Shown piece by piece: positions 1 to 64,000 of a stretch of DNA of 64,000 bases. The stretch spans positions 11,472 to 75,471 of the forward strand of contig DLLD01000004.1 in assembly GCA_002476605.1 (NCBI GenBank). The letters run 5' to 3'. Position 1 is the first letter of the stretch; each line of letters begins with the position of its first letter. The position numbers were made by a program, and so were the translations under genes. The notes beneath the pieces are model-generated. The model saw only the letters and a list, made by a program, of their open reading frames with translations, did no database searches and was not told the DNA's origin. The stretch comes from Christensenella sp. UBA7571 (GTDB taxonomy: Bacteria > Bacillota > Clostridia > Christensenellales > CAG-917).

Positions 1-3000
1 ACTCTCACTTTCGATCTCAACAACGACAAAGCGACGGCGTACTTCGGCACTTTCAAGGGCGGAAAAGGCACGGTCAAAGTCGACAAGGGCGTCACGTTCG
101 CAAGCTGGGACGATTTCACCGACGCGTTTAGAATGGTATGCGACGGCAAAGCGTTGTCCTCGGTGACTTACTCGGGCGGTACGCTTTCCGCAACGTCGGG
201 CTTTGCGAACGGCGGATTTACCGTCAATTCTGATATCTCGTTCAGAGCCAACTGGACGGACAACGTCATCAAAGCAACTCTTCTTCTCAATAGACCTTCC
301 GACGCAACGGTGCAATACGGCAAGAGCGATCCCGTCCTTGAATCCGCCGAGGGCGCAAAACTCGCAACTCAAAGCGTTGTGCGTGGTACGGGCAAAATCC
401 AAGCGCCCGTAGTTGACAAATTCAACGTCTTCAACGGCTACTATTTTGCGGGGTGGTATCAAGACGTCGACGGCAACGGCAAGTATAGCGAAGGCGACAC
501 GCTTTGGTCTTTCTCACAAAGCGTAGGCAGCACGGACGTCACTCTCGTTGCTCGTTGGACGGAGCGTTCTTACACTTTCACGCTCTACACTATGGGCGGT
601 GTATATCAACAAGGCGTCACCAGCTCTTTGAATATCCAATCGGACGAAGACGTTCCCGCGGGTTATACGCTCGTCAACGCAACGTCGAGATTCGGCCTTG
701 AAAATCACGCTATCAACAGAATCGTCATCGGAGACTTGGCGTACGGCGTCGATTATTCCAAATACATCGTCAAAGTAGTGGTGTTCGAGTCCGCTACGGA
801 CGAACAAGCCAAAGCAAACACGAGATATTTCACTTTTGCGGACTTGACCTCAAAGCTTGTCAAGGGCAGTGAAAACTACGTCGCGTACAGCGGTATTTAT
901 AGAGATTATCAATGCACCGAGCCCGCAAAGGTCGACAAAGTCGAGTCCGACGAAACGGGCAAAATCGACGATATCGGCTATATCAAGTGGACTTTCAAAG
1001 AAATCGAGGGTGAAAGCGACAGAGCGCGCCTTGAAAGATTGAGCGGTTATTACACTGACGTCGTTTTCAAGGATTGCCTCACGATTAAGTCCGACGGAAG
1101 CATACGCATCGACAAGATTGCTGACGAGTCCGTAAGCGAGCTTATTATCCCCGCAACTCTCATCGTCGGCGGTAAGGAATGTCCTATAACCGAGATTTCC
1201 GCAAGGTCTTGTATGAACCTCAAAGCCTTGCTCAAAATCGATATGTCAAAGGCAAGCAACCTCACCACGATAGGGGAGCAAGCGTTTGCGCATTGCCCCG
1301 CGCTTTCCGAGGTTGAATTCCCGCAAAATTCCGCTATTACGGAACTCGGTAAAAACGTATTTTACAGATCTCGTTTTGAAAACGAGTATAAAGAGAAGCA
1401 CGACACCGATTATTTCATCGTCAACGACGTTCTTTACAAATACGTCGGCACGGGCGTGGACGCAAACGGTGAAGCGGTTTCTTCAATCGACCTTACGTCC
1501 TTGACGCAAGTCGAGACGATCGCGGACGGTGCTTTTGCAAATCATACCGAAATCAAGAGCGTAACGCTCGGTGACGGCGTAAAGAGAATAAACAACGGCG
1601 CGTTTGCGAGTTGCACGGATCTCGATACGTTTATCGTGTCCGAAAATTCGCAACTTGCATATATCGGAGAAACCGCGTTTGACGGTTGTGCAAAGCTTTT
1701 GTCTTCGTCAAGCAACGTTTATGCCAACGACGGTCGCACGGACTACAAGGCAATCATAATCGGCAGAGTATATTATCGTTTTCTCGATACTACGGCAACG
1801 AGCGCGATTATCCCCACCAACAACACGGGTAGCATTTACGTCAATCACATTGCCGCAAACGCATTCAAAGATTGCAAGAATATTGCAACCATCACCATAG
1901 AATATCCGCAAGAGATTTTGTCCATCGGCAAGGACGCTTTCAGTATGACCGAGTGGATAAAGACGGAAGACAACTTCACCAAGGACGGTTTTTCCGTGGT
2001 CAACGGTATGCTCACCATTTACTATTCGGGCAGTGTGGGCGTTGAGTCCAACGTCGTGTTGCCCTCAAACGTAAGAGTCATCAACGAGCGCGCGTTTGCA
2101 ACGTTTGCCAACCAAATCGCAACCGTGCAAATCAGTGACGGCGTTGAAAGAATAGAGAATTACGCCTTTGCGGGCGCAAGCTCTTTGGTCAGCTTGATAT
2201 TGCACAAAGTCGACGTCGATACCACTCAAAACAAGCTCGTCGGCGCACCCGAAATCGCGGAATACGCTTTTGCGGACGACAACGGCAGATTGCTCGACAC
2301 GGTAAGATTCTTCTTCCGTGAAGAAGTCATCAACTTCCTCGACGCACACAAAGACGGTGACGACGTTACCGACAGCGCGACTATCGGTTGGATAAGACTT
2401 TACAAGCAATATCGCTCGAAATTCATCACCGAAGATATCAAAGCAGTGTGGATTGCGGACAACGCAATGTCTCACGTCGTGTTGCGCACGGTCAGCAACC
2501 AAAGCGTGGTCGACGCAATCAAGGCGGTGTACGGCTCGATTATCGAAAAAGCACTCGTTATCACCAGCAATACCGAAGTCGTGAGATACGAAGATTTGGA
2601 TATCGTCGCCAACACCGTGTCCGCAACGCTCATCACCAACGACAATTATCCCGACCTCTACGAAGATGGCGTCAACAAGTATATCTTGACGTTCACCTAC
2701 GACGGCAGTGAAAAAGGTTGCCACAACTTGCCCGCCGACGGCAACGCGTTTATCGTGACGATAGTCGACGCAATCGGTTCAACCGAAACGAGCAGTTTCT
2801 ACGAGACCAAGATCGGCAAATATCCGCAAAACGGCACCGTTATCGACGCCAACGGCAAGACGCAAAACGACGCTTTCTGGTTCGAGGGCTTCGAGGGTGA
2901 CGTCGAGGGTGAGCCTTTGCCCACGTTCTATACGTCCAATAGCGGTGTAACCGTAACCTTCGTATACAAAGACGTAGCGGGCAATATCCATCGTATCCCC

Positions 3001-4443
3001 GTCAAGAGCATAGAAGGCTTCAACACCATTGACGAAAAACCGGGTGAGGCAAAATTCACGGTTGACTTCCACGGCATCGGCACGTACGTGTTCAGCGTGG
3101 ACTACAACGTCAAGAAATCGAGATACATCGCAATCGAGCAAGTCGGTGCGGTGGCAATCCCCATCAACGGTGAGCCCGTCAATTATTTTAGAAACTTCAA
3201 CGTCAATATGATAGGTCAAGACGGCTCTATCACTCAAAAACCGCTTGCAACCGCGCAAGGCTTTGAGGTGGTGGAAGTCGACGGTGTCAAGACGTCCAAA
3301 ATCAATACGGCAACGCTCGGCTTGCACACTCTCAAAATCACGTACAACCGCACGGACGCCGCAAACGAACTTACTCAAACCATAACCTATTCCGTAGTGC
3401 TCGAAGCGGACGCGTCGCTCTTCACTTACGAAGTGGTCGACTACACCGCAAGGACCGCAAGAATAACGGGTTGTATTGCTTCCACCAAGAGTATGGAAAC
3501 CATCGTATTGCCCACGACTTACACTGAAAACGGCGTGGTTTACACGGTTACGGACATCGGAAATATCCAATCCGAACACGGCGTATTCGAGGGCTATACC
3601 AAGCTCAAAGCAGTCTATCTTGGCAGAAATATCGTCAACATCGGCGCAAACTCGTTTAGAGGTTGCACCGCGCTCGAACACGTTTATACCGCTCAAAGAG
3701 TGGACGACGACACTGCGGTGCTTCACGATTACAACTTTGACGTAATAAGCACCGTCGAGACTGAAAACGACACGATCAAGTACGTCAGCGTCGGCAACTT
3801 GCAAGGCGTTGAATACAGCGGAGTGCTCGTCATTGGCGCACAATACGTGACCGAGGCAACGGAAGGCACGAAGCGCATCGTTTACAAGGTCGTCGGCATT
3901 GGAGAAGGCGTCACCGTAAACGCGGGTACGGAAGTGTTCTTGCCCGACACGGTGTATAGATACAATGCAATCAAATACGTCTCGGCAGTCGAGGGTGAAG
4001 AGGGTGCAGAGGTCGTTCCGTACGTTTACACGTCGGCAAACGGCATCAAGTTCAAGACCGTAGTCTACGTCAGCGAATCCGTCGAATATATCGGCAACGG
4101 CGCGTTTGCGGGTTGCTCTTCGCTCAAATCCATCGATTTGACCAGAGCCACCAAACTCGATTATATCGGCGCAAATGCCTTTGAAGGAACGGGACTCGAA
4201 AGCATCGATTTGAGCAAAAACACGTTGCTCAAATCAATCGATGCAAAAGTCTTCAACGGATGCACGAGCCTTTCTACCGTCGTCGTATCTTCGTCTTTGA
4301 AGTATATCGGCAACCGTGCGTTCGGTGATTGCACCAATCTTTTGAGCTTCACGTTCAGTGACGCCAACGGCTTGCTTGACGTTGATTCCGCCGCGTTCGA
4401 GGGGTGCACGAGAGACGGTTTCGCAGCACCGACCAAAGCGTAA
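1..4443 (+). CDS. Large secreted/surface protein, 5'-truncated at window edge: Listeria-Bacteroides-type repeat followed by many BspA-type leucine-rich repeats
   Basis: Frame 1 is open from nt 1, with no stop before the listed ORF start at 133, so the gene enters from upstream. FNGYYFAGWYQDVDG...TLVARW matches the Listeria-Bacteroides repeat signature. Recurring IG..AF..C..L..I units (IGEQAFAHCPALSEV, IGNGAFAGCSSLKSI, IGANAFEGTGLESI, IGNRAFGDCTNL) are BspA-like LRRs. Confidence 0.8.
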   Translation, partial: TLTFDLNNDKATAYFGTFKGGKGTVKVDKGVTFASWDDFTDAFRMVCDGKALSSVTYSGGTLSATSGFANGGFTVNSDISFRANWTDNVIKATLLLNRPSDATVQYGKSDPVLESAEGAKLATQSVVRGTGKIQAPVVDKFNVFNGYYFAGWYQDVDGNGKYSEGDTLWSFSQSVGSTDVTLVARWTERSYTFTLYTMGGVYQQGVTSSLNIQSDEDVPAGYTLVNATSRFGLENHAINRIVIGDLAYGVDYSKYIVKVVVFESATDEQAKANTRYFTFADLTSKLVKGSENYVAYSGIYRDYQCTEPAKVDKVESDETGKIDDIGYIKWTFKEIEGESDRARLERLSGYYTDVVFKDCLTIKSDGSIRIDKIADESVSELIIPATLIVGGKECPITEISARSCMNLKALLKIDMSKASNLTTIGEQAFAHCPALSEVEFPQNSAITELGKNVFYRSRFENEYKEKHDTDYFIVNDVLYKYVGTGVDANGEAVSSIDLTSLTQVETIADGAFANHTEIKSVTLGDGVKRINNGAFASCTDLDTFIVSENSQLAYIGETAFDGCAKLLSSSSNVYANDGRTDYKAIIIGRVYYRFLDTTATSAIIPTNNTGSIYVNHIAANAFKDCKNIATITIEYPQEILSIGKDAFSMTEWIKTEDNFTKDGFSVVNGMLTIYYSGSVGVESNVVLPSNVRVINERAFATFANQIATVQISDGVERIENYAFAGASSLVSLILHKVDVDTTQNKLVGAPEIAEYAFADDNGRLLDTVRFFFREEVINFLDAHKDGDDVTDSATIGWIRLYKQYRSKFITEDIKAVWIADNAMSHVVLRTVSNQSVVDAIKAVYGSIIEKALVITSNTEVVRYEDLDIVANTVSATLITNDNYPDLYEDGVNKYILTFTYDGSEKGCHNLPADGNAFIVTIVDAIGSTETSSFYETKIGKYPQNGTVIDANGKTQNDAFWFEGFEGDVEGEPLPTFYTSNSGVTVTFVYKDVAGNIHRIPVKSIEGFNTIDEKPGEAKFTVDFHGIGTYVFSVDYNVKKSRYIAIEQVGAVAIPINGEPVNYFRNFNVNMIGQDGSITQKPLATAQGFEVVEVDGVKTSKINTATLGLHTLKITYNRTDAANELTQTITYSVVLEADASLFTYEVVDYTARTARITGCIASTKSMETIVLPTTYTENGVVYTVTDIGNIQSEHGVFEGYTKLKAVYLGRNIVNIGANSFRGCTALEHVYTAQRVDDDTAVLHDYNFDVISTVETENDTIKYVSVGNLQGVEYSGVLVIGAQYVTEATEGTKRIVYKVVGIGEGVTVNAGTEVFLPDTVYRYNAIKYVSAVEGEEGAEVVPYVYTSANGIKFKTVVYVSESVEYIGNGAFAGCSSLKSIDLTRATKLDYIGANAFEGTGLESIDLSKNTLLKSIDAKVFNGCTSLSTVVVSSSLKYIGNRAFGDCTNLLSFTFSDANGLLDVDSAAFEGCTRDGFAAPTKA

Positions 4444-4493
4444 TAAAATGCAATTTAACGTAAAAAATCGTTAAAAACAAACGATTTTTCATC

Positions 4494-4523
4494 AAAAAGC
4501 ACCGCTTTCGAGCGGTGCTTTTT
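4494..4523. terminator. Bidirectional intrinsic terminator between the LRR gene (+) and dapA (-)
   Basis: AAAAA-GCACCGC-tttcga-GCGGTGC-TTTTT. Perfect 7-bp GC-rich stem flanked by an A-run and a T-run, sitting between convergent genes. Confidence 0.7.
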
Positions 4524-4706
4524 ATATCGCTTGATATCGCCAATTTCGTTGATAATCGAATTGTCGATAATGCTTAATACTTAATTCTGATACAAAATAC
4601 CAAATACCAAATGGTAAATACTAAACACTAAATGTTTAATATCTAATTACTAATACCTAACATTTGACATTTGATATCCGATATATCGGTCGCTTATACG
4701 CCTAAC

Positions 4707-5582
4707 CTACAATGGAAAGCGTTCGATGATATCTTGCAGTTTTTTTGCGTTGGTGGCGGTCATCTCGGTGAGGGGGAGGCGTAATTCTCCGCTACAAAAT
4801 CCTCGCAATTGCATTGCCTTCTTTACGGGGATCGGGTTGACCTCGCAAAAGAGTGCGGATATTAAGGGGAGTGCGTCAAGTTGCATTATGGACGCTTCTT
4901 TGATATCTCCGTTCAGCGCAAGGTGCGTCGTTTTTGCAAAATACGAGGGAAATACGTTGCTTGCAACGCTTATAACACCGCTTCCGCCCATTGCCACGAT
5001 GGGAACGGTGAGTGCGTCGTCACCGCTATAAACGTGCGCTTTTCCCCTCACGAGGCGCAGATATTGCTCTATTTGCTCCATATTCCCGCTTGCCTCTTTC
5101 ACGGCAACTATATTGTCGTATTCGCTTGTGAGTTTTGCAAAAGTTTGCGGAAGCATATTCACGCCCGTGCGAGAGGGCACGTTGTAGCAGATTATAGGAA
5201 GACTCGTCGATTGTGCAATCGCACCGTAGTGCGCCACGAGCCCGTCTTGCGCGCATTTGTTGTAATAAGGCGTGACGACGATAAGTCCGTCCGCGCCCAG
5301 CCTCTCGGCGTTTTGACACGCTTTTATCGCGCTTTCGGTACAGTTTGAACCCGCGCCGACGATTACGGGAATTTTGCCCTTCAAACGCTTTACGGCAAGC
5401 GTTATAACGAGGTCTTTTTCTTCTTGCGACATAGTGGCGGGCTCACCCGTCGTGCCGAGCACGACTACGGCGTCGACGCCCTCTTTGTATTGATAGTCGA
5501 GTATCTTTTGAAACGCCTCGACGTCAATTCTACCATCTTTGAAAGGTGTGATAAGTGCCGTTGCAACGCCTTTGAAAATCAT
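4707..5582 (-). CDS. dapA: 4-hydroxy-tetrahydrodipicolinate synthase
   Basis: MIFKGVATALITPF...VVLGTTGE...YNVPSRTG is characteristic of the DapA family. ATG at 5582 is preceded by GGAGG (complement of 5586-5590). The listed ORF start 5681 is an in-frame upstream extension that would overlap asd. Confidence 0.92.
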   Translation of the reverse strand: MIFKGVATALITPFKDGRIDVEAFQKILDYQYKEGVDAVVVLGTTGEPATMSQEEKDLVITLAVKRLKGKIPVIVGAGSNCTESAIKACQNAERLGADGLIVVTPYYNKCAQDGLVAHYGAIAQSTSLPIICYNVPSRTGVNMLPQTFAKLTSEYDNIVAVKEASGNMEQIEQYLRLVRGKAHVYSGDDALTVPIVAMGGSGVISVASNVFPSYFAKTTHLALNGDIKEASIMQLDALPLISALFCEVNPIPVKKAMQLRGFCSGELRLPLTEMTATNAKKLQDIIERFPL

Positions 5583-5590
5583 TCCGCCTC

Positions 5591-6601
5591 CTATTTTTCC
5601 GTCGCGTTTTTTATCAACAATTCGACGATTTGCACCGCGTTGGTTGCCGCGCCTTTGCGGATATTGTCGGCAACTACCCATAGGTTTGCACCGCTATTTA
5701 CGCTATCGTCTTTTCTTATTCTTCCGACGAAAACTTCGTCGTGATTTTCCGCAATAAGCGGGGTGGGATATACGGCGTTTTTCGGGTCGTCCATCACCAC
5801 TATTCCGTCCGCTTTTTCAAGCACTTTTACGATATCGTCTTTGGTGCAGTTTTGCACGAACTCGACGTTTATCGATTCAGAATGACCGTAGAACACCGGA
5901 ACTCGTACAGTAGTTGCAGTTACGCGCATATTTTTGTCGTGCAAAATTTTGCGTGTTTCAACCACCATTTTCCACTCTTCTTTGGTGTATCCGTCGTCCA
6001 TAAAAACGTCTATGTGCGGAAGCATATTATACGCAATGGGATGCGGAAATTTCTTGGGTGCGACGCCGTTTATTCCGTCTTTTAGGTCGTTATAACCTTG
6101 CACGCCCGCACCCGATACAGCTTGATACGTCGAGTATACAACGCGCTTTATTCCGAAAGCGTCGTACAGCGGTTTCAGTGCAACGACGGCTTGTATAGTT
6201 GAGCAGTTGGGGTTTGCGATAATGCCTTTGCTATATTTGACGTCTTCGGGATTTACCTCGGGCACGACGAGCGGTACGTCGTCGTACATACGCCACTTGG
6301 ACGAGTTGTCCACCACCGTCGCGCCTATCTCGACGAAAACGGGCGCAAACTTCTCGGACACCGACGCACCCGCGGAGAAGAGCGCAAAGTCCACTTTGCC
6401 TTTGAGATTTCTCACGTTATCTTCCGTGAGTTCGATTACGGTGTGCTCCTTGCCGGCAAACTCAATTTTTTTGCCCGCGCTTTTTGCGGAAGCAAAGAGA
6501 TAGTAGTTCTCGACGGGAAGTTGTCTTTCTTCCAGCACCTCCAAAAATTTGTTGCCAACCATACCGGTTGCGCCTACTACGGCAACGTTAAATCTTTTCA
6601 T
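5591..6601 (-). CDS. asd: Aspartate-semialdehyde dehydrogenase
   Basis: MKRFNVAVVGATGMVGNKF (Rossmann GxxGxxG) and IIANPNCSTIQ (active-site Cys motif). ATG at 6601 has a GGAGGC SD upstream. The gene ends 8 nt before dapA, giving an asd-dapA operon. Confidence 0.93.
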   Translation of the reverse strand: MKRFNVAVVGATGMVGNKFLEVLEERQLPVENYYLFASAKSAGKKIEFAGKEHTVIELTEDNVRNLKGKVDFALFSAGASVSEKFAPVFVEIGATVVDNSSKWRMYDDVPLVVPEVNPEDVKYSKGIIANPNCSTIQAVVALKPLYDAFGIKRVVYSTYQAVSGAGVQGYNDLKDGINGVAPKKFPHPIAYNMLPHIDVFMDDGYTKEEWKMVVETRKILHDKNMRVTATTVRVPVFYGHSESINVEFVQNCTKDDIVKVLEKADGIVVMDDPKNAVYPTPLIAENHDEVFVGRIRKDDSVNSGANLWVVADNIRKGAATNAVQIVELLIKNATEK

Positions 6602-6943
6602 ATAGCCTCCAAAGTCCTTATGTACGCAATTTAACGTTGACCTCCTTGTCAAATTAAATCTATTTATAGACTTTTATACATAATATGACGGTTGCAAAAA
6701 ATGCGTGCGACCGCAAAAAAAATCAAAAAAATCGTCTAAATGGGGGAAAACCGCGTGATGAAAATTGTTGGTTTATATAGACGCAACGACGCCGTTTTTG
6801 CAGTGTTTGGTAAAAACGACATAGTTGGGGATTTGAGGAAAAGTTGTCGCTTGTCTCGGCAAACAAATAATTGTTGCTTTTCATTTGATATTTTAGATAT
6901 AATAATGTATAATCATTATATCTATGCTTTAAGGGAGTTGACA

Positions 6944-8092
6944 ATGGCAAACAACACCACAAATTCGGCGTATGCGCGTCCCGAGAAACCGACGAAACTT
7001 TGGCTCGGTAAATTGTTTACGGACGCTTCGGTCAAGACCGAACCCGAAGAACCTCAAAAAATCGTAGTTGCAGGGCTTGCAGAGGCTCGCCCGACGAAAG
7101 AATATCCCGACACCTTTTTTGGAAGAGCGGCGGCGGTTATGCGCGGGGAATTTTCCTTGCTTTTCAAATCCACGCTGTACTTCTTGATTTTTGCAATCCC
7201 GTTCATCGTGATTTTCGCTTGGTTTGCAGGCTATTTCGAGACCAATATCGTCAACGTCGGCGGAAACAACAACTTTATGGGCGATATCGGCATCGGTTTC
7301 CCCGGTGGCGGTGACGTGCTTGCAATAAGCGTCGCAAGTCTTTATCGCAACGTAAGAATGCCGGTCGTCGCAATGTACGCGGCGTGCTTGCTCTTCGGCT
7401 CGCTCGGACTTTCGGGCTTGTTCTATTGCGCAAAACGCAGTTATTATCAAAATTATTATAAAAACTTTTCAAGACAATTCTGGTACGGCTTTGCCAAGTA
7501 TTGGTGGAAGTTCTTCATTGCGGGATTGTTTATGACGGTCGTGGGGCTCGGTATGGTCGAGGCTTTGTTCTATCTTTTGGAACAACAAACGCTCGGCACT
7601 GCGGGCGCGGGCGCGTATTGCGCGGTCGTGTTCAGCTGGGTATTCGGTCTTCCGCTTCTTGCAATACCGATGATTATGATGGGGCTCTTCACGTCCTACG
7701 ATTTGACCTTCGGTCAATGCTTCAAAAACGCACTCGTCATCATCGCAAACAACGCCGTGTTTACCACCATCGTCGGTGTGCTTTCCGCAGCTCCGCTTGC
7801 GCTCTTGTCCGTCAATAAGACGCTCGGCGTAGTCGTTAGCATCGCTATGGCACTTATCGGAAGCACGTTTATGGCTCTTTGCTGGATCGCGCTTGCGGAC
7901 AGAGGTATGGTCAAGTGCCACAACAAAAAGGTGGATCAAGACAAGACCCAAAAGTACGAACAACGCAAAGCCGCAAAGCAAAATCCGTACGCAAACGGTG
8001 CTCAAAAGGCAATCGCTCAAAACGCAGGTCAAAAGAAGAAAAATCAACCCGCGAAACCCTATCAAAATCCAAAGAAGAAAAAGAAAAAATAA
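6944..8092 (+). CDS. Polytopic membrane protein of unknown function with lysine-rich C-terminal tail (possibly YesL/DUF624-like)
   Basis: Start moved to ATG 6944 (MANNTTNS...), preceded by AGGGAG. There are several long hydrophobic segments. The tail is ...QKKKNQPAKPYQNPKKKKKK. The stop overlaps the next start (TAATG at 8090-8094). The family call is tentative. Confidence 0.7.
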   Translation: MANNTTNSAYARPEKPTKLWLGKLFTDASVKTEPEEPQKIVVAGLAEARPTKEYPDTFFGRAAAVMRGEFSLLFKSTLYFLIFAIPFIVIFAWFAGYFETNIVNVGGNNNFMGDIGIGFPGGGDVLAISVASLYRNVRMPVVAMYAACLLFGSLGLSGLFYCAKRSYYQNYYKNFSRQFWYGFAKYWWKFFIAGLFMTVVGLGMVEALFYLLEQQTLGTAGAGAYCAVVFSWVFGLPLLAIPMIMMGLFTSYDLTFGQCFKNALVIIANNAVFTTIVGVLSAAPLALLSVNKTLGVVVSIAMALIGSTFMALCWIALADRGMVKCHNKKVDQDKTQKYEQRKAAKQNPYANGAQKAIAQNAGQKKKNQPAKPYQNPKKKKKK

Positions 8093-9813
8093 TGGCGCAA
8101 ATCATAGGTTTTAATCTCTCAAAAGAGGATTATTTCAACCTTGCCGACGACGCTTTTTCAAAAGGCGACAGCGAAAAAAGCATCGTCAATCTCAACAAGG
8201 CATTGAACGTTGACGACCGCTTCTTTGAAGCGTCGCTTGCGCTTGCCACCGTTTATTCCTCGCTCGGCGTTTGGGATATATCCAATGCGACTCTCTACAA
8301 GACTTTGTCCAAGCATCCGGACAAGGATACGAGAGATCGCATTTTTTATCAGTTGGCTATGAATTTTATGGACGTCAACCAGCCCGAAGTCGCCGAATAT
8401 TACCTTCAAGACATAGCCGAAGCGTACGATATTCAGATGCCCGAGGGCGACGGAAGTGCCACGAACGGTAGCGAGGGCGGTTTCCACGTAGTCTATCCCA
8501 AAGGGGAGGACTATTACGAGATGCTTATCGAGCGCGCGTACGAACTCGTGCGAGAAAGAAAGTTTGACGAGGCAATCGCGCTTATGGACGAAGTGGACGC
8601 GCGTTCCAAGTCCAAAAACGCGGCAAACCACATCGTTTTGGTGTGTCTTATGATGAAAAACGACCTCGACAGCGTCATTGCCAACGCGCAAAAGATGCTT
8701 GCCGAAAACGGTGACAGTCTTGCCGTAAAATGCACGCTTGCAACCGCGTATCTTATGGAAGAAAAGGTGCAAGAGGCGTACGAAGTACTTGACGAGATAT
8801 TGCAAAAAGACTACAAGAGTATGGAAGATATTCTTATGATTTTGCCCTTGCTCGTCAATATGGATATGCACGCGGAAGTGGTCAAATACACGAGGCGAGT
8901 GCTTGAAAGTCTCGATTTGCAACCAAACACGATGATTTGGCTTTCGCAAGGTCTTTACAACCTCGGACAAAGGAACGAAGCGCGCAAAGTTATGGTGAAA
9001 GTGCGCAATATTTTCGGTGAGTACTCACCCGCCGACTATTTTCTCGAACTTTATAAGACCGAACCCGAAAAAGTGCAGTATTCTATGAATTTGCCCTACG
9101 TCGAAAGGGTGAGAAGATACAAAATTCTCGACACCGTGCTCAAACTTTCAACCGACGATCTTGCCACCGTTCTCGACCTAAAAGACGACGACGCAATGCA
9201 AATCAAAAAACTTATAGAGTGGGCGTTTAGGGACGACAACGAGAACCTCAAATTCCTCATTCTCGACAAGCTTGCGCTCGTAGATTGCGAGTGGGTGGAC
9301 GAGTTTATAAGAGAACAGCTTATAAGCGTGGATTTGTCCTTCGAGCTTATGTCGAGATTGCTTTTCTGCCTCGTTCACGAGAAAACCGATAAGTTCTTTT
9401 TCAACTTCGACGTGGTTGCGCAAGATAGATTTAAGAGCGTTAGAATGGTGCTTCCCGAAGCGTATTTCAATTACAAGATGCCCAACGTGCTTCGTAACGC
9501 CGTGAGTTATTGCATATCCGACATCGTCTTTACGGACGAAGAACCCAATATTTACCTTGCAAAACTCACCGAAATTATCAATAAAATCGTGCGTATCGAG
9601 GACGGAAAGGCAAAGTATACAAGCCCGAGATACGCAAAAATATCCACTATGAAGAGTATGCGCACGCTCGTCGGAGTGTTGCTTGCCAAGGTGTACGAAG
9701 AGGACGATCCGCTCAATATGCGAGTGATCACGATCGAGAGATACAATCTCAACGTGGCAACGTTTGACAAATACTACAAAATCGTATTCGGAGAAGAAGA
9801 TGGACGACAATAA
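8092..9813 (+). CDS. TPR-like helical repeat protein, unknown function
   Basis: Start at ATG 8092 (MAQIIGFNLSKEDYFNLADDAFSKGDSEKSIVNLNKAL...). The sequence is helical-repeat rich (A..Y...A/L spacing). It is translationally coupled to both neighbours. Confidence 0.7.
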   Translation: MAQIIGFNLSKEDYFNLADDAFSKGDSEKSIVNLNKALNVDDRFFEASLALATVYSSLGVWDISNATLYKTLSKHPDKDTRDRIFYQLAMNFMDVNQPEVAEYYLQDIAEAYDIQMPEGDGSATNGSEGGFHVVYPKGEDYYEMLIERAYELVRERKFDEAIALMDEVDARSKSKNAANHIVLVCLMMKNDLDSVIANAQKMLAENGDSLAVKCTLATAYLMEEKVQEAYEVLDEILQKDYKSMEDILMILPLLVNMDMHAEVVKYTRRVLESLDLQPNTMIWLSQGLYNLGQRNEARKVMVKVRNIFGEYSPADYFLELYKTEPEKVQYSMNLPYVERVRRYKILDTVLKLSTDDLATVLDLKDDDAMQIKKLIEWAFRDDNENLKFLILDKLALVDCEWVDEFIREQLISVDLSFELMSRLLFCLVHEKTDKFFFNFDVVAQDRFKSVRMVLPEAYFNYKMPNVLRNAVSYCISDIVFTDEEPNIYLAKLTEIINKIVRIEDGKAKYTSPRYAKISTMKSMRTLVGVLLAKVYEEDDPLNMRVITIERYNLNVATFDKYYKIVFGEEDGRQ

Positions 9814-10465
9814 AACCAAAAAAGAAATGTTGCAAATGCTCAACGTTATGCTTGACGAGGATAAGCCTTATCCGCAAAGATTGGAAGCGTACGAGTATCT
9901 TATGGAAGACTGCGAGCCGGTTTTGGACGATATGATAAGCAAAATCTACACCCTCGAAGGCGAGACGGGCAAAATGCTTATGGAAGTTCTTGCCGAATAC
10001 AAGGGCAATAAAGCAATCTTTATGGGGCTCGTGAGCTATCTTTATAAGGGTGAAGACGTCGCGCTTTTTGCACGTCTTATTGGTGCGTACGGAGACGAGC
10101 AAGGCGTTGAAGTGCTCAAAACGTTCTGCGAAAATTACGAGCCGAATTACAACGAGTATATGGAACTTCGCAACGCGGTTGAGGAGCTCGGCGGAGATTT
10201 CGATTTAAAACAAGACTTTTCCGACGACCCGCTATATCGCTATCTCAAAGGACTTGACGAGGTGGACGAAGACAGTCGCAAATCACCTTTCGAGGACTAT
10301 TTCAACGGCACGCAAGAACATCACCACCACGATTGCGACTATGACGATTGTGAAGACGAAGATTGTGATTGTGACAGTGACGACGACTGCTATTGCGATG
10401 ACGAAGACTGTGACTGCCACGACCACGACTGTGACGACGACTGCGATTGTCACTGTCACGATTAA
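9800..10465 (+). CDS. Small helical protein with extreme Asp/Cys/His-rich C-terminal tail (putative metal-binding)
   Basis: ATG 9800 (MDDNKTKKEML...) follows GGAGAAGAAG and overlaps the upstream gene by 14 nt. The last ~48 residues are HHHHDCDYDDCEDEDCDCDSDDDCYCDDEDCDCHDHDCDDDCDCHCHD. Confidence 0.65.
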   Translation: MDDNKTKKEMLQMLNVMLDEDKPYPQRLEAYEYLMEDCEPVLDDMISKIYTLEGETGKMLMEVLAEYKGNKAIFMGLVSYLYKGEDVALFARLIGAYGDEQGVEVLKTFCENYEPNYNEYMELRNAVEELGGDFDLKQDFSDDPLYRYLKGLDEVDEDSRKSPFEDYFNGTQEHHHHDCDYDDCEDEDCDCDSDDDCYCDDEDCDCHDHDCDDDCDCHCHD

Positions 10466-10637
10466 AGCTTTTCGGAGACGGAACTTCGAGTCGCAAGGCG
10501 ACGAGCGGTGGAGTGCCGAACTTGACGGTTGTACAAGTGAACCGATAAGTGTTGTTCTTTTTATCGGTGAACGAGTGGCATAACGAGGGGACGATACCTT
10601 TCTATGTGAGTGCCGATTGTCTCCCCCGCGAGCGACA

Positions 10638-11783
10638 TTACTTTTGTAGAGAAATGTCCCTATACGAGTGGTGGGAGAAATGCCGGCGTGTCCGGAAAGA
10701 GGGGGTGCTTCGTTTATGGGAGTTATGCGTACGCTTCGTTTTGTGCGGGCGTTCCGCGTCAAAGCGGTTTAATTGCAAGCTATTATTAGCACGCTTTTGA
10801 GCGTGCTTTTCTTTTATCGTTTTGACAATAAAAATAATCAACTTGACGATAGCCAACGCCGTGAGAATAACGCCACACACGCTGTTGAAAGGGTAGAGAT
10901 TGTCAACGATATTGTCAAAGCCGAAGAAGCTCAACGGATAGGCGAGAATAAGGCACAAAAACACGATTGCGTATCTATGTTTGTCGTTGGAAAATTTGGC
11001 AAGTTTCTTGGTGCGGGACATCGCTTTTTGCACTCTGTCACTGACGATTTTTAGAGAGGATACGAGGGTGGTGAAGATTGCCGCAGCAATCAAAACCCCG
11101 CATACGGGTTTTAGGTGCAATTGTTCGGAAATTGCCAAAACGGGCATTAAACTGTCGTTTACGTCGGATAAAACTACCGTTTGGAGCATATACAACATTC
11201 CAAACATAAAACCGCATATCATAAGGCAAGAGAGCAAAATCTCTTTATAGGACAAGTTTTCACCCTCTTCCGATATGATAACTCCACCCAAAAGTACGTC
11301 AAGCCCGCTATACAAAATAGGTTTGGAAATCGCGAAGGGAAGAGAGTGCGAGGGCGTCGGAAGTTTTGCAAAAATAAGCGATATTGAAAGCACTATCATC
11401 GGCACGAGTACGGCGTTGAGTAGGCGTATTTTCTCTATGCCGAGCACGACGATTATTCCGCCGAGAATTGTCATCGCAAGTCCGAAAGCAAGCGGTATTC
11501 CCGTAAGCGATGACATTATATAATCACCGCCCGCAAGCATAGAACAAAGTGAAATGCTTGCCGCCGTAAATATACCGAGGTTTACGATTTTGCCTTTCGG
11601 CATAAGGTGATTTTTGCCCGCAACGAGGAAGAGCGCGCAAAGCAAAGACATAAAAACGGAGGAAATCGCAACGTTGAGAGGGGACGAGTCACCGAAAAAG
11701 AGCGCTATTTCTCTACCCGACGAAAACCCCGCACCGATTGCCGTGCCTATATATAATGCTGCCGTTTTGAATGATTTTTTCAC
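10638..11783 (-). CDS. YkvI-family membrane protein (putative transporter) with an atypical basic C-terminal tail
   Basis: The N-terminus MKKSFKTAALYIGTAIGAGFSSGREIALFF matches the YkvI-type GAGFxSGxE motif. About 10 hydrophobic segments. The last ~55 aa (KRANNSLQLNRFDAERPHKTKRTHNSHKRSTPSFRTRRHFSHH...) look like read-through into non-coding sequence. Confidence 0.72.
   Translation of the reverse strand: MKKSFKTAALYIGTAIGAGFSSGREIALFFGDSSPLNVAISSVFMSLLCALFLVAGKNHLMPKGKIVNLGIFTAASISLCSMLAGGDYIMSSLTGIPLAFGLAMTILGGIIVVLGIEKIRLLNAVLVPMIVLSISLIFAKLPTPSHSLPFAISKPILYSGLDVLLGGVIISEEGENLSYKEILLSCLMICGFMFGMLYMLQTVVLSDVNDSLMPVLAISEQLHLKPVCGVLIAAAIFTTLVSSLKIVSDRVQKAMSRTKKLAKFSNDKHRYAIVFLCLILAYPLSFFGFDNIVDNLYPFNSVCGVILTALAIVKLIIFIVKTIKEKHAQKRANNSLQLNRFDAERPHKTKRTHNSHKRSTPSFRTRRHFSHHSYRDISLQK
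10788..10816 (+). terminator. Plus-strand intrinsic terminator lying inside the 3' part of the minus-strand ykvI-like ORF
   Basis: AGCACGC-ttttga-GCGTGCT followed by TTTCTTTTAT. On the minus strand the stem is followed by AATAAT, so it is functional-looking on + only. Confidence 0.5.
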
Positions 11784-11937
11784 ACGAAAAACTTATGATT
11801 TTTGCGTAAAAATTATGCCAAAAACAAACAAAAAAATGCCCGCTTTCGAGCATTTTTGAAATGAGATTATTGGCATTTTGAAATTGATTTGATTTGCAAA
11901 CGAAAAATGCGAAATATTAACGGGATTTGTTATTATC

Positions 11938-13107
11938 CTATTCCTTTATCTTGGCAACGCCCGTTTTGATTGCAGCTTCTTTGACGGCTTTGGCAATGGC
12001 GGGGACGACGCGCTTGTCGAAAGGTTCGGGAATTATATGCGTTTCGTCGGGATTGTCGATGAGATTTGCAAGTGCTTCGTAAGCTGCGATTTGCATTTCA
12101 ACGTTTACGTCGGTGGCGCGTGCGTCGAGTGCTCCGCGGAAAATCCCCGGGAAGGCAAGTACGTTGTTGATTTGGTTTTGGAAGTCGCTTCTTCCCGTTG
12201 CGACTATTCTTGCGCCCGCTTGGAGTGCGTCCTCGGGCATAATCTCGGGGGAGGGATTTGCCATAGCAAAGACGATTGCATCTTTTGACATCGAGCGCAC
12301 CATATCTTGGGATATAGCGTCTTTTGCGCTTACGCCGATAACTGCGTCCGCGCCTTTAAGAGCGTCGGCAAGAGTGCCTTTGACAGCTCTGGGATTGGTG
12401 CGTTTTGCAAGGTCGCGTTGTGCCACGTTGAACGCGTCGCTATCTTGGATAACGCCAGCCTTGTCGCATACGATAAGGTCTTTTGCACCGAGCAAAAGCA
12501 AAAATTCGGCAATGGCAATGCCCGCGCTTCCCGCGCCGTTGATGACCAAACGAGCGGTTGATATATCTTTTTTGACAACTTTAAGTGCGTTTTTGAGCGC
12601 AGCCGCCAAAACTATTGCCGTACCGTGTTGGTCGTCGTGGAAGACGGGAATATCGCAAATTTCTTTTAGTCGTCTTTCCACTTCAAAGCAACGAGGGGCG
12701 GATATGTCTTCGAGATTTATTCCGCCGAAGCTTGAAGATATGTTGTAAATGGTTGATACGATTTCGTCCACGTTTTGAGTTTTGAGACAAATCGGAATTG
12801 CGTCTACGTCGGCAAATTTTTTGAACAAAACGCACTTGCCTTCCATAACGGGCATACCCGCTTCCGCGCCTATATTGCCAAGTCCCAAAATGGCAGAACC
12901 GTCCGTTATCACGGCAACGGTGTTCCATCTGCGTGTGAGCGAATAACTCAAATCTTTATTTTCCTTGATTGCGAGGCAAGGTGCGGCAACTCCCGGTGTG
13001 TAGGCAAGAGCCAAGTCTTGCTTGTTTTGCACTTTTGCGCGGGATACGACTTCGAGTTTGCCTTGCCACTCGAAATGCTTCTTCAAAGATTCTTCGGAAT
13101 AATTCAT
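11938..13107 (-). CDS. NAD(P)-dependent malic enzyme (short form)
   Basis: [33 protein letters not shown] and the [10 protein letters not shown] dinucleotide fold are typical malic-enzyme signatures. ATG 13107 (MNYSEE...) has GGAGA 8 nt upstream. The listed start 13119 is a TTG extension. Confidence 0.9.
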
Positions 13108-13282
13108 AGTTGTCTCCAATGGCGTGGAATAGTGCCGACTGCATTGCGTGTCGCTATTTTGCGACTTGGGAATATAAACGGTTTACCGCATATGGCAGTC
13201 GGTGTATTGATAGGGGTTAACCTTTTATGGCAATAGTTTACACCATAGCGCAAATCTAGGCAAGGCAATATGTCATAATGTC

Positions 13283-13311
13283 TTGAATTTGAAAAGATTT
13301 TTGGATATAAT
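13283..13311 (+). promoter_or_regulatory. Sigma-70-type promoter (TTGAAT-17-TATAAT) directly abutting the fumarate hydratase start codon
   Basis: TTGAAT at 13283-13288, 17-nt spacer, TATAAT at 13306-13311. The ATG is at 13318, which is the expected +1 position. Confidence 0.45.
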
Positions 13312-13317
13312 CGGGGT

Positions 13318-14154
13318 ATGAAAACTATTCTTTACTCACAAATAGTGCAAGAGGTGCAAAAACTCACGAGCGCGTGCAGTCGTATTGACGGGGCGTGCCT
13401 CGATATGCTCAAAAACTCCGCAAAAAGCGAAAGCAACCCAAACGCGAAATTTGCGTTGGATATGCTCGTCAAAAACGCGGAAGTTGCCGAGCAAAACGGA
13501 TTGCCCGTGTGTCAAGATACGGGTATGGCGGTGTTTTTCGTAAAACTCGGTCAAGACGTGCATATAGAGGGCGGACTGCTCACCGACGCAATCGACGAGG
13601 GCGTGAGACGAGGCTACGCGCAAAACGGATATCGTGCAAGCGTGCTCGACCCGATTAGCAGAGTGAACACCAAAGACAATACCCCCGCAATCGTGCATAT
13701 CGAACTCGTGGGCGGTGAGAATATGGAAATCACCTTTTTGCCAAAAGGCTTCGGAAGCGAGAATATGTCGAGGCTTTTTATGCTCAAACCGTCGCAAGGC
13801 GTCGAGGGCGTGAAAGAGTGCATAGTCCGTGCTGTGAAAGAAGCGGGCGCAAATCCGTGCCCTCCGATTATCGTCGGAGTAGGCATAGGCGGAACTGCGG
13901 AAAAGGCAATGGAAGTGGCAAAAATGCAACTTTTGCGCGAAGTGGGCAAGCACAGCGACGATAGCGCGCTTGCGGATATGGAAAGGGACGTTCTTGACGA
14001 GATCAACGCTCTCGGCATAGGTGCGCAAGGCTTTGGCGGAGACAATACCGCCTTTGCGGTGCATATCGGCAAATATCCGACGCATATTGCCGCACTGCCC
14101 GTTGCCGTCAATATACAATGCAACGCAATGCGCATTGCAAAAGCGGTGCTGTGA
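13318..14154 (+). CDS. Class I (Fe-S) fumarate hydratase / tartrate dehydratase family, alpha subunit
   Basis: GLPVCQDTGMAVFFVKLG, NTPAIVHIE and VGVGIGGTAE are typical of the Fe-S hydro-lyase alpha (TtdA/FumA N-terminal) type. Confidence 0.88.
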   Translation: MKTILYSQIVQEVQKLTSACSRIDGACLDMLKNSAKSESNPNAKFALDMLVKNAEVAEQNGLPVCQDTGMAVFFVKLGQDVHIEGGLLTDAIDEGVRRGYAQNGYRASVLDPISRVNTKDNTPAIVHIELVGGENMEITFLPKGFGSENMSRLFMLKPSQGVEGVKECIVRAVKEAGANPCPPIIVGVGIGGTAEKAMEVAKMQLLREVGKHSDDSALADMERDVLDEINALGIGAQGFGGDNTAFAVHIGKYPTHIAALPVAVNIQCNAMRIAKAVL

Positions 14155-14161
14155 GGTGAAT

Positions 14162-14683
14162 ATGAGCGAGTATAGATTGAAAGTGCCGTTTGACAAAGAC
14201 GAAATAAAATCACTAGTGGCGGGGGATAGAGTTTACCTCACAGGCAAGATTTTGACGGGTAGAGACGCCGCGCATAAACGACTTTTCGAGTGCGTAAAAA
14301 ATGGTGAGGCGTTTCCCGTAGATTTGAAAGGTCAAGCGATATATTACGTTGGTCCGTGTAGAAAGGACGGCAAAATCGTTTCGGCAGGACCGACTACATC
14401 TATGCGTATGGACGCGTTTGCGCCCGCGCTTTACGACGAGGGCGTGCTTGCCACAATCGGCAAAGGTGATAGAAGCAAGGACGTGTACGACGCAATCGTG
14501 AGAAACGGCGGCGTATATCTTGCAAGCGTAGGCGGTGCGGGCGCACTGTACGCGCAGTGCATAAAGAGCGCAAAAGTGCTTGCTTACGAGGACTTGGGAA
14601 CGGAAGCTATATACGAGTTTGAGGTTGAAAATATGCCGTGCATCGTGGCAATAGATTGTTTGGGACAAACAATCTATAAGTGA
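14162..14683 (+). CDS. Class I fumarate hydratase / tartrate dehydratase family, beta subunit
   Basis: ATG 14162 (MSEYRLKVPF...) follows GGTGA. LTGKILTGRDAAHKRL, GPTTSMRMD and GKGDRS are typical of the beta (FumA C-terminal) type. It starts 7 nt after the alpha stop. Confidence 0.88.
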   Translation: MSEYRLKVPFDKDEIKSLVAGDRVYLTGKILTGRDAAHKRLFECVKNGEAFPVDLKGQAIYYVGPCRKDGKIVSAGPTTSMRMDAFAPALYDEGVLATIGKGDRSKDVYDAIVRNGGVYLASVGGAGALYAQCIKSAKVLAYEDLGTEAIYEFEVENMPCIVAIDCLGQTIYK

Positions 14684-14785
14684 TATTTTTGGCTTGCGCC
14701 AAAAGTGATATTCTCGCTACGCGAGAGTGATATTTGCGCGTTGCGCAAGTGATATTCGCACTGCGTGCGAGTTTTGGAATATTCC
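14680..14785 (-). repeat. Hairpin-heptamer array 1 (4 units) plus GGAATATTCC palindrome
   Basis: On the plus strand, GTGATATT starts at 14680, 14705, 14727 and 14749. Each is followed by a perfect small hairpin (ttttggc-ttgc-gccaaaa, tctcgc-tac-gcgaga, ttgcgc-gtt-gcgcaa, tcgcac-tgc-gtgcga). GGAATATTCC lies at 14776-14785. The first GTGATATT overlaps the TGA stop of the fumarate hydratase beta gene. Confidence 0.85.
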
Positions 14786-14800
14786 ATAAATTAAAAACAA

Positions 14801-14843
14801 AACGGCACTTTATTTGCATAAATTGCGCAAATAAAGTGCCGTT
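14801..14843 (-). terminator. Strong intrinsic terminator of the ribU-like gene
   Basis: A 17-bp perfect stem (AACGGCACTTTATTTGC / GCAAATAAAGTGCCGTT) with a 9-nt loop. On the minus strand it is followed by TTGTTTTTAA. Confidence 0.75.
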
Positions 14844-14874
14844 TGTGCTGTAATCGTTGAAATAAGTCTTGCGA

Positions 14875-15576
14875 TTAATCTTGGTTTTCTTGGGCGTCTG
14901 ACGGGGCGTTTTCTTGGATATTTTCGTCCGCTTCGGCTTCGGTAGGCTCGGTGTCGAAAGTGGCGTCGGAGGGCTCGACGGAGGTGGGGATAGAGGACGG
15001 TTTCTTGATTGCATCGACGATGGAAATAAACGTCTTGGGGCGTACCTTTTCAAGGCGCGCGGCGTATAGCGCAAGGCTTGCAATCAAGGTGGAAACTACC
15101 GCTTGAAGAACGTTCTTAGGCAAGGACGTAAGTGCGGACTCTATCGTGCCGTACATAAACGCTTTGCAGATGAAATATCCGCCCGCCATAAACAACGAGC
15201 AACCGAGGCAAGTGAGCACCGCAAACACGACTTTGAGTGCAAAGCGTTTTTTGTCGGGCGTTTCGACTTTGTCGTACCACTTGTAGATTGCTTGGAAAAC
15301 GAGACCCGCAACGAGACCTTCAACGGCTTTGATTACGAGCGTATAAAGCATAGTGGCGGGATAGGTGGTGAGGTCCGCCAAGAACGAGCCGAGTCCGCCC
15401 GCGATCATAGCGCTCAAAGGATTGAAGAGTGCACCGCAAATGAGAATTGCGCTGTCACCGATGTTGAAATTGAAGGCGGGGAACGGTATGCCGATAAGCG
15501 TGCATACGTAAACGATTGCCGTCATCATACCCGTGTAGGCGATGAATTTGATGGTGAAAACACTTTGTTTTTTCAT
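14875..15576 (-). CDS. ribU: ECF-transporter S component, riboflavin-type by riboswitch context, with acidic C-terminal tail
   Basis: Six hydrophobic segments and an S-component-like core (NIGDSAILICGALFNPLSAMIAGGLGSFLADL). An FMN riboswitch lies immediately upstream. The C-terminal ~45 aa are Pro/Glu/Asp-rich. The symbol is assigned from context, not from sequence identity. Confidence 0.72.
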   Translation of the reverse strand: MKKQSVFTIKFIAYTGMMTAIVYVCTLIGIPFPAFNFNIGDSAILICGALFNPLSAMIAGGLGSFLADLTTYPATMLYTLVIKAVEGLVAGLVFQAIYKWYDKVETPDKKRFALKVVFAVLTCLGCSLFMAGGYFICKAFMYGTIESALTSLPKNVLQAVVSTLIASLALYAARLEKVRPKTFISIVDAIKKPSSIPTSVEPSDATFDTEPTEAEADENIQENAPSDAQENQD

Positions 15577-15631
15577 AAAAAAATCTCCGTTTTTGGCGGA
15601 GAAGGATAAGTCGGCGCAATACGCCTTAAAA

Positions 15632-15758
15632 CTACTCCTTCCCAGTCTGACTTTACAGGCGGTTGCGGAATCTCACCGCATCGGCTGTTGGGGCTGTTGG
15701 ACTTGTCCGTTCAAGACGGCATTACCACCGGTTGGGATATACCCACCCAAAGAATAAT
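15632..15758 (-). promoter_or_regulatory. FMN riboswitch (RFN element)
   Basis: The minus strand reads TTCTTTGGGTGGGTATATCCCAACCGGTGGTAATGCCGTCTTGAACGGACAAGTCC...GATGCGGTGAGATTCCGCAACCGCCTGTAAAGTCAGACTGGGAAGGAG. This matches the conserved RFN blocks CCnACCGGCGGUA, GGUGnnAUUCC, CCGnCnGUnAAAGUCnG and GGGAAGGA. Downstream, the hairpin CTCCG-ccaaaaa-CGGAG plus a T-run contains the GGAG SD directly before the ATG at 15576. Confidence 0.82.
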
Positions 15759-15767
15759 TACAAGCAT

Positions 15768-15796
15768 ATTGTAGCGCGGTGCGGGCAACGTGTCAA
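15768..15796 (-). promoter_or_regulatory. Sigma-70-type promoter of the riboswitch-ribU unit
   Basis: On the minus strand: TTGACA (15796-15791), 17-nt spacer, TACAAT (15773-15768). This places +1 a few nt before the first riboswitch helix. Confidence 0.6.
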
Positions 15797-15875
15797 TGAC
15801 GAAATACGGAAAAATAATAGACAAAACGGCGAAAGTGTATGCTTGGAGTGGTATTTGCCTAGTGGCAAATTATAT

Positions 15876-15975
15876 TGCGACTTTGTCGCAGTGATATTCT
15901 CGCTATGCGAGAGTGATATTTTTTGCTTGTGCAAAAAGTGATATTTGCGCGTTGCGCAAGTTGTGGAGAATTTTA
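15876..15975 (-). repeat. Hairpin-heptamer array 2 (4 units) plus degenerate copy of the GGAATATTCCAC module
   Basis: On the plus strand: tgcgac-ttt-gtcgca, GTGATATT (15891), tctcgc-tat-gcgaga, GTGATATT (15913), ttttgc-ttgt-gcaaaa, GTGATATT (15938), ttgcgc-gtt-gcgcaa. Then GTTGTGGAGAATTTT, whose complement AAAATTCTCCACAAC resembles GGAATATTCCACAAC. Confidence 0.85.
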
Positions 15976-15984
15976 TATTTTGCA

Positions 15985-16012
15985 ATAAAAAACGCGCCGT
16001 AGCGCGTTTTGG
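15985..16012 (-). terminator. Intrinsic terminator of the DUF4364-like gene
   Basis: The minus strand reads AACGCGC-tacg-GCGCGTT followed by TTTTTTATT. Confidence 0.6.
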
Positions 16013-16021
16013 GCTTGTCGA

Positions 16022-16567
16022 TTATTCAAGCAAATTGTCGTAAATGATAGAATACGTCGTTGACGCCTTGTCAACCCAACTCTTGTAGAGATATTTGGCA
16101 AGTTGACGGTTGGCAACCACAAGTTTGAGTTCCATAAGAGTGGTGATATCGTTGTTGATGCGCATAATCACCGTGTACGTGCCGTCGGCATTTTTGGAAT
16201 AATCGCAAAAATACGATTGGCGTTTTTTGAAACGCATACGATTTTCACGAGCGTATTGCACGATTTCGTCACGGATAGAAGACGGAATACGAGTGAAGAA
16301 CAACGACAAGCAACTTACGCCGTCTTGGGTGATGTTGAGCATTTCGCTTTTTGGCACGCGATAGACGAGGTTGGCGTCGAGAAGCTCGGCAAGATATTGC
16401 TTGCACTCCATATACGAAAGCCAATTGTTGTCGGACGAGCAAATGTCCAAAAGGGTGGACTCGGCAAGCGGAATTGCCATTTTATCGAATACGAAAAGAA
16501 TAACAAGTTTTTGCACCTTGCTATCAAGCGGTTGATTCGAGCCGAAAGTGTCTTGAACGTATTCCAT
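16022..16567 (-). CDS. DUF4364-like protein
   Basis: ATG 16567 (MEYVQDTFG...) follows AGAGGGGA. Length of ~180 aa and the pattern KLVILFVFDKMAIPLAESTLLDI...YMECKQYLAELLDANLVY resemble the Clostridia DUF4364 family as I recall it. Confidence 0.6.
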   Translation of the reverse strand: MEYVQDTFGSNQPLDSKVQKLVILFVFDKMAIPLAESTLLDICSSDNNWLSYMECKQYLAELLDANLVYRVPKSEMLNITQDGVSCLSLFFTRIPSSIRDEIVQYARENRMRFKKRQSYFCDYSKNADGTYTVIMRINNDITTLMELKLVVANRQLAKYLYKSWVDKASTTYSIIYDNLLE

Positions 16568-16786
16568 ATCCCCTCTTGCGACAAGAATTGTCGTCAAATA
16601 AAAGCAATGCGGTTGCGTTTATCAATAGTACAACGAAAGATTGCCGTTTTCAAGTGTAAAAATAAAAATTTTGTCGAAATACAATTTATGGTATGCGGTG
16701 AAAGAAGCGGGCACAAGTGAGATGCGCCTACGGCTGAATTGCCACGTCGCAACGATGTTGCTCCTCGCAATGACATAAGGTGAAAT

Positions 16787-16960
16787 GGAATAATTTACAA
16801 CTGCGCCCAAGGCGCACAACCAAGCAAGCGATATAGCGAAACTGTGGCAAGATTTTTATCCAATTCATACCAAACAGACAATCTTGCGAAATCGCAAAAA
16901 GATTATTTATCTTTGCTTGAACTGATAGCAAAGATTGGCTGTGCGGTAGTAGTTGCGAGA
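16787..16960 (+). repeat. Intergenic module D, copy 1 (degenerate GGAATA-TT-ACA + TGCGCC hairpin + CAACCAAGCAAGCGATATAGCGAAACTGTGGC ... GGCTGTGCGGTAGTAG)
   Basis: Aligns by eye with 46849-46970. Shared blocks are the TGCGCC-nnn-GGCGCA hairpin, CCAAGCAAGCGATAT(A/G)GCGAAA(C/T)TGTGGC, GATAGC and G(C/T)TG(T/C)GCGGTAGTAG. Copy 1 carries an extra ~50 nt containing the hairpin ATCTTTGCT-tgaactgat-AGCAAAGAT. Confidence 0.7.
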
Positions 16961-17106
16961 ACAAATGCGGTTTATGGTAATAAATGCGCTTGTTGCCATC
17001 ACCGCAATGAAGTTTGAGCAACTGGTTGCGCGGTAGAAATTTCGAGGACAAATGCGGTGATCGGCAACAAATATCGTTTGTTGTCGTGACCGCAATGCCG
17101 TTTGAG
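16937..17106 (+). repeat. Tandem ~85-nt direct repeat (2 copies) immediately upstream of the giant-protein promoter
   Basis: Copy 1 is ~16937-17020 (GGCTGTGCGGTAGTAGTTGCGAGAACAAATGCGGT...CACCGCAATGAAGTTTGAG). Copy 2 is ~17024-17106 (GGTTGCGCGGTAGAAATTTCGAGGACAAATGCGGT...GACCGCAATGCCGTTTGAG). Roughly three quarters of positions are identical by eye. Confidence 0.75.
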
Positions 17107-17115
17107 AAATATGTA

Positions 17116-17144
17116 TTGACATTTATATCGTTTTTGTGTAATAT
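17116..17144 (+). promoter_or_regulatory. Sigma-70-type promoter of the giant surface-protein gene
   Basis: TTGACA (17116-17121), 17-nt spacer ending in TGTG, TAATAT (17139-17144), about 75 nt upstream of the ATG. Confidence 0.55.
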
Positions 17145-17217
17145 TGTAATGTATAAAAATTTGCGTATGTGCGCGAGCGCGTATATACGCATAACACCAA
17201 AACCCGAGGTGGAAATT

Positions 17218-20200
17218 ATGATGAGAAACAAAAAAGAGTTGAAAGGTTTTCTTCTCACGGCAACGAGACTGATCGTGTTGGCGTTGGTCTTCGTCACGGC
17301 GTTTACGGTTGCGTTGACTTCCGATTTTGGCCAAAACATCGATTTCGGCGGTATTGCATTTGCAGAACGCACATACAAAGATGTGAAGAATGAAGTTACT
17401 TTCGGCAAGGCAAATCCGATTTTACCCGACCAAGGTGCAATAACGGCTGAAAGTTTTGACTTCCCGAACGTTGTGTCCCCGTGGATTTTTACGGCAACGT
17501 ATTATAGTGTTTCGCCCCACGCCACGACGAATAACGACAACGATCCAAAGAACAACGTCGAAATTTACAAAAACGACGGTGATACGAAATTGTTCTTGGG
17601 AAACGATACCCCGGGTACTTTTGACGGCGGTGTTACTAACGGCTATTCCGCAAACGATTTGAATATGGTTCTCAATTTCGAAACGGGTAGCTTTATTAAT
17701 GAAATTTTGAATTCGGGTAAATACACGGTTACTGCGGAGATAAAAGCAAATTTTTCAATGAACTCCGAAGCAGATGAAATGTTCCCGAGCGCCGTTGCGG
17801 GTCCTGCAAGACTTACGGGACAAAAAGCGTATCAACTTAGAAAAAACGGCGATGGAAATTACTCATACGGTTTCAATACTCTCGGCTCTAACGCATCGGG
17901 GCATACGACGACGGTAGAACTTACTTCTTCCAAAAAGTATCTTTCGTTGGCGTTTGGAATGCATTACGCTTGGAAAACGTCGTCAAGAGAACGTTATATG
18001 AGTATGTCAAACATCTCGATTACGTTCACTATTAAAGCAAAGGATAGTCTCGTCGGAGCAGACAATGCGGGTCCGGTTGCTACGGGTACTTATAAGGGAC
18101 TTGAAAACGGTTTTGTAAGCGGTACGAGCGGAAACGGGTATGTGCCGTATATTGCTAATAAATCTGATTATTATCTCTACGAGTATATCGGAGAGGCATC
18201 AAAATATATCAAAACGGATAGTGTGGCCGGCGGATCGGGTAAGTTGGCTTCCTATACCAATTCATACGTTAAGGACGGAACGAGCAATGCGAACGTGCCC
18301 GGAATTGCTAATTCACCGTATTATAAATTCGCTCAAACGGAATTCGTAAGCACTTATAACGGCACTGGAAAATCCATTAGCGAGTTGATTGAAGAGTATG
18401 CCCAAAATCCGGATAGTTTCGATACGTCGCAATTGTCAAAAATCGGTGCCGCCGATAAAACGGTTTCCGGTTTAACTGCGTCGGGACTTACGTGGACAAG
18501 CGCAAATAATCTGAGTAAAGTTTCAAAGATTATGTACGTTAAAATCGGAGATACCGAGTTCAAATTGTACAATTCAAGTGAAACTTATACGAAAGAGTTG
18601 AAAGTTACCGAAGATGAGGTTCAACAAACGGTTGGTTATGCAAAAATCACTAAAACGACCGACGCAAGAATTGTAGTGAGTTTGTATTTTACAAAGAATT
18701 GCACCGTTCAAACTACGGTTGTCGATTATAGCGGTGCAAAAACCATTACGCGTCTTGAAGTTACGGGTATTGACACCAGCCTCAACGACGACGGCACGCC
18801 TATATCTGACAACGATTATATGAAAGCGGACGCTTCCTCGCTTGCTTGGCTTTATTCCAATATTTTGGAAGTCGGTTCGGAATTCGAGATCCCCGAAGAT
18901 ACGAGTGCGGCAAACTATTCCCCGAGACTTTGGTTCTTCACGGCTCAAAGAGCGGACGAACTTGCGGGGCTCGGCAGTGCGCACGTGTTTGCGTCCATTG
19001 CGGAGTTGCTCGCTTCGGGACTTAAACCCATAGGCGTGGGTGAGGGCTTCACCCTCGATTACAACTTTGCGGACGGCAAGGCAAAGAGCTACGGTTCGTC
19101 CATATACGACGCTATCGGCACGCTCGGCGCGGACGGCAAGGTTACGAGCGAAAGCAACGCAAAAGGACACGGATATTATCTCTTCACGTTCTATACGATT
19201 GACCTTGCGGGCAATATGAGCGCAACCACGTCTTCGTACTACGTGAAAGTGGACTCCGATACGCCCAACTATAACGTTGACTTGTCCTATATCCTCAAAA
19301 CGGACGGAAAGAAACAAACTATCTCCGCTTCTCAAAACGGAACGTGGGCAAAGGGCGTTACGACGCTCGACATTTTGCTCGGCGCGCTCGGTTTCTCGGG
19401 CAATACGCTCGTGTTCGAGGACTTGATGTCCTATCACGTCTTCAAGTTTGAAAACGCAATCGTAGACGGCGTTTATACGAGCAAACTTGCTTCTTACTAC
19501 AACTCGCTTACCTCAACGGGTGCTACTGCGGTCGAAAACGACGAGATTACCATCACTCTCTCGGGTGAGGGCGGAAATCATACCGTTACCGTCAAATATA
19601 TCTTCGAGGCACGCACCAATAGCGGAATTTTGCGCTTCGTCATCGACGCGGACAGCATCGAATGGACGACGGCGTTTACGCTCTACACGGGCGGATTCGC
19701 AACCGTTGACGAGATGGACTTCCATCAAGGTCAAAGCTACGTCGACTCTTCGTGGGTGGGCGGTGTCAAGGTGCTCATCGATACGGACGCGCCTATCGCT
19801 CCCGAGTTCGTGTCGGGTGACGATACGCCTTACAGCAAGAACTTCGACAGTTACGAGGCGTTGCCCTCTTATAGCGACAGACAATGGTACACGGGTGCTT
19901 ACGACAAATACTCCGCAAGCATCGACTTTACCGACGTATTTCTTTCAAGCGAATACGGCAAGGACGTCAGAGTGTATTACGGCATCAAGGTCGTGCAAAA
20001 TCTCACACAGCTCGCTCAACTTGGAGATAAGGGTATCGAGGGCGTTTACGGCACGATAACCGACAATACCGCGGGATATTTCGACAGATTGCAATACGTC
20101 ACGGGCGACAATATGACCGAAGGCGGTACGGTGCTCGAAAACGGCGCAATGAATATCGTCAACGGCGTGGTCGGTATGCGCGTTATCTACGTGTGGGCAG

Positions 20201-23200
20201 TCGACCAAGCGGGCAACGTGTCCGACCTCAAAACCTACTACGTACTTGCGGATAACACCACTTATACGCTTTCCGCAAAAGTGGGTAAAAACTCCGTTGC
20301 GGACGCTTCGGCAAGTATCGCTTCCGTCGACGCTGACGGCAACGCTTTGACCAAATTCACGAGAGGTGAAGTGGCAACGCTCGCTACCGTGCTCGGTGAA
20401 GACTTCGTGCCGTTTGCACTCACTCTTACCGTCAACGGCAAAGCAAACAAAGTGCTTTACAACTATATGCCGTCTCGCGATTGGACGATTTCCGACGCAA
20501 ATAACGAAGATTATATCAATTACGCACAAGACGATTCGATAAAATTTGCAATCGACGACAAGGACAACCTCGGTATGCTCGACAACGCAAAGACGCTCGA
20601 TATCGAGTTTGCGTACAGAAAAGTGGTGGATTATACCGTCACCAACTCTACGGTTGCGTACAATTCTCGTCCGATTTCCGTTGAAATGACGTTTACGGAC
20701 GCGGTGTCGGCTTCGAGTTTCAGCTATCGTTACTTTGACGAGAACGGCGTGGAACTCCCGCAAGCTCCAACCAATCCCGGCAACTACTTCGTAGAGATTT
20801 ATATCGACAAAAACAACGTAAACTACGTTACGGCAGACTTCAATATGGACGGAGAGGGCAACCAACTCTTCAATAGAATTGCGGTCACAGTTACAAAAGG
20901 TAGAATCGTCGTCAGCGCAGTCGAAACCAACGCGCCTTACGGCACGGACCTTGCGGATATCCTCAAATACACCGTCTCGGGTATCGCACTCGAAGATATG
21001 GCAAAAGAGGGTATAACCGAGGCTATGCTCGCGCTTGCTCTCGACGTTGCGAATTACGACTCCAAGGGCTTCTATTCAGTCGGCTTCTACAACGTCGTGC
21101 TTAAAGACAATACGCTTCTCAACGGCGTTGCAAACTACGATATCACGTTTATGACGGCTCAACACCGCGTAACGCAACGCAATATCGACGTTTATACGCA
21201 AGCCGCAACCAAAGCGTACGGCGACGCAGATCCCAAATTCTACTTTGGCGTAAAAGAAAGCGATCTCACGTTCAACACCTCCAAGACGGTGCAAGATATC
21301 CTTGCGGAAATCTTCGACGCAACGTCTTATACCTCCGCGGGCAAGGAAAACGGCTTCTACCTTTACGAGGCGGGCGACCGTATCACTCGTGCAAAGGGTG
21401 AGGACGTATGGAACTACGCTTTCAACACCGACGCAAGCTTGTTCGACGTCGGAAGCAATTACAGAATAACCCTTCAAACGCAAGAAGGCTTCACCATCAC
21501 TCAAAGACAAGTGCAAATTGACGTAAGCGGTCAATTCGCAGTGGTCAAGAGCGGTGTTACGCCGTCTTCCGAAGGTATCGTGCCGAGCTACACGCTCGAC
21601 GCAAAAGACGCGTTCCTTGCAGAGGTCATCGAAAGCTTGCTCAACGGCAAACTCTCTCTTGCAACGGACGGCACGGTTTTGAGCGACTACGACGCAACGA
21701 AGTACGACGGAGCAACGGGCTTCGATATTATACTTGCAAGCATCAACGACGGCAATATCGCAATCTCGCTCAAATCGCAAGAGCAATACGTAATTTACAT
21801 CGCAAAAGCGGGCACGGTTATCGTCAAAGCGATTAGAGAATTCACCTACGTTTACGGTGAAACAGTGCCGTGGGTGAACACGTACGACGCAAAAGACTTT
21901 ACCTACGAGTGCGACGACGAAAGCGTGGCGTTCGACCGTATCGACTGGATTATGCACTTGTCTTACGCGGAAGAGTATATTCCGGTTGGTAGATACGTTG
22001 CGACGTTCTCCGACGTGAAACTCTATAAGGACGGCGTGGAAATCGAAGGTGCAAACGTCAACGTAGAGCCCGCAATCGTCAATATCACGCCCGCAACGGT
22101 GCAAATCAGACCCACCGCAACGGCGTTTGACAAAGTGTACGGCGAGGCAGACTCTGTATACGGCATCGGTTACGAAATCGTCAAAGTAAACGGTGAAACT
22201 ATTGCAAAAGACGGCAGTTACGCGGGTATTGGTTACAACGATTTGCTCGCAAACGTAAGCGGTTCTTTCGCAAGAGCAAAATACAACAAGAACGGTGAAT
22301 TTACCGCATACGGCACTCGTTACGACGGCGTTTTGACGGACGACAACTATTATTACGGTTACGTCGTCAACAAGGCGTTTGCAATCGACAACGACAACTT
22401 CGTGATAAACGCGGTGGTCGACGTTGAATATAAGGACGTACGCTTTACGGTTTCTCCCAAGGCAATCGTAATTCACACCGCAAACCTCGTCGGTTTGAGC
22501 AAGTACTTCAACGGCAACGACGTCGTCGACTACGACGCGGCGGGCGTAACTATGTACGACCTCACCTCTCAACTCGTGCTTGCGACGGACAAAGTCAAAC
22601 TCGTTGCAAACGACACGAGATACACCGAAATCGGTGACGGCAAGAGCGACGTTGCTTCGCATATCGTGTTCGGCGGATTTGCACTCACGGGTGAACAAAG
22701 CGCAAACTACACGCTTGCTTATATCGTCAACGACGGTCATACGAGCATTAGAGTGCTCGGTGGCAAAGACGGTGAAAACTTCGTCATCGACGGCACGACG
22801 GTTGAAATCGTGTATATCGACAACTCTCATTCCGACGGCGCAAAGAGCGACTATATCTACATTATGTTCAAGCGCGTGGGCGTCACCAAGAACGACGTGT
22901 CCATCGTCAAGGAATACGACAACACCAACGTACTTTACGCAGACAACGTCATCATCGCGTCCAGCGAGACGGACTACGCAAGCACGGCAATGCTTATCGG
23001 CGCAGACAAGAAGTTGATCGTCGAAGAGAGCGGTGTGTTCTCGGGCGTAAAAGCGGGTGAGGGATACCTCATTTCAAAGGTCAAAGTGGTGTTTACGTTT
23101 GCAAACGGAGACCTCTCCGCGGGCAGTGTATACGACTACAAAGACAACGACGTGGATATCAGAGTGGTAGGCAACACCATCGAGCTTACCGTGCGCAACG

Positions 23201-26200
23201 TCAAGGCAAAGATCGCAAAGAAGAAACTTAACGCTTCGAGCTTTGCAACCGTCGCACCAGTCAATCGCGACTACAACGCGACGACGAGCGTTGACGTCAA
23301 TTATACCTTTGCGGACAACGCACTCGTTACGGGTGACAGCGTAGAGTCCGTAGGTCTCAAACTTGCGGGTACTGCAAACGGCAAAGACTTCGGTCAACAT
23401 CAAGTGACGATCTCCGCGGAAAACACCAAGGTTTCCAACGCAAACTACGAAGTGGACGTCAACGACATCAACAACGAATTTGCGGGTCTCACCGTCGAAA
23501 TCGCAAAGGCAAGACTTATGCCCAACGTCGCGTTTGAAAGCAAAGTTTACGACAACACGACGGACGTTAAAGCGACCAAGAGAAGCGGAAACGACTTTAC
23601 CACGCTCTATTATGCGGACAACCTCAGAGAGGAACTTGCGCATATCACTATGGGCGCGGGCGTGACGTACGAACTCTCTTACGCGGGCGCACCCGACGCA
23701 AACGTAGCGGTTGACGCCGACGGCAACGAAATCGGACACAACGTTATGGTTTCCGGTCTCGTCATCAGCGCGGACGACGCGTCTATCCTCAAAAATTACA
23801 GAATTTACGGTTCGGTTTACAGCGGATCGGAATATATGGCGTTTGAAGACGCACAAATCGGCACGATTGCTGACTACGAGATTTTGCAAGCCGTCAAGGT
23901 GTCCAAGAAGAACGTCAAACTCATCACCAACGACTTCCAAATCGGTCAAAAAGTGTACGACGGCTCGGTGAACGCTACGATAACCATTCAAGTTCCCGTC
24001 GACGGCGAAAACAGAGAAGGTGTGCTTGCTATCCACAAAGACTTGCTCGAAATCGTTGCGGACGGTACGTTTGCTTCCGCAAAAGTGGGCAAGAACATCA
24101 AAGTTACCGTGTCCACTCCGCAATTGAAATTGAAGAGTGGTAATGGAATAGATAGTAGAATAATAAATAACTATTATCTTGATAAATCCGCGGGCGCGTA
24201 CGCGAGCAACATTACGGGTACTATCGTAGAAAAGCCCGTAACGGTTGAAGTCGACCTCGGCGAAAGAGTATATACGGGATATTCCGATATTGTTAAGAAC
24301 AAGATAACCTACACTCTCAACGGCGTTATCGAAAAGGAAATCCGCAACTACAACGTCGCAACGGGCGGCGGAGCGTACTTCATCGACAAGAACGTCGTGC
24401 TCGACGCGGACAGAAACGTCGATTTCAAGGACGGCAACGTGTACAATCCCACGCTCACCAATATGGGCGGTTTCGATATCAACTACGTGTTGACGTACAG
24501 AACGGAGACGAGAGAAGACGGCCGTGACGACGATATGCTCGCATACGAGGACGAAAACGGCGTGCATTATTACGAAGTGCCCGCAAATAGCGCGGTAGTT
24601 ACGGCGTACTATTACAGATTGCGCACGGTGTCCAAGTATATCGACGATGCGGACAAGACCGTCGCAAAAGACTATATCGTAGGTCGCTACAAAGTGAACG
24701 GTGAAGAGGTCTACCTCGTGTCAGACGACTATACCGGCAATACCAAGAACCTCGACGCCCCGATGACCTATCTCGCGGGCAAAGGTAAAATCAATCAAAG
24801 AGGCGTGTACATCACCGCAAACAGTATCGCAAAACTCGATACGGACGTTGCAAACAAGATGTACAACAAGCAATACGACGGTACGACCAAGTTCTACGGC
24901 ACGATTGACGGCACTAACCCCGCAACCGACGCGTATAGACTTACCTCAACGGGTATCGCAAACGTCATCAAGGGTGACGACGTGCATATCGCAAACGTAT
25001 CCGCAGAATATAACAGCGCGTACACCAACGCAATGTACGTAGTGTTTACGGCTTCCGGTCTCGACGGCAAAGACGCGGACAACTACACGATTGAAAGCTC
25101 CAACAGCGGTGCAAGCAGTGATACCTACACTGCAAAATTGTCCGCAAAGATCCAAAAACGTGCTATCACCGCAAGTTTGCAAGACGGTGAAATGGTATAC
25201 GGCACTGCGCTCGGCAACGTCGGCGGTACGGTTGACTACACGCTTGTCGGCGCGGACGCCACGTCGTACGCTTTGACTTGGAACGCTTCGCTCAAATCCT
25301 TCTTTATCGCAACGACGGACTTCCTTGCGGTAGTCGGATTGGAAGATAACCAAGACAATGCAAAATACCTCGCTCAAATCGACGCTTACACCTATAACCT
25401 CGTAGACGGTGAGTACGTCAAAGCGGAAAACGGTGTGAGAGGCGCGTATTTCAGACTCGGCGGTGAAGTGGGCAACGCTATTTCGAGCTTGCCGAAGCCG
25501 ACGACGAGATTCAACTCCAACAAACCGAACGCGGGTGAGATTTCCAACTCCTACTACCTTGCGGACGGCAGTGCAAACAACTTCGGATTCAAGTTCGTTT
25601 ACACGGGCAACGGCAACGACGGCACAAGCAGACTCGTGGTAGTCAAGAGAACGCTTTACGTTACCACCGCGGGTATCAACCACGTCAAGACGTACGCGGG
25701 CACCGATCCTGCGATCGACCTCTTGTTCGACGGTATCGCTTCGGGTGACGGATTGAGCATTTTCGTGAATTCTAACGGCGTGGATTATCGCCCGATCGTG
25801 GTGCTTGCGGTGTACAATTCGCTCACGGGTGAATACACCGTAGCCGACAAATACGCAAAGACGAGCGACAAACTCGGCGCAAACGAATATTACGTCTACT
25901 ACCTTGCTCTTCCGATCGGACTTAACAGTTACGACGACTTTGCACCGATAAGAAACTACAACGTCGTCATCGGTGACGCGTCTACGCTTCAAGCAATCAC
26001 CGTAAAGGACGAGAGCGGTAACGTCGTCAAGGACGCAAACGGCAAAGATACGTACGAATTCGCATATTCCTTCGCAAACGGTGAAATCACCAAGAAGGCG
26101 TCTACGATCACAATCAAGCTTCCCGAAATGGACGGTATCAGCATCGATACAACCAACAACAGCTTCACTTACACCTACGACAAGGCACTCGGCAAGGGCG

Positions 26201-27585
26201 TAAACAGAGTTTACGACGTGCTTAAAGGCGTAAAGCCCGAAGACGAAGTGAGATACGTCAAGGACGGTGAAGAGAAAGAAGCAAGCGACGCGGGTACGCA
26301 TACCGGTTACGTGTACGTCAAACGCTTCGTCAAGGTTGACGCCGACGATCCCAACGGCTACTTCATCGAGTGGAGAAGCACGGACGAGGTGACTATCGTC
26401 ATCGAAAGAGCGTCCGCACAACTCAAAGCGGCGGCTTCCTACGTCTACTACAACGGAAAGGCACAATCTTATCCCGTCAATTCCATAACCGTGCACGAAG
26501 GCATCGTCAACGGCTTGGTCGCGGGTGATTACGAGATGTCCTACAAGCTCTACAAAAACGGTCAATACGAAGACGTGCTCAACCCCGCAGAAATCAAGAA
26601 CGCCGGCACTTACGTTGTAACGTTCCGCCTCACCGACGCATTCGAGACCAACAATCCCAACTACAAGAAGGAAGAAGTCGAGTCCAAATTCGTCATCAAT
26701 CAAGTGGTCGTCAACGTAACTATCGACAAGACGGGGTACAGCGCAACCACCGAGGTACAACAAGACAAGTCCAGCGTCACCAAGCTCAGAGCGACGTACG
26801 ATCCCAACGCGGATTACACCATCGATTACTCCTTGGCTATGGGTGACGGATATAGAAACAATTCCGCAATCGAAATCACCAAGGCTATGACCAAATTGGC
26901 GTTTGCAAAGGACGCAAGCGGAAACGAGAAACAAATCACGGGCGCGGGTAAATACTCCTTCACGGTGTCCATCACCAACGAGGATATTGCCGGCAACTAC
27001 GCTTTGGTCGGCAACGCGGGCGTGCTCGAACTCACCGCAAACGCATTCGATAGCGACGGCGGTTCTATCAAAGTTGACGGTGAAGGCATCGTTGCCAATA
27101 GACTTGCCGTAAGAGATATCACGAGCAGTATTATCGCAAGCGATATCAACTACGTTGCGGTCATCAAGCAATTTATGCCGGCACTCTCCTCGGCGGCAGG
27201 TCTCAAAGACGACGCACGCGTGGCGGCGGTCGTAAAGATGGAACTCTATTGCGACAATCAACTCGTCGTCCTCGACGGTGAAAACACTTCCGTCAGCGTC
27301 GCGATCCCGAGCACCGTCAGAAAAAATATGAAGGGCATTGCTCTTTACACCGTAACCAAAGACGGTACGCTCAAAAAACTCACCGACTACACCGTCAACG
27401 ACGGCAAGATCGAGTACACCACCGATTACGTGTCAGCACTCGTCTTCGTCGACGTCAATCCGCCCTCGCTCGAACCGTGGGAAATCGGCGTAACAGTCGG
27501 CACTATCCTCGTCGTGCTCATCATAGTCGTGGCGAGTGTGGTGGGTATCGTTGTCCGCAAGAAACACTTGCAAAAACTCATTTAA
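17218..27585 (+). CDS. Giant (~3455 aa) cell-surface repeat protein: N-terminal signal/anchor, long beta-rich region, many MBG/YDG-type repeats, C-terminal TM anchor
   Basis: ATG-ATG at 17218/17221 follows GAGGTGG. The N-terminus MMRNKKELKGFLLTATRLIVLALVFVTAFTVALTS is signal-like. Recurrent ...I.(K/P)..(L/V).(I/V)....(K)(V/A)YG(D/E)ADP... and ...KVYDG(S/T)... units (KAYGDADPKFYFG, KVYGEADSVYGIGYEI, QKVYDGSVNATITI, KQYDGTTKFYG, KTYAGTDPAIDLLF) resemble MBG-domain adhesins. The C-terminus WEIGVTVGTILVVLIIVVASVVGIVVRKKHLQKLI is a TM helix plus basic stop-transfer. No LPXTG motif is present. Confidence 0.85.
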   Translation: MMRNKKELKGFLLTATRLIVLALVFVTAFTVALTSDFGQNIDFGGIAFAERTYKDVKNEVTFGKANPILPDQGAITAESFDFPNVVSPWIFTATYYSVSPHATTNNDNDPKNNVEIYKNDGDTKLFLGNDTPGTFDGGVTNGYSANDLNMVLNFETGSFINEILNSGKYTVTAEIKANFSMNSEADEMFPSAVAGPARLTGQKAYQLRKNGDGNYSYGFNTLGSNASGHTTTVELTSSKKYLSLAFGMHYAWKTSSRERYMSMSNISITFTIKAKDSLVGADNAGPVATGTYKGLENGFVSGTSGNGYVPYIANKSDYYLYEYIGEASKYIKTDSVAGGSGKLASYTNSYVKDGTSNANVPGIANSPYYKFAQTEFVSTYNGTGKSISELIEEYAQNPDSFDTSQLSKIGAADKTVSGLTASGLTWTSANNLSKVSKIMYVKIGDTEFKLYNSSETYTKELKVTEDEVQQTVGYAKITKTTDARIVVSLYFTKNCTVQTTVVDYSGAKTITRLEVTGIDTSLNDDGTPISDNDYMKADASSLAWLYSNILEVGSEFEIPEDTSAANYSPRLWFFTAQRADELAGLGSAHVFASIAELLASGLKPIGVGEGFTLDYNFADGKAKSYGSSIYDAIGTLGADGKVTSESNAKGHGYYLFTFYTIDLAGNMSATTSSYYVKVDSDTPNYNVDLSYILKTDGKKQTISASQNGTWAKGVTTLDILLGALGFSGNTLVFEDLMSYHVFKFENAIVDGVYTSKLASYYNSLTSTGATAVENDEITITLSGEGGNHTVTVKYIFEARTNSGILRFVIDADSIEWTTAFTLYTGGFATVDEMDFHQGQSYVDSSWVGGVKVLIDTDAPIAPEFVSGDDTPYSKNFDSYEALPSYSDRQWYTGAYDKYSASIDFTDVFLSSEYGKDVRVYYGIKVVQNLTQLAQLGDKGIEGVYGTITDNTAGYFDRLQYVTGDNMTEGGTVLENGAMNIVNGVVGMRVIYVWAVDQAGNVSDLKTYYVLADNTTYTLSAKVGKNSVADASASIASVDADGNALTKFTRGEVATLATVLGEDFVPFALTLTVNGKANKVLYNYMPSRDWTISDANNEDYINYAQDDSIKFAIDDKDNLGMLDNAKTLDIEFAYRKVVDYTVTNSTVAYNSRPISVEMTFTDAVSASSFSYRYFDENGVELPQAPTNPGNYFVEIYIDKNNVNYVTADFNMDGEGNQLFNRIAVTVTKGRIVVSAVETNAPYGTDLADILKYTVSGIALEDMAKEGITEAMLALALDVANYDSKGFYSVGFYNVVLKDNTLLNGVANYDITFMTAQHRVTQRNIDVYTQAATKAYGDADPKFYFGVKESDLTFNTSKTVQDILAEIFDATSYTSAGKENGFYLYEAGDRITRAKGEDVWNYAFNTDASLFDVGSNYRITLQTQEGFTITQRQVQIDVSGQFAVVKSGVTPSSEGIVPSYTLDAKDAFLAEVIESLLNGKLSLATDGTVLSDYDATKYDGATGFDIILASINDGNIAISLKSQEQYVIYIAKAGTVIVKAIREFTYVYGETVPWVNTYDAKDFTYECDDESVAFDRIDWIMHLSYAEEYIPVGRYVATFSDVKLYKDGVEIEGANVNVEPAIVNITPATVQIRPTATAFDKVYGEADSVYGIGYEIVKVNGETIAKDGSYAGIGYNDLLANVSGSFARAKYNKNGEFTAYGTRYDGVLTDDNYYYGYVVNKAFAIDNDNFVINAVVDVEYKDVRFTVSPKAIVIHTANLVGLSKYFNGNDVVDYDAAGVTMYDLTSQLVLATDKVKLVANDTRYTEIGDGKSDVASHIVFGGFALTGEQSANYTLAYIVNDGHTSIRVLGGKDGENFVIDGTTVEIVYIDNSHSDGAKSDYIYIMFKRVGVTKNDVSIVKEYDNTNVLYADNVIIASSETDYASTAMLIGADKKLIVEESGVFSGVKAGEGYLISKVKVVFTFANGDLSAGSVYDYKDNDVDIRVVGNTIELTVRNVKAKIAKKKLNASSFATVAPVNRDYNATTSVDVNYTFADNALVTGDSVESVGLKLAGTANGKDFGQHQVTISAENTKVSNANYEVDVNDINNEFAGLTVEIAKARLMPNVAFESKVYDNTTDVKATKRSGNDFTTLYYADNLREELAHITMGAGVTYELSYAGAPDANVAVDADGNEIGHNVMVSGLVISADDASILKNYRIYGSVYSGSEYMAFEDAQIGTIADYEILQAVKVSKKNVKLITNDFQIGQKVYDGSVNATITIQVPVDGENREGVLAIHKDLLEIVADGTFASAKVGKNIKVTVSTPQLKLKSGNGIDSRIINNYYLDKSAGAYASNITGTIVEKPVTVEVDLGERVYTGYSDIVKNKITYTLNGVIEKEIRNYNVATGGGAYFIDKNVVLDADRNVDFKDGNVYNPTLTNMGGFDINYVLTYRTETREDGRDDDMLAYEDENGVHYYEVPANSAVVTAYYYRLRTVSKYIDDADKTVAKDYIVGRYKVNGEEVYLVSDDYTGNTKNLDAPMTYLAGKGKINQRGVYITANSIAKLDTDVANKMYNKQYDGTTKFYGTIDGTNPATDAYRLTSTGIANVIKGDDVHIANVSAEYNSAYTNAMYVVFTASGLDGKDADNYTIESSNSGASSDTYTAKLSAKIQKRAITASLQDGEMVYGTALGNVGGTVDYTLVGADATSYALTWNASLKSFFIATTDFLAVVGLEDNQDNAKYLAQIDAYTYNLVDGEYVKAENGVRGAYFRLGGEVGNAISSLPKPTTRFNSNKPNAGEISNSYYLADGSANNFGFKFVYTGNGNDGTSRLVVVKRTLYVTTAGINHVKTYAGTDPAIDLLFDGIASGDGLSIFVNSNGVDYRPIVVLAVYNSLTGEYTVADKYAKTSDKLGANEYYVYYLALPIGLNSYDDFAPIRNYNVVIGDASTLQAITVKDESGNVVKDANGKDTYEFAYSFANGEITKKASTITIKLPEMDGISIDTTNNSFTYTYDKALGKGVNRVYDVLKGVKPEDEVRYVKDGEEKEASDAGTHTGYVYVKRFVKVDADDPNGYFIEWRSTDEVTIVIERASAQLKAAASYVYYNGKAQSYPVNSITVHEGIVNGLVAGDYEMSYKLYKNGQYEDVLNPAEIKNAGTYVVTFRLTDAFETNNPNYKKEEVESKFVINQVVVNVTIDKTGYSATTEVQQDKSSVTKLRATYDPNADYTIDYSLAMGDGYRNNSAIEITKAMTKLAFAKDASGNEKQITGAGKYSFTVSITNEDIAGNYALVGNAGVLELTANAFDSDGGSIKVDGEGIVANRLAVRDITSSIIASDINYVAVIKQFMPALSSAAGLKDDARVAAVVKMELYCDNQLVVLDGENTSVSVAIPSTVRKNMKGIALYTVTKDGTLKKLTDYTVNDGKIEYTTDYVSALVFVDVNPPSLEPWEIGVTVGTILVVLIIVVASVVGIVVRKKHLQKLI

Positions 27586-27587
27586 GA

Positions 27588-27712
27588 GCGTTATTTGACG
27601 CCTAACTTCGGCAGAGCCATCCGCCCGTCAACTCATTTACGATTAGTAAATTAGGGTTGCCGTGCGGACGGCTCTTTCTTGTTATCCATTCAAATACCGC
27701 ACTTAAATGAGT
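27588..27712 (+). repeat. Gene-3' module C, copy 3 (long hairpin + TTCTTGTTATCCATTCAAATACCGCAC tail)
   Basis: A 20-bp near-perfect hairpin, AGAGCCATCCGCCCGTCAAC (27613-27632) / GTTGCCGTGCGGACGGCTCT (27656-27675), followed by TTCTTGTT. The tail aligns with the TTCTTCATCC..ATATCGCG tails at 50650-50682 and 59860-59942. It probably also acts as the terminator of the giant gene. Confidence 0.65.
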
Positions 27713-27737
27713 TTTTTGGTTTATATGGTATTTTTCT

Positions 27738-27778
27738 AATATTCCAAAATTATTAATTATTAATTATTAATTATTAAT
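27738..27778. repeat. AATATTCCAAAA half-palindrome followed by (TATTAAT)x4 heptamer microsatellite
   Basis: TATTAAT repeats exactly four times at 27751-27778. The same composition, in the opposite orientation, lies at 46811-46858 next to GGAATATTCC. Confidence 0.8.
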
Positions 27779-27840
27779 TCACCTCTCCGTGAGTTTTCGC
27801 TTAAAAAACTTTTAATACACACTTCTTCGACATTTTGGAC

Positions 27841-27869
27841 TTGAAAAAAAAATCGTTTCGGTGTAAAAT
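27841..27869 (+). promoter_or_regulatory. Sigma-70-type promoter upstream of rpiB / V-ATPase genes
   Basis: TTGAAA (27841-27846), 17-nt spacer, TAAAAT (27864-27869). Confidence 0.5.
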
Positions 27870-27895
27870 ATCTTTATCATATTATGGAGTGTGCT

Positions 27896-28357
27896 ATGCG
27901 TATGGCAAAAGTTGCTGTCGGTTGCGATCACGGCGGTTTCCCGCTCAAAGATGCCGTTGTGGCTACGCTTAAAGATCTCGGTGCTGAGGTCGTCGATTTC
28001 GGTTGCGACTCGACCGAGTCCGTGGATTATCCCAAGTATGGCTACAAAGTGGCAAAAGCAGTTGCAAGCGGTGAGTGCGATCTCGGCGTTATAATGTGCG
28101 GTACGGGCATAGGCATTTCAATTGCCGCCAACAAAGTCAAAGGCGTAAGGGCGGGACTTGCCACCAACGCTTTTATGGCGGAGATGACCAGACGCCACAA
28201 CGACGCCAACGTTTTGGCACTCGGCGGACGCGTGGTTACGCCCGAAGAGGCAAAGGAAATCGTGACGGCGTGGTACAACGCGTCGTACGAGGGCGGAAGA
28301 CATCAAAGACGCCTTGATATGATAAATGAAATTGAGGAAATAGAGCGCAATGATTGA
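27896..28357 (+). CDS. rpiB: Ribose-5-phosphate isomerase B (RpiB/LacAB family)
   Basis: VAVGCDHGGF, VIMCGTGIGISIAANKVKGVRA and EGGRHQRR are RpiB signatures. ATG 27896 lies 6 nt after GGAG (27886-27889); starts at 27884 or 27902 cannot be excluded. Confidence 0.9.
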   Translation: MRMAKVAVGCDHGGFPLKDAVVATLKDLGAEVVDFGCDSTESVDYPKYGYKVAKAVASGECDLGVIMCGTGIGISIAANKVKGVRAGLATNAFMAEMTRRHNDANVLALGGRVVTPEEAKEIVTAWYNASYEGGRHQRRLDMINEIEEIERND

Positions 28358-28685
28358 CGAGGTATTGAAAGATATAAGAGAGGCGGAGGCAAAAGCCGAG
28401 CAAATCGCACAAGACGCGTACGCGGAGGGCAAACAAATAGTTTTGCAAGCGGAACTCGACGCTCAAAAGCAAAAGAAAGCCACTTTGCTCGAATGTAAGG
28501 ACGACCAACGCAACGCACTCGCCGCCGCGGAAAAACGCGCAAACGCCAAGCGTGAGGAAATCCTCAAAAAAGGTCAAAAAGCGGCGGATCAACTGATTGA
28601 GGACAAAAATTCCGACGTCGAAGAGCAAGCGGACAAACTTGTGGAAGTGCTTATCGCAAAGTATTGCGGTGAGAAAGAAAATTAA
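28350..28685 (+). CDS. ntpF: V-type ATPase peripheral-stalk subunit (E. hirae NtpF / subunit G-like)
   Basis: 111-aa Ala/Lys/Glu/Gln-rich coiled-coil protein (IREAEAKAEQIAQDAYAEGKQIV...). It sits at the first position of a V-ATPase operon whose order is that of ntpFIKECGABD. The ATG overlaps the rpiB stop (ATGATTGA). The call rests mainly on position and composition. Confidence 0.6.
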   Translation: MIDEVLKDIREAEAKAEQIAQDAYAEGKQIVLQAELDAQKQKKATLLECKDDQRNALAAAEKRANAKREEILKKGQKAADQLIEDKNSDVEEQADKLVEVLIAKYCGEKEN

Positions 28686-28696
28686 TAATTTTCTTT

Positions 28697-28947
28697 GCGC
28701 CGAGTGCTAAACACGTGTCACTTATCTCTACGAGATAACTTGACACATATTTAGGCGCAAACGTCCTGCACAAAAGCAATCGGAGCATTGCTTTTGTGCG
28801 TAAGGTCTCACAACCTTGAGACGGCTCGGCGGTTGCTCGGATAGAAAGTTGATGCTCACAATTAGTCTTCGTGGAGTTATAAACTACGGCTCCGCCTGTC
28901 TACGAGCGTCGTTAGGCGCAATAAATTGCGCTAATGGAATATTCCAC
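28697..28947 (+). repeat. ~250-nt multi-hairpin intergenic element, copy A
   Basis: Near-identical to 59965-60216, with about 15 differences including a 1-nt indel by manual alignment. It contains the hairpins GTGTCAcTTATCTC-tac-GAGATAAcTTGACAC, GCACAAAAGCAAT-cggagc-ATTGCTTTTGTGC and GTCTCA-caacct-TGAGAC, and ends in GGAATATTCC (28936-28945). Confidence 0.9.
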
Positions 28948-28950
28948 ATC

Positions 28951-29087
28951 TGCGCCTACGGCGCAATATCCACTTTTAGCCATAGGCTAAGAATATCACT
29001 TGTGCGTAGCACAAATATCACTGCACCGTAGGTGCAATATCACTCTCGCGAAGCGAGAATATCACTGCGACGAAGTCGCATATCAGT
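28951..29087 (+). repeat. Hairpin-heptamer array 3 (6 units), ending exactly at the ntpI start codon
   Basis: The units are tgcgcc-tac-ggcgca ATATCCAC, tagcc-ata-ggcta..ATATCAC, ttgtgc-gta-gcacaa ATATCAC, tgcacc-gta-ggtgca ATATCAC, tctcgc-gaa-gcgaga ATATCAC and tgcgac-gaa-gtcgca TATCAGT. The last four units start at 29000, 29022, 29044 and 29066, an exact 22-nt phase. Confidence 0.9.
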
Positions 29088-31669
<2,582 letters not shown>

Positions 31670-31674
31670 GAATT

Positions 31675-32250
31675 ATGAGCAAAGAAGCAATTATCGACAA
31701 AATATTGTCCGATGCACAGCTGAAAGCGGACGCTATAATCGGTGAGGCAAAGAATAAAGCCGACGAGATTATCGCAAAGACCGCCGAAGTGTGCAAGGGG
31801 TATATTTACAATAGTAAAGCGGATACGGACAAAGCGGTGTTCGATTTGGAGGCACGCTCCAAAACGGTGGCGGAACTCGACGCAAGAAAACTGCAATTGT
31901 CCGCAAAGGCGCAAATCCTCGATAGAATATTTGCCCGCACGCTTGACAAGTTGAAAAACCTCGATAAAGAGCGTTACACCGCGCTTATTTTCGCGATGCT
32001 CCAAAACGCCGAAGACGGTGACGAAGTGGTGATATCTCAAAGAGAAAAGGATATCGTCACCAAAGAGTCGCTTGAAAAGTTTGCAAAAGAGAAGGGAATA
32101 ACCCTCACTCTTTGCGACGAACTCGGAGATTTTGACGGCGGTATCGTGATAAAAAGCAAGGGAGTGGACAAAAACTTCACTCTCGACGTTGAAACGCAAC
32201 TTCTCAAAGAAGAACTCGAAACGCAAATAGCAAAGGAAATTTTCGGCTGA
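31675..32250 (+). CDS. ntpE: V-type ATPase subunit E
   Basis: 191 aa. N-terminal long helix (IIDKILSDAQLKADAIIGEAKNKADEIIAK), a C-terminal globular part, and operon position. Confidence 0.85.
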   Translation: MSKEAIIDKILSDAQLKADAIIGEAKNKADEIIAKTAEVCKGYIYNSKADTDKAVFDLEARSKTVAELDARKLQLSAKAQILDRIFARTLDKLKNLDKERYTALIFAMLQNAEDGDEVVISQREKDIVTKESLEKFAKEKGITLTLCDELGDFDGGIVIKSKGVDKNFTLDVETQLLKEELETQIAKEIFG

Positions 32251-33221
32251 TGTCAAACTCGTTCGTCTTTCAAAACGCCCAAATAAAAAGCCGTGAAAGC
32301 AAACTTCTCACACTTCAAGGTGTGCAGAGGCTTTTTGACGCGCAAAACGTTAAAGACGCTATGAAAGTGGTGATAGAACTCGGTCTCGGCAATGGTATGA
32401 CCACCGAGGACGAGGACTTCGACACGGTTTTCAAAAACGAGGAAGAAAACCTTTGCGCCTTGCTCAAAGAGATGAACGTCAAAGGCGCGTTGGACGTATT
32501 TTTGCTTGAAAACGATTACGTCAACTTAAAAATCGCCGCAAAAGCGTACGCCACCAAGAGTGGCGATACGCATTTCTTGCCCGACGGACTTTACGAGGCG
32601 CAAAAAATCGTAGAGGCGTTGAGTGCGGAAGAAATCGTAGGCTTTGACAAGCACTTTTTGAGTGCGATAAAAGGCGTTTTGGAAATTTTGAACGGTGAAA
32701 ACCCAAATCCGCGCGCAATCGACAACTATCTCGATAAAAAGACGTACGAGCATATCTTCTCGTCCGTCGCAAAGAGCGGAAAAGAGGCAAAGGCATACTA
32801 CGAGAAAAAGGTTGACTTTGCCAATATCGGTGCGTTTGCGCGTGCGCAAAAACTCGGTCTCGACCAAGAATTTTTCAAGGCGTGCTTCATAGAGGGCGGA
32901 AAGATACCTCTTGCCAAATTTATAGAGCAAGACACCAATCTCGATACGTTCGCACTCAAAATGAAAGACACCGAATTTGAAAAGATTGCGTCCGATTTGG
33001 CGCAAAGCAAAAACGTGGTAGCGTTTGAAGTGACAAGCGAAAACGCGCTTCTCAAAGAGTGGAAAGACGCGGACTTCGATATGTTCTCCATTGCGCCGAT
33101 TGCCGCGTACTATCTCACCAAAAAGACGGAACTTAAAGTGGTAAAACTAATCGTTGCGGGCATCAAAAACCACGTTGACCCGCAAATAATAAAAGAAAGG
33201 ATGCGTGAACTTTATGCGTAA
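32250..33221 (+). CDS. ntpC: V-type ATPase subunit C (eukaryotic d-type)
   Basis: 323-aa helical protein. Its start overlaps the ntpE stop (TGATG). It occupies the fifth position of the operon. Confidence 0.82.
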   Translation: MSNSFVFQNAQIKSRESKLLTLQGVQRLFDAQNVKDAMKVVIELGLGNGMTTEDEDFDTVFKNEEENLCALLKEMNVKGALDVFLLENDYVNLKIAAKAYATKSGDTHFLPDGLYEAQKIVEALSAEEIVGFDKHFLSAIKGVLEILNGENPNPRAIDNYLDKKTYEHIFSSVAKSGKEAKAYYEKKVDFANIGAFARAQKLGLDQEFFKACFIEGGKIPLAKFIEQDTNLDTFALKMKDTEFEKIASDLAQSKNVVAFEVTSENALLKEWKDADFDMFSIAPIAAYYLTKKTELKVVKLIVAGIKNHVDPQIIKERMRELYA

Positions 33222-33540
33222 CGGCGTTGCGGTTGTCGGAGACAAAGATTCCGTGCTTGCATTCAAGGCAATAGGTCTTGACGTATTTCCCGTTGCGGGA
33301 GTAAGCGAAGCAATCGACAAAATTCACGCTCTTGCAAGGCATTACGCGGTGATTTTCGTCACGGAAAAAGTCTATCAAGACGCCGAGACTATCATCAAAA
33401 GATATCAAACTCGTCCCTATCCCGTTATCGTCCCTATTCCTTCTGCGGAAGGCAATGCGGGCACGGGTATGAAAGGGATAAAAGCCAACGTCGAAAAAGC
33501 GATTGGCGCAGACATATTATTCGATAAAGAGGACAAATAA
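33214..33540 (+). CDS. ntpG: V-type ATPase subunit F (E. hirae NtpG)
   Basis: ATG 33214 ([27 protein letters not shown]...) is a typical F-subunit N-terminus. It overlaps the ntpC stop by 8 nt. Confidence 0.85.
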
Positions 33541-35303
33541 TGGAAACTGGCAAAATTGTAAAAGTGTCCGGCCCGTTGATAGTTGCCGAGGGTATGTCCC
33601 AAAGCAAAATGTACGACGTCGTACACGTCAGTGAGAAAAAACTCATCGGTGAGATCATCGAATTGCGCGGTGATCGCGCTTCCATACAGGTTTACGAGGA
33701 AACGAGCGGTCTCGGCCCGGGCGAAAACGTTTATACCACGGGCGCGCCCTTGTCGGTGGAACTTGCTCCCGGTCTTATCGAGGGTATTTACGACGGTATT
33801 CAACGTCCGCTTGCAAAGCTTAAAGAAGCTTCGGGCGATCGTATCGAAAGAGGCGTTTATATCCCCGCCGTCGATCACGATAAGAAATGGGAATTCAATC
33901 CCGTCGTCACGGTCGGCACGCAAGTGGAGAGCGGAAGCGTAATCGGTACGGTGCAAGAAAACGTCCTCATTTTGCACAAAATTATGATACCTTACGGCGT
34001 AAAGGGCGTCGTTAAGGAAATCAAAAAAGGCGAATTTACCGTTGACGAAACCGTTGCCGTCGTGGAGACGGAAAAGGGCGACGTCGGCGTTACTATGCTT
34101 CAAAAATGGCCCGTCAGAAAGGGCAGACCGTATAGAGAAAAATTGTCTCCGAAGGCACCTCTCGTCACGGGGCAAAGAGTTATCGACACGCTTTTCCCGA
34201 TTGCAAAAGGCGGTGTGGCGGCAGTCCCCGGTCCGTTTGGAAGCGGAAAAACCGTCGTGCAACATCAGCTTGCAAAATGGGCGGACGCGGACATCATCGT
34301 ATACGTAGGTTGCGGTGAACGCGGAAACGAGATGACGGACGTTCTCAACGAGTTCCCGACTCTTATCGACCCGAAGAGCGGTCAACCGCTTATGAAGCGC
34401 ACCGTGCTTATCGCAAACACGTCGGATATGCCCGTTGCTGCTCGTGAAGCGTCCATTTATACGGGTATCACCATTGCGGAATATTTCAGAGATATGGGCT
34501 ACTCGGTGGCAATTATGGCGGACTCCACTTCGCGTTGGGCAGAGGCTCTTCGTGAAATGAGCGGTCGTCTCGAAGAAATGCCCGGTGAAGAAGGCTATCC
34601 CGCGTACCTTTCCTCCCGTCTTGCGGAATTTTATGAAAGAGCGGGTATCGTCAAGGTGCTCGGTCAAGACGACACGATAGGTTCTATCACTGCAATCGGC
34701 GCGGTATCACCTCCCGGCGGTGACTTGTCCGAGCCCGTATCGCAAGCAACGCTCCGTATCGTCAAAGTGTTCTGGGGATTGAGCGCGTCGCTTGCTTACA
34801 AGCGTCATTTCCCCGCAATCGACTGGATACAAAGCTATTCGCTTTACGCGGATAAACTTGCCGATTGGTACAGCGACCACGTCGGTGACGAATGGGGCGG
34901 ACTGAGAGCAAAGTGTATGCGTATACTTCAAGAAGAGGCGCAACTCGACGAAATCGTGCGACTCGTTGGTATGGACGCACTCTCTCCGAGCAATCGTCTT
35001 ACGATGGAGACTGCAAAGTCCATAAGAGAAGACTATTTGCACCAAAACGCGTTCCACGAGGTCGATACGTTCGCGTCACTTGAAAAACAACAAAATATGC
35101 TTCGTCTTATCCTCGAATTCGACGCGCTCGCAAGAGACGCACTCGACAAAAACGTGGATATCGAGGATATTCTTGCGCTCCAAGTGAGAGAGCAAATCGG
35201 CAGAGCAAAATATATTCCCGAGAGCGAAATGTCAAAATTTGACGCCGTACTTGCCGAAATCAAGAACGAAATGCACGCGCTCACCGATGAAGGAGGTATC
35301 TGA
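33540..35303 (+). CDS. ntpA: V-type ATPase catalytic subunit A
   Basis: Walker [10 protein letters not shown] and the blocks [30 protein letters not shown] and PGGDLSEPV. Confidence 0.97.
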
Positions 35304-36691
35304 TGCTTAAAGAATACAATACGATAAGAGAAATCGTCGGACCTCTTATGCTCGTTGAGGGCGTCGAGGGCGTAAAATACAACGAACTCGTCGAAATAAG
35401 ACAAGAAAACGGCGAAGTAAGAAGCGGTAAAGTGCTTGAAATCAATCGCGATAAGGCACTCGTGCAACTTTTCGAGGCGTCGCAAGGCATCAAGATGGCA
35501 ACGTCCAAAGCAAGATTTTTGGGACACGGCATCGAACTCGGCGTGAGCGAAGATATGCTCGGAAGAGTTTTCGACGGTATGGGCAGACCTCGTGACGGAG
35601 GCGCACCCATCATTCCCGAAATGAAGCTCGACATCAACGGTCAACCGATAAACCCCGTCGCAAGAGACTATCCAAACGAGTTTATTCAGACGGGTATAAG
35701 CGCAATCGACGGACTTAACACGCTCGTCAGAGGTCAAAAATTACCCGTGTTCTCGATGTCTGGTATGCCTCACGCGGAGCTTGCGGCGCAAATTGCAAGA
35801 CAAGCAAAAGTGCGCGGTACGAACGAAAAATTCGCAGTCGTGTTCGCAGCAGTAGGTATCACCTTTGAAGAGGCGGACTTCTTTATCAGCGATTTCAGAA
35901 AGACGGGCGCAATCGAGCGTGCGGTTATGTTTATCAACCTCGCAAACGACCCCGCAGTCGAGCGTATCTCCACTCCGAGAATGGCACTCACTTGCGCGGA
36001 ATACCTTGCGTTTGAAAAGGATATGCACGTGCTCGTCATCACCACCGACATCACCAACTACGCAGAGGCGTTGCGTGAGGTTTCGGCGGCAAGAAAGGAA
36101 GTGCCCGGTCGTCGCGGTTACCCCGGATATATGTACACCGACCTTGCAAGTATGTACGAGCGCGCGGGCAGAATAGTCGGCAAAAAAGGCTCTATCACTC
36201 AAATTCCTATTTTGACGATGCCCGAAGACGACAAGACACACCCGATCCCCGACCTTACGGGATACATCACCGAGGGACAAATCATCATCTCTCGTGAGCT
36301 TTACAAGAAGGGCATACTTCCGCCGATCGACGTTTTGCCGTCATTGTCCCGTCTTAAAGACAAGGGCATAGGCAAGGGCAAGACGAGAGAGGATCACGCC
36401 GACACTATGAACCAACTTTTCAGTGCGTACGCGCAAGGAAAAGAGGCAAAGGAATTGAGTTCTATTCTCGGTGACGCGGCTCTTACCGAAACGGACAAGA
36501 AGTACGCGCAATTTGCCGAAGAATTTGAAAAACAATACGTCTCGCAAGGCTTCGATACCAATCGCTCCATAGAGGAGACGCTCGATATCGGCTGGCAATT
36601 GCTCAAAATATTGCCCAAGAGCGAGCTTAAACGTATTAGAGACGAATATATTCAAAAATACCTCAAAAACGAGGGTAAAACGGAAGAATAA
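35303..36691 (+). CDS. ntpB: V-type ATPase subunit B
   Basis: [54 protein letters not shown] and [12 protein letters not shown] are typical of the B subunit. Confidence 0.97.
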
Positions 36692-37326
36692 TGGCAAAAC
36701 TCAACGTCAACCCAACGAGAATGGAGTTGAGACGACTCAAAAATCGTCTCAAAACTGCCACTCGCGGTCACAAACTATTGAAGGATAAATCTGACGAAAT
36801 GATTCGTCAATTTATGCTTTACGTGCGCGAAAATAAGCGTTTGAGAGAGGAAGTCGAGAAGGAATTGACTGACTCTTTGAAGGCGTTTATGCTTGCGCGC
36901 GCCGTTTCGAGCGACGCCGTTATCGAAGAAGCTATCGCAATGCCGTCGGCAAAGGTTGGGCTGGAAACGTCGTCGAAAAACGTTATGAGCGTTGACGTGC
37001 CCGTCTTTAAGATTACCGAGAGCGAGACAAGCGAGCTTTATCCTTATTCCTTTGCAAGCGTCACGAGCGAACTTGACGACTCTATTGCCTCACTTACGGG
37101 CTTGCTTCCCAAGCTTTTGAAGCTTGCGGAGGTGGAGAAGACGTGCAATATGCTTGCCGACGAGATCGAGAAAAACCGTAGACGCGTCAACGCGCTTGAA
37201 TACGTTATGATCCCGCAACTTGAAGAGACTATCAAGTATATCGCGCAAAAACTCGACGAAAACGAGAGGGGCGCAACGACGAGACTTATGAAAGTCAAGT
37301 CTATGATACAAGAAAAAACGGAATAA
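36691..37326 (+). CDS. ntpD: V-type ATPase subunit D
   Basis: [33 protein letters not shown] and [21 protein letters not shown] are hallmark D-subunit motifs. Confidence 0.93.
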
Positions 37327-37333
37327 TCGTTGC

Positions 37334-37363
37334 CCGCTTGCTTTTTGCAAGCGGTTTGCATTT
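37334..37363 (+). terminator. Intrinsic terminator of the V-ATPase operon
   Basis: CCGCTTGC-ttttt-GCAAGCGG followed by TTTGCATTT. Confidence 0.7.
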
Positions 37364-37405
37364 ATAATACTTATAATTTGAATACGATAATACGGACGAA
37401 ATACT

Positions 37406-38275
37406 ATGGCAGAAAACAAAATTTACCAAAATTGCACGGTGGAGAACGAGACTTTTGACGAGGAGCGTGCCTTTTACGGCGCAAGAAACGTCAAGGTGAA
37501 AAACGTCAAGATAGACGGGCCGGCGGACGGTGAAAGCGCGTTCAAGGAGTGCAGAGACGTCGAGTGCACGGATTGTTTTTTCAATCTTCGCTATCCGTTT
37601 TGGCACAATCACAATCTCAAAATAGAAAACAGCGAAATGACCGAGCTTTGTCGCGCGTCGCTTTGGTATAGCGAAAATATCGATATAAAAGACGTCAAAA
37701 TGCACGGCATAAAGGCACTTCGCGAGTGCAAAAACGTAAATATCGACGGTTGTCATATCGTCTCACCCGAGTTCGGTTGGTCGGTGCACGGCATAAATAT
37801 GCGCAATTCGCACGCGGAAAGCGAGTATTTTATGATGCGATCCTCCTCCATTAAATTCAAAAACGTTGACTTCAAGGGTAAATACAGTTTTCAATATATC
37901 AAAGACGCCGTGTTCGAGGACTGCAACTTCGACACCAAGGACGCCTTTTGGCACGCGGAAAACGTGCTCGTCAAGAACTGCGTCGTCAAGGGTGAATATC
38001 TTGCGTGGTATTGCGACGGCGTAACTTTCGACCATTGCAAAATCATAGGCACGCAACCGCTTTGCTATTGCAAAAACCTCAAACTTATCGACTGCGAAAT
38101 GATAGATTGCGATTTTGCCTTTGAAAAGAGCGACGTCGAGGCAACTATAACCACGCCCGTCATAAGCATAAAGAACGTAAGCGACGGATACGTAATCGTG
38201 CCGTCCGTGGGTGAGATTATTTGGGAAGGCGACGAGTATAAAGGCGCAGTCGTCGTTCTCGACAAGGACGAATAA
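37406..38275 (+). CDS. DUF3737-like right-handed beta-helix protein
   Basis: 289 aa with periodic N/D-hydrophobic turns (NVKVKNVKIDG, NLKIENSEM, NIDIKDVKM, NVNIDGCHI, NVLVKNCVV, NLKLIDCEM). Overall similarity to the Firmicutes DUF3737 family is from memory. Confidence 0.65.
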   Translation: MAENKIYQNCTVENETFDEERAFYGARNVKVKNVKIDGPADGESAFKECRDVECTDCFFNLRYPFWHNHNLKIENSEMTELCRASLWYSENIDIKDVKMHGIKALRECKNVNIDGCHIVSPEFGWSVHGINMRNSHAESEYFMMRSSSIKFKNVDFKGKYSFQYIKDAVFEDCNFDTKDAFWHAENVLVKNCVVKGEYLAWYCDGVTFDHCKIIGTQPLCYCKNLKLIDCEMIDCDFAFEKSDVEATITTPVISIKNVSDGYVIVPSVGEIIWEGDEYKGAVVVLDKDE

Positions 38276-38310
38276 CGCTCGAAATTGCGGGGACTTTTGG
38301 CATAATTTTT

Positions 38311-38440
38311 GCGCAAAAATCGCAAAAAAACGCCCAAAAACCGCCTAAAAACCGCACGAAATCAGCGTAAAATCACATAGAAATCTCATAAAAGCGTACA
38401 AGAATCTCATAAAAGCGAACAAAAACCACATAAAATCGGA
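38311..38440. other. Block of ~12 helically phased A-tracts (predicted intrinsically bent DNA)
   Basis: A3-A7 tracts are centred near 38317, 38327, 38338, 38349, 38359, 38370, 38382, 38392, 38403, 38412, 38423 and 38434. Spacing is 8.5-12 nt with a mean close to one helical turn. Confidence 0.8.
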
Positions 38441-38543
38441 GTTTTGAAAAGTCTTGAATTGAAAAATCCGAGGCTTTTTTAATCGAAATACGAAAGAAAT
38501 AATGATCCAAACGAAAAGGTTTTGAAGAAAATTTGAAAAAGTT

Positions 38544-38572
38544 TGTAACCTTTTCGGCGTAGGGGTGTCTTA
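38544..38572 (+). promoter_or_regulatory. Candidate ECF-sigma-type promoter (TGTAAC-N17-GTCT) upstream of the PepSY lipoprotein / sigma / anti-sigma genes
   Basis: TGTAAC at 38544-38549 and GTCTTA from 38567, about 30 nt upstream of the AAGGAGG SD and ATG 38602. It resembles the AAC...GTC/CGTC architecture of group 4 sigma promoters. Confidence 0.4.
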
Positions 38573-38601
38573 TATGTGAAAAACCTAAGGAGGCAACCCC
38601 T

Positions 38602-39621
38602 ATGAAAAAGAAATTTATAATCACACTTGCAATAGTAGCGTTGCTCGTTTGCGCAGTGGTATTCGTCGCTTGCGACGGTAACGACAACGCTGAGAGCAAG
38701 AGAAACGCAGAGTATCAAAACATCGCACTCGCAGCCGTAGGCGCACAAGGACAAAACGTTCAATACTCGTCGGTGTCGGCAAGAAGAAACGCTTTCGTTG
38801 TGGAAGTGGTCATCAACGGCGTAAAATACGACGTTACGATTGACGAAAACAAAGAAGTCGTGTCCGTCAAAATCAACGACCACCAAGTTGACAAAGACAA
38901 TGTTCCCGCTCCTCCGTACGCAAACGAAAATCAATATATCGGCGCGGAAAGAGCAAAGCAAATCGCTTTCGAGGATGCTTTGACGACCATCGACAAGGTG
39001 ACAAAACTCGACGTCGAATTTGACTTTGACGACGGAAAATACCTCTACGAAGTGGAATTTAGAGTCGGTACGGTCAAATACGAATACGATATCGACGCAA
39101 CCACCGGTGAAATCCACAAAAAAGAAGTCAACGATAAGACCGTCGTTGAAAAAGCTCCCGAAGGCGTGACGTTTATCGGTGTGGAAGAAGCTCAAAGAAT
39201 TGTGCTTGAAAACGCCGGCGTAACAGCGGAAGAAGTGACCGTCACCAAGGCAAAACTCGACTTTGAAAAGGGCGCGTACGTGTACGAAATCGAGTTCAAA
39301 AAAGGCACTGTCGAATACGAATACGAAATCAACGCGGTTACGGGCGCAGTCATCAAATTTGAAGTTGACAACGACGAAGACGACGATGACGACAAAGTTC
39401 CCGTCGGACAGTATATCTCGGTTGAAGACGCAAAGCGCACCGCTTTTGCACACGCAGGCGTAACTGCCGAAAACGCGGTGATTGAAAAGGCAGAACTTGA
39501 CGTCGAGCACGGCGTAGTGATTTATGAAATCGAGTTTAAGGCGGGCGGATACGAGTACGAATACGAGATCAACGCCACCACCGGCACAATCATCTCGCAA
39601 GACAAGGAAATCGACGACTGA
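38602..39621 (+). CDS. Lipoprotein with four PepSY-type repeats
   Basis: Lipobox LVCAVVFVAC-D. The unit ...A..IAL..AG......(V/I)..(A/V).LD(F/V)E.G..(V/I)YE(V/I)EF..G..EYEY(D/E)I(D/N)A.TG.I repeats four times (for example YLYEVEFRVGTVKYEYDIDATTGEI, YVYEIEFKKGTVEYEYEINAVTGAV, VIYEIEFKAGGYEYEYEINATTGTI). One linker is acidic: DNDEDDDDDK. Confidence 0.8.
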   Translation: MKKKFIITLAIVALLVCAVVFVACDGNDNAESKRNAEYQNIALAAVGAQGQNVQYSSVSARRNAFVVEVVINGVKYDVTIDENKEVVSVKINDHQVDKDNVPAPPYANENQYIGAERAKQIAFEDALTTIDKVTKLDVEFDFDDGKYLYEVEFRVGTVKYEYDIDATTGEIHKKEVNDKTVVEKAPEGVTFIGVEEAQRIVLENAGVTAEEVTVTKAKLDFEKGAYVYEIEFKKGTVEYEYEINAVTGAVIKFEVDNDEDDDDDKVPVGQYISVEDAKRTAFAHAGVTAENAVIEKAELDVEHGVVIYEIEFKAGGYEYEYEINATTGTIISQDKEIDD

Positions 39622-39680
39622 TAAGGTCGGAATATAAAAATAACCCAAAAAATAGTAAAAAGTAGTAAATAAAGGATAGT

Positions 39681-40157
39681 ATGGACAGCGACGTCATAGA
39701 ACAATTGTTTATAAAATATTACAACGACATATTGTTGTATTCGATGTCGCTGACCAAAGACGCCTCCCAAGCCGAAGACTTGGCGCAAGAGGCGTTTTAC
39801 AAAGCGTTGAAGAGCGCAAACGACAGTATTGCCAACTTCAAGGCGTGGGCACTGACTGTGTGTCGCAATATGTTTCTCAACAAAAAGCGTAAGTACGCTC
39901 GTATAGTAGAACTTGACGAGAATATGTCAAGCGAGCGCGACGAAGTGCTTTCCAAAATCGTAAAGGACGAGAAATACCGCGCGCTTTACAACGCAATAGG
40001 GCTTCTTGCCGACAATCTGAAAGAGGTAATCTTGCTTTTCTACTTTGAAAACCTCAAAATAGACGAGATATCGGCAATGCTCGACAAGAGCGAAAGCAAC
40101 GTAAAAGTTATGCTTTTCAGAGGCAGGGAACAAATAAAGAAGATTTTGGAGAAATAG
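39681..40157 (+). CDS. ECF (group 4) RNA polymerase sigma factor
   Basis: 158 aa. Region 2 is ...DASQAEDLAQEAFYKAL...FKAWALTVCRNMFLNKKRK. Region 4 is EVILLFYFENLKIDEISAMLDKSESNVKVMLFRGREQIKK. Confidence 0.88.
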   Translation: MDSDVIEQLFIKYYNDILLYSMSLTKDASQAEDLAQEAFYKALKSANDSIANFKAWALTVCRNMFLNKKRKYARIVELDENMSSERDEVLSKIVKDEKYRALYNAIGLLADNLKEVILLFYFENLKIDEISAMLDKSESNVKVMLFRGREQIKKILEK

Positions 40158-40158
40158 T

Positions 40159-40698
40159 ATGGATTTTGAAAGCGTTTACAAAAAATACGTCGACGGAACG
40201 GCAAACGACGAAGAAAAAGCTTTCGTGGAACAAGAACTCGACAAGGCTCAGAAGATGACGGAAATTATCGACGCGTATCAGTCCTCTCGTCCCATAGAAG
40301 AGGAGTGTGACAAGGAGACTGTCAAAAGAGCGCAAAAGAAATTTGCCAAGAAAAACGCTCTCCGCGCGCTTGCGATAACCGCCGTATGCATAGTGCTCGT
40401 CGCGGCAATCGTGCTTGCGTCCGTGTTCGGAACGGCGTTCGGCTCTGCCAACGCAAACTGCAACGTGACGGCGGAAGAGGCAAAGCAAATCGCACTTCAA
40501 TTCGTTGCCAACACGTACGGAACGGCGGGCGTGCCCATCGTCACGGAGTGCAAGAGAGAGATTGAATATTCCTCCAACTTGCGCCACTCGGTGTATACGT
40601 ACGAGATTGAAATTCAATTCGGTCTCGTCTACGAAATCGACGTAAGAGTAAACGCAAAAACGGGGCTCGTAACCCTCGAAGAAATCTCTTCGACTTGA
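40159..40698 (+). CDS. Single-pass anti-sigma factor with extracellular PepSY domain (non-zinc type)
   Basis: It starts 2 nt after the sigma stop. N-terminus YKKYVDGTANDEEKAFVEQELDKAQK follows the anti-sigma Y.DG.....E...VE..L pattern but has no His/Cys ligands. TM segment LRALAITAVCIVLVAAIVLASVF. C-terminal PepSY-like AEEAKQIALQFV...YTYEIEIQFGLVYEIDVRVNAKTGLV. Confidence 0.7.
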   Translation: MDFESVYKKYVDGTANDEEKAFVEQELDKAQKMTEIIDAYQSSRPIEEECDKETVKRAQKKFAKKNALRALAITAVCIVLVAAIVLASVFGTAFGSANANCNVTAEEAKQIALQFVANTYGTAGVPIVTECKREIEYSSNLRHSVYTYEIEIQFGLVYEIDVRVNAKTGLVTLEEISST

Positions 40699-40810
40699 CG
40701 TAATTTTTGTGAAAAAAACGCATAAAAATAAGCGTTTTTTGATTGAAAAATCATTGTAAAAACCGTCAAAAATCAGCGAAAATATCAACAAAAAACTAAT
40801 AATATAATCA

Positions 40811-40842
40811 AAAAAAAGCGTTGCAAAGTGCAACGCTTTTTA
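40811..40842. terminator. Bidirectional intrinsic terminator between the anti-sigma gene (+) and queH (-)
   Basis: AAAAAAA-AGCGTTGCA-aag-TGCAACGCT-TTTTT. Perfect 9-bp stem. Confidence 0.75.
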
Positions 40843-40844
40843 CG

Positions 40845-40966
40845 TCCGTATTTTATAAAATCGTGAGAGAAATATTGAGATGAAGAACAAGGAACCGATG
40901 CGAAAAAGGCAAACCCAATTTGCTAAACGTAAATGATTTGACGATAGAGCGTCGGTGACGCAGTTA
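40845..40966 (-). repeat. Gene-3' module C, copy 4 (starts at the queH stop codon)
   Basis: The minus strand reads GCGATTAACTGCGTCACCGACGC...GGTTCCTTGTTCTTCATCTCAATATTTC. The 5' block matches GCGAATAACTGCGTCAGACGG at 59769, and the 3' block matches TTCCTTGTTCTTCATCC (59846-59862) and GTTCTTCATCTCAATATCGCG (59911-59931). Confidence 0.7.
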
Positions 40967-41569
40967 ATCGCTCAATAGTTCTCTCACGCAACCGCAGTAT
41001 TGTTGACGATAAATATTCCATTCTTTACATAATTGAATTGAACGCAAATATCCGTCGCGTTTTTTGAAGTCGGAGCAAAGATATTTGACACCGAGTCTTT
41101 GCGCAATAGCAGTGCCTATCTCGTTGATGAGCGGTGCGTTTTTGTGCGGACTGACGGTGAGGGTGGTGGCAAAAAAGTCGTATTCGCCCTCGTGATCAAG
41201 TATATATTTTGCCGTGTTTTCAAGGCGCAAGTTGAAACAAAGAGTGCATCTTGCACCGCCTTCGAGATCGTCTTTGTGTCCTTTGACGTAGGATATATAC
41301 TCCTCTTGCGATTGCTCGGGTACTATAAGTTTTACGCTGTCGTAGTGCGAAATCACCTCTTTAAGTGCCGTTTCGCGCTTGATAAACTCTTCTTTCGGCA
41401 AAATGTTGGGATTGTAGTAATATACGGTCACGTCAAAGTGCGGGGTGAGATATTCAAGCACGCTACTTGCGCAAGGTCCGCAACAAGCGTGCAAAAGAAG
41501 GCGCGGTTTTTCCGTGTGCGCCACCTCGTGTATCTCGTATTCTATCGTGCCTTGCATATACTTTTTCAT
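40964..41569 (-). CDS. queH: Epoxyqueuosine reductase QueH (DUF208)
   Basis: LLLHACCGPCASSVLEYL, YYYNPNI, CTLCFNLRL and YCGC are the conserved Cys blocks of QueH. Confidence 0.88.
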   Translation of the reverse strand: MKKYMQGTIEYEIHEVAHTEKPRLLLHACCGPCASSVLEYLTPHFDVTVYYYNPNILPKEEFIKRETALKEVISHYDSVKLIVPEQSQEEYISYVKGHKDDLEGGARCTLCFNLRLENTAKYILDHEGEYDFFATTLTVSPHKNAPLINEIGTAIAQRLGVKYLCSDFKKRDGYLRSIQLCKEWNIYRQQYCGCVRELLSD

Positions 41570-41674
41570 AAGACGAGTATAACACTTTTTTGCTTATATA
41601 TAAACGATTTTCGGCAATATTTTTGCCTCGTATTTTATTCGTTTTTGCTCAGAAATAAGCCGATTATTTTAATG

Positions 41675-41703
41675 TTGTGTTATCAAATACGCTGTGGTAT
41701 AAT
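41675..41703 (+). promoter_or_regulatory. Sigma-70-type promoter with extended -10 for the ABC exporter operon
   Basis: TTGTGT (41675-41680), 17-nt spacer ending in TGG, TATAAT (41698-41703). Confidence 0.55.
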
Positions 41704-41736
41704 GATAAGTGTATTTTTACGCGCGCGGAGGAAGAT

Positions 41737-42411
41737 ATGGCGCACAACGTATTGAAAGCGGAAAACATCAAAAAGACCTTCAAGACGGGTGAGGTTGAGA
41801 CGCAAGTGTTGAAAGGCGTCGATTTTTGCTTGGACGAGGGTGAATTCGTCGCAATCGTAGGCGAGTCGGGAAGCGGTAAATCAACGCTTCTTTATATCCT
41901 TGCGGGTATCGACAAGGCAACGGAAGGAAAGGTGGAGTTGCTTGGCAACGACCTATCCGCAATATCCGACGAGCAACTTGCCAAAATGCGTAGGAACGAT
42001 TTTTCCTTCGTGTATCAGTTTGACAACCTCGTTCCCAATCTTACGGTGTACGAAAACGTGACTCTTCCGCTCGTTCTCGATAAGCGCAAAGAGAGCGAAT
42101 ACAAAGAGCGTGCGCAAGAGATTTTGGAATATCTCGAGATTGCCGACAGACAAAAGGCGTATCCGAGACAATTGTCGGGCGGTGAACAACAACGCGTTGC
42201 GATTGCGCGCGCGCTTATCACCGATCCCAAAGTTATATTCCTCGACGAACCGACAGGCAGTCTCGACAAAGAGCGCGGTAGGCTGGTTATGGAACTTTTG
42301 AAGGATATCAACAAGAACAGAGGCGTTGCGCTCGTTATGGTCACTCACTCGCAAGCGCACGCGTCCTATGCCTCGCGCATAGTCAAGATGGAAGACGGAT
42401 TGCTCGTGTAA
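41737..42411 (+). CDS. ABC transporter ATP-binding protein (MacB/LolD/FtsE-like)
   Basis: ATG 41737 follows GGAGGAAG. Walker [10 protein letters not shown], signature [15 protein letters not shown], Walker [12 protein letters not shown]. Confidence 0.92.
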
Positions 42412-42412
42412 T

Positions 42413-44839
42413 ATGGTCAAACTCGCGTTTAGAAACATACTGTCAAAGCCGTTGCGCTCAATAGCCACGATACTTGCTATCGCGGTGGTGGTCGCAATGA
42501 CTTTTTGTATGATTTCCTTTAAGGGCGCGGTGTACGATTATATCTACGCAACGGAAACGTCGGCGGTGGGCAGTGCGGATATCGTCATATCCACGGACAG
42601 CAGTAGCGACCGTATCACCAAAGCCGAACCGCTCAAAGCCTTGCAAGAGGCAAAAGACGTCGTTGCCACGCTCAAACTTTACGCAACTTTCGGCGACGAG
42701 TACGTTATGGTGCGCGGTTTCGAGGCAAGTCAAATAGAGACGTTGCAAACGATAAACGCCGTAAGCGGTGAGATATCCTCACTCAAAGAGGGGCGCAACG
42801 ACGACAACGTCGTAATATCCGAGGCGTGCGCAAAGCACTTCGGACTAAACGTCGGAGATATGTTCAAACTGTCCCTCGGACAAAGACAAACGACGTGCTA
42901 CGTCGGAGCAATCGCAAAAGGGGACGGATATTTTTTGAGCGACGCGCCCTATCAAATCATCGGTACGTCGAGCAATTTTTCAAAACTCATAACGAGTTCG
43001 GTCACGGTCAATCTTTGCAACGAGATTTACCTCACTGTCAAAGACGGCGTGAGCGTGGATGAAGTTATGCAAAAAATCCGCGCAATGGACGAGTATAAGG
43101 ACTTGCTCGTAAAAGAGGCAAAAGACGCTGCCTACGTCAACGAGCAGACGCAAAGTCTCACCGCGCCCGTAGTGCTTGCGGGCGGTGCGGTATTTTTGCT
43201 CGGCATTGCCATTATCGTAATCTTGTTCGTTATGAGCGAGGGTGAGAAAGTTGCGCTCATCGCAAAACTCAAAATCGTCGGTGCAACCAAACGCCAACTA
43301 GTCGGAATATTCCTCATAGAAAGCGTAATTTTGTCAATGCTCGGTACGCTTATAGGCTCGGCACTTGCGGTGGGTACGTTCGTTGCGATACTCAAAATCA
43401 CGCTTACGAGCGCGACGGTGTTCAATATCTCCGTGCAATATCTTTTCGTGGCGGGTATCGTCGGATTTTTCACTGCGATACTTGCGTCTCTTGCACCCGT
43501 TCTTCAAGCGTTCAAGGGCACTATTCGCGACAATCAATTGGACATCAAAGAGACGAACAAACGTCAATATATACTGCCGATAGCCTTAATTTTGCTCACT
43601 GTCGTGAGCGTGATTATAGAATTTACGGTGGAAAGCGTGACGGGCGCAATGGCAATCGTAAGCCTCATTCTTGCAATGCTTGCGCTTGCTTCGAGCGCGT
43701 CTCCGCTTATGAAAATTTGTGCAAAAGTCTGCAAAAAATCGAGCGCGCCGTCTATGAAAGTGGCAAGCCTCGATATGACGAGAGAGAAACGTTTTATGCG
43801 CTCGTCAACGCTCCTTACGACGGGTATGACCATTGCAATGACCTTGTTTATGGCGTGGTCGCTCACCACGAGCGTGTTTACCTCGTACGTCAATCAGTTC
43901 GGGGATATGGCGTTCGTCACCAACGTCAGAGAAAGCGTCGTCGCCAATGAGTTCAAGCAAACGGACGGTGTGAAAGACGCCACCAAAATGGTTTGGGGAC
44001 AAGGTGAAATCCTTGTCCAAGGCAAAGAAAAGACTATGAATATTCTCGGCTCGGAGGATATTCTCGATATGGTAGATTTTGAGTACGTTACGCCCAAAGA
44101 GACGGTTTACACGCGCATTTCGGAAGATAAACCATACGTTTTCGTCGATATAGCACTTCAAAAGCTGTACGGCATCAAAGAGGGAGACGTGCTTGAAATG
44201 TCGTTCGGAAAAGAGAGCGGACAAGTGATTGTGGGCGGTGTGCTCAAACACGAATTGTTCAGCGGAAACTATATCGTCACGTCCGCAAAGACTATGGAGG
44301 ACGTATTCGGCAAAAAGGTGGATACTGTGCTCGTAGTGTCCGACGGAAACGTGCAAAAGTGCGTGGAAGCGTTGCGTGCACGGTACGCCGTCAACAACTA
44401 TTACGTTATATCCGCGCTCGACGCGTACAAGTGGGATATGGAAAGTATGAACGCCGTGTTCGACCTCATCGGCACGCTTGCGGTGGTGGTTGCGCTGTTC
44501 ATATTTGCCGTGACCGTGGCAACCGCGCTTATCGGCAGAGGCGTGTCCAAGCAATCGAGAGTGGCACTCTTAAACGCAGGTATGTCCAAGAATACGCTTC
44601 TCAAAACCGAGATTTTGGAACACGCGATAATTGCGCTCGTGGCTTTTTGCGCGTCCTTCGCCGTGTCGGTGTTGCTTGCCTCTTGCCTTATCCACGCGCT
44701 TCGCTTGTTCGGAATGTACTTTGAGTTTATGTATAGGGCGTGGGTGGTTGCCGTGGTCGGTATCGCTATGGGCGCGGGGTATACGCTTATACCGCTTGTG
44801 CTCAACTTCAAAAAAGGTTATACTGTCAAAAAGGGTTGA
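42413..44839 (+). CDS. FtsX/MacB-type ABC permease with two FtsX modules (808 aa)
   Basis: N-terminus MVKLAFRNILSKPLRSIATILAIAVVVAM. Two clusters of 3-4 TM helices are separated by large extracytoplasmic domains. It starts 2 nt after the ATPase stop. Confidence 0.86.
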   Translation: MVKLAFRNILSKPLRSIATILAIAVVVAMTFCMISFKGAVYDYIYATETSAVGSADIVISTDSSSDRITKAEPLKALQEAKDVVATLKLYATFGDEYVMVRGFEASQIETLQTINAVSGEISSLKEGRNDDNVVISEACAKHFGLNVGDMFKLSLGQRQTTCYVGAIAKGDGYFLSDAPYQIIGTSSNFSKLITSSVTVNLCNEIYLTVKDGVSVDEVMQKIRAMDEYKDLLVKEAKDAAYVNEQTQSLTAPVVLAGGAVFLLGIAIIVILFVMSEGEKVALIAKLKIVGATKRQLVGIFLIESVILSMLGTLIGSALAVGTFVAILKITLTSATVFNISVQYLFVAGIVGFFTAILASLAPVLQAFKGTIRDNQLDIKETNKRQYILPIALILLTVVSVIIEFTVESVTGAMAIVSLILAMLALASSASPLMKICAKVCKKSSAPSMKVASLDMTREKRFMRSSTLLTTGMTIAMTLFMAWSLTTSVFTSYVNQFGDMAFVTNVRESVVANEFKQTDGVKDATKMVWGQGEILVQGKEKTMNILGSEDILDMVDFEYVTPKETVYTRISEDKPYVFVDIALQKLYGIKEGDVLEMSFGKESGQVIVGGVLKHELFSGNYIVTSAKTMEDVFGKKVDTVLVVSDGNVQKCVEALRARYAVNNYYVISALDAYKWDMESMNAVFDLIGTLAVVVALFIFAVTVATALIGRGVSKQSRVALLNAGMSKNTLLKTEILEHAIIALVAFCASFAVSVLLASCLIHALRLFGMYFEFMYRAWVVAVVGIAMGAGYTLIPLVLNFKKGYTVKKG

Positions 44840-44841
44840 TT

Positions 44842-46629
44842 ATGAAAAACAAACTGAAAATAGTGTCCGTAATTCTCGCTTTGGTGCTCGCGCTGTGCGT
44901 GTGTCTCGTTGCGTGCAACAAAACTAAAACCGATCCCGCAAAAGAGCGCGCCGACGCGGTGGCGTCCGTTGAAAACGCGTTTATGAGCGGTGTGGTTGAC
45001 GGTTGGACCAATTCGCTTGACGAGCAAAGCCTCAAAGGCAGAGACGATGCGGGTGACTATATAGTTACGCTTGGTTGGACGAAGATGATTTGCTCGGTGG
45101 TGAGCGAGTCCGACTTGCAGACGGCAAAAATCAAGTCGCTTGCAACCGCGTTATCCTCTCAAAACGGCAAGACGTTGCTCGGTGACTTTGAAAAGAATGC
45201 GGAATTGCTTATCCCGCTCCTCAAAGAGGTTGGCTTCACCCCCAGCGACGTGTCCGCAATCGTGTACGATTTGACTTGCGCGATGGTGTCCAAGGGATAC
45301 AAGACTATTTGCGACGTGTATAACGAGCTTATCGACCTCGAACAGTATATGCGCCAAAACGCAATCTCGGGCAAACCGCTCGACAACGTCGTGAAAAACA
45401 GACTTTCTATAAGCATTGCAAAGAGCGATTTCGTGACGACGGACACCGAGAAGTCGCAAATGCTCACCGCTTTTTCAAACGCAAGGAACGCGCTCGGTAG
45501 GCTCGTATCGTTTGCGTATAATATGTCCGTCAACGCAATCACGGACGACTTGTACGGCAAGCTTTTTGACGACAGCGGTGCGCTCGGTGAAATCACGGAC
45601 GGTGAAATCGCAACGCTCGTCGATACGCTTTTGCTCAACGTGCAAGACCTCAAAGACGCGCTCAATCAAAACGAAGTGAGTGCGCTCAACTCCGCGCTCG
45701 ACCTCGTTATAGACAAATTCGACAAAAAAACGGTGTCTTCGGCAATCTACGCGCAAATCGTCAAATACGCCAAATACGCCTATATGGTCGTGGACGTTAT
45801 TCCGACTATTTGCGACGTCGTGACGTCAAGCGGAAACTTGCTCTCGTCCGAGGACTTTATCAAAGACTTTCTCTCGGTGGCGCAAAACGGTGACAATCTC
45901 GATACCGCCACAAACCGCATAAATCAATCCATTCTTGTATCGAGGGCAATACTCAATCTCACGAGCGAGGGCGGTTACGACGAGCAAAAACTCTTGAATA
46001 TCGTTGACGAAATCGTCAGCGCAAATACGGGTGAGTATCAAAAGGCAGTCCCGCTTTTCACGCTCGATTTGGCGTTCAACTTCTCGTCGCTCTACGACTC
46101 CGTGACGGGTGACGACGATACGGACTTGTGGGAAGTGGTGCACTCGGGCGTTATGACGCAAGACGCGCTTTCGACGCAAGTGTCGCTGGTGTTCTTCTTC
46201 GACGGCGGATTTGACAACTTCAAAGAAACTTATTATAGCTACACGAGAGGCGACGCAACGCAAGCGCAACTTCGCAGTGCGCTTGACAGATGCTCGTTTG
46301 GCAGTTTCATCGAGAACGGGCGCATTTTCAGAACGGACGAACTCTATACGTCGGATTGGTACGACTACTACGTGACTATCGGGCTCAACGCCGTCAACCA
46401 AAAGGTGTCAAACGTCCTCAAAAACAACGTGTCACACGATATCAAAGCGTTCGTCGGTGACTACTTTGCGGAAAATTCAGAAATGAAAGAGGCTATCCAA
46501 ACGCTTGCTCAAATGAGTATTCTCACGCAAAACGCAAGCGAAGAGGAAATCAACGGCACGTATATTCCGCTTTTGTCCAAGAGCAGAGTGCTGGGCGCAA
46601 CGATTTTGTTTATGTTGCAAGCCGATTGA
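44842..46629 (+). CDS. Large (595 aa) predicted lipoprotein, helical, unknown function
   Basis: ATG 44842 (MKNKLKIVSVILALVLALCVCLVAC-N) gives a lipobox. It starts 3 nt after the permease stop. The sequence is rich in L/A/D/K/S and I recognise no family motif. Confidence 0.7.
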   Translation: MKNKLKIVSVILALVLALCVCLVACNKTKTDPAKERADAVASVENAFMSGVVDGWTNSLDEQSLKGRDDAGDYIVTLGWTKMICSVVSESDLQTAKIKSLATALSSQNGKTLLGDFEKNAELLIPLLKEVGFTPSDVSAIVYDLTCAMVSKGYKTICDVYNELIDLEQYMRQNAISGKPLDNVVKNRLSISIAKSDFVTTDTEKSQMLTAFSNARNALGRLVSFAYNMSVNAITDDLYGKLFDDSGALGEITDGEIATLVDTLLLNVQDLKDALNQNEVSALNSALDLVIDKFDKKTVSSAIYAQIVKYAKYAYMVVDVIPTICDVVTSSGNLLSSEDFIKDFLSVAQNGDNLDTATNRINQSILVSRAILNLTSEGGYDEQKLLNIVDEIVSANTGEYQKAVPLFTLDLAFNFSSLYDSVTGDDDTDLWEVVHSGVMTQDALSTQVSLVFFFDGGFDNFKETYYSYTRGDATQAQLRSALDRCSFGSFIENGRIFRTDELYTSDWYDYYVTIGLNAVNQKVSNVLKNNVSHDIKAFVGDYFAENSEMKEAIQTLAQMSILTQNASEEEINGTYIPLLSKSRVLGATILFMLQAD

Positions 46630-46779
46630 CAAAACGGGCAATATATCGTAAAATAAACTTGAAATCAGAAACGATGTGAAAGCGTCTCAAATCGGAGTGG
46701 CGGTGCTACCAAAACGATGAGCAAGCGGGCGCAATCGATACGGAGTGTAAGACGACATAATAATATAGGTGCATTACGT

Positions 46780-46814
46780 TTGCGCCGTCGTTTTACGCGA
46801 CGGCGCAATTTTTT
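46780..46814 (+). terminator. Intrinsic terminator of the ABC-lipoprotein operon
   Basis: TTGCGCCGTCG-ttttacg-CGACGGCGCAA-TTTTTT. Perfect 11-bp stem. Confidence 0.8.
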
Positions 46815-46848
46815 AATTAATAATTAAAAATTAATAATTAATAATTGC

Positions 46849-46970
46849 GGAATATTCCACAAACAAATGCGCCGAAGGCGCGCACACCAAGCAAGCGATA
46901 TGGCGAAATTGTGGCGGGAATATCAATCCTTCTATGATTGATAGCGTGTATCGGTTGCGCGGTAGTAGAG
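46849..46970 (+). repeat. Intergenic module D, copy 2 (GGAATATTCCAC + TGCGCC hairpin + CCAAGCAAGCGATATGGCGAAATTGTGGC ... GGTTGCGCGGTAGTAG)
   Basis: See 16787-16960. It begins with the perfect palindrome GGAATATTCC (46849-46858), which is preceded by a TAAT-rich tract (46811-46846). Confidence 0.7.
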
Positions 46971-47039
46971 CAATAAGACTAGCGTGGCACTAGACAATGA
47001 ACTTGTGAGTTGTCTTTGACACAGCGACGACTTTTGCGG

Positions 47040-47112
47040 TTATCACTTGCGCGTAGCGCAAATATCACTGTTGCATAGCAACAATATCACTCTCGCTATG
47101 CGAGAATATGAG
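47040..47112 (+). repeat. Hairpin-heptamer array 4 (3 units) running into the SD of the next gene
   Basis: TTATCAC, ttgcgc-gta-gcgcaa ATATCAC, tgttgc-ata-gcaaca ATATCAC, tctcgc-tat-gcgaga ATATGAGG. Hairpins start at 47047, 47069 and 47091 (22-nt phase). The last heptamer is replaced by ATATGAGG, which supplies the GAGG SD for ATG 47122. Confidence 0.9.
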
Positions 47113-47121
47113 GTTAATTCT

Positions 47122-47376
47122 ATGAAAAAAATCGGTGTAGTGGGTATCGTACTCAAAGGTGACAAGGCGGTTGCCGTCGAAATGCAAAAAGTTTTGAGCG
47201 ATTTTGCAGATATTATAGTGGGGCGTATGGGCGTGCCGAGAAAAGAGGCAAACGCAATCGCGCTTATCGTCGAGGGCGCGCAAGAGCGCATTTCCGCACT
47301 TACGGGTAAGCTCGGCAGATTTGAAAGTTTGAGTGTGAAATCCGCAATAACGTCCTTTGAATTGTCCGAGGAATAA
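47122..47376 (+). CDS. TM1266-like small ACT/NikR-C-type regulator (family annotated as iron-only hydrogenase system regulator)
   Basis: 84 aa. IGVVGIVLKGDKAVAVEMQKVLSDFADIIVGRMGVPRKEANAIALIVEGAQERISALTGKLGRFESLSVKSAI follows the family pattern IGIIV.....V..LN.LL..Y...I.GRMG.P......I.L.V......I.ALTGKLG...G...K as I recall it. Confidence 0.65.
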   Translation: MKKIGVVGIVLKGDKAVAVEMQKVLSDFADIIVGRMGVPRKEANAIALIVEGAQERISALTGKLGRFESLSVKSAITSFELSEE

Positions 47377-47436
47377 GGCGTTTCAAGAACGAAGAATACG
47401 ACCTTGTAAAACCGTATAGAAACCAAACCGTTTGGG

Positions 47437-47461
47437 AGATATCCAATTGATAGATATCCAA
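47437..47461 (+). promoter_or_regulatory. Direct repeat AGATATCCAA x2 (15-nt register) between the regulator and the binding-protein gene; candidate operator
   Basis: AGATATCCAA at 47437-47446 and again at 47452-47461, separated by TTGAT. Confidence 0.3.
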
Positions 47462-47503
47462 ACGAAAAAAATAAATAGTAAATAAATTTTTAGAGGTATA
47501 TAT

Positions 47504-48535
47504 ATGAAAAACAACAAGTTTTTTGCTATCGTGGCAATAATCGTGATCGCAATGATTGCGTGCGTCTCGCTCGTTGCTTGCAACGACGATAAAGGCGGCG
47601 GCAACGGCACAAACTATCGTGACGGCGTGAGCGAGCTTACGTTCAGCGCCCCCGAAGGCACTCCCGCACTTGCAATGCTTCGCCTCGTCACCGACAACGA
47701 GAAAATCGACGGAACGAAAGTCAATTACAAGGTGGTCAAACCCGCAAATATCGCGGTGGAAATGTCCTCCAAGAGCAGTGATTTGGTGATTATGCCCGTC
47801 AACGCGGGTGCAAATCTCATAAGACAAGGCGCGGACTACAAGCTCGTAAGCGTGGCGGTCAACGGCAGTCTTTATATGATCGGCAACACCGACAGCGGAG
47901 TTATCACTCTTGACGATATCAAGGGCAAAGTGGTGGCTTGCATTGGTCAAACTGGCGTCCCCGGACTCGTGTTCAGATACGTTATGAACGCCAACGATAT
48001 TCAAATGGTAACGGACGAAAACGCGACTATCGGCGCAAATCAAGTCGGTGTGCGCTACGTCGCGGACGGCCCTGCGGCAAGAGTGTTGCTCGCAAGCGGT
48101 CAAGCGGATTTTGCAGTGGTGGGTGAGCCCGCCGCAACGCAATTCAAAACCGCACTTTCACTCTCTTCCGAGATGGATATGCAAGCGGAATACGCAAGAG
48201 TATCGGGCGCAAGCAATTATGCGCAAGCGGGCTTGTTCGTAAGAAGCGGACTTGCAAACGACACCGCTTTTATGAACGCGCTCTTTGACGCGTTGAGTGC
48301 AAATAAGACTTGGATAACGGCAAATCCGAGCGAAGTCACCTCTTTTGCAAAAGAACATCTTTACGAAAGTGCGACTTTCCCCGCTCCGAGTATTGCGAGA
48401 TGCGCAATCAACGCAACCAAGCTCGACGAGACTCAAAAGAGCGAAATCTTGACGTTCCTTGCAAAGGTTATGTCCAAAGATTCGCAAGGCAACGCAATAG
48501 ATTGGCAAGATAACGCAGATAAAATCTTTGCGTAA
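47504..48535 (+). CDS. ABC transporter substrate-binding lipoprotein, NMT1/SsuA/TauA-like
   Basis: Lipobox IACVSLVAC-N followed by a Gly-rich linker. The length (~340 aa) and gene context (SsuC-type permease and SsuB-type ATPase downstream) fit. The family call is moderate. Confidence 0.75.
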   Translation: MKNNKFFAIVAIIVIAMIACVSLVACNDDKGGGNGTNYRDGVSELTFSAPEGTPALAMLRLVTDNEKIDGTKVNYKVVKPANIAVEMSSKSSDLVIMPVNAGANLIRQGADYKLVSVAVNGSLYMIGNTDSGVITLDDIKGKVVACIGQTGVPGLVFRYVMNANDIQMVTDENATIGANQVGVRYVADGPAARVLLASGQADFAVVGEPAATQFKTALSLSSEMDMQAEYARVSGASNYAQAGLFVRSGLANDTAFMNALFDALSANKTWITANPSEVTSFAKEHLYESATFPAPSIARCAINATKLDETQKSEILTFLAKVMSKDSQGNAIDWQDNADKIFA

Positions 48536-48550
48536 ACCACGTAAAAAATT

Positions 48551-49333
48551 ATGAAAAAAACGGTCAAAATCGACAAAAAACAAGCGTGGCGGATTGCGAG
48601 TAATATCGTATATCCGCTTATCGCGCTGGGAATAATGCTCGCAATATGGGCAATCGCGTCGGTGGCGGAAGACAATCCCTTGGTGCTTCCTATGCCCGAC
48701 GTGGTGCTTGCGCGCTTTTTCGTGCTGGGCGGTGAAGAGGACTTTTGGACGAGCGTCGGGTGGACGCTTTTACGTACGATTGTATGCTTCGTCATATCCT
48801 TCGCTTTGGCAATGATTTTTGCGGTTTTGGGCGGACTTTTCAATCCTATCCATAGAATTATGTCCCCCGTCGTGTCCGTGCTCCGCAGTGCGCCGACTGT
48901 GGCGGTGATACTCATACTTTACGCGTTTTTGAGCGGTAACGCAATGGCGATAGTCGTCGGATTTTTGATTGCTTTCCCCATAATGTACTCCGCGTTTTAC
49001 TCGGCAATTGTCGGTGTGGACAAGGACCTCGTGGAGATGGCAAAAGTCTACAAAGTGCGCCCCTTGGATATCGTGAAAAGCGTGTATATTCCATCGATTA
49101 CGCCGTGCCTTTTCGATACGAGCAAATCTACGCTTTCGCTCACTCTCAAAGTGGTGGTGGCGGCGGAAATTCTTGCCAACGTGCAAGGCAGTATAGGCGG
49201 AAAAATACAAGTGGCAAACGCCTCGTTCGAGATTGCGTACTTGCTTGCGTATACGCTGGTTGCAATCGTTTTCAGCTTCGTTTTGGAAGGCGTGGTGCTC
49301 GGCGCAAAGAAGATTTGGGAGGTGGCAAGATGA
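48551..49333 (+). CDS. ABC transporter permease (SsuC/TauC-type, binding-protein-dependent family)
   Basis: Six hydrophobic segments and an EAA-loop-like region (VYSAFYSAIVGVDKDLVEMAKVYKVRPLDIVKSVYIPS). Confidence 0.86.
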   Translation: MKKTVKIDKKQAWRIASNIVYPLIALGIMLAIWAIASVAEDNPLVLPMPDVVLARFFVLGGEEDFWTSVGWTLLRTIVCFVISFALAMIFAVLGGLFNPIHRIMSPVVSVLRSAPTVAVILILYAFLSGNAMAIVVGFLIAFPIMYSAFYSAIVGVDKDLVEMAKVYKVRPLDIVKSVYIPSITPCLFDTSKSTLSLTLKVVVAAEILANVQGSIGGKIQVANASFEIAYLLAYTLVAIVFSFVLEGVVLGAKKIWEVAR

Positions 49334-50037
49334 GTGATATTATCGTAAAAAACTTCACTTGCGGATACGGTGAAAAAGACGTTTTTCAAGACTTTGATAT
49401 AGCCTTCAAAGAGAATACCATAAACGTAATTTTGGGCGGAAGCGGTGTTGGAAAAACCACTCTTCTCAACGCAATCGCGGGCATAAAAGACTATTCGGGA
49501 GAGATAGACGGTGTAGATGGCGGTGTAAGCTACATTTTTCAAAAAGATAGGTTAATCCCATCGATTTCGGTGTATAAAAACCTTGATTTGATATTACGTG
49601 CCGTTTACAAGGACAAAAACAATCGCAAAAAAATGATTGAAGAAATGGCAAAACTCGTTGAAATCGAGGACGTTCTTCATTCGCTTGCAAGCGAGATAAG
49701 CGGAGGTCAAGCGCAACGCGTGAGTATGGCAAGAGCATTCCTTTATCCTAGCAAAGTGTTGCTTCTCGACGAGCCGTTCAAAGCACTTGACGTCGCGCTC
49801 AAATCAAGGCTCGTCGCAAAGCTCGTGCAACTCAACGACGTGGAAAAGCGCACGGTGATTTTCGTCACCCACTCCATAGACGAGTGCTTGCTTTGCGCGG
49901 ACGAATATTTCGTGTTTGCGGATAGCCCCGTGAAGGTGATTTGCCAAGGTCAAATCGATAGCGACAAGCGATATCGCGCCCTTGCCGATAAGGACCTCGA
50001 AAAGGTGAGAGAGGTATTGCTCGGCGCGCTTGCGTGA
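49330..50037 (+). CDS. ABC transporter ATP-binding protein (SsuB/TauB-like)
   Basis: ATG 49330 overlaps the permease stop (ATGA). Walker A GGSGVGKTT, signature ISGGQAQRVSMARA, Walker B LLLDEPF. Confidence 0.9.
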   Translation: MSDIIVKNFTCGYGEKDVFQDFDIAFKENTINVILGGSGVGKTTLLNAIAGIKDYSGEIDGVDGGVSYIFQKDRLIPSISVYKNLDLILRAVYKDKNNRKKMIEEMAKLVEIEDVLHSLASEISGGQAQRVSMARAFLYPSKVLLLDEPFKALDVALKSRLVAKLVQLNDVEKRTVIFVTHSIDECLLCADEYFVFADSPVKVICQGQIDSDKRYRALADKDLEKVREVLLGALA

Positions 50038-50167
50038 GTGCGAAAATCGAGCGTAAAAACGTCGTAAAAATCGCAAAAATTCTTGCGCCGTTAAACGATT
50101 GCAAATCCGCGCGGTAAATAGGCAACGGATTGGCGGGAAAATGTTGAGAAATTGGCTTGCCGATTGC

Positions 50168-50196
50168 TTGACTTTTTTAGACAATGAATATATAAT
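50168..50196 (+). promoter_or_regulatory. Sigma-70-type promoter of rpmE
   Basis: TTGACT (50168-50173), 17-nt spacer, TATAAT (50191-50196). Confidence 0.65.
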
Positions 50197-50270
50197 AAAG
50201 AAACTTTATGTCATATACGCGTAACGAATTGGCGCGTGTGGGTATAAAAAAACGAGTTAGGAGAACCAAA

Positions 50271-50477
50271 ATGAAAGAAGGAATCCATCCCCAATACCAC
50301 GACGTAACGGTCGTGTGTGCGTGCGGAAACACATTCCAAACGGGTACGACCAAAAACGTCAACGAACTTAGAGTTGAAATTTGCTCCAAATGCCATCCGT
50401 ATTTCACGGGCAAACAAAAACTTGTTGACACCGGCGGACGCGTTGACAAATTCAAGAAGAGATACAATCTCGACTAA
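50271..50477 (+). CDS. rpmE: 50S ribosomal protein L31
   Basis: [27 protein letters not shown]...[14 protein letters not shown]...[13 protein letters not shown] 50271 follows AGGAGAA. Confidence 0.95.
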
Positions 50478-50495
50478 CACACACACGAAGAAAAT

Positions 50496-50549
50496 GCAGG
50501 CATTATGGGATAGTTGGTTATATATATCACCCATAGCCTGCGTTTTTTC
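50496..50549 (+). terminator. Intrinsic terminator of rpmE
   Basis: GCAGGC-a-TTATGGG ... CCCATA-GCCTGC composite stem followed by GTTTTTTC. Confidence 0.6.
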
Positions 50550-50566
50550 TTTAATCGCGCTATTTG

Positions 50567-50682
50567 GCGAATAGCTTTGTCAGTGCGCGCCCGCCACAAA
50601 ATCACGTACGCTTAGTACGTTGGGTTTTGTGGCGGACGCACACTTTCGCGCTCTTCATCCAAATATCGCGATTAAAACAAGC
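50567..50682 (+). repeat. Gene-3' module C, copy 1
   Basis: GCGAATAGCTTTGTCAG, then the long imperfect hairpin GTGCGCGCCCGCCACAAAATCACGTAC-gctta-GTACGTTGGGTTTTGTGGCGGACGCAC, then CTCTTCATCCAAATATCGCGATTAAAACAAGC. The apical ACGTAC-GC(T/A)TA-GTACGT and the tail match 59769-59883. Confidence 0.75.
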
Positions 50683-50730
50683 CGTGCGTTAATTTTTATA
50701 AGGAAAAACACAAAAAATCACCATTTATAA

Positions 50731-52629
50731 ATGAAAGAAAAATCCAAGAAAAATAAAGAACCGAAAGTCAAGAACGTTATCGACAAGACGTCAAAAGCGG
50801 TGAGGCGGACGAGTATCGGCGGACAAGCCGTGCTCGAAGGCGTTATGATGAAGGGCGAACACTCCATCGCAACTGCCGTGCGCACGCCGAGCGGTGACAT
50901 CACCGTCGAGAGCAAGTACATCAAGAGCCCCAAAGAGCGCAACGTGTTTTTCCGCTTGCCTTTTATAAGAGGCGTAGTCAATCTTTTCACGCAACTTTTC
51001 CAAGGCACGGGCATAATGATGCGTTCGGCGGAAGTGTACGGTGACTACGCAGAGCCGTCCAAGTTTGAAAAATGGATGGCGGACAAGCTCAAAATCAATC
51101 CTATGAACGTGCTTATGGCGTTCTCGGTGGTGTTGGGCGTGCTTCTTGCCGTGGGACTTTTCGTATTTTTGCCCAACGTAATTGCGGGCGCGATTTGCGA
51201 CAATATCCAAGCAATCAATACGTCCTCGCTCAAAAGCCTTTGGTACAGTCTTATCGAGGGTGGCATTATGCTGGTGATTTTCATAAGTTATATACTTTTG
51301 GTGACGCTTATGAAGGACGTTCGCAGAGTGTTTATGTATCACGGCGCGGAACACAAGGTCATCACTTGCTACGAGCACGGACTTGACCTTACCGTTGAAA
51401 ACGCCAAGAAGATGCGCAGAGAACACTCTCGTTGCGGAACGACGTTTCTCTTTTTCGTCGTTGCGGTGAGCATAATCGTGTTCGTACTCGTCAACTATAT
51501 GATTACGGCGTGCAATCTCGTAGTGCCGTCGTCGGTTGGCGGATACAAGGTGCTCAACGCGCTTATAAAACTCGGTTTCAAGCTCTTGTTCTTGCCCGTG
51601 GTTGCGGGTATATCCTACGAGCTTTTGAAGCTTCTTGCAAAGAGCGATTGCCTCTTGGCGCGCATATTGCGTGCCCCCGGTATGCTCCTTCAAAAACTCA
51701 CCACCAAAGAGCCTACCGACGATATGCTCGAAGTGTCTATAACTGCGTTTAAGACGGTTATGGAAATGGACGCAAATCCCAATCTCGAAGAGAAAAAATT
51801 CGATATCCGCGTGCCCTACGGCGTTGCGAGAGATCGTGTAAAGAATATAGCAAAGGGCGCGGACGAAGCGGATATAGATTGGTTGCTCGTTGAGGTTACG
51901 GGCGTCAAGAGAAGCGAACTTCCCGCGCTCAAAACGCTCACCAAGGCGCAATACGACGCTGCGGAAGCCATTGCAAACAAGATGAAAGACGGCACGCCGT
52001 TGCAATACGCACTCGGTTATTCCGACTTTTACGGCATCAAGATTTCCGTCAATCAAAACGTGCTTATACCTCGTCCCGAAACGGAAGAGCTCGTAGAAAA
52101 AGCCATAGCCGAGGTTAAATCGAGAAGCGAAAGCGTCGGAGTAGACGTGCTCGACTTGTGCACTGGAAGCGGTGCAATCGCAGTGGCAATCGCAAAGAAT
52201 ACCGGCGCAAACGTAAAAGCAACCGATATAAGTGCGGGCGCAATCGACGTTGCAAAAGCAAACGCGCTCAATACGGGCGTGAAAATCGATTTTGCGTGCG
52301 GTGATATGTGGAGTGCGGTAGAGAATAAACGATTTGACGTAATCGTGTCCAATCCGCCGTATATCCCAAGCGAAGACGTGAAAAAACTCGACGAAAAAGT
52401 CAAAAATTTTGAGCCTCAACTTGCCCTTGACGGTGACGCGGACGGCTTGAAATATTATAGAATTATAGAAAAAGGTCTTGACGCTCATCTTGATGACGTC
52501 GGAGTGCTTTTGATGGAATTCGGCATAGGTCAAGCCGAGAGCATAAAAGAAATTTTTGCCGCTTACGACGTGACTATCGACAAGGACGTCGAGGGCGTCG
52601 AGCGTATGGCAACGGTGAGAAGAAAATGA
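50731..52629 (+). CDS. prmC: Fusion protein: DUF1385 membrane-associated domain + peptide-chain-release-factor N5-glutamine methyltransferase (PrmC)
   Basis: The N-terminal half has [22 protein letters not shown] and several TM helices, typical of DUF1385. The C-terminal half has [40 protein letters not shown] and IVSNPPYI, the PrmC/HemK motifs. It is a single uninterrupted ORF. Confidence 0.85.
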
Positions 52630-53711
52630 AGATAAGCGACGGTTTGATACAACGACTTAATAAAATTCAGGCGCGATACGAGGAAGTTGGCAATCTTTTG
52701 TCAAAGCCGGAAGTGATTGCGGACCAAACGCAATTCAAGGCACTTTCCAAGGAACATTCCGACCTTATGCCCATCGTCGAAAACTACGCGACGTACTTAA
52801 AGCACAAGAGTGATTTTGAGGATTGCGAGCAGATGGTTGCAATGGAGAGCGACGCCGATATGAAAGCGCTTGCAAAGCAAGAACTCGACGAGCTTCGCGA
52901 TATGCTCGACAAGGACGCGGAAGACATCAAAATCTCGCTTTTGCCCAAAGACCCCAACGAGGACAACAACGTCATTATGGAAATACGCGCGGGCGCGGGC
53001 GGAGACGAAGCCGCGCTTTTCGGCACGGAACTTATGCGTATGTATCGTCATTACGCCGAAAACAATCGTTGGAAAATCGAAGAAGTCAATATGAACTACA
53101 CCGAGCTCGGCGGTGCGAAGGAACTCGTGTTTATGATCACGGGCAAAGGCGTTTGGGGCAAGCTCAAATTTGAGAGTGGTGTGCATAGAGTCCAGCGCGT
53201 TCCAGAGACGGAGTCGCAAGGCAGAGTGCATACCTCAACGGTTACGGTGGCGGTGCTTCCCGAGGCGCAAGACGTCGAAGTCACGCTCAACGAAAACGAC
53301 ATCAAAGTGGACACTTACCGCAGCGGCGGCGCGGGCGGACAGCACGTTAACAAGACGGAAAGCGCGATAAGAATGACGCATATTCCCACGGGAATCGTCG
53401 TTGAGTGTCAAGACGAGCGCAGTCAGATAAAAAATCGCGAAAAGGCACTTAAAGTGCTCAAATCGAGAGTTTACGACTATTATCAGTCGCAAGCGCAAAA
53501 GGAATACGCCGAAAATCGTCGTGCGCAAGTGGGCACGGGAGACAGAAGCGAGCGTATAAGAACGTACAACTTTCCGCAAGGCAGAGTTACAGATCACCGC
53601 ATAGGTCTCACGCTTTATTCGCTTGACAAATTTATGCTCGGTGATATGGACGAAATGATATCCGCACTTCAAATCGCGGTGCAAAATAAGATGCTCGAAA
53701 ACATCGAGTGA
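52626..53711 (+). CDS. prfA: Peptide chain release factor 1
   Basis: [14 protein letters not shown] (RF1-type PxT tripeptide region) and [17 protein letters not shown] (GGQ motif). The start overlaps the prmC stop (ATGA). Confidence 0.97.
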
Positions 53712-53723
53712 CGGAGGCAAAAG

Positions 53724-55118
53724 ATGATTGTCGAATACAACAAGCGCAACCACTTGCTCGAAGAACACAACTACAAGCCGTCTCTTCAAGACGTGGAAAA
53801 TCCAAATCTTCACAGACAAGTTTTCACGTACGGCAAAATCCCCAAAACCGCGTTCAATATGCGCCACGTGCCTATGGAATGTCCAAAGGATTTGTACATA
53901 AGCGATACGACGTTCAGAGACGGACAACAAGCTATGCAACCGTTCGAGGTCAAGGACATTGTGGAACTTTACAAGAAGCTTCACAGACTTGGCGGAAAGA
54001 ACGGTATGATACGCCAAAGCGAGTTTTTCCTTTATAGCGATAAGGACAAAGAAGCGGTCAAAAAGTGCCTCGACCTCGGATACGAATTTCCCGAAGTCAC
54101 CAGCTGGATACGCGCGAGCGAAAAGGACTTCGAGCTCGTCAAAGAATTCGGCATAAGAGAGACGGGTATTTTGGTCAGTTGCTCGGACTATCATATCTTC
54201 AAAAAGATGAATATGACTCGTAAGCAAGCGATGGATAAGTATCTCGGCATCGTCAAAATGGCACTCGACAGAGGCATAGTGCCTCGTTGCCACTTCGAGG
54301 ACATCACGAGAGCGGATTATTTCGGCTTCGTCGTTCCGTTTGCAATCGAGCTTATGAAATTGAGTAGAGAGAGCGGTATTCCGATAAAAATCCGCGCGTG
54401 CGATACGATGGGCTACGGCGTAACTTACCCCGGTACTTCGCTCCCGCGAAGCGTACAAGGCATAATCTACGGCTTCCGTTACTATGCGGAAGTGCCCAGC
54501 GAACAGCTCGAATGGCACGGACACAACGACTTTTACAAGGCGGTTACCAACAGTGCGACGGCGTGGCTTTACGGTTGCTCGACGGTCAACACCACGCTCC
54601 TCGGCATAGGTGAGCGCACGGGCAATACGCCTCTTGAAGCAATGGCAATCGAATATACGTCGCTTCGAGGCACGTCCAACGGTATGAACCTCGAAGTCAT
54701 CAGCGAGATTGCGGACTATTTCGAGGACGAAATGGGATATCGTATTCCGCCTCAAACGCCGTTCGTGGGCAAAAACTTCAACGTAACCAAGGCGGGTATT
54801 CACGCCGACGGTATGCTCAAAGACCAAGAAATCTACAACATTTTCGACACCCAAAAGATTTTGGGAAGAGCGCCGAGAGTGGTGGTGGACGCGTTCAGCG
54901 GGCTTGCGGGCATTGCGTACTGGATCGATACATTCTACGAGCTTCCCACCGAGGCAAAAGTGGACAAGAAGGACGAACTCGTCGCAAGAATGAAGGAGCT
55001 CGTGGACAAGCAATACGCCGAGGGACGCACCACGTCCATAAGCGATAGGGAACTCGACGCAATGGTCAACCTTATCTCACCCGTCAGACACGCCGAACTT
55101 ACCTCGTATATCGAGTAA
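53724..55118 (+). CDS. HMGL-like (DRE-TIM) condensing enzyme of the homocitrate / Re-citrate / isopropylmalate synthase family
   Basis: DTTFRDGQQ, the CHFEDITRAD-type acid block, HGHNDFY and LGIGERTGNTPLE are metal/substrate motifs of this family. The ~460-aa form with a long N-terminal leader before DTTFRDGQQ resembles clostridial Re-citrate synthase. Substrate cannot be assigned from sequence by eye. Confidence 0.8.
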   Translation: MIVEYNKRNHLLEEHNYKPSLQDVENPNLHRQVFTYGKIPKTAFNMRHVPMECPKDLYISDTTFRDGQQAMQPFEVKDIVELYKKLHRLGGKNGMIRQSEFFLYSDKDKEAVKKCLDLGYEFPEVTSWIRASEKDFELVKEFGIRETGILVSCSDYHIFKKMNMTRKQAMDKYLGIVKMALDRGIVPRCHFEDITRADYFGFVVPFAIELMKLSRESGIPIKIRACDTMGYGVTYPGTSLPRSVQGIIYGFRYYAEVPSEQLEWHGHNDFYKAVTNSATAWLYGCSTVNTTLLGIGERTGNTPLEAMAIEYTSLRGTSNGMNLEVISEIADYFEDEMGYRIPPQTPFVGKNFNVTKAGIHADGMLKDQEIYNIFDTQKILGRAPRVVVDAFSGLAGIAYWIDTFYELPTEAKVDKKDELVARMKELVDKQYAEGRTTSISDRELDAMVNLISPVRHAELTSYIE

Positions 55119-55230
55119 ATTGAGACGATTCGTACACGCGTTTTCGAACAATTTGCAAAAACCGTCAATTTTTGAAAATTGGATATTGAAATCGCGCGAT
55201 ATATTATATATAATATAAGCGGAGGTGCTT

Positions 55231-55641
55231 ATGATTAAATTTATTACCGGAGCAAAAGGCACAGGCAAAACCAAAAACATCATCGATATGGCAAACGACA
55301 ACATCGATACCGCAAAAGGCGACATCGTGTTTGTGACCGATACGGACAGATATATGTATTCGTTGCGTTATCAAGTGCGCGTGGTCAACGCCAAACAACT
55401 CAAAAGAGACGACAATCCCGTCAGCGAAGAGGCACTTATCGGCTTTATCAAAGGCTTGCTTGCGGGCAACCACGATATCGAGACTCTTTACATCGACGGC
55501 GCACATAGAATGCTCGGCAAGACCGTGCACGAGATGAAAGACTTTTTCGACGACATTCGCGAAGTGGCAAAGGACACGGATACGCAATTCGTCATTACGG
55601 TGAGCGAGGACGAGAACAACCTTCCGGACTTCGTGCGCTAA
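55231..55641 (+). CDS. Small (136 aa) stand-alone P-loop protein, unknown function
   Basis: ATG 55231 follows GGAGG. Walker A-like GAKGTGKT at residues 8-15 and Walker B-like TLYIDG. Confidence 0.55.
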   Translation: MIKFITGAKGTGKTKNIIDMANDNIDTAKGDIVFVTDTDRYMYSLRYQVRVVNAKQLKRDDNPVSEEALIGFIKGLLAGNHDIETLYIDGAHRMLGKTVHEMKDFFDDIREVAKDTDTQFVITVSEDENNLPDFVR

Positions 55642-55651
55642 AAGGAGCTTT

Positions 55652-57136
55652 ATGAAATACACCTGCACCAGGAATTCCAAAATCGAAATTTCTGCAAGCG
55701 AGGCTATCGTAAAAGGAATATCGGATGACGGCGGACTTTTCGTTCCGTCGTCATTCCCGATTTTTAGCCTTGACGATATAGGCGCGCTCGTAGACCTTGA
55801 TTATGCGGAGCGTTCCGCAAAAATATTGTCGAAATACCTCGACGATTTTTCTTACGAGGAAATTTTGGATTATACGCGCAAGGCGTATTCTCGTTTTGAC
55901 GAGGACGTATGTCCCGTCGTAAAAGTCGAAGACGGGCTCTATATGCTGGAATTGTGGCACGGACCTACCGCGTCATTTAAGGATATATCCCTTTCTCTTT
56001 TGCCGTATCTTCTTGGCGCAAGCAAGAAAAAACTCGGTATCACCGACGACACGTTGTTGCTCGTCGCAACGAGCGGAGATACGGGAAAATCCGCCTTGGA
56101 AGCGTTCAAGGACGTAGAAGGGGTGCACGTCGCGGTGTTTTATCCCGCAAAAGGCGTAAGCGAATTGCAACGCCTTCAAATGGTCACGCAAGAGGGCGCA
56201 AACGTGTCGGTTTTCGGCGTCAAGGGCAACTTTGACGACGCTCAATCCGCAATCAAGCGTATCCTCAACGACGAGGAAGTAGCGGACGAACTCAAAAATC
56301 TCGGCGTCTCCTTGTCTGTGGCAAATTCTATCAACTGGGGCAGGCTCGCCCCGCAAATCGTGTATTATTTTTCCGCATACTGCGACCTCGTCGTAAGTGA
56401 GGAAATCGAATTAGGTGAAAAAATAAACTTCGTCGTCCCCACGGGCAATTTCGGTAACGTCGTTGCGGGATATTACGCCTATCGTATGGGACTTCCCGTA
56501 AACAAGTTTATAATCGCTACCAACGCAAACAACGCACCCGTGGACTTGTTCAACGACGGTGAATACGACGTAAAGCGCGACTTTTTCAAAACGATGTCTC
56601 CGTCAATGGACGTGCTCGTCGCAAGCAATCTCGAAAGGCTCGTATACGAGGCACTCGGAAGAGACGACGAGGCAGTGAAGCAAGCCTACGACGATTTGAA
56701 ACTTACGGGTAGGTTCGAGCTCGATCCCGAAGATATCCGTATGGATTTGTTTGAAGCGGGCTGGGCGGACGAAGAAGATACGAAGAACGCAATCGAGACG
56801 TTTTTCGACCTCGACGATTACATTATGGACACGCACACCGCAGTGGCGGCAAGCGTCTATAACGACTATTCGTGCGAGACGGAAGACGAAACTCCCACCG
56901 TTATCGTGTCCACGGCAAGCCCGTACAAAGTCGCTTCCGACGTTCTCGGTGCGCTCGGTACGAAGGAAAGAAACGCTTACAAAGCCGTCGTGAAACTTTA
57001 CAATCTCACCGCGCTCGATTGTCCCGAAAGCATTGCGGAACTTGAAGAAAAAGAAGAGATTTACAAAGACGTTGTAGAGCGTACGGATATAAAACGTACC
57101 GTGCTCGACGTGGCAAAACGAATTGGAAAACAATAA
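55652..57136 (+). CDS. thrC: Threonine synthase (long form)
   Basis: HGPTASFKDISLSLLPY (PLP-lysine motif), ATSGDTGKSA and VPTGNFGN. Confidence 0.93.
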   Translation: MKYTCTRNSKIEISASEAIVKGISDDGGLFVPSSFPIFSLDDIGALVDLDYAERSAKILSKYLDDFSYEEILDYTRKAYSRFDEDVCPVVKVEDGLYMLELWHGPTASFKDISLSLLPYLLGASKKKLGITDDTLLLVATSGDTGKSALEAFKDVEGVHVAVFYPAKGVSELQRLQMVTQEGANVSVFGVKGNFDDAQSAIKRILNDEEVADELKNLGVSLSVANSINWGRLAPQIVYYFSAYCDLVVSEEIELGEKINFVVPTGNFGNVVAGYYAYRMGLPVNKFIIATNANNAPVDLFNDGEYDVKRDFFKTMSPSMDVLVASNLERLVYEALGRDDEAVKQAYDDLKLTGRFELDPEDIRMDLFEAGWADEEDTKNAIETFFDLDDYIMDTHTAVAASVYNDYSCETEDETPTVIVSTASPYKVASDVLGALGTKERNAYKAVVKLYNLTALDCPESIAELEEKEEIYKDVVERTDIKRTVLDVAKRIGKQ

Positions 57137-57205
57137 GGAAAGTCGTATCATAATTAACGCAAAACTGCGTTTATCGTGACGAAACGACTATATAAAGTGT
57201 GTATT

Positions 57206-58207
57206 ATGGAAGAACAAAAACAAAAAATCGTATATAGCGCATTGAAACCGACGGGTGATTTGCAACTGGGCAACTACATCGGCGCGCTCAAAAATATGGT
57301 CAAACTCCAAGACGAGTATAAGTGCATTTACACGGTTGCCGATATGCACGCAATCACGGTGGACAACGTCCCCGCGGACTTGCGCCGTCGCACTTACGAC
57401 TTTATGGCAATATTCCTTGCAATAGGTCTCGATCCCGAGAAGACGACGTTGTTCGTGCAATCGCAAGTGCCCGAGCACGCGGAGCTTGCTTGGGTGCTCA
57501 ACTGCAACACTCAATTCGGTGAAGCAAGCAGAATGACGCAGTTCAAGGAAAAGAGTCAAAAAGCACCCGAAAACGTCAACCTCGGCTTGTTCACTTATCC
57601 CACGCTTATGGCAGCGGACATCTTGCTTTATCAAGCGGACTACGTTCCCATCGGCAAGGACCAAAAGCAACATCTCGAACTTGCAAGAGATATCGCTCAA
57701 CGCTTCAACTCCAAGTATTCTCCGACGTTCGTCATTCCCGACGGAATATTCCCGACGATCGGCGCAAAGATATACAATCTTCTCGATCCCACCACCAAGA
57801 TGGGCAAGACTGACGACAACACCAACGGAGTTATCCACCTTCTCGACGATCCGGACACCGTTATGCGCAAATTTAAGAGGGCGGTCACGGACTGCGGAGA
57901 CGCAATCGTTATGGCGGAGGACAAGCCCGGTATAAGCAACCTTATCACGATATATTCCGTCATTACGGATACGCCTATCGACAAGGTGCAAGATATCTTT
58001 GCGGGCACGTCTTACGCGGACTTCAAAACCAAAGTCGGTGAAGCGGTGGTCGAATATTTGCGCCCAATTCAAGAGAAGCACGCCTACTATATGCAACACA
58101 AGGATTACCTTGAAGAGATTATGCGAAACGGCGCGCAAGAGGCACAAAGAATTGCAAGAAAGACACTTTCCAAAGTGTATAGAAAAGTCGGTTTCGTGCA
58201 AGCATAA
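57206..58207 (+). CDS. trpS: Tryptophan--tRNA ligase
   Basis: ATG 57206 (MEEQKQKIVYSALKPTGDLQLGNYIG...). GKDQKQHLELARDIAQRFN and the KMGKT (KMSKS-type) loop. The listed start 57176 is a GTG extension. Confidence 0.95.
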   Translation: MEEQKQKIVYSALKPTGDLQLGNYIGALKNMVKLQDEYKCIYTVADMHAITVDNVPADLRRRTYDFMAIFLAIGLDPEKTTLFVQSQVPEHAELAWVLNCNTQFGEASRMTQFKEKSQKAPENVNLGLFTYPTLMAADILLYQADYVPIGKDQKQHLELARDIAQRFNSKYSPTFVIPDGIFPTIGAKIYNLLDPTTKMGKTDDNTNGVIHLLDDPDTVMRKFKRAVTDCGDAIVMAEDKPGISNLITIYSVITDTPIDKVQDIFAGTSYADFKTKVGEAVVEYLRPIQEKHAYYMQHKDYLEEIMRNGAQEAQRIARKTLSKVYRKVGFVQA

Positions 58208-58271
58208 TTTTAAGGTACGTTTAATCTAAATAGTGTAGATTATTAGACAATAAGACAAAGAGGCAAGCAAA

Positions 58272-59132
58272 ATGTTCGGATACGTCATACCCGATAAACA
58301 GAATATGTATATCAAGGATTTCAACGTATTCCAAGCGTTTTATTGCGGGCTTTGCAAGACGCTCGGCAAGACTGGCTCGCAAATTACGAGACTTTGCACC
58401 AACTACGACGTCACTTTTTACAGCGTGCTTTTGCACTCGCTCACGGACACAAAAGTGCAGTTCGAGCGCAAGCTTTGCACCTACAACGGCAAGAAAAAGG
58501 TGGTAGTAAGTGCGGACGAGTTGTCGAGAAAGATGGCGGATTTATCCGTTATGCTCGTCTATTACAACGCCGAAGACGACGTTACCGACGGCAAAAAATC
58601 GCGTATTCTTATCAAGTGGAGGCTTGCTCTGCGCAAGGCAAAAGCGTCCAAACGCTTGCCCGAAATCGATAAGATGATGAAAAACAGTTTTGCATCGCTC
58701 AACGCTTTGGAAAAGGCCAAGTGCGACAGCATAGATAGAGCGGCGGATTGCTTCGCGTCGCTTATGCGCGACATCACGCGCGCCCTTATCAAAACCGACG
58801 ACGTCATAGACACGTTCACCTACAATCTCGGTAGGCTCGTGTATTTGCTCGACGCGGTTGACGACGTTGAAAAAGACACCAAAAAGAAGAGGTACAATCC
58901 TCTGTTGCTCAATTACGGTGAGTGTATGAATAAGGCGGATTATCTTGCGAAAAACGCCGATGAACTGTCGTTTTTGCTCAATTCCACTTACAATAAGATG
59001 GTTGCAAGCTACAACGATATGGATATAAAACTCTACGAGGGCGTACTATCCAACACCGTATATCTGGGCTTGAAGATGCAGATAGAGCATTTGCTCAAAG
59101 GAGAAGATAAATGCCGACTAACCCGTTTGTAA
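58272..59132 (+). CDS. DUF5685-like protein
   Basis: The N-terminus MFGYVIPDKQNMYIKDFNVFQAFYCGLCKTLGK...TRLCTNYDVTFYSVLLHSL matches the DUF5685 pattern (MFGY..P....L......Y.A.YCGLCK.L) as I recall it. Confidence 0.6.
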   Translation: MFGYVIPDKQNMYIKDFNVFQAFYCGLCKTLGKTGSQITRLCTNYDVTFYSVLLHSLTDTKVQFERKLCTYNGKKKVVVSADELSRKMADLSVMLVYYNAEDDVTDGKKSRILIKWRLALRKAKASKRLPEIDKMMKNSFASLNALEKAKCDSIDRAADCFASLMRDITRALIKTDDVIDTFTYNLGRLVYLLDAVDDVEKDTKKKRYNPLLLNYGECMNKADYLAKNADELSFLLNSTYNKMVASYNDMDIKLYEGVLSNTVYLGLKMQIEHLLKGEDKCRLTRL

Positions 59133-59755
59133 TTCTCGGTATAGACCAAAACGCGTCGCAAAGCGAAATCCTCGAAGCGTACAAAACCAAACGTGCCCAA
59201 TATCAAGAGCACGTCTTTGACGAGGGAGAGGCGGGCGCGCAAGCGGCTCGTATGCTCGAACAGCTTGACAACGCCTACCAACAAGCGATGGAATCCGCAC
59301 AAGAAGCTGCCACCGTCACAGGTGAGGGTGAGTCCGCTTTCGAGGCGGTCAAGCAAGCCATTCGCAACAAGGACGTGGAAACCGCTCAACGCGAACTTGA
59401 TAAAATGTCCACCCGCGGTGCGGAATGGCACTATTATCAGTCCATCGTCTTTTACGAGAAAAACTGGCTCAACGACAGCAAAAAGCAGTTGGAACTTGCC
59501 ATCGAAATGGATTCTTCCAACCCAAAGTATTCTCGCGCGCTCGAAAACCTCAAAAAGAAGATAGACGGCTCACGCCCCTACGATAAAGAAGGTTCAAAAG
59601 GCGTTTACGGCAAGAACGATACCACTCACACCTCTCGCACCTATTCTCAACGCGACTCCGACGTCGCCGACGGAATGTGCGCCGCTTGTCAAGCGCTTTG
59701 GTGTGCGGATTGTTGTTGTGAGTGTATGGGTGGCGACTTGATTCGATGCTGTTAA
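59111..59755 (+). CDS. J-domain-like / TPR-like protein with C-terminal cysteine string
   Basis: ATG 59111 follows AAAGGAGAAG and overlaps the upstream gene by 22 nt. The N-terminus NPFVILGIDQNASQSEILEAYKTKRAQY is J-domain-like, but I see no HPD tripeptide. The C-terminus is CAACQALWCADCCCECMGGDLIRCC. Confidence 0.6.
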   Translation: MPTNPFVILGIDQNASQSEILEAYKTKRAQYQEHVFDEGEAGAQAARMLEQLDNAYQQAMESAQEAATVTGEGESAFEAVKQAIRNKDVETAQRELDKMSTRGAEWHYYQSIVFYEKNWLNDSKKQLELAIEMDSSNPKYSRALENLKKKIDGSRPYDKEGSKGVYGKNDTTHTSRTYSQRDSDVADGMCAACQALWCADCCCECMGGDLIRCC

Positions 59756-59768
59756 AATGTGCTAAACG

Positions 59769-59942
59769 GCGAATAACTGCGTCAGACGGCTTCGTTCACC
59801 CAGTCACGTACGCATAGTACGTTAGGCTGTGTGCCCAAAGCCATCTTCCTTGTTCTTCATCCGTTTATCGCATTTTATCAAGCAACGACAGATGTTGTTA
59901 AACACGCTATGTTCTTCATCTCAATATCGCGTTTTACCAAGC
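59769..59942 (+). repeat. Gene-3' module C, copy 2 (with duplicated tail)
   Basis: GCGAATAACTGCGTCAGACGG, then a hairpin with apical CACGTAC-gcata-GTACGTT, then TTCCTTGTTCTTCATCCGTTTATCGCATTTTATCAAGC, then a second tail GTTCTTCATCTCAATATCGCGTTTTACCAAGC. Confidence 0.75.
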
Positions 59943-59964
59943 ATCTAAACGCTGTTGCTGATTT

Positions 59965-60216
59965 GCGCCGAATGCTAAACACGTGTCACTTATCTCTACG
60001 AGATAACTTGACACATATTTAGGCGCAAACGTCCTACACAAAAGCAATCGGAGCATTGCTTTTGTGCGTAAGGTCTCACAACCTTGAGACGGCTCGGCGG
60101 TTGCTCGGATAGAAAGTTGATGCTCACAAAGATTTCTTCGTGGAGTTATAAACTACTGCTCCGCCTATCTACGAGCAACGTTAGGCGCAATAAATTGCAC
60201 TGACGGAATATTCCAT
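59965..60216 (+). repeat. ~250-nt multi-hairpin intergenic element, copy B
   Basis: See 28697-28947. Same orientation, same three hairpins, and it ends in GGAATATTCC (60205-60214). Confidence 0.9.
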
Positions 60217-60313
60217 ATTTGTTGTGCTTTATTGAAATGATAATATGGAAAATTAGATTTATATAACTATAAAAAATAAATAAAACAAAAGCAAAACAAG
60301 TAAACACAATGTT

Positions 60314-60335
60314 TCTCACGACGTGAGAATAACAC
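60314..60335 (+). repeat. Single hairpin-heptamer unit directly upstream of the potA SD
   Basis: tctcac-gac-gtgaga ATAACAC, then GAGGTTATATACTATG. Compare array 4: tctcgc-tat-gcgaga ATAT-GAGGTTAATTCTATG. Confidence 0.7.
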
Positions 60336-60348
60336 GAGGTTATATACT

Positions 60349-61980
60349 ATGACAAACAAAACACCTGTTGACAACATCATCGAATTGCGCAACGTCTACA
60401 AAGAGTACGACGGAAAGCAAGTGGTCAAAAACGCCAGCCTCACCATAAAACGAGGCGAATTCGTTACGCTTTTAGGTCCGTCGGGTTGCGGTAAAACCAC
60501 GACTTTGCGTATGATTGCGGGCTTTGAAATGCCCACGAGCGGAAAAATCATCTTCAACGGCAAGGACATTACAGACACTCCTCCGCACTTGCGTCCTCTC
60601 AACACGGTGTTCCAAAAGTACGCCCTTTTCCCGCACCTCAACGTTTTCAATAACATTGCCTTCGGATTGAAACTCAAAGTTATCCCCAACGGCACGAAAG
60701 TCAACAAGAAAGGTGAAACGGTGCAACTTTTCAGAAAGTACACCAAGGCGGAAATCAAAACGAAAGTAAACGACGCACTCAAAATGGTTGACCTCGAAGA
60801 CTACGGACACAGAAACGTATCGTCACTCAGCGGCGGACAACAACAACGCGTCGCAATCGCGCGCGCGCTCGTCAACGAACCGGAAGTGTTGCTCCTCGAC
60901 GAACCGCTCGGTGCACTCGACCTCAAAATGAGAAAAGATATGCAACTCGAACTTATGGATATGCACAAGCGCCTCGGCATTACGTTTATTTACGTAACGC
61001 ACGACCAAGAAGAGGCACTTACGATGTCCGACAAGATCGTGGTTATGCGCCTTGGTGAAATTCAACAAATCGCGTCCCCCGAAAAGGTGTACGACGAGCC
61101 CGCAAACGCTTTCGTTGCGGACTTCATCGGAGAAAGCACCATTCTTTCGGGCGTTATGCTGGAAGACTACAAAGTCGAGTTCTGCGACACGGTATTCGAG
61201 TGCGTGGACAAAGGATTTAAGCACAACGAGCCTATCGACGTTATCATTCGTCCCGAGGACGTAAAAATCAAGAAAGTCGACGACAAAAAGACCATTCTCA
61301 CGGCGGAAGTGCTTTCGTCCGTATTTAAGGGGGACCACTATCAAATCACGCTTCTTGCCAACGGCAACGAAATCGTGGCGCACGACACCGATACGTACGA
61401 AGTCGGTGAAACGGTTGGCATCTACATCAAGCCGTTCGACCTTCACATTATGCACAAAACTCGTATCATCAACGAGATCGACACCGTTATCACGGGAGAA
61501 AACCTCGTGGAAATCTGCGGTGTGGACTTTGAGTGCAAGACGGATCTCGAAGTGGGCACTCCCGTCAAGGTCTCCGTTGACTTCGACGACGTGGAAATCC
61601 TCGACGACGAGGAAGACGGACAAATCGGCGCAACCGTACTTTCGTCCATTTACAAAGGCAGTTATTATCAAGCGATACTCTCCACCGACGAGCATTATAT
61701 CTTCTTTGCCGACACAGACGACGACTGGCTCAAAGGCGACCGCGTAGGCATCAAGATCGCGCCCGAAAAGATTATCATCGAAAAACGCGACGTAGAAGAA
61801 GTCGTGGAAGAGAAAGTCGTAAAAGACGAAACTTTGACGGCGGAAGAGCAAGCCGCAATCGAAGAAGCGCGCAACCAAGAAGTAGAAAAATTCGACGCAG
61901 TTGAGGAAATCATCAGCGAAGCCGAAGAAAAAGACGCTCAATCGAGCGACGCCGAAGTCAAGGAGGACGACGCGGAGTGA
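60349..61980 (+). CDS. potA: Spermidine/putrescine ABC transporter ATP-binding protein with duplicated C-terminal TOBE-like domain and acidic tail
   Basis: Walker [35 protein letters not shown] and LLLDEPLGALD. At 543 aa it is far longer than the usual ~370 aa. Confidence 0.9.
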   Translation: MTNKTPVDNIIELRNVYKEYDGKQVVKNASLTIKRGEFVTLLGPSGCGKTTTLRMIAGFEMPTSGKIIFNGKDITDTPPHLRPLNTVFQKYALFPHLNVFNNIAFGLKLKVIPNGTKVNKKGETVQLFRKYTKAEIKTKVNDALKMVDLEDYGHRNVSSLSGGQQQRVAIARALVNEPEVLLLDEPLGALDLKMRKDMQLELMDMHKRLGITFIYVTHDQEEALTMSDKIVVMRLGEIQQIASPEKVYDEPANAFVADFIGESTILSGVMLEDYKVEFCDTVFECVDKGFKHNEPIDVIIRPEDVKIKKVDDKKTILTAEVLSSVFKGDHYQITLLANGNEIVAHDTDTYEVGETVGIYIKPFDLHIMHKTRIINEIDTVITGENLVEICGVDFECKTDLEVGTPVKVSVDFDDVEILDDEEDGQIGATVLSSIYKGSYYQAILSTDEHYIFFADTDDDWLKGDRVGIKIAPEKIIIEKRDVEEVVEEKVVKDETLTAEEQAAIEEARNQEVEKFDAVEEIISEAEEKDAQSSDAEVKEDDAE

Positions 61981-62777
61981 AAAAAATCGTTCGCAAAAAA
62001 TTCAGATTGACGAAAAAGGCGTTTAGCGTTCCCTATATCCTTTTTCTCATTCTATTCGTCGTCATTCCGCTCGTGCTTATCTTGGTAAACGCGTTCTTGG
62101 ACTCCGACAACAATCTTACTTTTGACAACTTCAAGGTGTTCTTCTCCTCGAAGTCAAGTCTTATAGTGTTGGGTAACTCGCTTCTCGTGGGCGTAATAAC
62201 CACCGCGCTTTGCCTACTGCTCGGATATCCCGTTGCGTACATACTCTCAAAGTATTCCAGCGGAAAAATTCTCGTGTTGCTTTACGTCATACCGATGGGC
62301 GTAAACTTCCTTATCCGCACGCTTGCGACAAAAGCGATTTTCATTGCGCTGGGCGTGGAACTCGGTATGGGTACTGTCATCTTCGGTATGGTGTACAACT
62401 ATCTGCCGTTTATGATACTCCCTCTTCACACGACGCTTTCGAGCATTGACAAGAGCTATATCGAGGCGGCGCAAGACCTCGGCGCGGACAAAGCGACCGT
62501 GTTCTTCAAGACGACGCTTCCCCTTTCGCTCAGCGGTATATGCAGTGGCATAACTATGGTGTTTATCCCCACTATATCCACTTACGCCATATCGCAATTG
62601 CTCTCCAACGGCAAGATATTCCTCTTCGGTGACTCAATTCAATTGAGCTTCGAGCAAGGTATGTACGGCGTCGGATCTATAATGAGCATCGTTATGCTTA
62701 TATTCGTTCTCATCTCCAACTTCGTGATGAACAAGTTCAACCGCAACAGCAACGCTGTGAGGAGGTCGTTATGGTAA
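61977..62777 (+). CDS. potB: Spermidine/putrescine ABC transporter permease PotB
   Basis: The GTG start overlaps the potA stop. Six TM segments and the EAA-type loop IDKSYIEAAQDLGADKATVFFKTTLPLS. Confidence 0.88.
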   Translation: MKKIVRKKFRLTKKAFSVPYILFLILFVVIPLVLILVNAFLDSDNNLTFDNFKVFFSSKSSLIVLGNSLLVGVITTALCLLLGYPVAYILSKYSSGKILVLLYVIPMGVNFLIRTLATKAIFIALGVELGMGTVIFGMVYNYLPFMILPLHTTLSSIDKSYIEAAQDLGADKATVFFKTTLPLSLSGICSGITMVFIPTISTYAISQLLSNGKIFLFGDSIQLSFEQGMYGVGSIMSIVMLIFVLISNFVMNKFNRNSNAVRRSLW

Positions 62778-63598
62778 AAGACAAAATAAGAGGCTTTTTC
62801 GAGAAATTTTATCTTTTGATAATCCTCGCGATTTTGTATGCGCCGATTATCCTCTTGATAATCTACTCCTTCTCCAACAGTTCCAACTTCAACTTTGACA
62901 ACGGGTTCAGTTTCGAGGCGTACGTGTCCATCTTCAAGTCCGACAAATCGCCCGAACTTTGGAGCGCGATTGCCAACACGTTTATCATCGCAAGCATATC
63001 TTCCGTAATCGCAACGATTATGGGCACGTTTGCCTCAATCGGTATATTCAACCTCGGCAAGCGTATGCGCAGAATAGTTGAAAACGTCAACCAATTCCCC
63101 ATCATCAACAGCGAAATCGTTATGGCGGTTTCTATGATGGTGTTCTTCGTGACGTTCGCGTTCCCCGAAGGCTACTTGCGCCTCATCATCGCGCACATCG
63201 CGTTCTGCACTCCCTACGTCGTTTTGAGCGTTTTGCCGAAACTGGAATCTATGGATCCCAACATTTACGAAGCGGCTCTCGACCTCGGGGCAAATCCGTT
63301 CAAAGCTCTCGTAAAGGTGCTTATCCCCATTATCACTCCCGGTATCGTAAGCGGCTTCGTAATGGCGTTTATTATGTCTATGGACGACTTTATCATCACC
63401 CAAATCAACAAGGGTGCGGCAACCGGCATCAACACGCTTTCCACCTACATCTATTCGGACGCGCGCGTGCAAGGTCTCGAACCCTTCTGGTATGCGATAT
63501 TCTCGATTATATTCGTGATAGTGCTTGCGGCGGTGCTTTCAATCAACCTCGTAAAAATCTCACGTGAAAAGAAAAAGAACAAGGAGGCGGCACAATGA
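62771..63598 (+). CDS. potC: Spermidine/putrescine ABC transporter permease PotC
   Basis: ATG 62771 follows GGAGG. EAA-type loop MDPNIYEAALDLGANPFKALVKVLIPI. Confidence 0.88.
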   Translation: MVKDKIRGFFEKFYLLIILAILYAPIILLIIYSFSNSSNFNFDNGFSFEAYVSIFKSDKSPELWSAIANTFIIASISSVIATIMGTFASIGIFNLGKRMRRIVENVNQFPIINSEIVMAVSMMVFFVTFAFPEGYLRLIIAHIAFCTPYVVLSVLPKLESMDPNIYEAALDLGANPFKALVKVLIPIITPGIVSGFVMAFIMSMDDFIITQINKGAATGINTLSTYIYSDARVQGLEPFWYAIFSIIFVIVLAAVLSINLVKISREKKKNKEAAQ

Positions 63599-64000
63599 AA
63601 CGTATCGCAAAATTCATACTTCTCGTCCTTCTTCTCTCTTTCGTATTGCTTCCCACCCTCGTTGCGTGCAACGACGCTTCCGACGGCTCGTCTTCGAGCG
63701 GGGATCGTCTCGTCATATACAATTGGGAAGACTATATCGACGGTGAAAGAGACGAGGACGGCAACACCCTCCTTGACGAATTTGCTGCCTATTACAAAGA
63801 AAAAACGGGGCGCAAACTCAACATTACCTACACCACTTTCGACACCAACGAGACTATGATGACCAAAGTCCTCAAAGGTGACGCCAACGTGGATTTGATA
63901 TGCCCGAGCGAGTACGCAATCGAAAAACTTTTGGTTGCGGGTTGCCTTTTGAGCCACAAGGAAATCAAAAAGGAACTTGAAAGCCAACTCACCCAATACG
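63595..64000 (+). CDS. potD: Spermidine/putrescine-binding lipoprotein PotD, 3'-truncated at window edge
   Basis: The ATG overlaps the potC stop (ATGA). MKRIAKFILLVLLLSFVLLPTLVAC-N gives a lipobox, followed by LVIYNWEDYI, typical of PotD-family proteins. The frame is open to nt 64000, which is why it is absent from the ORF track. Confidence 0.82.
   Translation, partial: MKRIAKFILLVLLLSFVLLPTLVACNDASDGSSSSGDRLVIYNWEDYIDGERDEDGNTLLDEFAAYYKEKTGRKLNITYTTFDTNETMMTKVLKGDANVDLICPSEYAIEKLLVAGCLLSHKEIKKELESQLTQY

Follow-up and report, generated by a model that had tools for sequence, protein, structure and literature searches.

The window (the whole stretch of 64,000 nucleotides analyzed here) belongs to the assembly G000 of Christensenella sp. 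UBA7571, which has 1.71 Mb in 19 contigs. A gene of 111 aa on the plus strand (28350..28685 in the list of open reading frames, stop TAA at 28683–28685) is followed, after 9 nt, by a repeated element of 251 nt (copy A, 28695..28945, plus strand). Behind the element comes an array of units made of a short hairpin and AATATCAC (28951..29087, minus strand), a separate repeat family known in Rfam as Gut-1; the match to RF01706 covers 28988–29067 on the minus strand with 55.7 bits, and the array extends to the start of ntpI at 29088. The 111-aa gene has no Pfam match. In every genome of the genus, its orthologue immediately precedes ntpI (24 genomes). Pfam assigns ntpI to PF01496 and the E subunit to PF01991. 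The stop codon of the 111-aa gene is the center of a perfect AT-rich palindrome, AAAGAAAATTA-A-TAATTTTCTTT (28674..28696, plus strand, read from the sequence). The spacer TAATTTTCT recurs at three unrelated gene ends, and the same 9-mer precedes the element behind other genes (L033, L153). Copy A is located inside the V-ATPase operon, directly before ntpI, and must therefore be read through, like the REPs inside operons. Further upstream in the window, an open reading frame of 3523 aa (17014–27585) ends ~300 nt before rpiB.

A second copy of the element (copy B, 252 nt) is present at 59963..60214. By sequence and alignments, copies A and B are ~94% identical, co-oriented, and extend from TTGCGCC to GGAATATTCC. 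A repeat search of the window recovers them as two pairs of blocks, 28694–28861 with 59962–60129 (99%) and 28866–28952 with 60135–60221 (90%), all on the plus strand. The original prediction had described two highly similar copies in the same orientation, non-coding and with several hairpins, and all of this is borne out: no conserved open reading frame was found in the alignment of copies of the 250-nt element, and copy A has a folding energy of −92.1 kcal/mol, with z = −5.4 relative to dinucleotide shuffles, its first two hairpins being conserved. The reverse strand of copy A folds equally well (−93.0 kcal/mol, z = −6.1). Because no clean pair of empty and occupied sites was found (the candidates at C4:185470, C19:5119, C4:48692, and C1:81581 of G000, and others, have diverged or are filled by other modules), the boundaries of the element are those at which the similarity between copies ends.

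Copy B is separated from the stop codon of a J-like gene (59753–59755) by a different stop-docked repeat family (59756..59962, plus strand, delimited by sequence comparison), which in five species also directly follows the stop of another gene. That family begins right after the stop codon (..GCGAATAACTGCG..) and contains tandem units of ~60–85 nt with CCTTGTTCTTCATC; within 59756–59962 there are also short copies of the last codons of the J-like gene (gatgctgttaa, gatgttgttaa, gctgttgctga). On the other side, 134 nt of AT-rich DNA with a promoter-like site (60232–60259) lead to a gene for a potA-like ABC ATPase (60349..61980, plus strand; PF00005, PF08402). The original prediction placed copy B between the J-like gene and potA; potA does lie downstream, but the junction is probably a chimeric join of two true copies. 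The metagenome contig ERZ808278.27 (L256), from the same sample and with flanks 100% identical to G000, links a different gene end (C1:59–458 of G000) to the same 3′ part of the element and potA, and its first hairpin is a variant with G at position 10 and the loop GCT. The contigs C1 and C9 of G000 terminate inside the element (C1:1–58 and C9:1–184), and the order J-like gene, element, C9 flank is found in three sister genomes (G012, G061, and G053) and in another metagenome. Since that contig, those contig ends, and the order in the sister species all disagree with the junction, we read it as a chimera, in which the first ~40–60 nt of copy B probably go with the J-like gene and the remainder with the copy upstream of potA. 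The join is most likely due to assembly, or else to a recombination between two repeat copies specific to G000. The orthologue of the copy B locus in G012 does not have the repeat found at 59756–59962.

The alignments of copies separate three modules: a hairpin H1, a pair of hairpins P2 and P3, and a 3′ block. H1 (28695..28760, plus strand) is an imperfect palindrome of 66–67 nt, as defined by the pair table, the solo matches, and a census of its loops. It has a conserved closing helix TTGCGCC/GGCGCAA with a GAATGC bulge, an inner helix of 13 bp with two invariant C·A positions on the plus strand (G·U on the other strand), and a 7-bp apical helix with a 3-nt loop. In subfamily I, the apical loop (28729–28731 in copy A) is hypervariable, with 14 triplets in ~38 copies, among them four reverse-complement pairs; the remainder of H1 hardly varies. 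Subfamily II has TTC as a fixed loop. H1 occurs also alone (matches to model positions 3–66) or joined to another module. P2 (28765..28805, plus strand), recognized by covariation, consists of the strands CCU.. ACACAAAAGCAAU and AUUGCUUUUGUG ..AGG around a conserved loop CRGAGC. At least four stem haplotypes surround this constant loop; nine of the 12 stem pairs are changed on both sides, and 99% of the cells are paired. A conserved linker, GTAAGG, leads to P3 (CAACC ... GGTTG, 28811..28835, plus strand, identified from covarying variants). Across the family, P3 is a covarying CAAYY...RRTTG stem with the variants CC/GG, CT/AG, and TC/GA, and with CAAAAG/CTTTTG in distant variants.

The 3′ module (28839..28945, plus strand, from the alignment) contains two invariant blocks, GATGCTCACAA (28851–28861) and CGGCTCCGCCTGTCTACGAG (28887–28906), a terminal hairpin GGCGCAAT-AA-ATTGCGCT (28915–28932), and GGAATATTCC (28936–28945). 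Alternative alleles of the terminal hairpin are GCGTGC/GCACGC and GCGCAC/GTGCGC. Subfamilies I (G000, G012, G017, and others) and II (G004, G009, G011, G015, and others) are ~80% alike. Distant variants, in four species, comprise the 5′ part only, with a much longer H1 and without the 3′ module; they retain TTGCGCCGAATG, GCGCAAACG, the CRGAGC loop, and TAAGG, and their stems differ. There are also long variants with an inserted foreign module of ~165 nt. Modules are joined at short strings that they have in common, CAC or TTAGGCGCA. Among the three hairpins proposed originally, the first two are real and conserved, and the third, GTCTCA/TGAGAC (28805–28810/28817–28822), is limited to subfamily I and overlaps P3. 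The proposed termination of the copies in GGAATATTCC likewise holds for subfamily I and fails for the other copies. The suggested closing helix GCCGAG/CTCGGC is not supported: in 21 of 25 copies, A·C stands at its sixth pair, and the distant variants have no partner sequence. The P2 loop CGGAGC could also pair with GCTCCG of the 3′ block as a pseudoknot, with 6 bp in subfamily I and five of these six in subfamily II; we did not adopt this pairing because the distant variants, which have no 3′ block, nonetheless keep the P2 loop. No promoter or terminator consensus was found within 28695–28945 or 59963–60214; neither copy has a GC-rich hairpin followed by a U tract, as expected of an intrinsic terminator.

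A covariation analysis with RNAalifold, on a MAFFT alignment that was not fitted to any structure, gives 12 pairs with compensatory changes. In a second alignment, of 64 distinct sequences, which was fitted to the model structure and so favors pairing, 94.6% of the cells pair, versus 83.3% in column shuffles and 30%–43% with slid partners; 29 of the 52 pairs change on both sides, and none of 500 shuffles reaches the observed values. The structure of the element is under selection, and its helices are kept by compensatory substitution. The wobble states carry no strand signal (15 minor cells of the G·U type versus 14 of the C·A type). The invariant oppositions are the two C·A in H1, on the plus strand, and, nearly invariant, two U·G in P3. 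This wobble pattern would also be expected from a palindrome acting at the DNA level or from neutral drift in young copies.

The suggested count of copies, made by BLAST and a covariance model, yields ~14 loci in G000. About 10 of them are complete or interrupted by Ns; the others are cut by the ends of contigs C1, C4, C9, C12, C15, C16, C17, C19, and C5, as is commonly seen for repeats at which assemblies break. Runs of N inside copies are present in G000 at C4:26448–26605, C4:~163700, C5:93316–93368, and C12:117060–117138; they correspond to scaffold gaps at the repeat or to masked stretches, and metagenome contigs from the same sample read through them. The covariance model R1, built on the 5′ 145 nt of the element, was run on 108 genomes of the taxonomic family; 24 of them are carriers, with 1–15 copies each, and all 24 belong to a single genus out of 16. 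At the level of the order, the element is present in one of 150 genera. Most species of the carrier genus are without it. An exact-pattern scan of species-representative genomes returns 85 stretches, under the names "uncultured Clostridiales bacterium UMGS1366/1042," "Christensenella sp. UBA767/6880/7588," and "Firmicutes bacterium CAG:238/CAG:475," and the same pattern gives 76 stretches in metagenomes, where every named one is from human gut. We did not observe a match in viral contigs, phage records, or plasmids. The Rfam search, also among the suggested checks, leaves the element without a match: with Rfam 15 at the gathering threshold, only Gut-1 is reported in the whole window (28988–29067 and 14678–14760), and at E ≤ 10 the region 28500–29200 yields nothing on the element. 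A search of the literature found no published description of the 250-nt repeat.

The constant neighbor of the element is a stop codon. In 41 of 66 distinct genome copies, a co-strand open reading frame ends 0–10 nt before TTGCGCC. When loci from metagenomes are added, and open reading frames of at least 100 aa are required, the 5′ end lies 0–10 nt past a co-oriented stop at 56 of 104 distinct sites, behind ~32 different C-termini. For a random intergenic position and orientation, the corresponding probability is p = 0.027, from a crude gene call of G000, which gives P ~5 × 10⁻⁴⁷ for 41 of 66. The spacer lengths are distributed flatly between 0 and 10 nt and have no fixed sequence: some spacers are TAATT followed by three or four nucleotides and form a palindrome with the gene end (for example, AACAATTA-A-TAATTGTT), others are rich in TAA, and others are absent. 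The stop is TAA at 43 of the 56 docked sites, versus 58% genome-wide. A right end docked on a convergent stop was seen in just one of the 66 copies. For these 66 copies, the nearest open reading frame on the right is co-directional in 34 cases and convergent in 26, typically 50–350 nt away; the right-hand neighbor is variable and is usually parted from the element by other repeat modules. A variable neighbor on the right and a constant stop on the left assign the element to the end of the gene before it rather than to the operon that follows, contrary to the original association with downstream transporter and ATPase operons. The docking pattern could be due in part to short spacers in which insertions close to the start signals of the next gene are selected against. 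As to the spacers themselves, a general rule that the far arm repeats the gene end in inverted form was tried and rejected: it fits the junctions of the AATTAATAATT type only, and it fails where the spacer TAATTTTCT stands behind three different genes and at the many junctions without a palindrome.

The occupation of gene ends turns over rapidly. At the site of copy A, the element is present in G000 and G017, an array of AATTAATAATT with other modules replaces it in G012, and in the more distant species, the majority, the site is empty, with 20–45 nt between the 111-aa gene and ntpI. Four copies of G012 and G017 map to gene ends that are filled by other modules in G000. One gene end could be followed in 17 species, where it exists in five states: the 250-nt element in two species, behind the spacers aagtc and ataa; AT palindromes together with another module in three; a further stop-docked family in five; only a short plain spacer in six; and, in the remaining species, a deletion that reaches into the gene and is joined at GGAAGATTGG/GGAATATTCC. 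At the locus L207 (G017:C33), the orthologue of C16:15512 in G000, GGAATATTCC and a Gut-1 array have taken the place of ~15 codons at the end of a 497-aa gene; the join, at an internal GGAAGATTGG, is a repeat-mediated deletion into the coding region. Orthologous copies can differ by whole segments, for example by the allele of the 3′ hairpin at C15:4139, and in a tree of subfamily I copies the orthologues cluster only partly, with low support.

The modules recombine among themselves, with AT palindromes, with Gut-1 arrays, and with at least two further modules. AT palindromes of the AATTAATAATT type occur singly or in arrays on or after stop codons (28674–28696, 27731–27779, and 46815–46863 in the window), with variable outer bases complementary to the last codons of the gene; they share gene ends with the 250-nt element or replace it in sister species. 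The Gut-1 (RF01706) arrays at 28951–29087, 14678–14772, 15865–15961, and 47035–47109 usually start after a decamer like GGAATATTCC, and such a decamer also precedes the element at one gene end (GGAATATT|TTGCGCC). The decamer looks like a common joint between modules. At C11:26598–27037 of G000, which is orthologous to the site of locus L057 in G012, ~300 nt of a different GC-rich structured sequence stand in place of the element; G061 and G012 have similar sequence at their C16-type gene end. The ~300-nt sequence could represent a further structured element or else a leader resembling a riboswitch.

Several known families of repeats offer comparisons. The REP/BIME sequences of E. coli and other Proteobacteria (with REPINs mobilized by RAYT) are, like the element, intergenic palindromic mosaics between the genes of operons and at gene ends, and REPs are transcribed. 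They affect mRNA stability and stabilize the upstream mRNA (PMC3184786). According to the statement in PMC12306157 that cites Liang et al. (2015), 260 of 496 REPs of E. coli lie within 15 nt of a stop codon and lower the translation of the upstream gene; on that statement, about half of the REPs are within 15 nt of a stop, to be set against 54%–62% within 10 nt here. The element thus behaves as REP/BIME sequences do in being extragenic and enriched close behind stops (56 of 104 sites versus 2.7% expected). The differences are that a REP has ~35 nt and one hairpin, as against ~250 nt, 4–5 hairpins, and a strict polarity here, that most carriers here are without a RAYT/Y1 gene, and that the hosts are Firmicutes-type gut Clostridia. 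The REP/REPIN–RAYT arrangement, a RAYT encoded by the carrier and a short (20–40 nt) GC-rich palindrome often in inverted pairs, is not what we find. The BOX element of Streptococcus pneumoniae is likewise modular and variably combined, as boxA-boxB(n)-boxC, and is non-coding, multi-hairpin, transcribed, and non-autonomous (PMC3184786); the element is comparable in these respects, its transcription being presumed, and it has the separable modules in differing combinations that characterize the BOX and BIME mosaics. There is no sequence similarity with BOX, which is thought to be mobilized by an insertion sequence, whereas no insertion sequence was found here. To our knowledge, docking of BOX on stop codons has not been reported. 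ERIC/IRU of enterobacteria and the bcr1-type repeats of the Bacillus cereus group are, like the element, imperfect palindromes of 100–300 bp in intergenic regions, non-coding and patchy among close relatives, and these regions are transcribed. The bcr1 repeats have terminal inverted repeats and TTTAT duplications, both of which the 250-nt element lacks. For ERIC/IRU and bcr1, the comparison draws in part on the review PMC3184786, and their sequences and taxa are unrelated to the element. The Gut-1 RNA motif (RF01706; Weinberg et al. 2010, PMC2864571) occurs in the same organisms and in the same intergenic mosaics, its arrays standing directly behind many subfamily I copies, after GGAATATTCC, but it differs from the element in sequence and structure. 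The PATEs derived from IS200/IS605 and other hairpin elements mobilized by HUH enzymes are also without terminal inverted repeats and target-site duplications, with subterminal hairpins and a single orientation; they differ in having a conserved target of 4–5 nt on the left flank, which is not seen here, and the Y1 transposase is missing in most carriers.

We consider it rather probable that the element is an undescribed, genus-restricted family of non-coding, modular, interspersed repeats of the REP/BIME or BOX kind, although much larger (~250 bp with 4–5 hairpins). Purely selfish DNA without any role as RNA, in which the hairpins would serve as single-stranded or cruciform DNA for an HUH/Y1-like or other enzyme and the docking would be the target choice of that enzyme, appears unlikely to us, with points on either side. 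Both strands fold equally well, without asymmetry between G·U and C·A, the hypervariable apical loop of H1 with its reverse-complement pairs is as expected for the tip of a DNA palindrome, and the distribution is patchy, the turnover fast, and the left boundary sharp, with a subterminal hairpin. Yet the Y1/RAYT transposase domain PF01797, which 12 of 52 genomes of the genus encode, non-carriers among them, was found neither in G000 nor in 14 of the 18 carriers with multiple copies; single absences are soft, since these genomes are metagenome-assembled, and in the absence of a correlation with the carriers we rejected Y1/RAYT as the mobilizer. The left flanks end variously (ttct, taa, tgtt, tgag, tgat, agtc, atct, and others), without the conserved tetra- or pentanucleotide expected 5′ of the left end of an IS200/IS605-type PATE. 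These flanks are too variable for the strict polarity toward the upstream gene to be easily explained from DNA sequence alone. Moreover, no longer or autonomous element with the same ends was found among ~170 loci. The last result bears equally on a classical MITE, a deletion derivative of an insertion sequence with a DDE transposase, terminal inverted repeats, and target-site duplications. Of the three candidates named originally, a MITE-like element came nearest in spirit, as a dispersed repeat in many copies, and the small size, the non-coding sequence, and the copy number (~250 nt, 1–15 copies per genome) agree with it, as does in subfamily I a 10-nt motif TTGCGCCGAA at the left end with its inverse TTAGGCGCAA ~30 nt from the right end. 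That motif is subterminal and missing in subfamily II and in the distant variants, so that there is no family-wide terminal inverted repeat and none shared with an insertion sequence; a partner transposase is lacking. The proposed check for target-site duplications found none at any offset tried (in the best case, 5 of 32 and 6 of 53 copies have a common 3-mer, and there is none for k ≥ 4). We regard a MITE as extremely improbable.

A structured motif of 3′ UTRs selected by the host, for example a signal for protein binding or processing, with copies retained for function and not mobile, would agree with the conserved residues of loops and junctions, with stems that covary across subfamilies having entirely different stem sequences, and with the polar placement behind stop codons. 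It is very unlikely because most species of the genus do without the element, orthologous gene ends of sister species are free of it, the genes that would be served are unrelated, the modules are shuffled and truncated, and the copies break assemblies as repeats do. Both copies in the window lie upstream of genes for an ATPase or a transporter, which would fit a leader, a riboswitch, or a shared cis-regulatory module of the downstream operons (the two other original candidates being a structured RNA or leader and a cis-regulatory module) or an independent small RNA gene. However, the genes downstream from the 66 copies are unrelated, with the nearest long reading frame convergent in ~26; other repeat modules, or 134 nt of promoter-bearing DNA, intervene before the downstream start; the element has no promoter or terminator consensus; and there is no Rfam match. 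We see hardly any chance for this last group of explanations.

In the preferred reading, a REP/BIME- or BOX-like repeat family, the plus strand of the element would be transcribed as the 3′ UTR, or as an intercistronic part, of the mRNA of the upstream gene, since there is no terminator between the stop codon and the element. By analogy with REP elements, the hairpins may form a barrier to 3′-to-5′ decay. A terminating ribosome would already cover the beginning of the first helix, so the hairpins might also modulate termination and the expression of the upstream gene. Spread and turnover could proceed via recombination or gene conversion between the copies and the flanking shared modules, or, alternatively, through a mobilizing enzyme that would need the conserved hairpins; no known type of transposase fits. 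A more speculative proposal, which we think quite unlikely, is that the docking is no by-product of selection and results from an active, orientation-aware mechanism of insertion or copying that recognizes the end of a translated gene and is common to several repeat families. These would include the 250-nt element, the AATTAATAATT palindromes, and the family starting with AACAGCGAATAACTGCG; such a mechanism would need no known type of transposase and would have hit the same gene end in different species with spacers of 0–10 nt.

The analysis delimits a new, uncatalogued family of repeats and provides a usable covariance model of its 145-nt core, for gut Clostridia that are abundant and little known. 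Since these repeats fragment metagenome-assembled genomes and can produce chimeric joins, as seemingly at copy B, they matter to the users of these genomes. The orphan Gut-1 motif is placed in context as one module of a larger mosaic. The polarity and the proximity to stops across ~32 unrelated genes, without RAYT, extend the observation on the REPs of E. coli to a distant phylum and to a larger element, and offer a second system for asking whether such repeats tune termination or mRNA decay and how gene ends are reached. More interesting still is that several unrelated repeat families of the genus seem to be placed so close to stop codons, at a distance of a few bases.

Follow-up and report, generated by a model that had tools for sequence, protein, structure and literature searches.

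Tandem hairpin arrays joined by an ATATCAC linker: a probable module of a mosaic extragenic repeat family of gut Clostridia that includes Gut-1

Arrays and their gene context

The stretch of DNA analysed here (the window, 64 kb of Christensenella sp. UBA7571) contains ~19 short units of the form T-N4-C, 3-4-nt loop, G-N4-A, followed by ATATCAC. These units lie at five intergenic loci, beside ribU, fumC, a DUF4364 gene, ntpI, a TM1266-like gene and the gene of an ABC-transporter ATPase. The loci, and the palindrome that recurs near them, are as follows, with each unit written as stem and loop in window coordinates.

14680-14770, minus strand: array 1, units TCGCAC-gca, TTGCGC-aac, TCTCGC-gta and TTTTGGC-gcaa, with ATATCAC after each
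14776-14785: palindrome GGAATATTCC (12-bp form TGGAATATTCCA), directly 5' of array 1
15848-15959, minus strand: array 2, following the terminator of the DUF4364 gene; five units, TTGCGC-aac, TTTTTGC-acaa, TCTCGC-ata, TGCGAC-aaa (linker ATATAAT) and TTGCC-acta (linker ATACCAC)
28936-28945: palindrome GGAATATTCC, joining a ~260-nt repeat module (28694-28952) to array 3
28951-29087, plus strand: array 3, ending at the ntpI ATG (29088); six units, CTGCGCC-tac (linker ATATCCAC), TTTTAGCC-ata, TTGTGC-gta, TGCACC-gta, TCTCGC-gaa and TGCGAC-gaa (linker TATCAG)
46849-46858: palindrome GGAATATTCC, 190 nt upstream of array 4
47036-47112, plus strand: array 4, a degenerate linker GGTTATCAC, then TTGCGC-gta, TGTTGC-ata and TCTCGC-tat
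60205-60214: palindrome GGAATATTCC, 109 nt upstream of the single unit
60314-60335, plus strand: single unit TCTCAC-gac-GTGAGA, with linker ATAACAC

Array 1 lies between the convergent genes ribU (-) and fumC (+), and hence is not upstream of any gene; the fumC stop codon TGA (14681-14683) falls within its last linker, and the palindrome next to this array comes immediately 3' of the terminator of ribU (14844-14800). For array 2, the ribU promoter (15796-15768) and FMN riboswitch (15759-15630) both lie on its downstream side. The last linker of array 4 is replaced by ATAT-GAGG, which forms the Shine-Dalgarno sequence of the TM1266-like gene (ATG 47122), and the single unit is followed by GAGG and the ATG (60349) of the ABC-transporter ATPase gene. 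The preliminary description had placed the last unit at three loci against the start of the next gene; this holds at the ntpI ATG and at the GAGG of the 47122 and 60349 genes. Hence at three of the five window loci the repeat directly borders a ribosome-binding site or start codon, and a local function could lie behind this.

The palindrome, or a degenerate copy of it, had likewise been described as preceding every array. It is directly adjacent at 14776 and 28936, but is separated from array 4 and the single unit by the distances given above and is degenerate near array 2. The copy near array 4 comes after a terminator (46780-46808) and a (TAATTAA)n run, with other repeat modules next to it, and the copy near the single unit stands at the end of a second copy of the 260-nt module.

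Unit structure and phasing

The tandem "short hairpin + AATATCAC" units are confirmed. Perfect units, defined by a 6-bp stem, a 3-4-nt loop and exact ATATCAC, number 10 in the window, against a mean of 0.01 and a maximum of 1 in 100 dinucleotide shuffles. The sequence AATATCAC itself occurs 15 times, compared with 1.6 expected (0 of 100 shuffles reach 15), and 13 of the 15 copies lie inside the four arrays.

The units were found at the positions reported in the preliminary description, and array 2 in addition reaches 15848 through one extra unit (TTGCC-acta-GGCAA-ATACCAC). The strict 22-nt phase and the 6-bp stem with 3-nt loop proposed at the same time require some revision. Exact 22-nt phasing is present only at 28992-29087 and 47047-47112; arrays 1 and 2 include 25-nt units, in which the stem is 7 bp and the loop 4 nt long. 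Over at least 118 related loci, periods of 20 to 26 occur, the commonest value being 22 bp, or about two helical turns. The sharing of stems was borne out, with TCTCGC in 4/4 arrays, TTGCGC in three and TGCGAC in two, and identical stems reappear across arrays and genomes in differing order and with differing loops.

Hairpin pairing and strand bias

When units were defined solely by their two flanking linkers, inner Watson-Crick pairs were 5/5 in 128 of 152 units among the matches listed. Paired cells amounted to 96.9%, compared with 60.9% in shuffles and 29-44% in slid controls, and 243 cells carried changes on both sides. The closing pair is C-G in 93% and the first pair T-A in 90% of units among the matches listed. 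ATATCAC, or GTGATAT as read from the opposite strand, forms the unpaired flank in 319 of the 374 units listed. The hairpin pairing is strongly supported. In each unit a short hairpin stands on an invariant T-A pair, closes a G..A-type loop with a C-G pair and leaves four inner pairs free to vary; the invariant single-stranded linker ATATCAC joins it to the next unit.

Loops on the ATATCAC strand are of the G..A type 211 times and of the T..C type twice among the 381 units in the matches listed, and the hairpin is shown to be selected on this strand alone. Tetraloops follow G-N-N-A rather than strictly GNRA (50 GNRA vs 32 GNYA, counted by hand in the matches listed). The commonest hairpin core is GC-GNA-GC, a very stable DNA mini-hairpin. 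The fold z-scores of array 3 are -5.4 as RNA and -6.0 as DNA. Throughout the window the ATATCAC strand is the sense strand of the upstream gene, all five loci (5/5) running in that gene's direction.

Relation to the Gut-1 RNA

The Rfam search suggested in the preliminary description matched RF01706 (Gut-1; gathering score 50 bits) to array 3 with 55.7 bits (28988-29067, minus strand) and to array 1 with 51.8 bits (14678-14760, plus strand). Array 4 scored 39.8 bits, below threshold, and neither array 2 nor the single unit gave a match to the RF01706 covariance model. Since two arrays exceed the gathering score, the motif is already described, albeit without a function: it is not new, and the catalogued Gut-1 is one arm of this repeat family. 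The alignment of array 3 spans positions 1-77 of the Gut-1 model, which consists of three tandem hairpins, and both above-threshold matches lie on the strand opposite to the family orientation used in the preliminary description.

Gut-1 was introduced as a non-cis-regulatory RNA found in human gut sequence only, scored as likely RNA and given no function (Weinberg 2010, PMC2864571), and Rfam assigns RF01706 the type "Gene; sRNA". Nothing beyond that paper was found in a literature search for the linker sequence or "Gut-1 RNA". Tandem short hairpins, freely covarying stems and a conserved 7-8-nt linker are common to Gut-1 and the window arrays, although the linker consensus is GUGAAAU in the model and GUGAUAUU in the window arrays, including the aligned part of array 3. 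The published seed, drawn from the composite elements of gut Clostridia MAGs found here, represents the inverted partner arm within a composite of ~200 nt present in many such MAGs, and its alignment carries the ATATCAC arm in an unmodelled flank. Whereas the model describes the "left" arm after a terminator, the window arrays correspond to the unmodelled ATATCAC arm, and therefore match the Gut-1 model only in reverse.

In the seed context, CAGUUAUAUUCGCC opens the arm after the terminator, and beyond this arm come GGCGAAUAUAAU and the inverted arm. The flanking centre is GGCGAATATAAT in the Gut-1 composites but GGAATATTCC in the window arrays, which have neither an inverted partner arm nor the Gut-1 flanking motifs; the GGCGAATA[ATG]AAT centre has 0 copies in the window. 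One relative (L124) has both arms around GGAATATTCG, and in the composite relatives the two inverted arms run outward from a palindromic centre and do not share their stems. The paper's human-gut-only Gut-1 is encountered here as a multi-copy, strain-variable repeat in named MAG lineages, and the loop bias indicates the strand opposite to that of Gut-1. The apparent UUCG loops of the Gut-1 arm do not give the two arms a single RNA sense: these loops are really C(TTC)G, which reads C(GAA)G on the complementary strand, and each arm therefore has G..A loops on its own ATATCAC strand. A ladder of left and right linkers held by long-range pairing was also rejected, as the RNA fold of the composite gives only a GUUAUAUUCGCC/GGCGAAUAUAAU helix, which never varies and hence cannot be tested by covariation, and local hairpins.

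In 32 of 49 cases the composites carry promoter-like signals, namely TTGAAA/TTGAAG at -35 and TGaTATTNT after a spacer of 16-17 nt, and the flanking terminator reads in the strand opposite to Rfam's in 31 of 56. Given such promoter- and terminator-like signals, some members of the family may be genuine small-RNA genes. The 16-17-nt spacing is given by the 25-nt first unit of composites alone; within 22-nt arrays only 14 nt separate a -35-like TTGNNN from the TGaTATT that comes after it, too few for a promoter. Integration linked to tRNA genes was considered as well: a tRNA or tmRNA gene precedes several composites, but this is true of a minority.

Dispersal and turnover among relatives

The genome scan returned at least 118 loci, nearly all in gut Clostridia MAGs (Acutalibacteraceae, Oscillospiraceae and relatives) with GC contents of 32-56%, several MAGs holding 2-3 loci each among the matches listed. 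The ATATCAC linker is kept across these families of Clostridia, and this invariance of a 7-nt linker at 32-56% GC points to a conserved trans-acting partner. Further repeat modules are common to the window loci and the related MAGs. Contigs frequently end at arrays.

Array 3 together with its 260-nt module was found to be an insertion between orf111 and ntpI, without counterpart in four related species; the orf111-ntpI gap is 403 nt in the window and 10-80 nt in the relatives (NtpI identity 89, 76, 74 and 67%). Contigs of the same species (NtpI 97%) have flanks that are 93-95% identical, whereas the ntpI array is 71% identical and 5 of its 6 units differ. Other same-species contigs carry a wholly different insert upstream of ntpI, so that this region exists in three versions within one species. 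In a same-species contig, sequence to the left of the palindrome at 28936-28945 is 94% identical, and the array on its right differs. No target-site duplication was visible at the compared ntpI sites. For array 4, the three contigs found were each 100% identical to the window and are therefore uninformative on strain variation.

Relatives at 67-89% protein identity have ntpI and ribU flanks without arrays; the ribU flanks (82-85% identity) hold other modules instead. Among relatives, ribU and the DUF4364 gene each occur in reversed orientation at an unchanged position. These comparisons show that, within intergenic DNA, the elements appear, disappear, exchange single units and recombine with further modules far faster than the flanking genes change, and that the palindrome (T)GGAATATTCC(A) is the junction at which modules join. 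The arrays are thus fast-changing, and are not conserved regulators of the neighbouring genes.

Gene linkage, orientation and possible partners

The genes next to arrays are functionally unrelated. Among the matches listed, 123 array-adjacent ORFs fall in 96 Pfam families, with one recurrent neighbour, 23S_rRNA_IVP, at 5 loci. An all-against-all clustering of 669 ORFs from the at least 118 loci, combined with Pfam assignment of the 123 neighbours, yielded housekeeping families only and no linked protein. In agreement with the earlier remark that the window shows no REP-associated transposase, a Pfam scan of its ~38 larger ORFs found no transposase or RAYT, and none was found among the 123 array-adjacent ORFs.

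With respect to the downstream gene, the family orientation in the matches listed is 43 same to 43 opposite, and with respect to the upstream gene it is 56 to 26 (p = 0.001), statistics that are noisy because ORF calls at MAG loci are crude, with known miscalls visible. Orientation by replication strand was rejected, since GC skew keeps the same sign across window arrays of both orientations. As to a phage or plasmid origin, BLAST of the array sequence gave no match in plasmid or phage records, and a two-linker pattern gave 4 chance matches in IMG/VR, none with hairpins.

Comparison with known repeat and array classes

The units, at 20-26 nt, resemble REPs (20-40-bp palindromes) in being extragenic and present in many copies. 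Like REP, BIME and REPIN elements, they occur singly or in arrays, in either orientation and in mosaics with other motifs, are mostly downstream of genes, probably transcribed and strain-variable, and bear a conserved unpaired tag beside the hairpin. REP super-families have an unpaired GTAG or CGTC tag at the palindrome end (Di Nocera 2013, PMC3733652). Neither tag is present at the arrays, where the unpaired flank is ATATCAC. Stems also set the two apart: a REP family has one stem sequence, whereas the array stems are diverse, 5-7 bp long and perfectly paired, varying far more than in classical REPs. A REPIN consists of two inverted REPs forming one long hairpin, but the window arrays are one-directional. 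REP and REPIN elements reportedly occur with RAYT transposases, as Bertels and Rainey are said to have described in 2011; REPs have a cognate single-copy RAYT, an IS200/IS605-type tyrosine transposase often flanked by the repeats, and none was seen among the ~38 larger window ORFs and the 123 array-adjacent ORFs.

BOX elements of Streptococcus pneumoniae are modular and intergenic, with a variable number of tandem subunits that form stable RNA structures near genes. Their subunits are ~45-60 nt long and conserved in sequence, and are not different mini-hairpins with a common linker.

The mosaic character of BIMEs and NIMEs is shared by the arrays, in which modules stand in varying order and differ between strains at one site. 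NIMEs are formed by dRS3 repeats flanking RS elements (Bentley 2007, PMC1797815). As in NIMEs, numerous variable segments take turns with a short conserved element and other repeat types are mixed in, strains differ at syntenic sites in how long an array is and what it contains, and site-specific recombination has been proposed to act on both. However, dRS3 is a 20-bp inverted repeat, ATTCCC-N8-GGGAAT, a motif not present at the arrays, and RS elements are 50-150 bp long, whereas the arrays combine a conserved 7-nt unpaired linker with a variable 13-18-nt hairpin. The host phylum of NIMEs is different, and their link to a phage recombinase is not known for arrays.

Several other classes were set aside. 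A CRISPR array would show identical ~23-50-nt repeats and unique spacers about as long as the repeats; the conserved part here is only 7-9 nt and the variable 13-18-nt hairpins are reused in other arrays, in line with the earlier dismissal of this class. Intrinsic terminators had also been dismissed, correctly, as each hairpin is followed on the gene-sense strand by AAUAUCAC with no U-tract; weak terminator-like matches occur on the opposite strand where ATATT follows a hairpin. DnaA boxes, parS half-sites and IHF sites show partial resemblance, with the wrong spacing and with the palindromic spacers unexplained.

Weighing the explanations

What are these arrays? Among the three roles offered in the preliminary description, the REP/BIME-like one fits best: the arrays are dispersed, mosaic and strain-variable, missing at orthologous sites and unlinked to gene function. 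On balance, they are probably one module of a dispersed mosaic family of extragenic repeats in uncultured gut Clostridia, with Gut-1 as one arm and a generic effect. The arrays would be transcribed within neighbouring mRNAs, in the leader, intercistronic or 3' region, and would there form successive stable mini-hairpins on whichever strand is locally sense. The effect may then be that of an exonuclease barrier and processing site, as proposed for REP/BIME, rather than dedicated regulation of the adjacent gene, and the invariant linker may serve as the recognition or cleavage site of a putative trans factor that spreads or shuffles the units.

The turnover data also bear on an unlikely proposal, namely that the 20-26-nt "hairpin + linker" is the substrate of a strand-specific enzyme, HUH/RAYT-like or other, which cuts the linker and moves units, with GGAATATTCC as entry or junction. 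This would accord with the reuse of stems in other orders and with other loops, the replacement of single units between strains with conserved flanks, the breakpoint exactly at the palindrome, the 211:2 strand-specific loop bias, the G-N-N-A tetraloops and the GC-GNA-GC core, and the inversions of ribU and of the DUF4364 gene at their own sites; RAYTs, moreover, take as substrate hairpins that carry a conserved unpaired tag. No candidate enzyme is encoded in the window or beside the 123 arrays, however, the tag is neither GTAG nor CGTC, the window arrays track gene direction and not the replication strand, and ordinary ectopic gene conversion could account for the unit swaps. Recombination of this kind, cutting the linker, shuffling mini-hairpin cassettes between arrays, joining modules at (T)GGAATATTCC(A) and driving rapid intergenic turnover and single-gene inversion in a large clade of uncultured gut Clostridia, is a tentative candidate. 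A cis-acting RNA device in 5' leaders, in which a hairpin stack and a AAUAUCAC multivalent pad stabilise the mRNA or control translation downstream, is rather improbable. The abutment of last units on a start codon or Shine-Dalgarno sequence at 29088, 47122 and 60349, with the hairpin strand as sense strand at all three, the stable G..A-type loops on the ATATCAC strand and the fold z-score of -5.4 argue for it. Yet the array is missing upstream of ntpI in four related species and replaced by unrelated sequence within one species, array 1 occupies a convergent-gene site, ribU already has its own control downstream of array 2 in a promoter and FMN riboswitch, orientation to the downstream gene is even (43:43 in the matches listed), and the downstream genes are functionally unrelated. 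The 5'-UTR stabiliser stack of the preliminary description is not general for the same reasons of position and orientation; the third role offered there, a landing pad for an RNA- or ssDNA-binding protein, would be a candidate explanation of the invariant linker.

Two further alternatives were weighed. The linkers could form an array of double-stranded DNA sites with incidental palindromic spacers, either TATCACT heptads bound by an omega-like ribbon-helix-helix protein or GGAATATTCC and the first unit acting as an extended -10; this is very doubtful. TATCACT fits the omega heptad consensus WATCACW, the commonest period of 22 bp is close to two helical turns, the arms diverge from a palindromic centre, and 32 of 49 composites have the -35, 16-17-nt spacer and TGaTATTNT. 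The period nevertheless varies over 20-26 bp, so that the sites are not kept on one helix face, and the compensatory pairing of the spacers and the 211:2 loop strand bias are left unexplained. Omega of pSM19035 is said to need contiguous heptads. An omega operator or parS (at least two contiguous WATCACW) was rejected, the sequence fitting but the copies lying 20-26 nt apart; known omega sites are contiguous heptads on plasmids, whereas 13-18-nt palindromes intervene between these chromosomal heptads. As for GGAATATTCC as a possible extended -10 (TGGAATATT), the hexamer agrees at 4/6 positions, and the sigma-70 scan flagged neither it nor any promoter at the window palindromes. Least probable for the window arrays is a free-standing gene for a trans-acting small RNA, as the Rfam typing of Gut-1 and its scoring as likely RNA (Weinberg 2010) would have it. 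On the strand opposite to Rfam's, the composites do have a good promoter (32/49) and a terminator (31/56), with a predicted RNA of ~125 nt. The window arrays, in contrast, have no sigma-70-type promoter upstream or terminator downstream on the hairpin strand, three window units or arrays run directly into coding genes, unit number and identity vary between strains, and copy number is high.

Implications for Gut-1 and its hosts

The mosaic extragenic repeat that we favour would place these elements with REP, BIME and NIME repeats, like which they act: assemblies break at them, and local rearrangements accompany them. In the window, the arrays are recent, strain-variable insertions at V-ATPase, hydrogenase-regulator and ABC-transporter genes, and make no case for a new regulatory RNA of these genes. 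Gut-1, which has stood in Rfam since 2010 as an orphan "sRNA" from human gut sequence, is now placed in named MAG lineages. What its model describes is a single arm of a larger modular repeat, and the strand-specific loop signal lies on the opposite strand.

Hairpin arrays in the window

Units composed of a hairpin (T-N4-C, 3-nt loop, G-N4-A) and the linker ATATCAC had been claimed for five loci, and are present at all five. These loci and the elements around array 2 are:

14680-14770 (-), array 1, between the convergent fumarase C-terminal subunit gene fumC (+) and ribU (-)
15576-14875 (-), ribU, riboflavin ECF S-component gene, with its own terminator at 14844-14800
15602-15584 (-), terminator with the FMN riboswitch leader
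15630-15759 (-), FMN riboswitch (64.6 bits, E = 9e-15; 1.6 bits below the Rfam gathering score)
15796-15768 (-), ribU promoter, near-consensus TTGACA-17-TACAAT
15848-15959 (-), array 2, 3' of the DUF4364 gene terminator and upstream of the ribU promoter and FMN riboswitch
28951-29087 (+), array 3, inside an operon, with orf111 on one side and ntpI on the other
47036-47112 (+), array 4, abutting a Shine-Dalgarno sequence
60314-60335 (+), single unit, likewise abutting a Shine-Dalgarno sequence

The sequence AATATCAC occurs 15 times in the window versus 1.6 copies expected, a count reached in none of 100 shuffles, and 13 of the 15 copies sit within the four arrays. Perfect units, defined by a 6-bp stem without mismatch, a 3-4-nt loop and exact ATATCAC, number 10, compared with a mean of 0.01 and a maximum of 1 in 100 dinucleotide-preserving shuffles. 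The arrays are a genuine, statistically solid feature. The recurrence of the stems TCTCGC, TTGCGC and TGCGAC, reported in the preliminary description, was borne out by the unit listing. Only arrays 3 and 4 keep an exact 22-nt register; arrays 1 and 2 contain 25-nt units (7-bp stems, 4-nt loops), and array 2 extends further than first described, its fifth, degenerate unit running to 15848. The 10-nt palindrome GGAATATTCC, said to precede each array in intact or degenerate form, directly adjoins arrays at 14776 and 28936 but not elsewhere.

Array 1 is not 5' of any gene: fumC ends at 14683, and its TGA falls within the last linker. No family match was found for a 151-aa ORF on the minus strand, antisense to fumC. 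Judged from sequence, ribU is already controlled by the predicted promoter at 15796-15768 and the FMN riboswitch, downstream of array 2; this riboswitch leader is kept in every relative examined, and its score just below the threshold explains its absence from the default Rfam matches. At ntpI (29088), no Shine-Dalgarno sequence is present in the window, nor in at least three of four related species (a weak GAGAAG precedes one copy), so array 3 did not displace a ribosome-binding site. Separately, 46626-46808, upstream of a TM1266-like gene, carries a near-consensus promoter (TTGACA-17-TAAAAT) and, ~125 nt on, a strong intrinsic terminator; this stretch has no Rfam match and looks like an attenuator-type leader or small RNA.

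The direction of the upstream gene is common to all five loci. GC skew of the + strand is positive over ~8-56 kb, spanning most arrays of both orientations, and near zero at the single unit (60.3 kb), just outside this stretch. Since the sign of the skew is constant across both array orientations, orientation follows transcription, not replication. Across the family, crude ORF calls with known errors gave 56 arrays in the same and 26 in the opposite orientation to the upstream gene (p = 0.001), versus 43 and 43 for the downstream gene.

Relation to Gut-1 and distribution of the family

The Rfam check proposed in the preliminary description, run on the whole window at curated thresholds, matched an already described family, Gut-1 (RF01706). 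Just two matches were returned, at 28988-29067 (55.7 bits) and 14678-14760 (51.8 bits), both on the strand opposite to the family orientation first assigned; array 4 scored 39.8 bits, the gathering score being 50. Two window arrays thus qualify as members by Rfam's own score, but do not share the flanking architecture of the seed. The model comprises three hairpins with GUGAAAU linkers, and the window linker is GUGAUAUU. Gut-1 originates from Weinberg et al. (2010; PMC2864571), where a one-sentence description classed it as a likely RNA, non-cis-regulatory and seen in human gut sequence only. The window feature is an instance of this catalogued motif.

One scan of GTDB species genomes, with two linkers 22 nt apart as the query, matched at least 118 loci. 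Among the loci listed, nearly all are in gut MAGs labelled Acutalibacteraceae, Oscillospiraceae, Eubacteriales or Clostridia (GC 32-56%), and about half contain a composite element of roughly 200 nt. Its order is a gene or tRNA with terminator, the Gut-1 arm (CAGTTATATTCGCC, then 3-4 hairpins with GTGATATT linkers), a centre (GGCGAATA(T/G/A)AATATCAC) and a second arm with almost always exactly four ATATCAC linkers and hairpins such as TGAAACC-gyaa-GGTTTCA. The published Gut-1 seed alignment corresponds to the first arm, and the ATATCAC arm can be seen in the flank that the model leaves out. The window arrays are of this other type, which explains the reverse-strand matches. Arrays of the window lineage mostly lack an inverted partner arm, with GGAATATTCC in place of the centre; in one relative (L124), both arms are present, flanking GGAATATTCG. 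The element was not found in phage and plasmid collections. Well-formed units with ATATCAC and ATTTCAC linkers were also seen in MAG contigs labelled Akkermansia/Akkermansiaceae (L004:475-524 and L024:258-307); either the contigs are mis-binned or the family spans more than one phylum.

Hairpin constraint and strand

Pairing was tested on units defined solely by their two flanking linkers, as a guard against circularity. All five inner positions were Watson-Crick paired in 128 of 152 units, and four in another 17. In 102 distinct units, 96.9% of cells were paired, versus 60.9% in column shuffles and 29-44% with slid partners; both sides had changed in 243 cells, and the covariation score was 0.90 versus 0.18. 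C-G closes the loop in 93% of units, and T-A forms the foot of the stem in 90%. On the ATATCAC strand, loops have G...A ends in 211 of 381 cases and T...C ends in 2 of 381. This asymmetry indicates that selection acts on the hairpin of one strand, which rules out a symmetric cruciform and a plain double-stranded DNA site; the linker is invariant. Tetraloops follow G-N-N-A, not strictly GNRA (about 50 GNRA versus 32 GNYA, counted by hand), a mixture that does not point to an RNA-specific loop. GC-GNA-GC, the core seen most often, is a very stable DNA mini-hairpin, which counts as weak evidence only, and the hairpin row is predicted by both RNA (z -5.4) and DNA folding (z -6.0).

On the strand opposite to the Rfam annotation, 32 of 49 composites have a good promoter (-35 TTGAAA/TTGAAG, 16-17-nt spacer, TGaTATTNT; for example L007:7395-7600, L006:1560-1725 and L027), with the family's most conserved hairpin supplying the -35. 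The terminator adjoining the Gut-1 arm points in this same direction in 31 of 56. From these signals, the Gut-1 arm may be transcribed in the ATATCAC sense as an RNA of ~125 nt, in agreement with the loop bias; if so, the Rfam strand of Gut-1 is reversed. Such promoter and terminator signals were not found at the window arrays.

Turnover and associated repeat modules

The order giant protein, rpiB, orf110, ntpI and remaining operon is kept in relatives with 89, 76, 74 and 67% NtpI identity, in which the gap before ntpI is array-free and 10-80 nt long, versus 403 nt in the window. This region exists in three states among same-species contigs (NtpI 97% identical), one of them that of the window. 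In L126 and L129, the 260-nt module and palindrome are kept and five of six hairpin units differ; in L127, L128, L130 and L131, the array is absent and a wholly different insert precedes ntpI. Compared with the window, L126 has 93-95% identity in the flanks but just 71% in the array, the divergence starting at the palindrome. Its array start resembles that of window array 1 (GGAATATTCC-aaaac-TCGCAC...), a likeness suggestive of exchange between loci. Around ribU, relatives at 82-85% identity retain promoter, riboswitch and terminator and have other repeat modules instead of arrays. Many contigs break off at array sites, as expected of dispersed repeats. The arrays are insertions with rapid turnover, by units and by modules, the palindrome being the junction.

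Comparison of window 14875-16597 with close relatives (L132, L134, L136) shows in-place inversion of ribU, its riboswitch and terminator included, and likewise of the neighbouring DUF4364 gene, giving three configurations in three genomes. The gene order malic enzyme, fumarase, ribU, DUF4364, giant protein is unchanged, and the intergenic DNA flanking the inverted genes is repeat-rich.

Other modules adjoin the arrays and are common to related MAGs. A ~260-nt repeat without Rfam match (28694-28952 and 59962-60221; also in contigs L093, L126 and L129) contains nested hairpins, and each of its two copies terminates in GGAATATTCC; the repeat search divided it into blocks of 168 nt (99% identical) and 87 nt (90%). 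Further intergenic modules (16735-17110 and 46866-47037; also in L035, L127, L132 and L134) include a 30-nt block ACCAAGCAAGCGATATRGCGAAAYTGTGGC, an 87-nt tandem repeat (16936-17106) and an 'attgccacg...ctcgcaatgacataagg' block, in varied combinations before varied genes, related species included. Mutually inverted (AATTATT)n/(TAATTAA)n runs at 27748-27779 and 46814-46846 each directly adjoin a GGAATATTCC-like site, and similar AT-rich runs border other modules in L127, L132 and L134. Six exact GGAATATTCC copies were found, versus about 0.1 expected in 64 kb by our own estimate; two are intragenic (43304-43313 and 57743-57752), in genes for an FtsX/MacB-type permease and a class I tRNA synthetase. 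The palindrome may be enriched genome-wide for a cause separate from the arrays.

What are the arrays?

The arrays are a modular repeat, occurring in many copies and restricted to intergenic DNA, and their presence is independent of neighbour-gene function: the ORFs closest to 123 arrays belong to 96 Pfam families that share no functional theme. The sole recurrent Pfam family beside arrays is 23S_rRNA_IVP, at five loci; these genes, encoding small four-helix-bundle proteins, lie ~50 nt from arrays in five unrelated MAGs (including L016, L066 and L108). The window arrays are none of a CRISPR array, a terminator or an omega-type operator.

A repeat-element reading is favoured at slightly better than even. 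The hairpin strand is the sense strand in the window, and there is no room for a promoter downstream of three arrays; the arrays would therefore be transcribed inside neighbouring mRNAs, folding into rows of mini-hairpins, with generic effects of the kind proposed for REP and BIME elements (PMC3733652). The arrays work like REP/BIME/REPIN elements but lack their defining GTAG/CGTC tag, and resemble NIMEs (PMC1797815) in alternating conserved and variable parts and strain-level dynamics, but differ in motifs. The linker would be recognised by some conserved factor, be it an RNA- or ssDNA-binding protein or an enzyme responsible for spreading or shuffling the units. An enzyme-driven cassette specifically is improbable: no transposase is among the 25 most frequent Pfam families near the 123 arrays, and the earlier view that the window lacks a REP-associated transposase holds, Pfam scans of about 38 window ORFs having found housekeeping genes only. 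The likeliest reading is that the arrays are an intergenic repeat, selfish or structurally generic, rather than a new regulatory device; what remains of interest is the invariant linker, the shuffling at the level of units and a Gut-1 annotation that is probably wrong.
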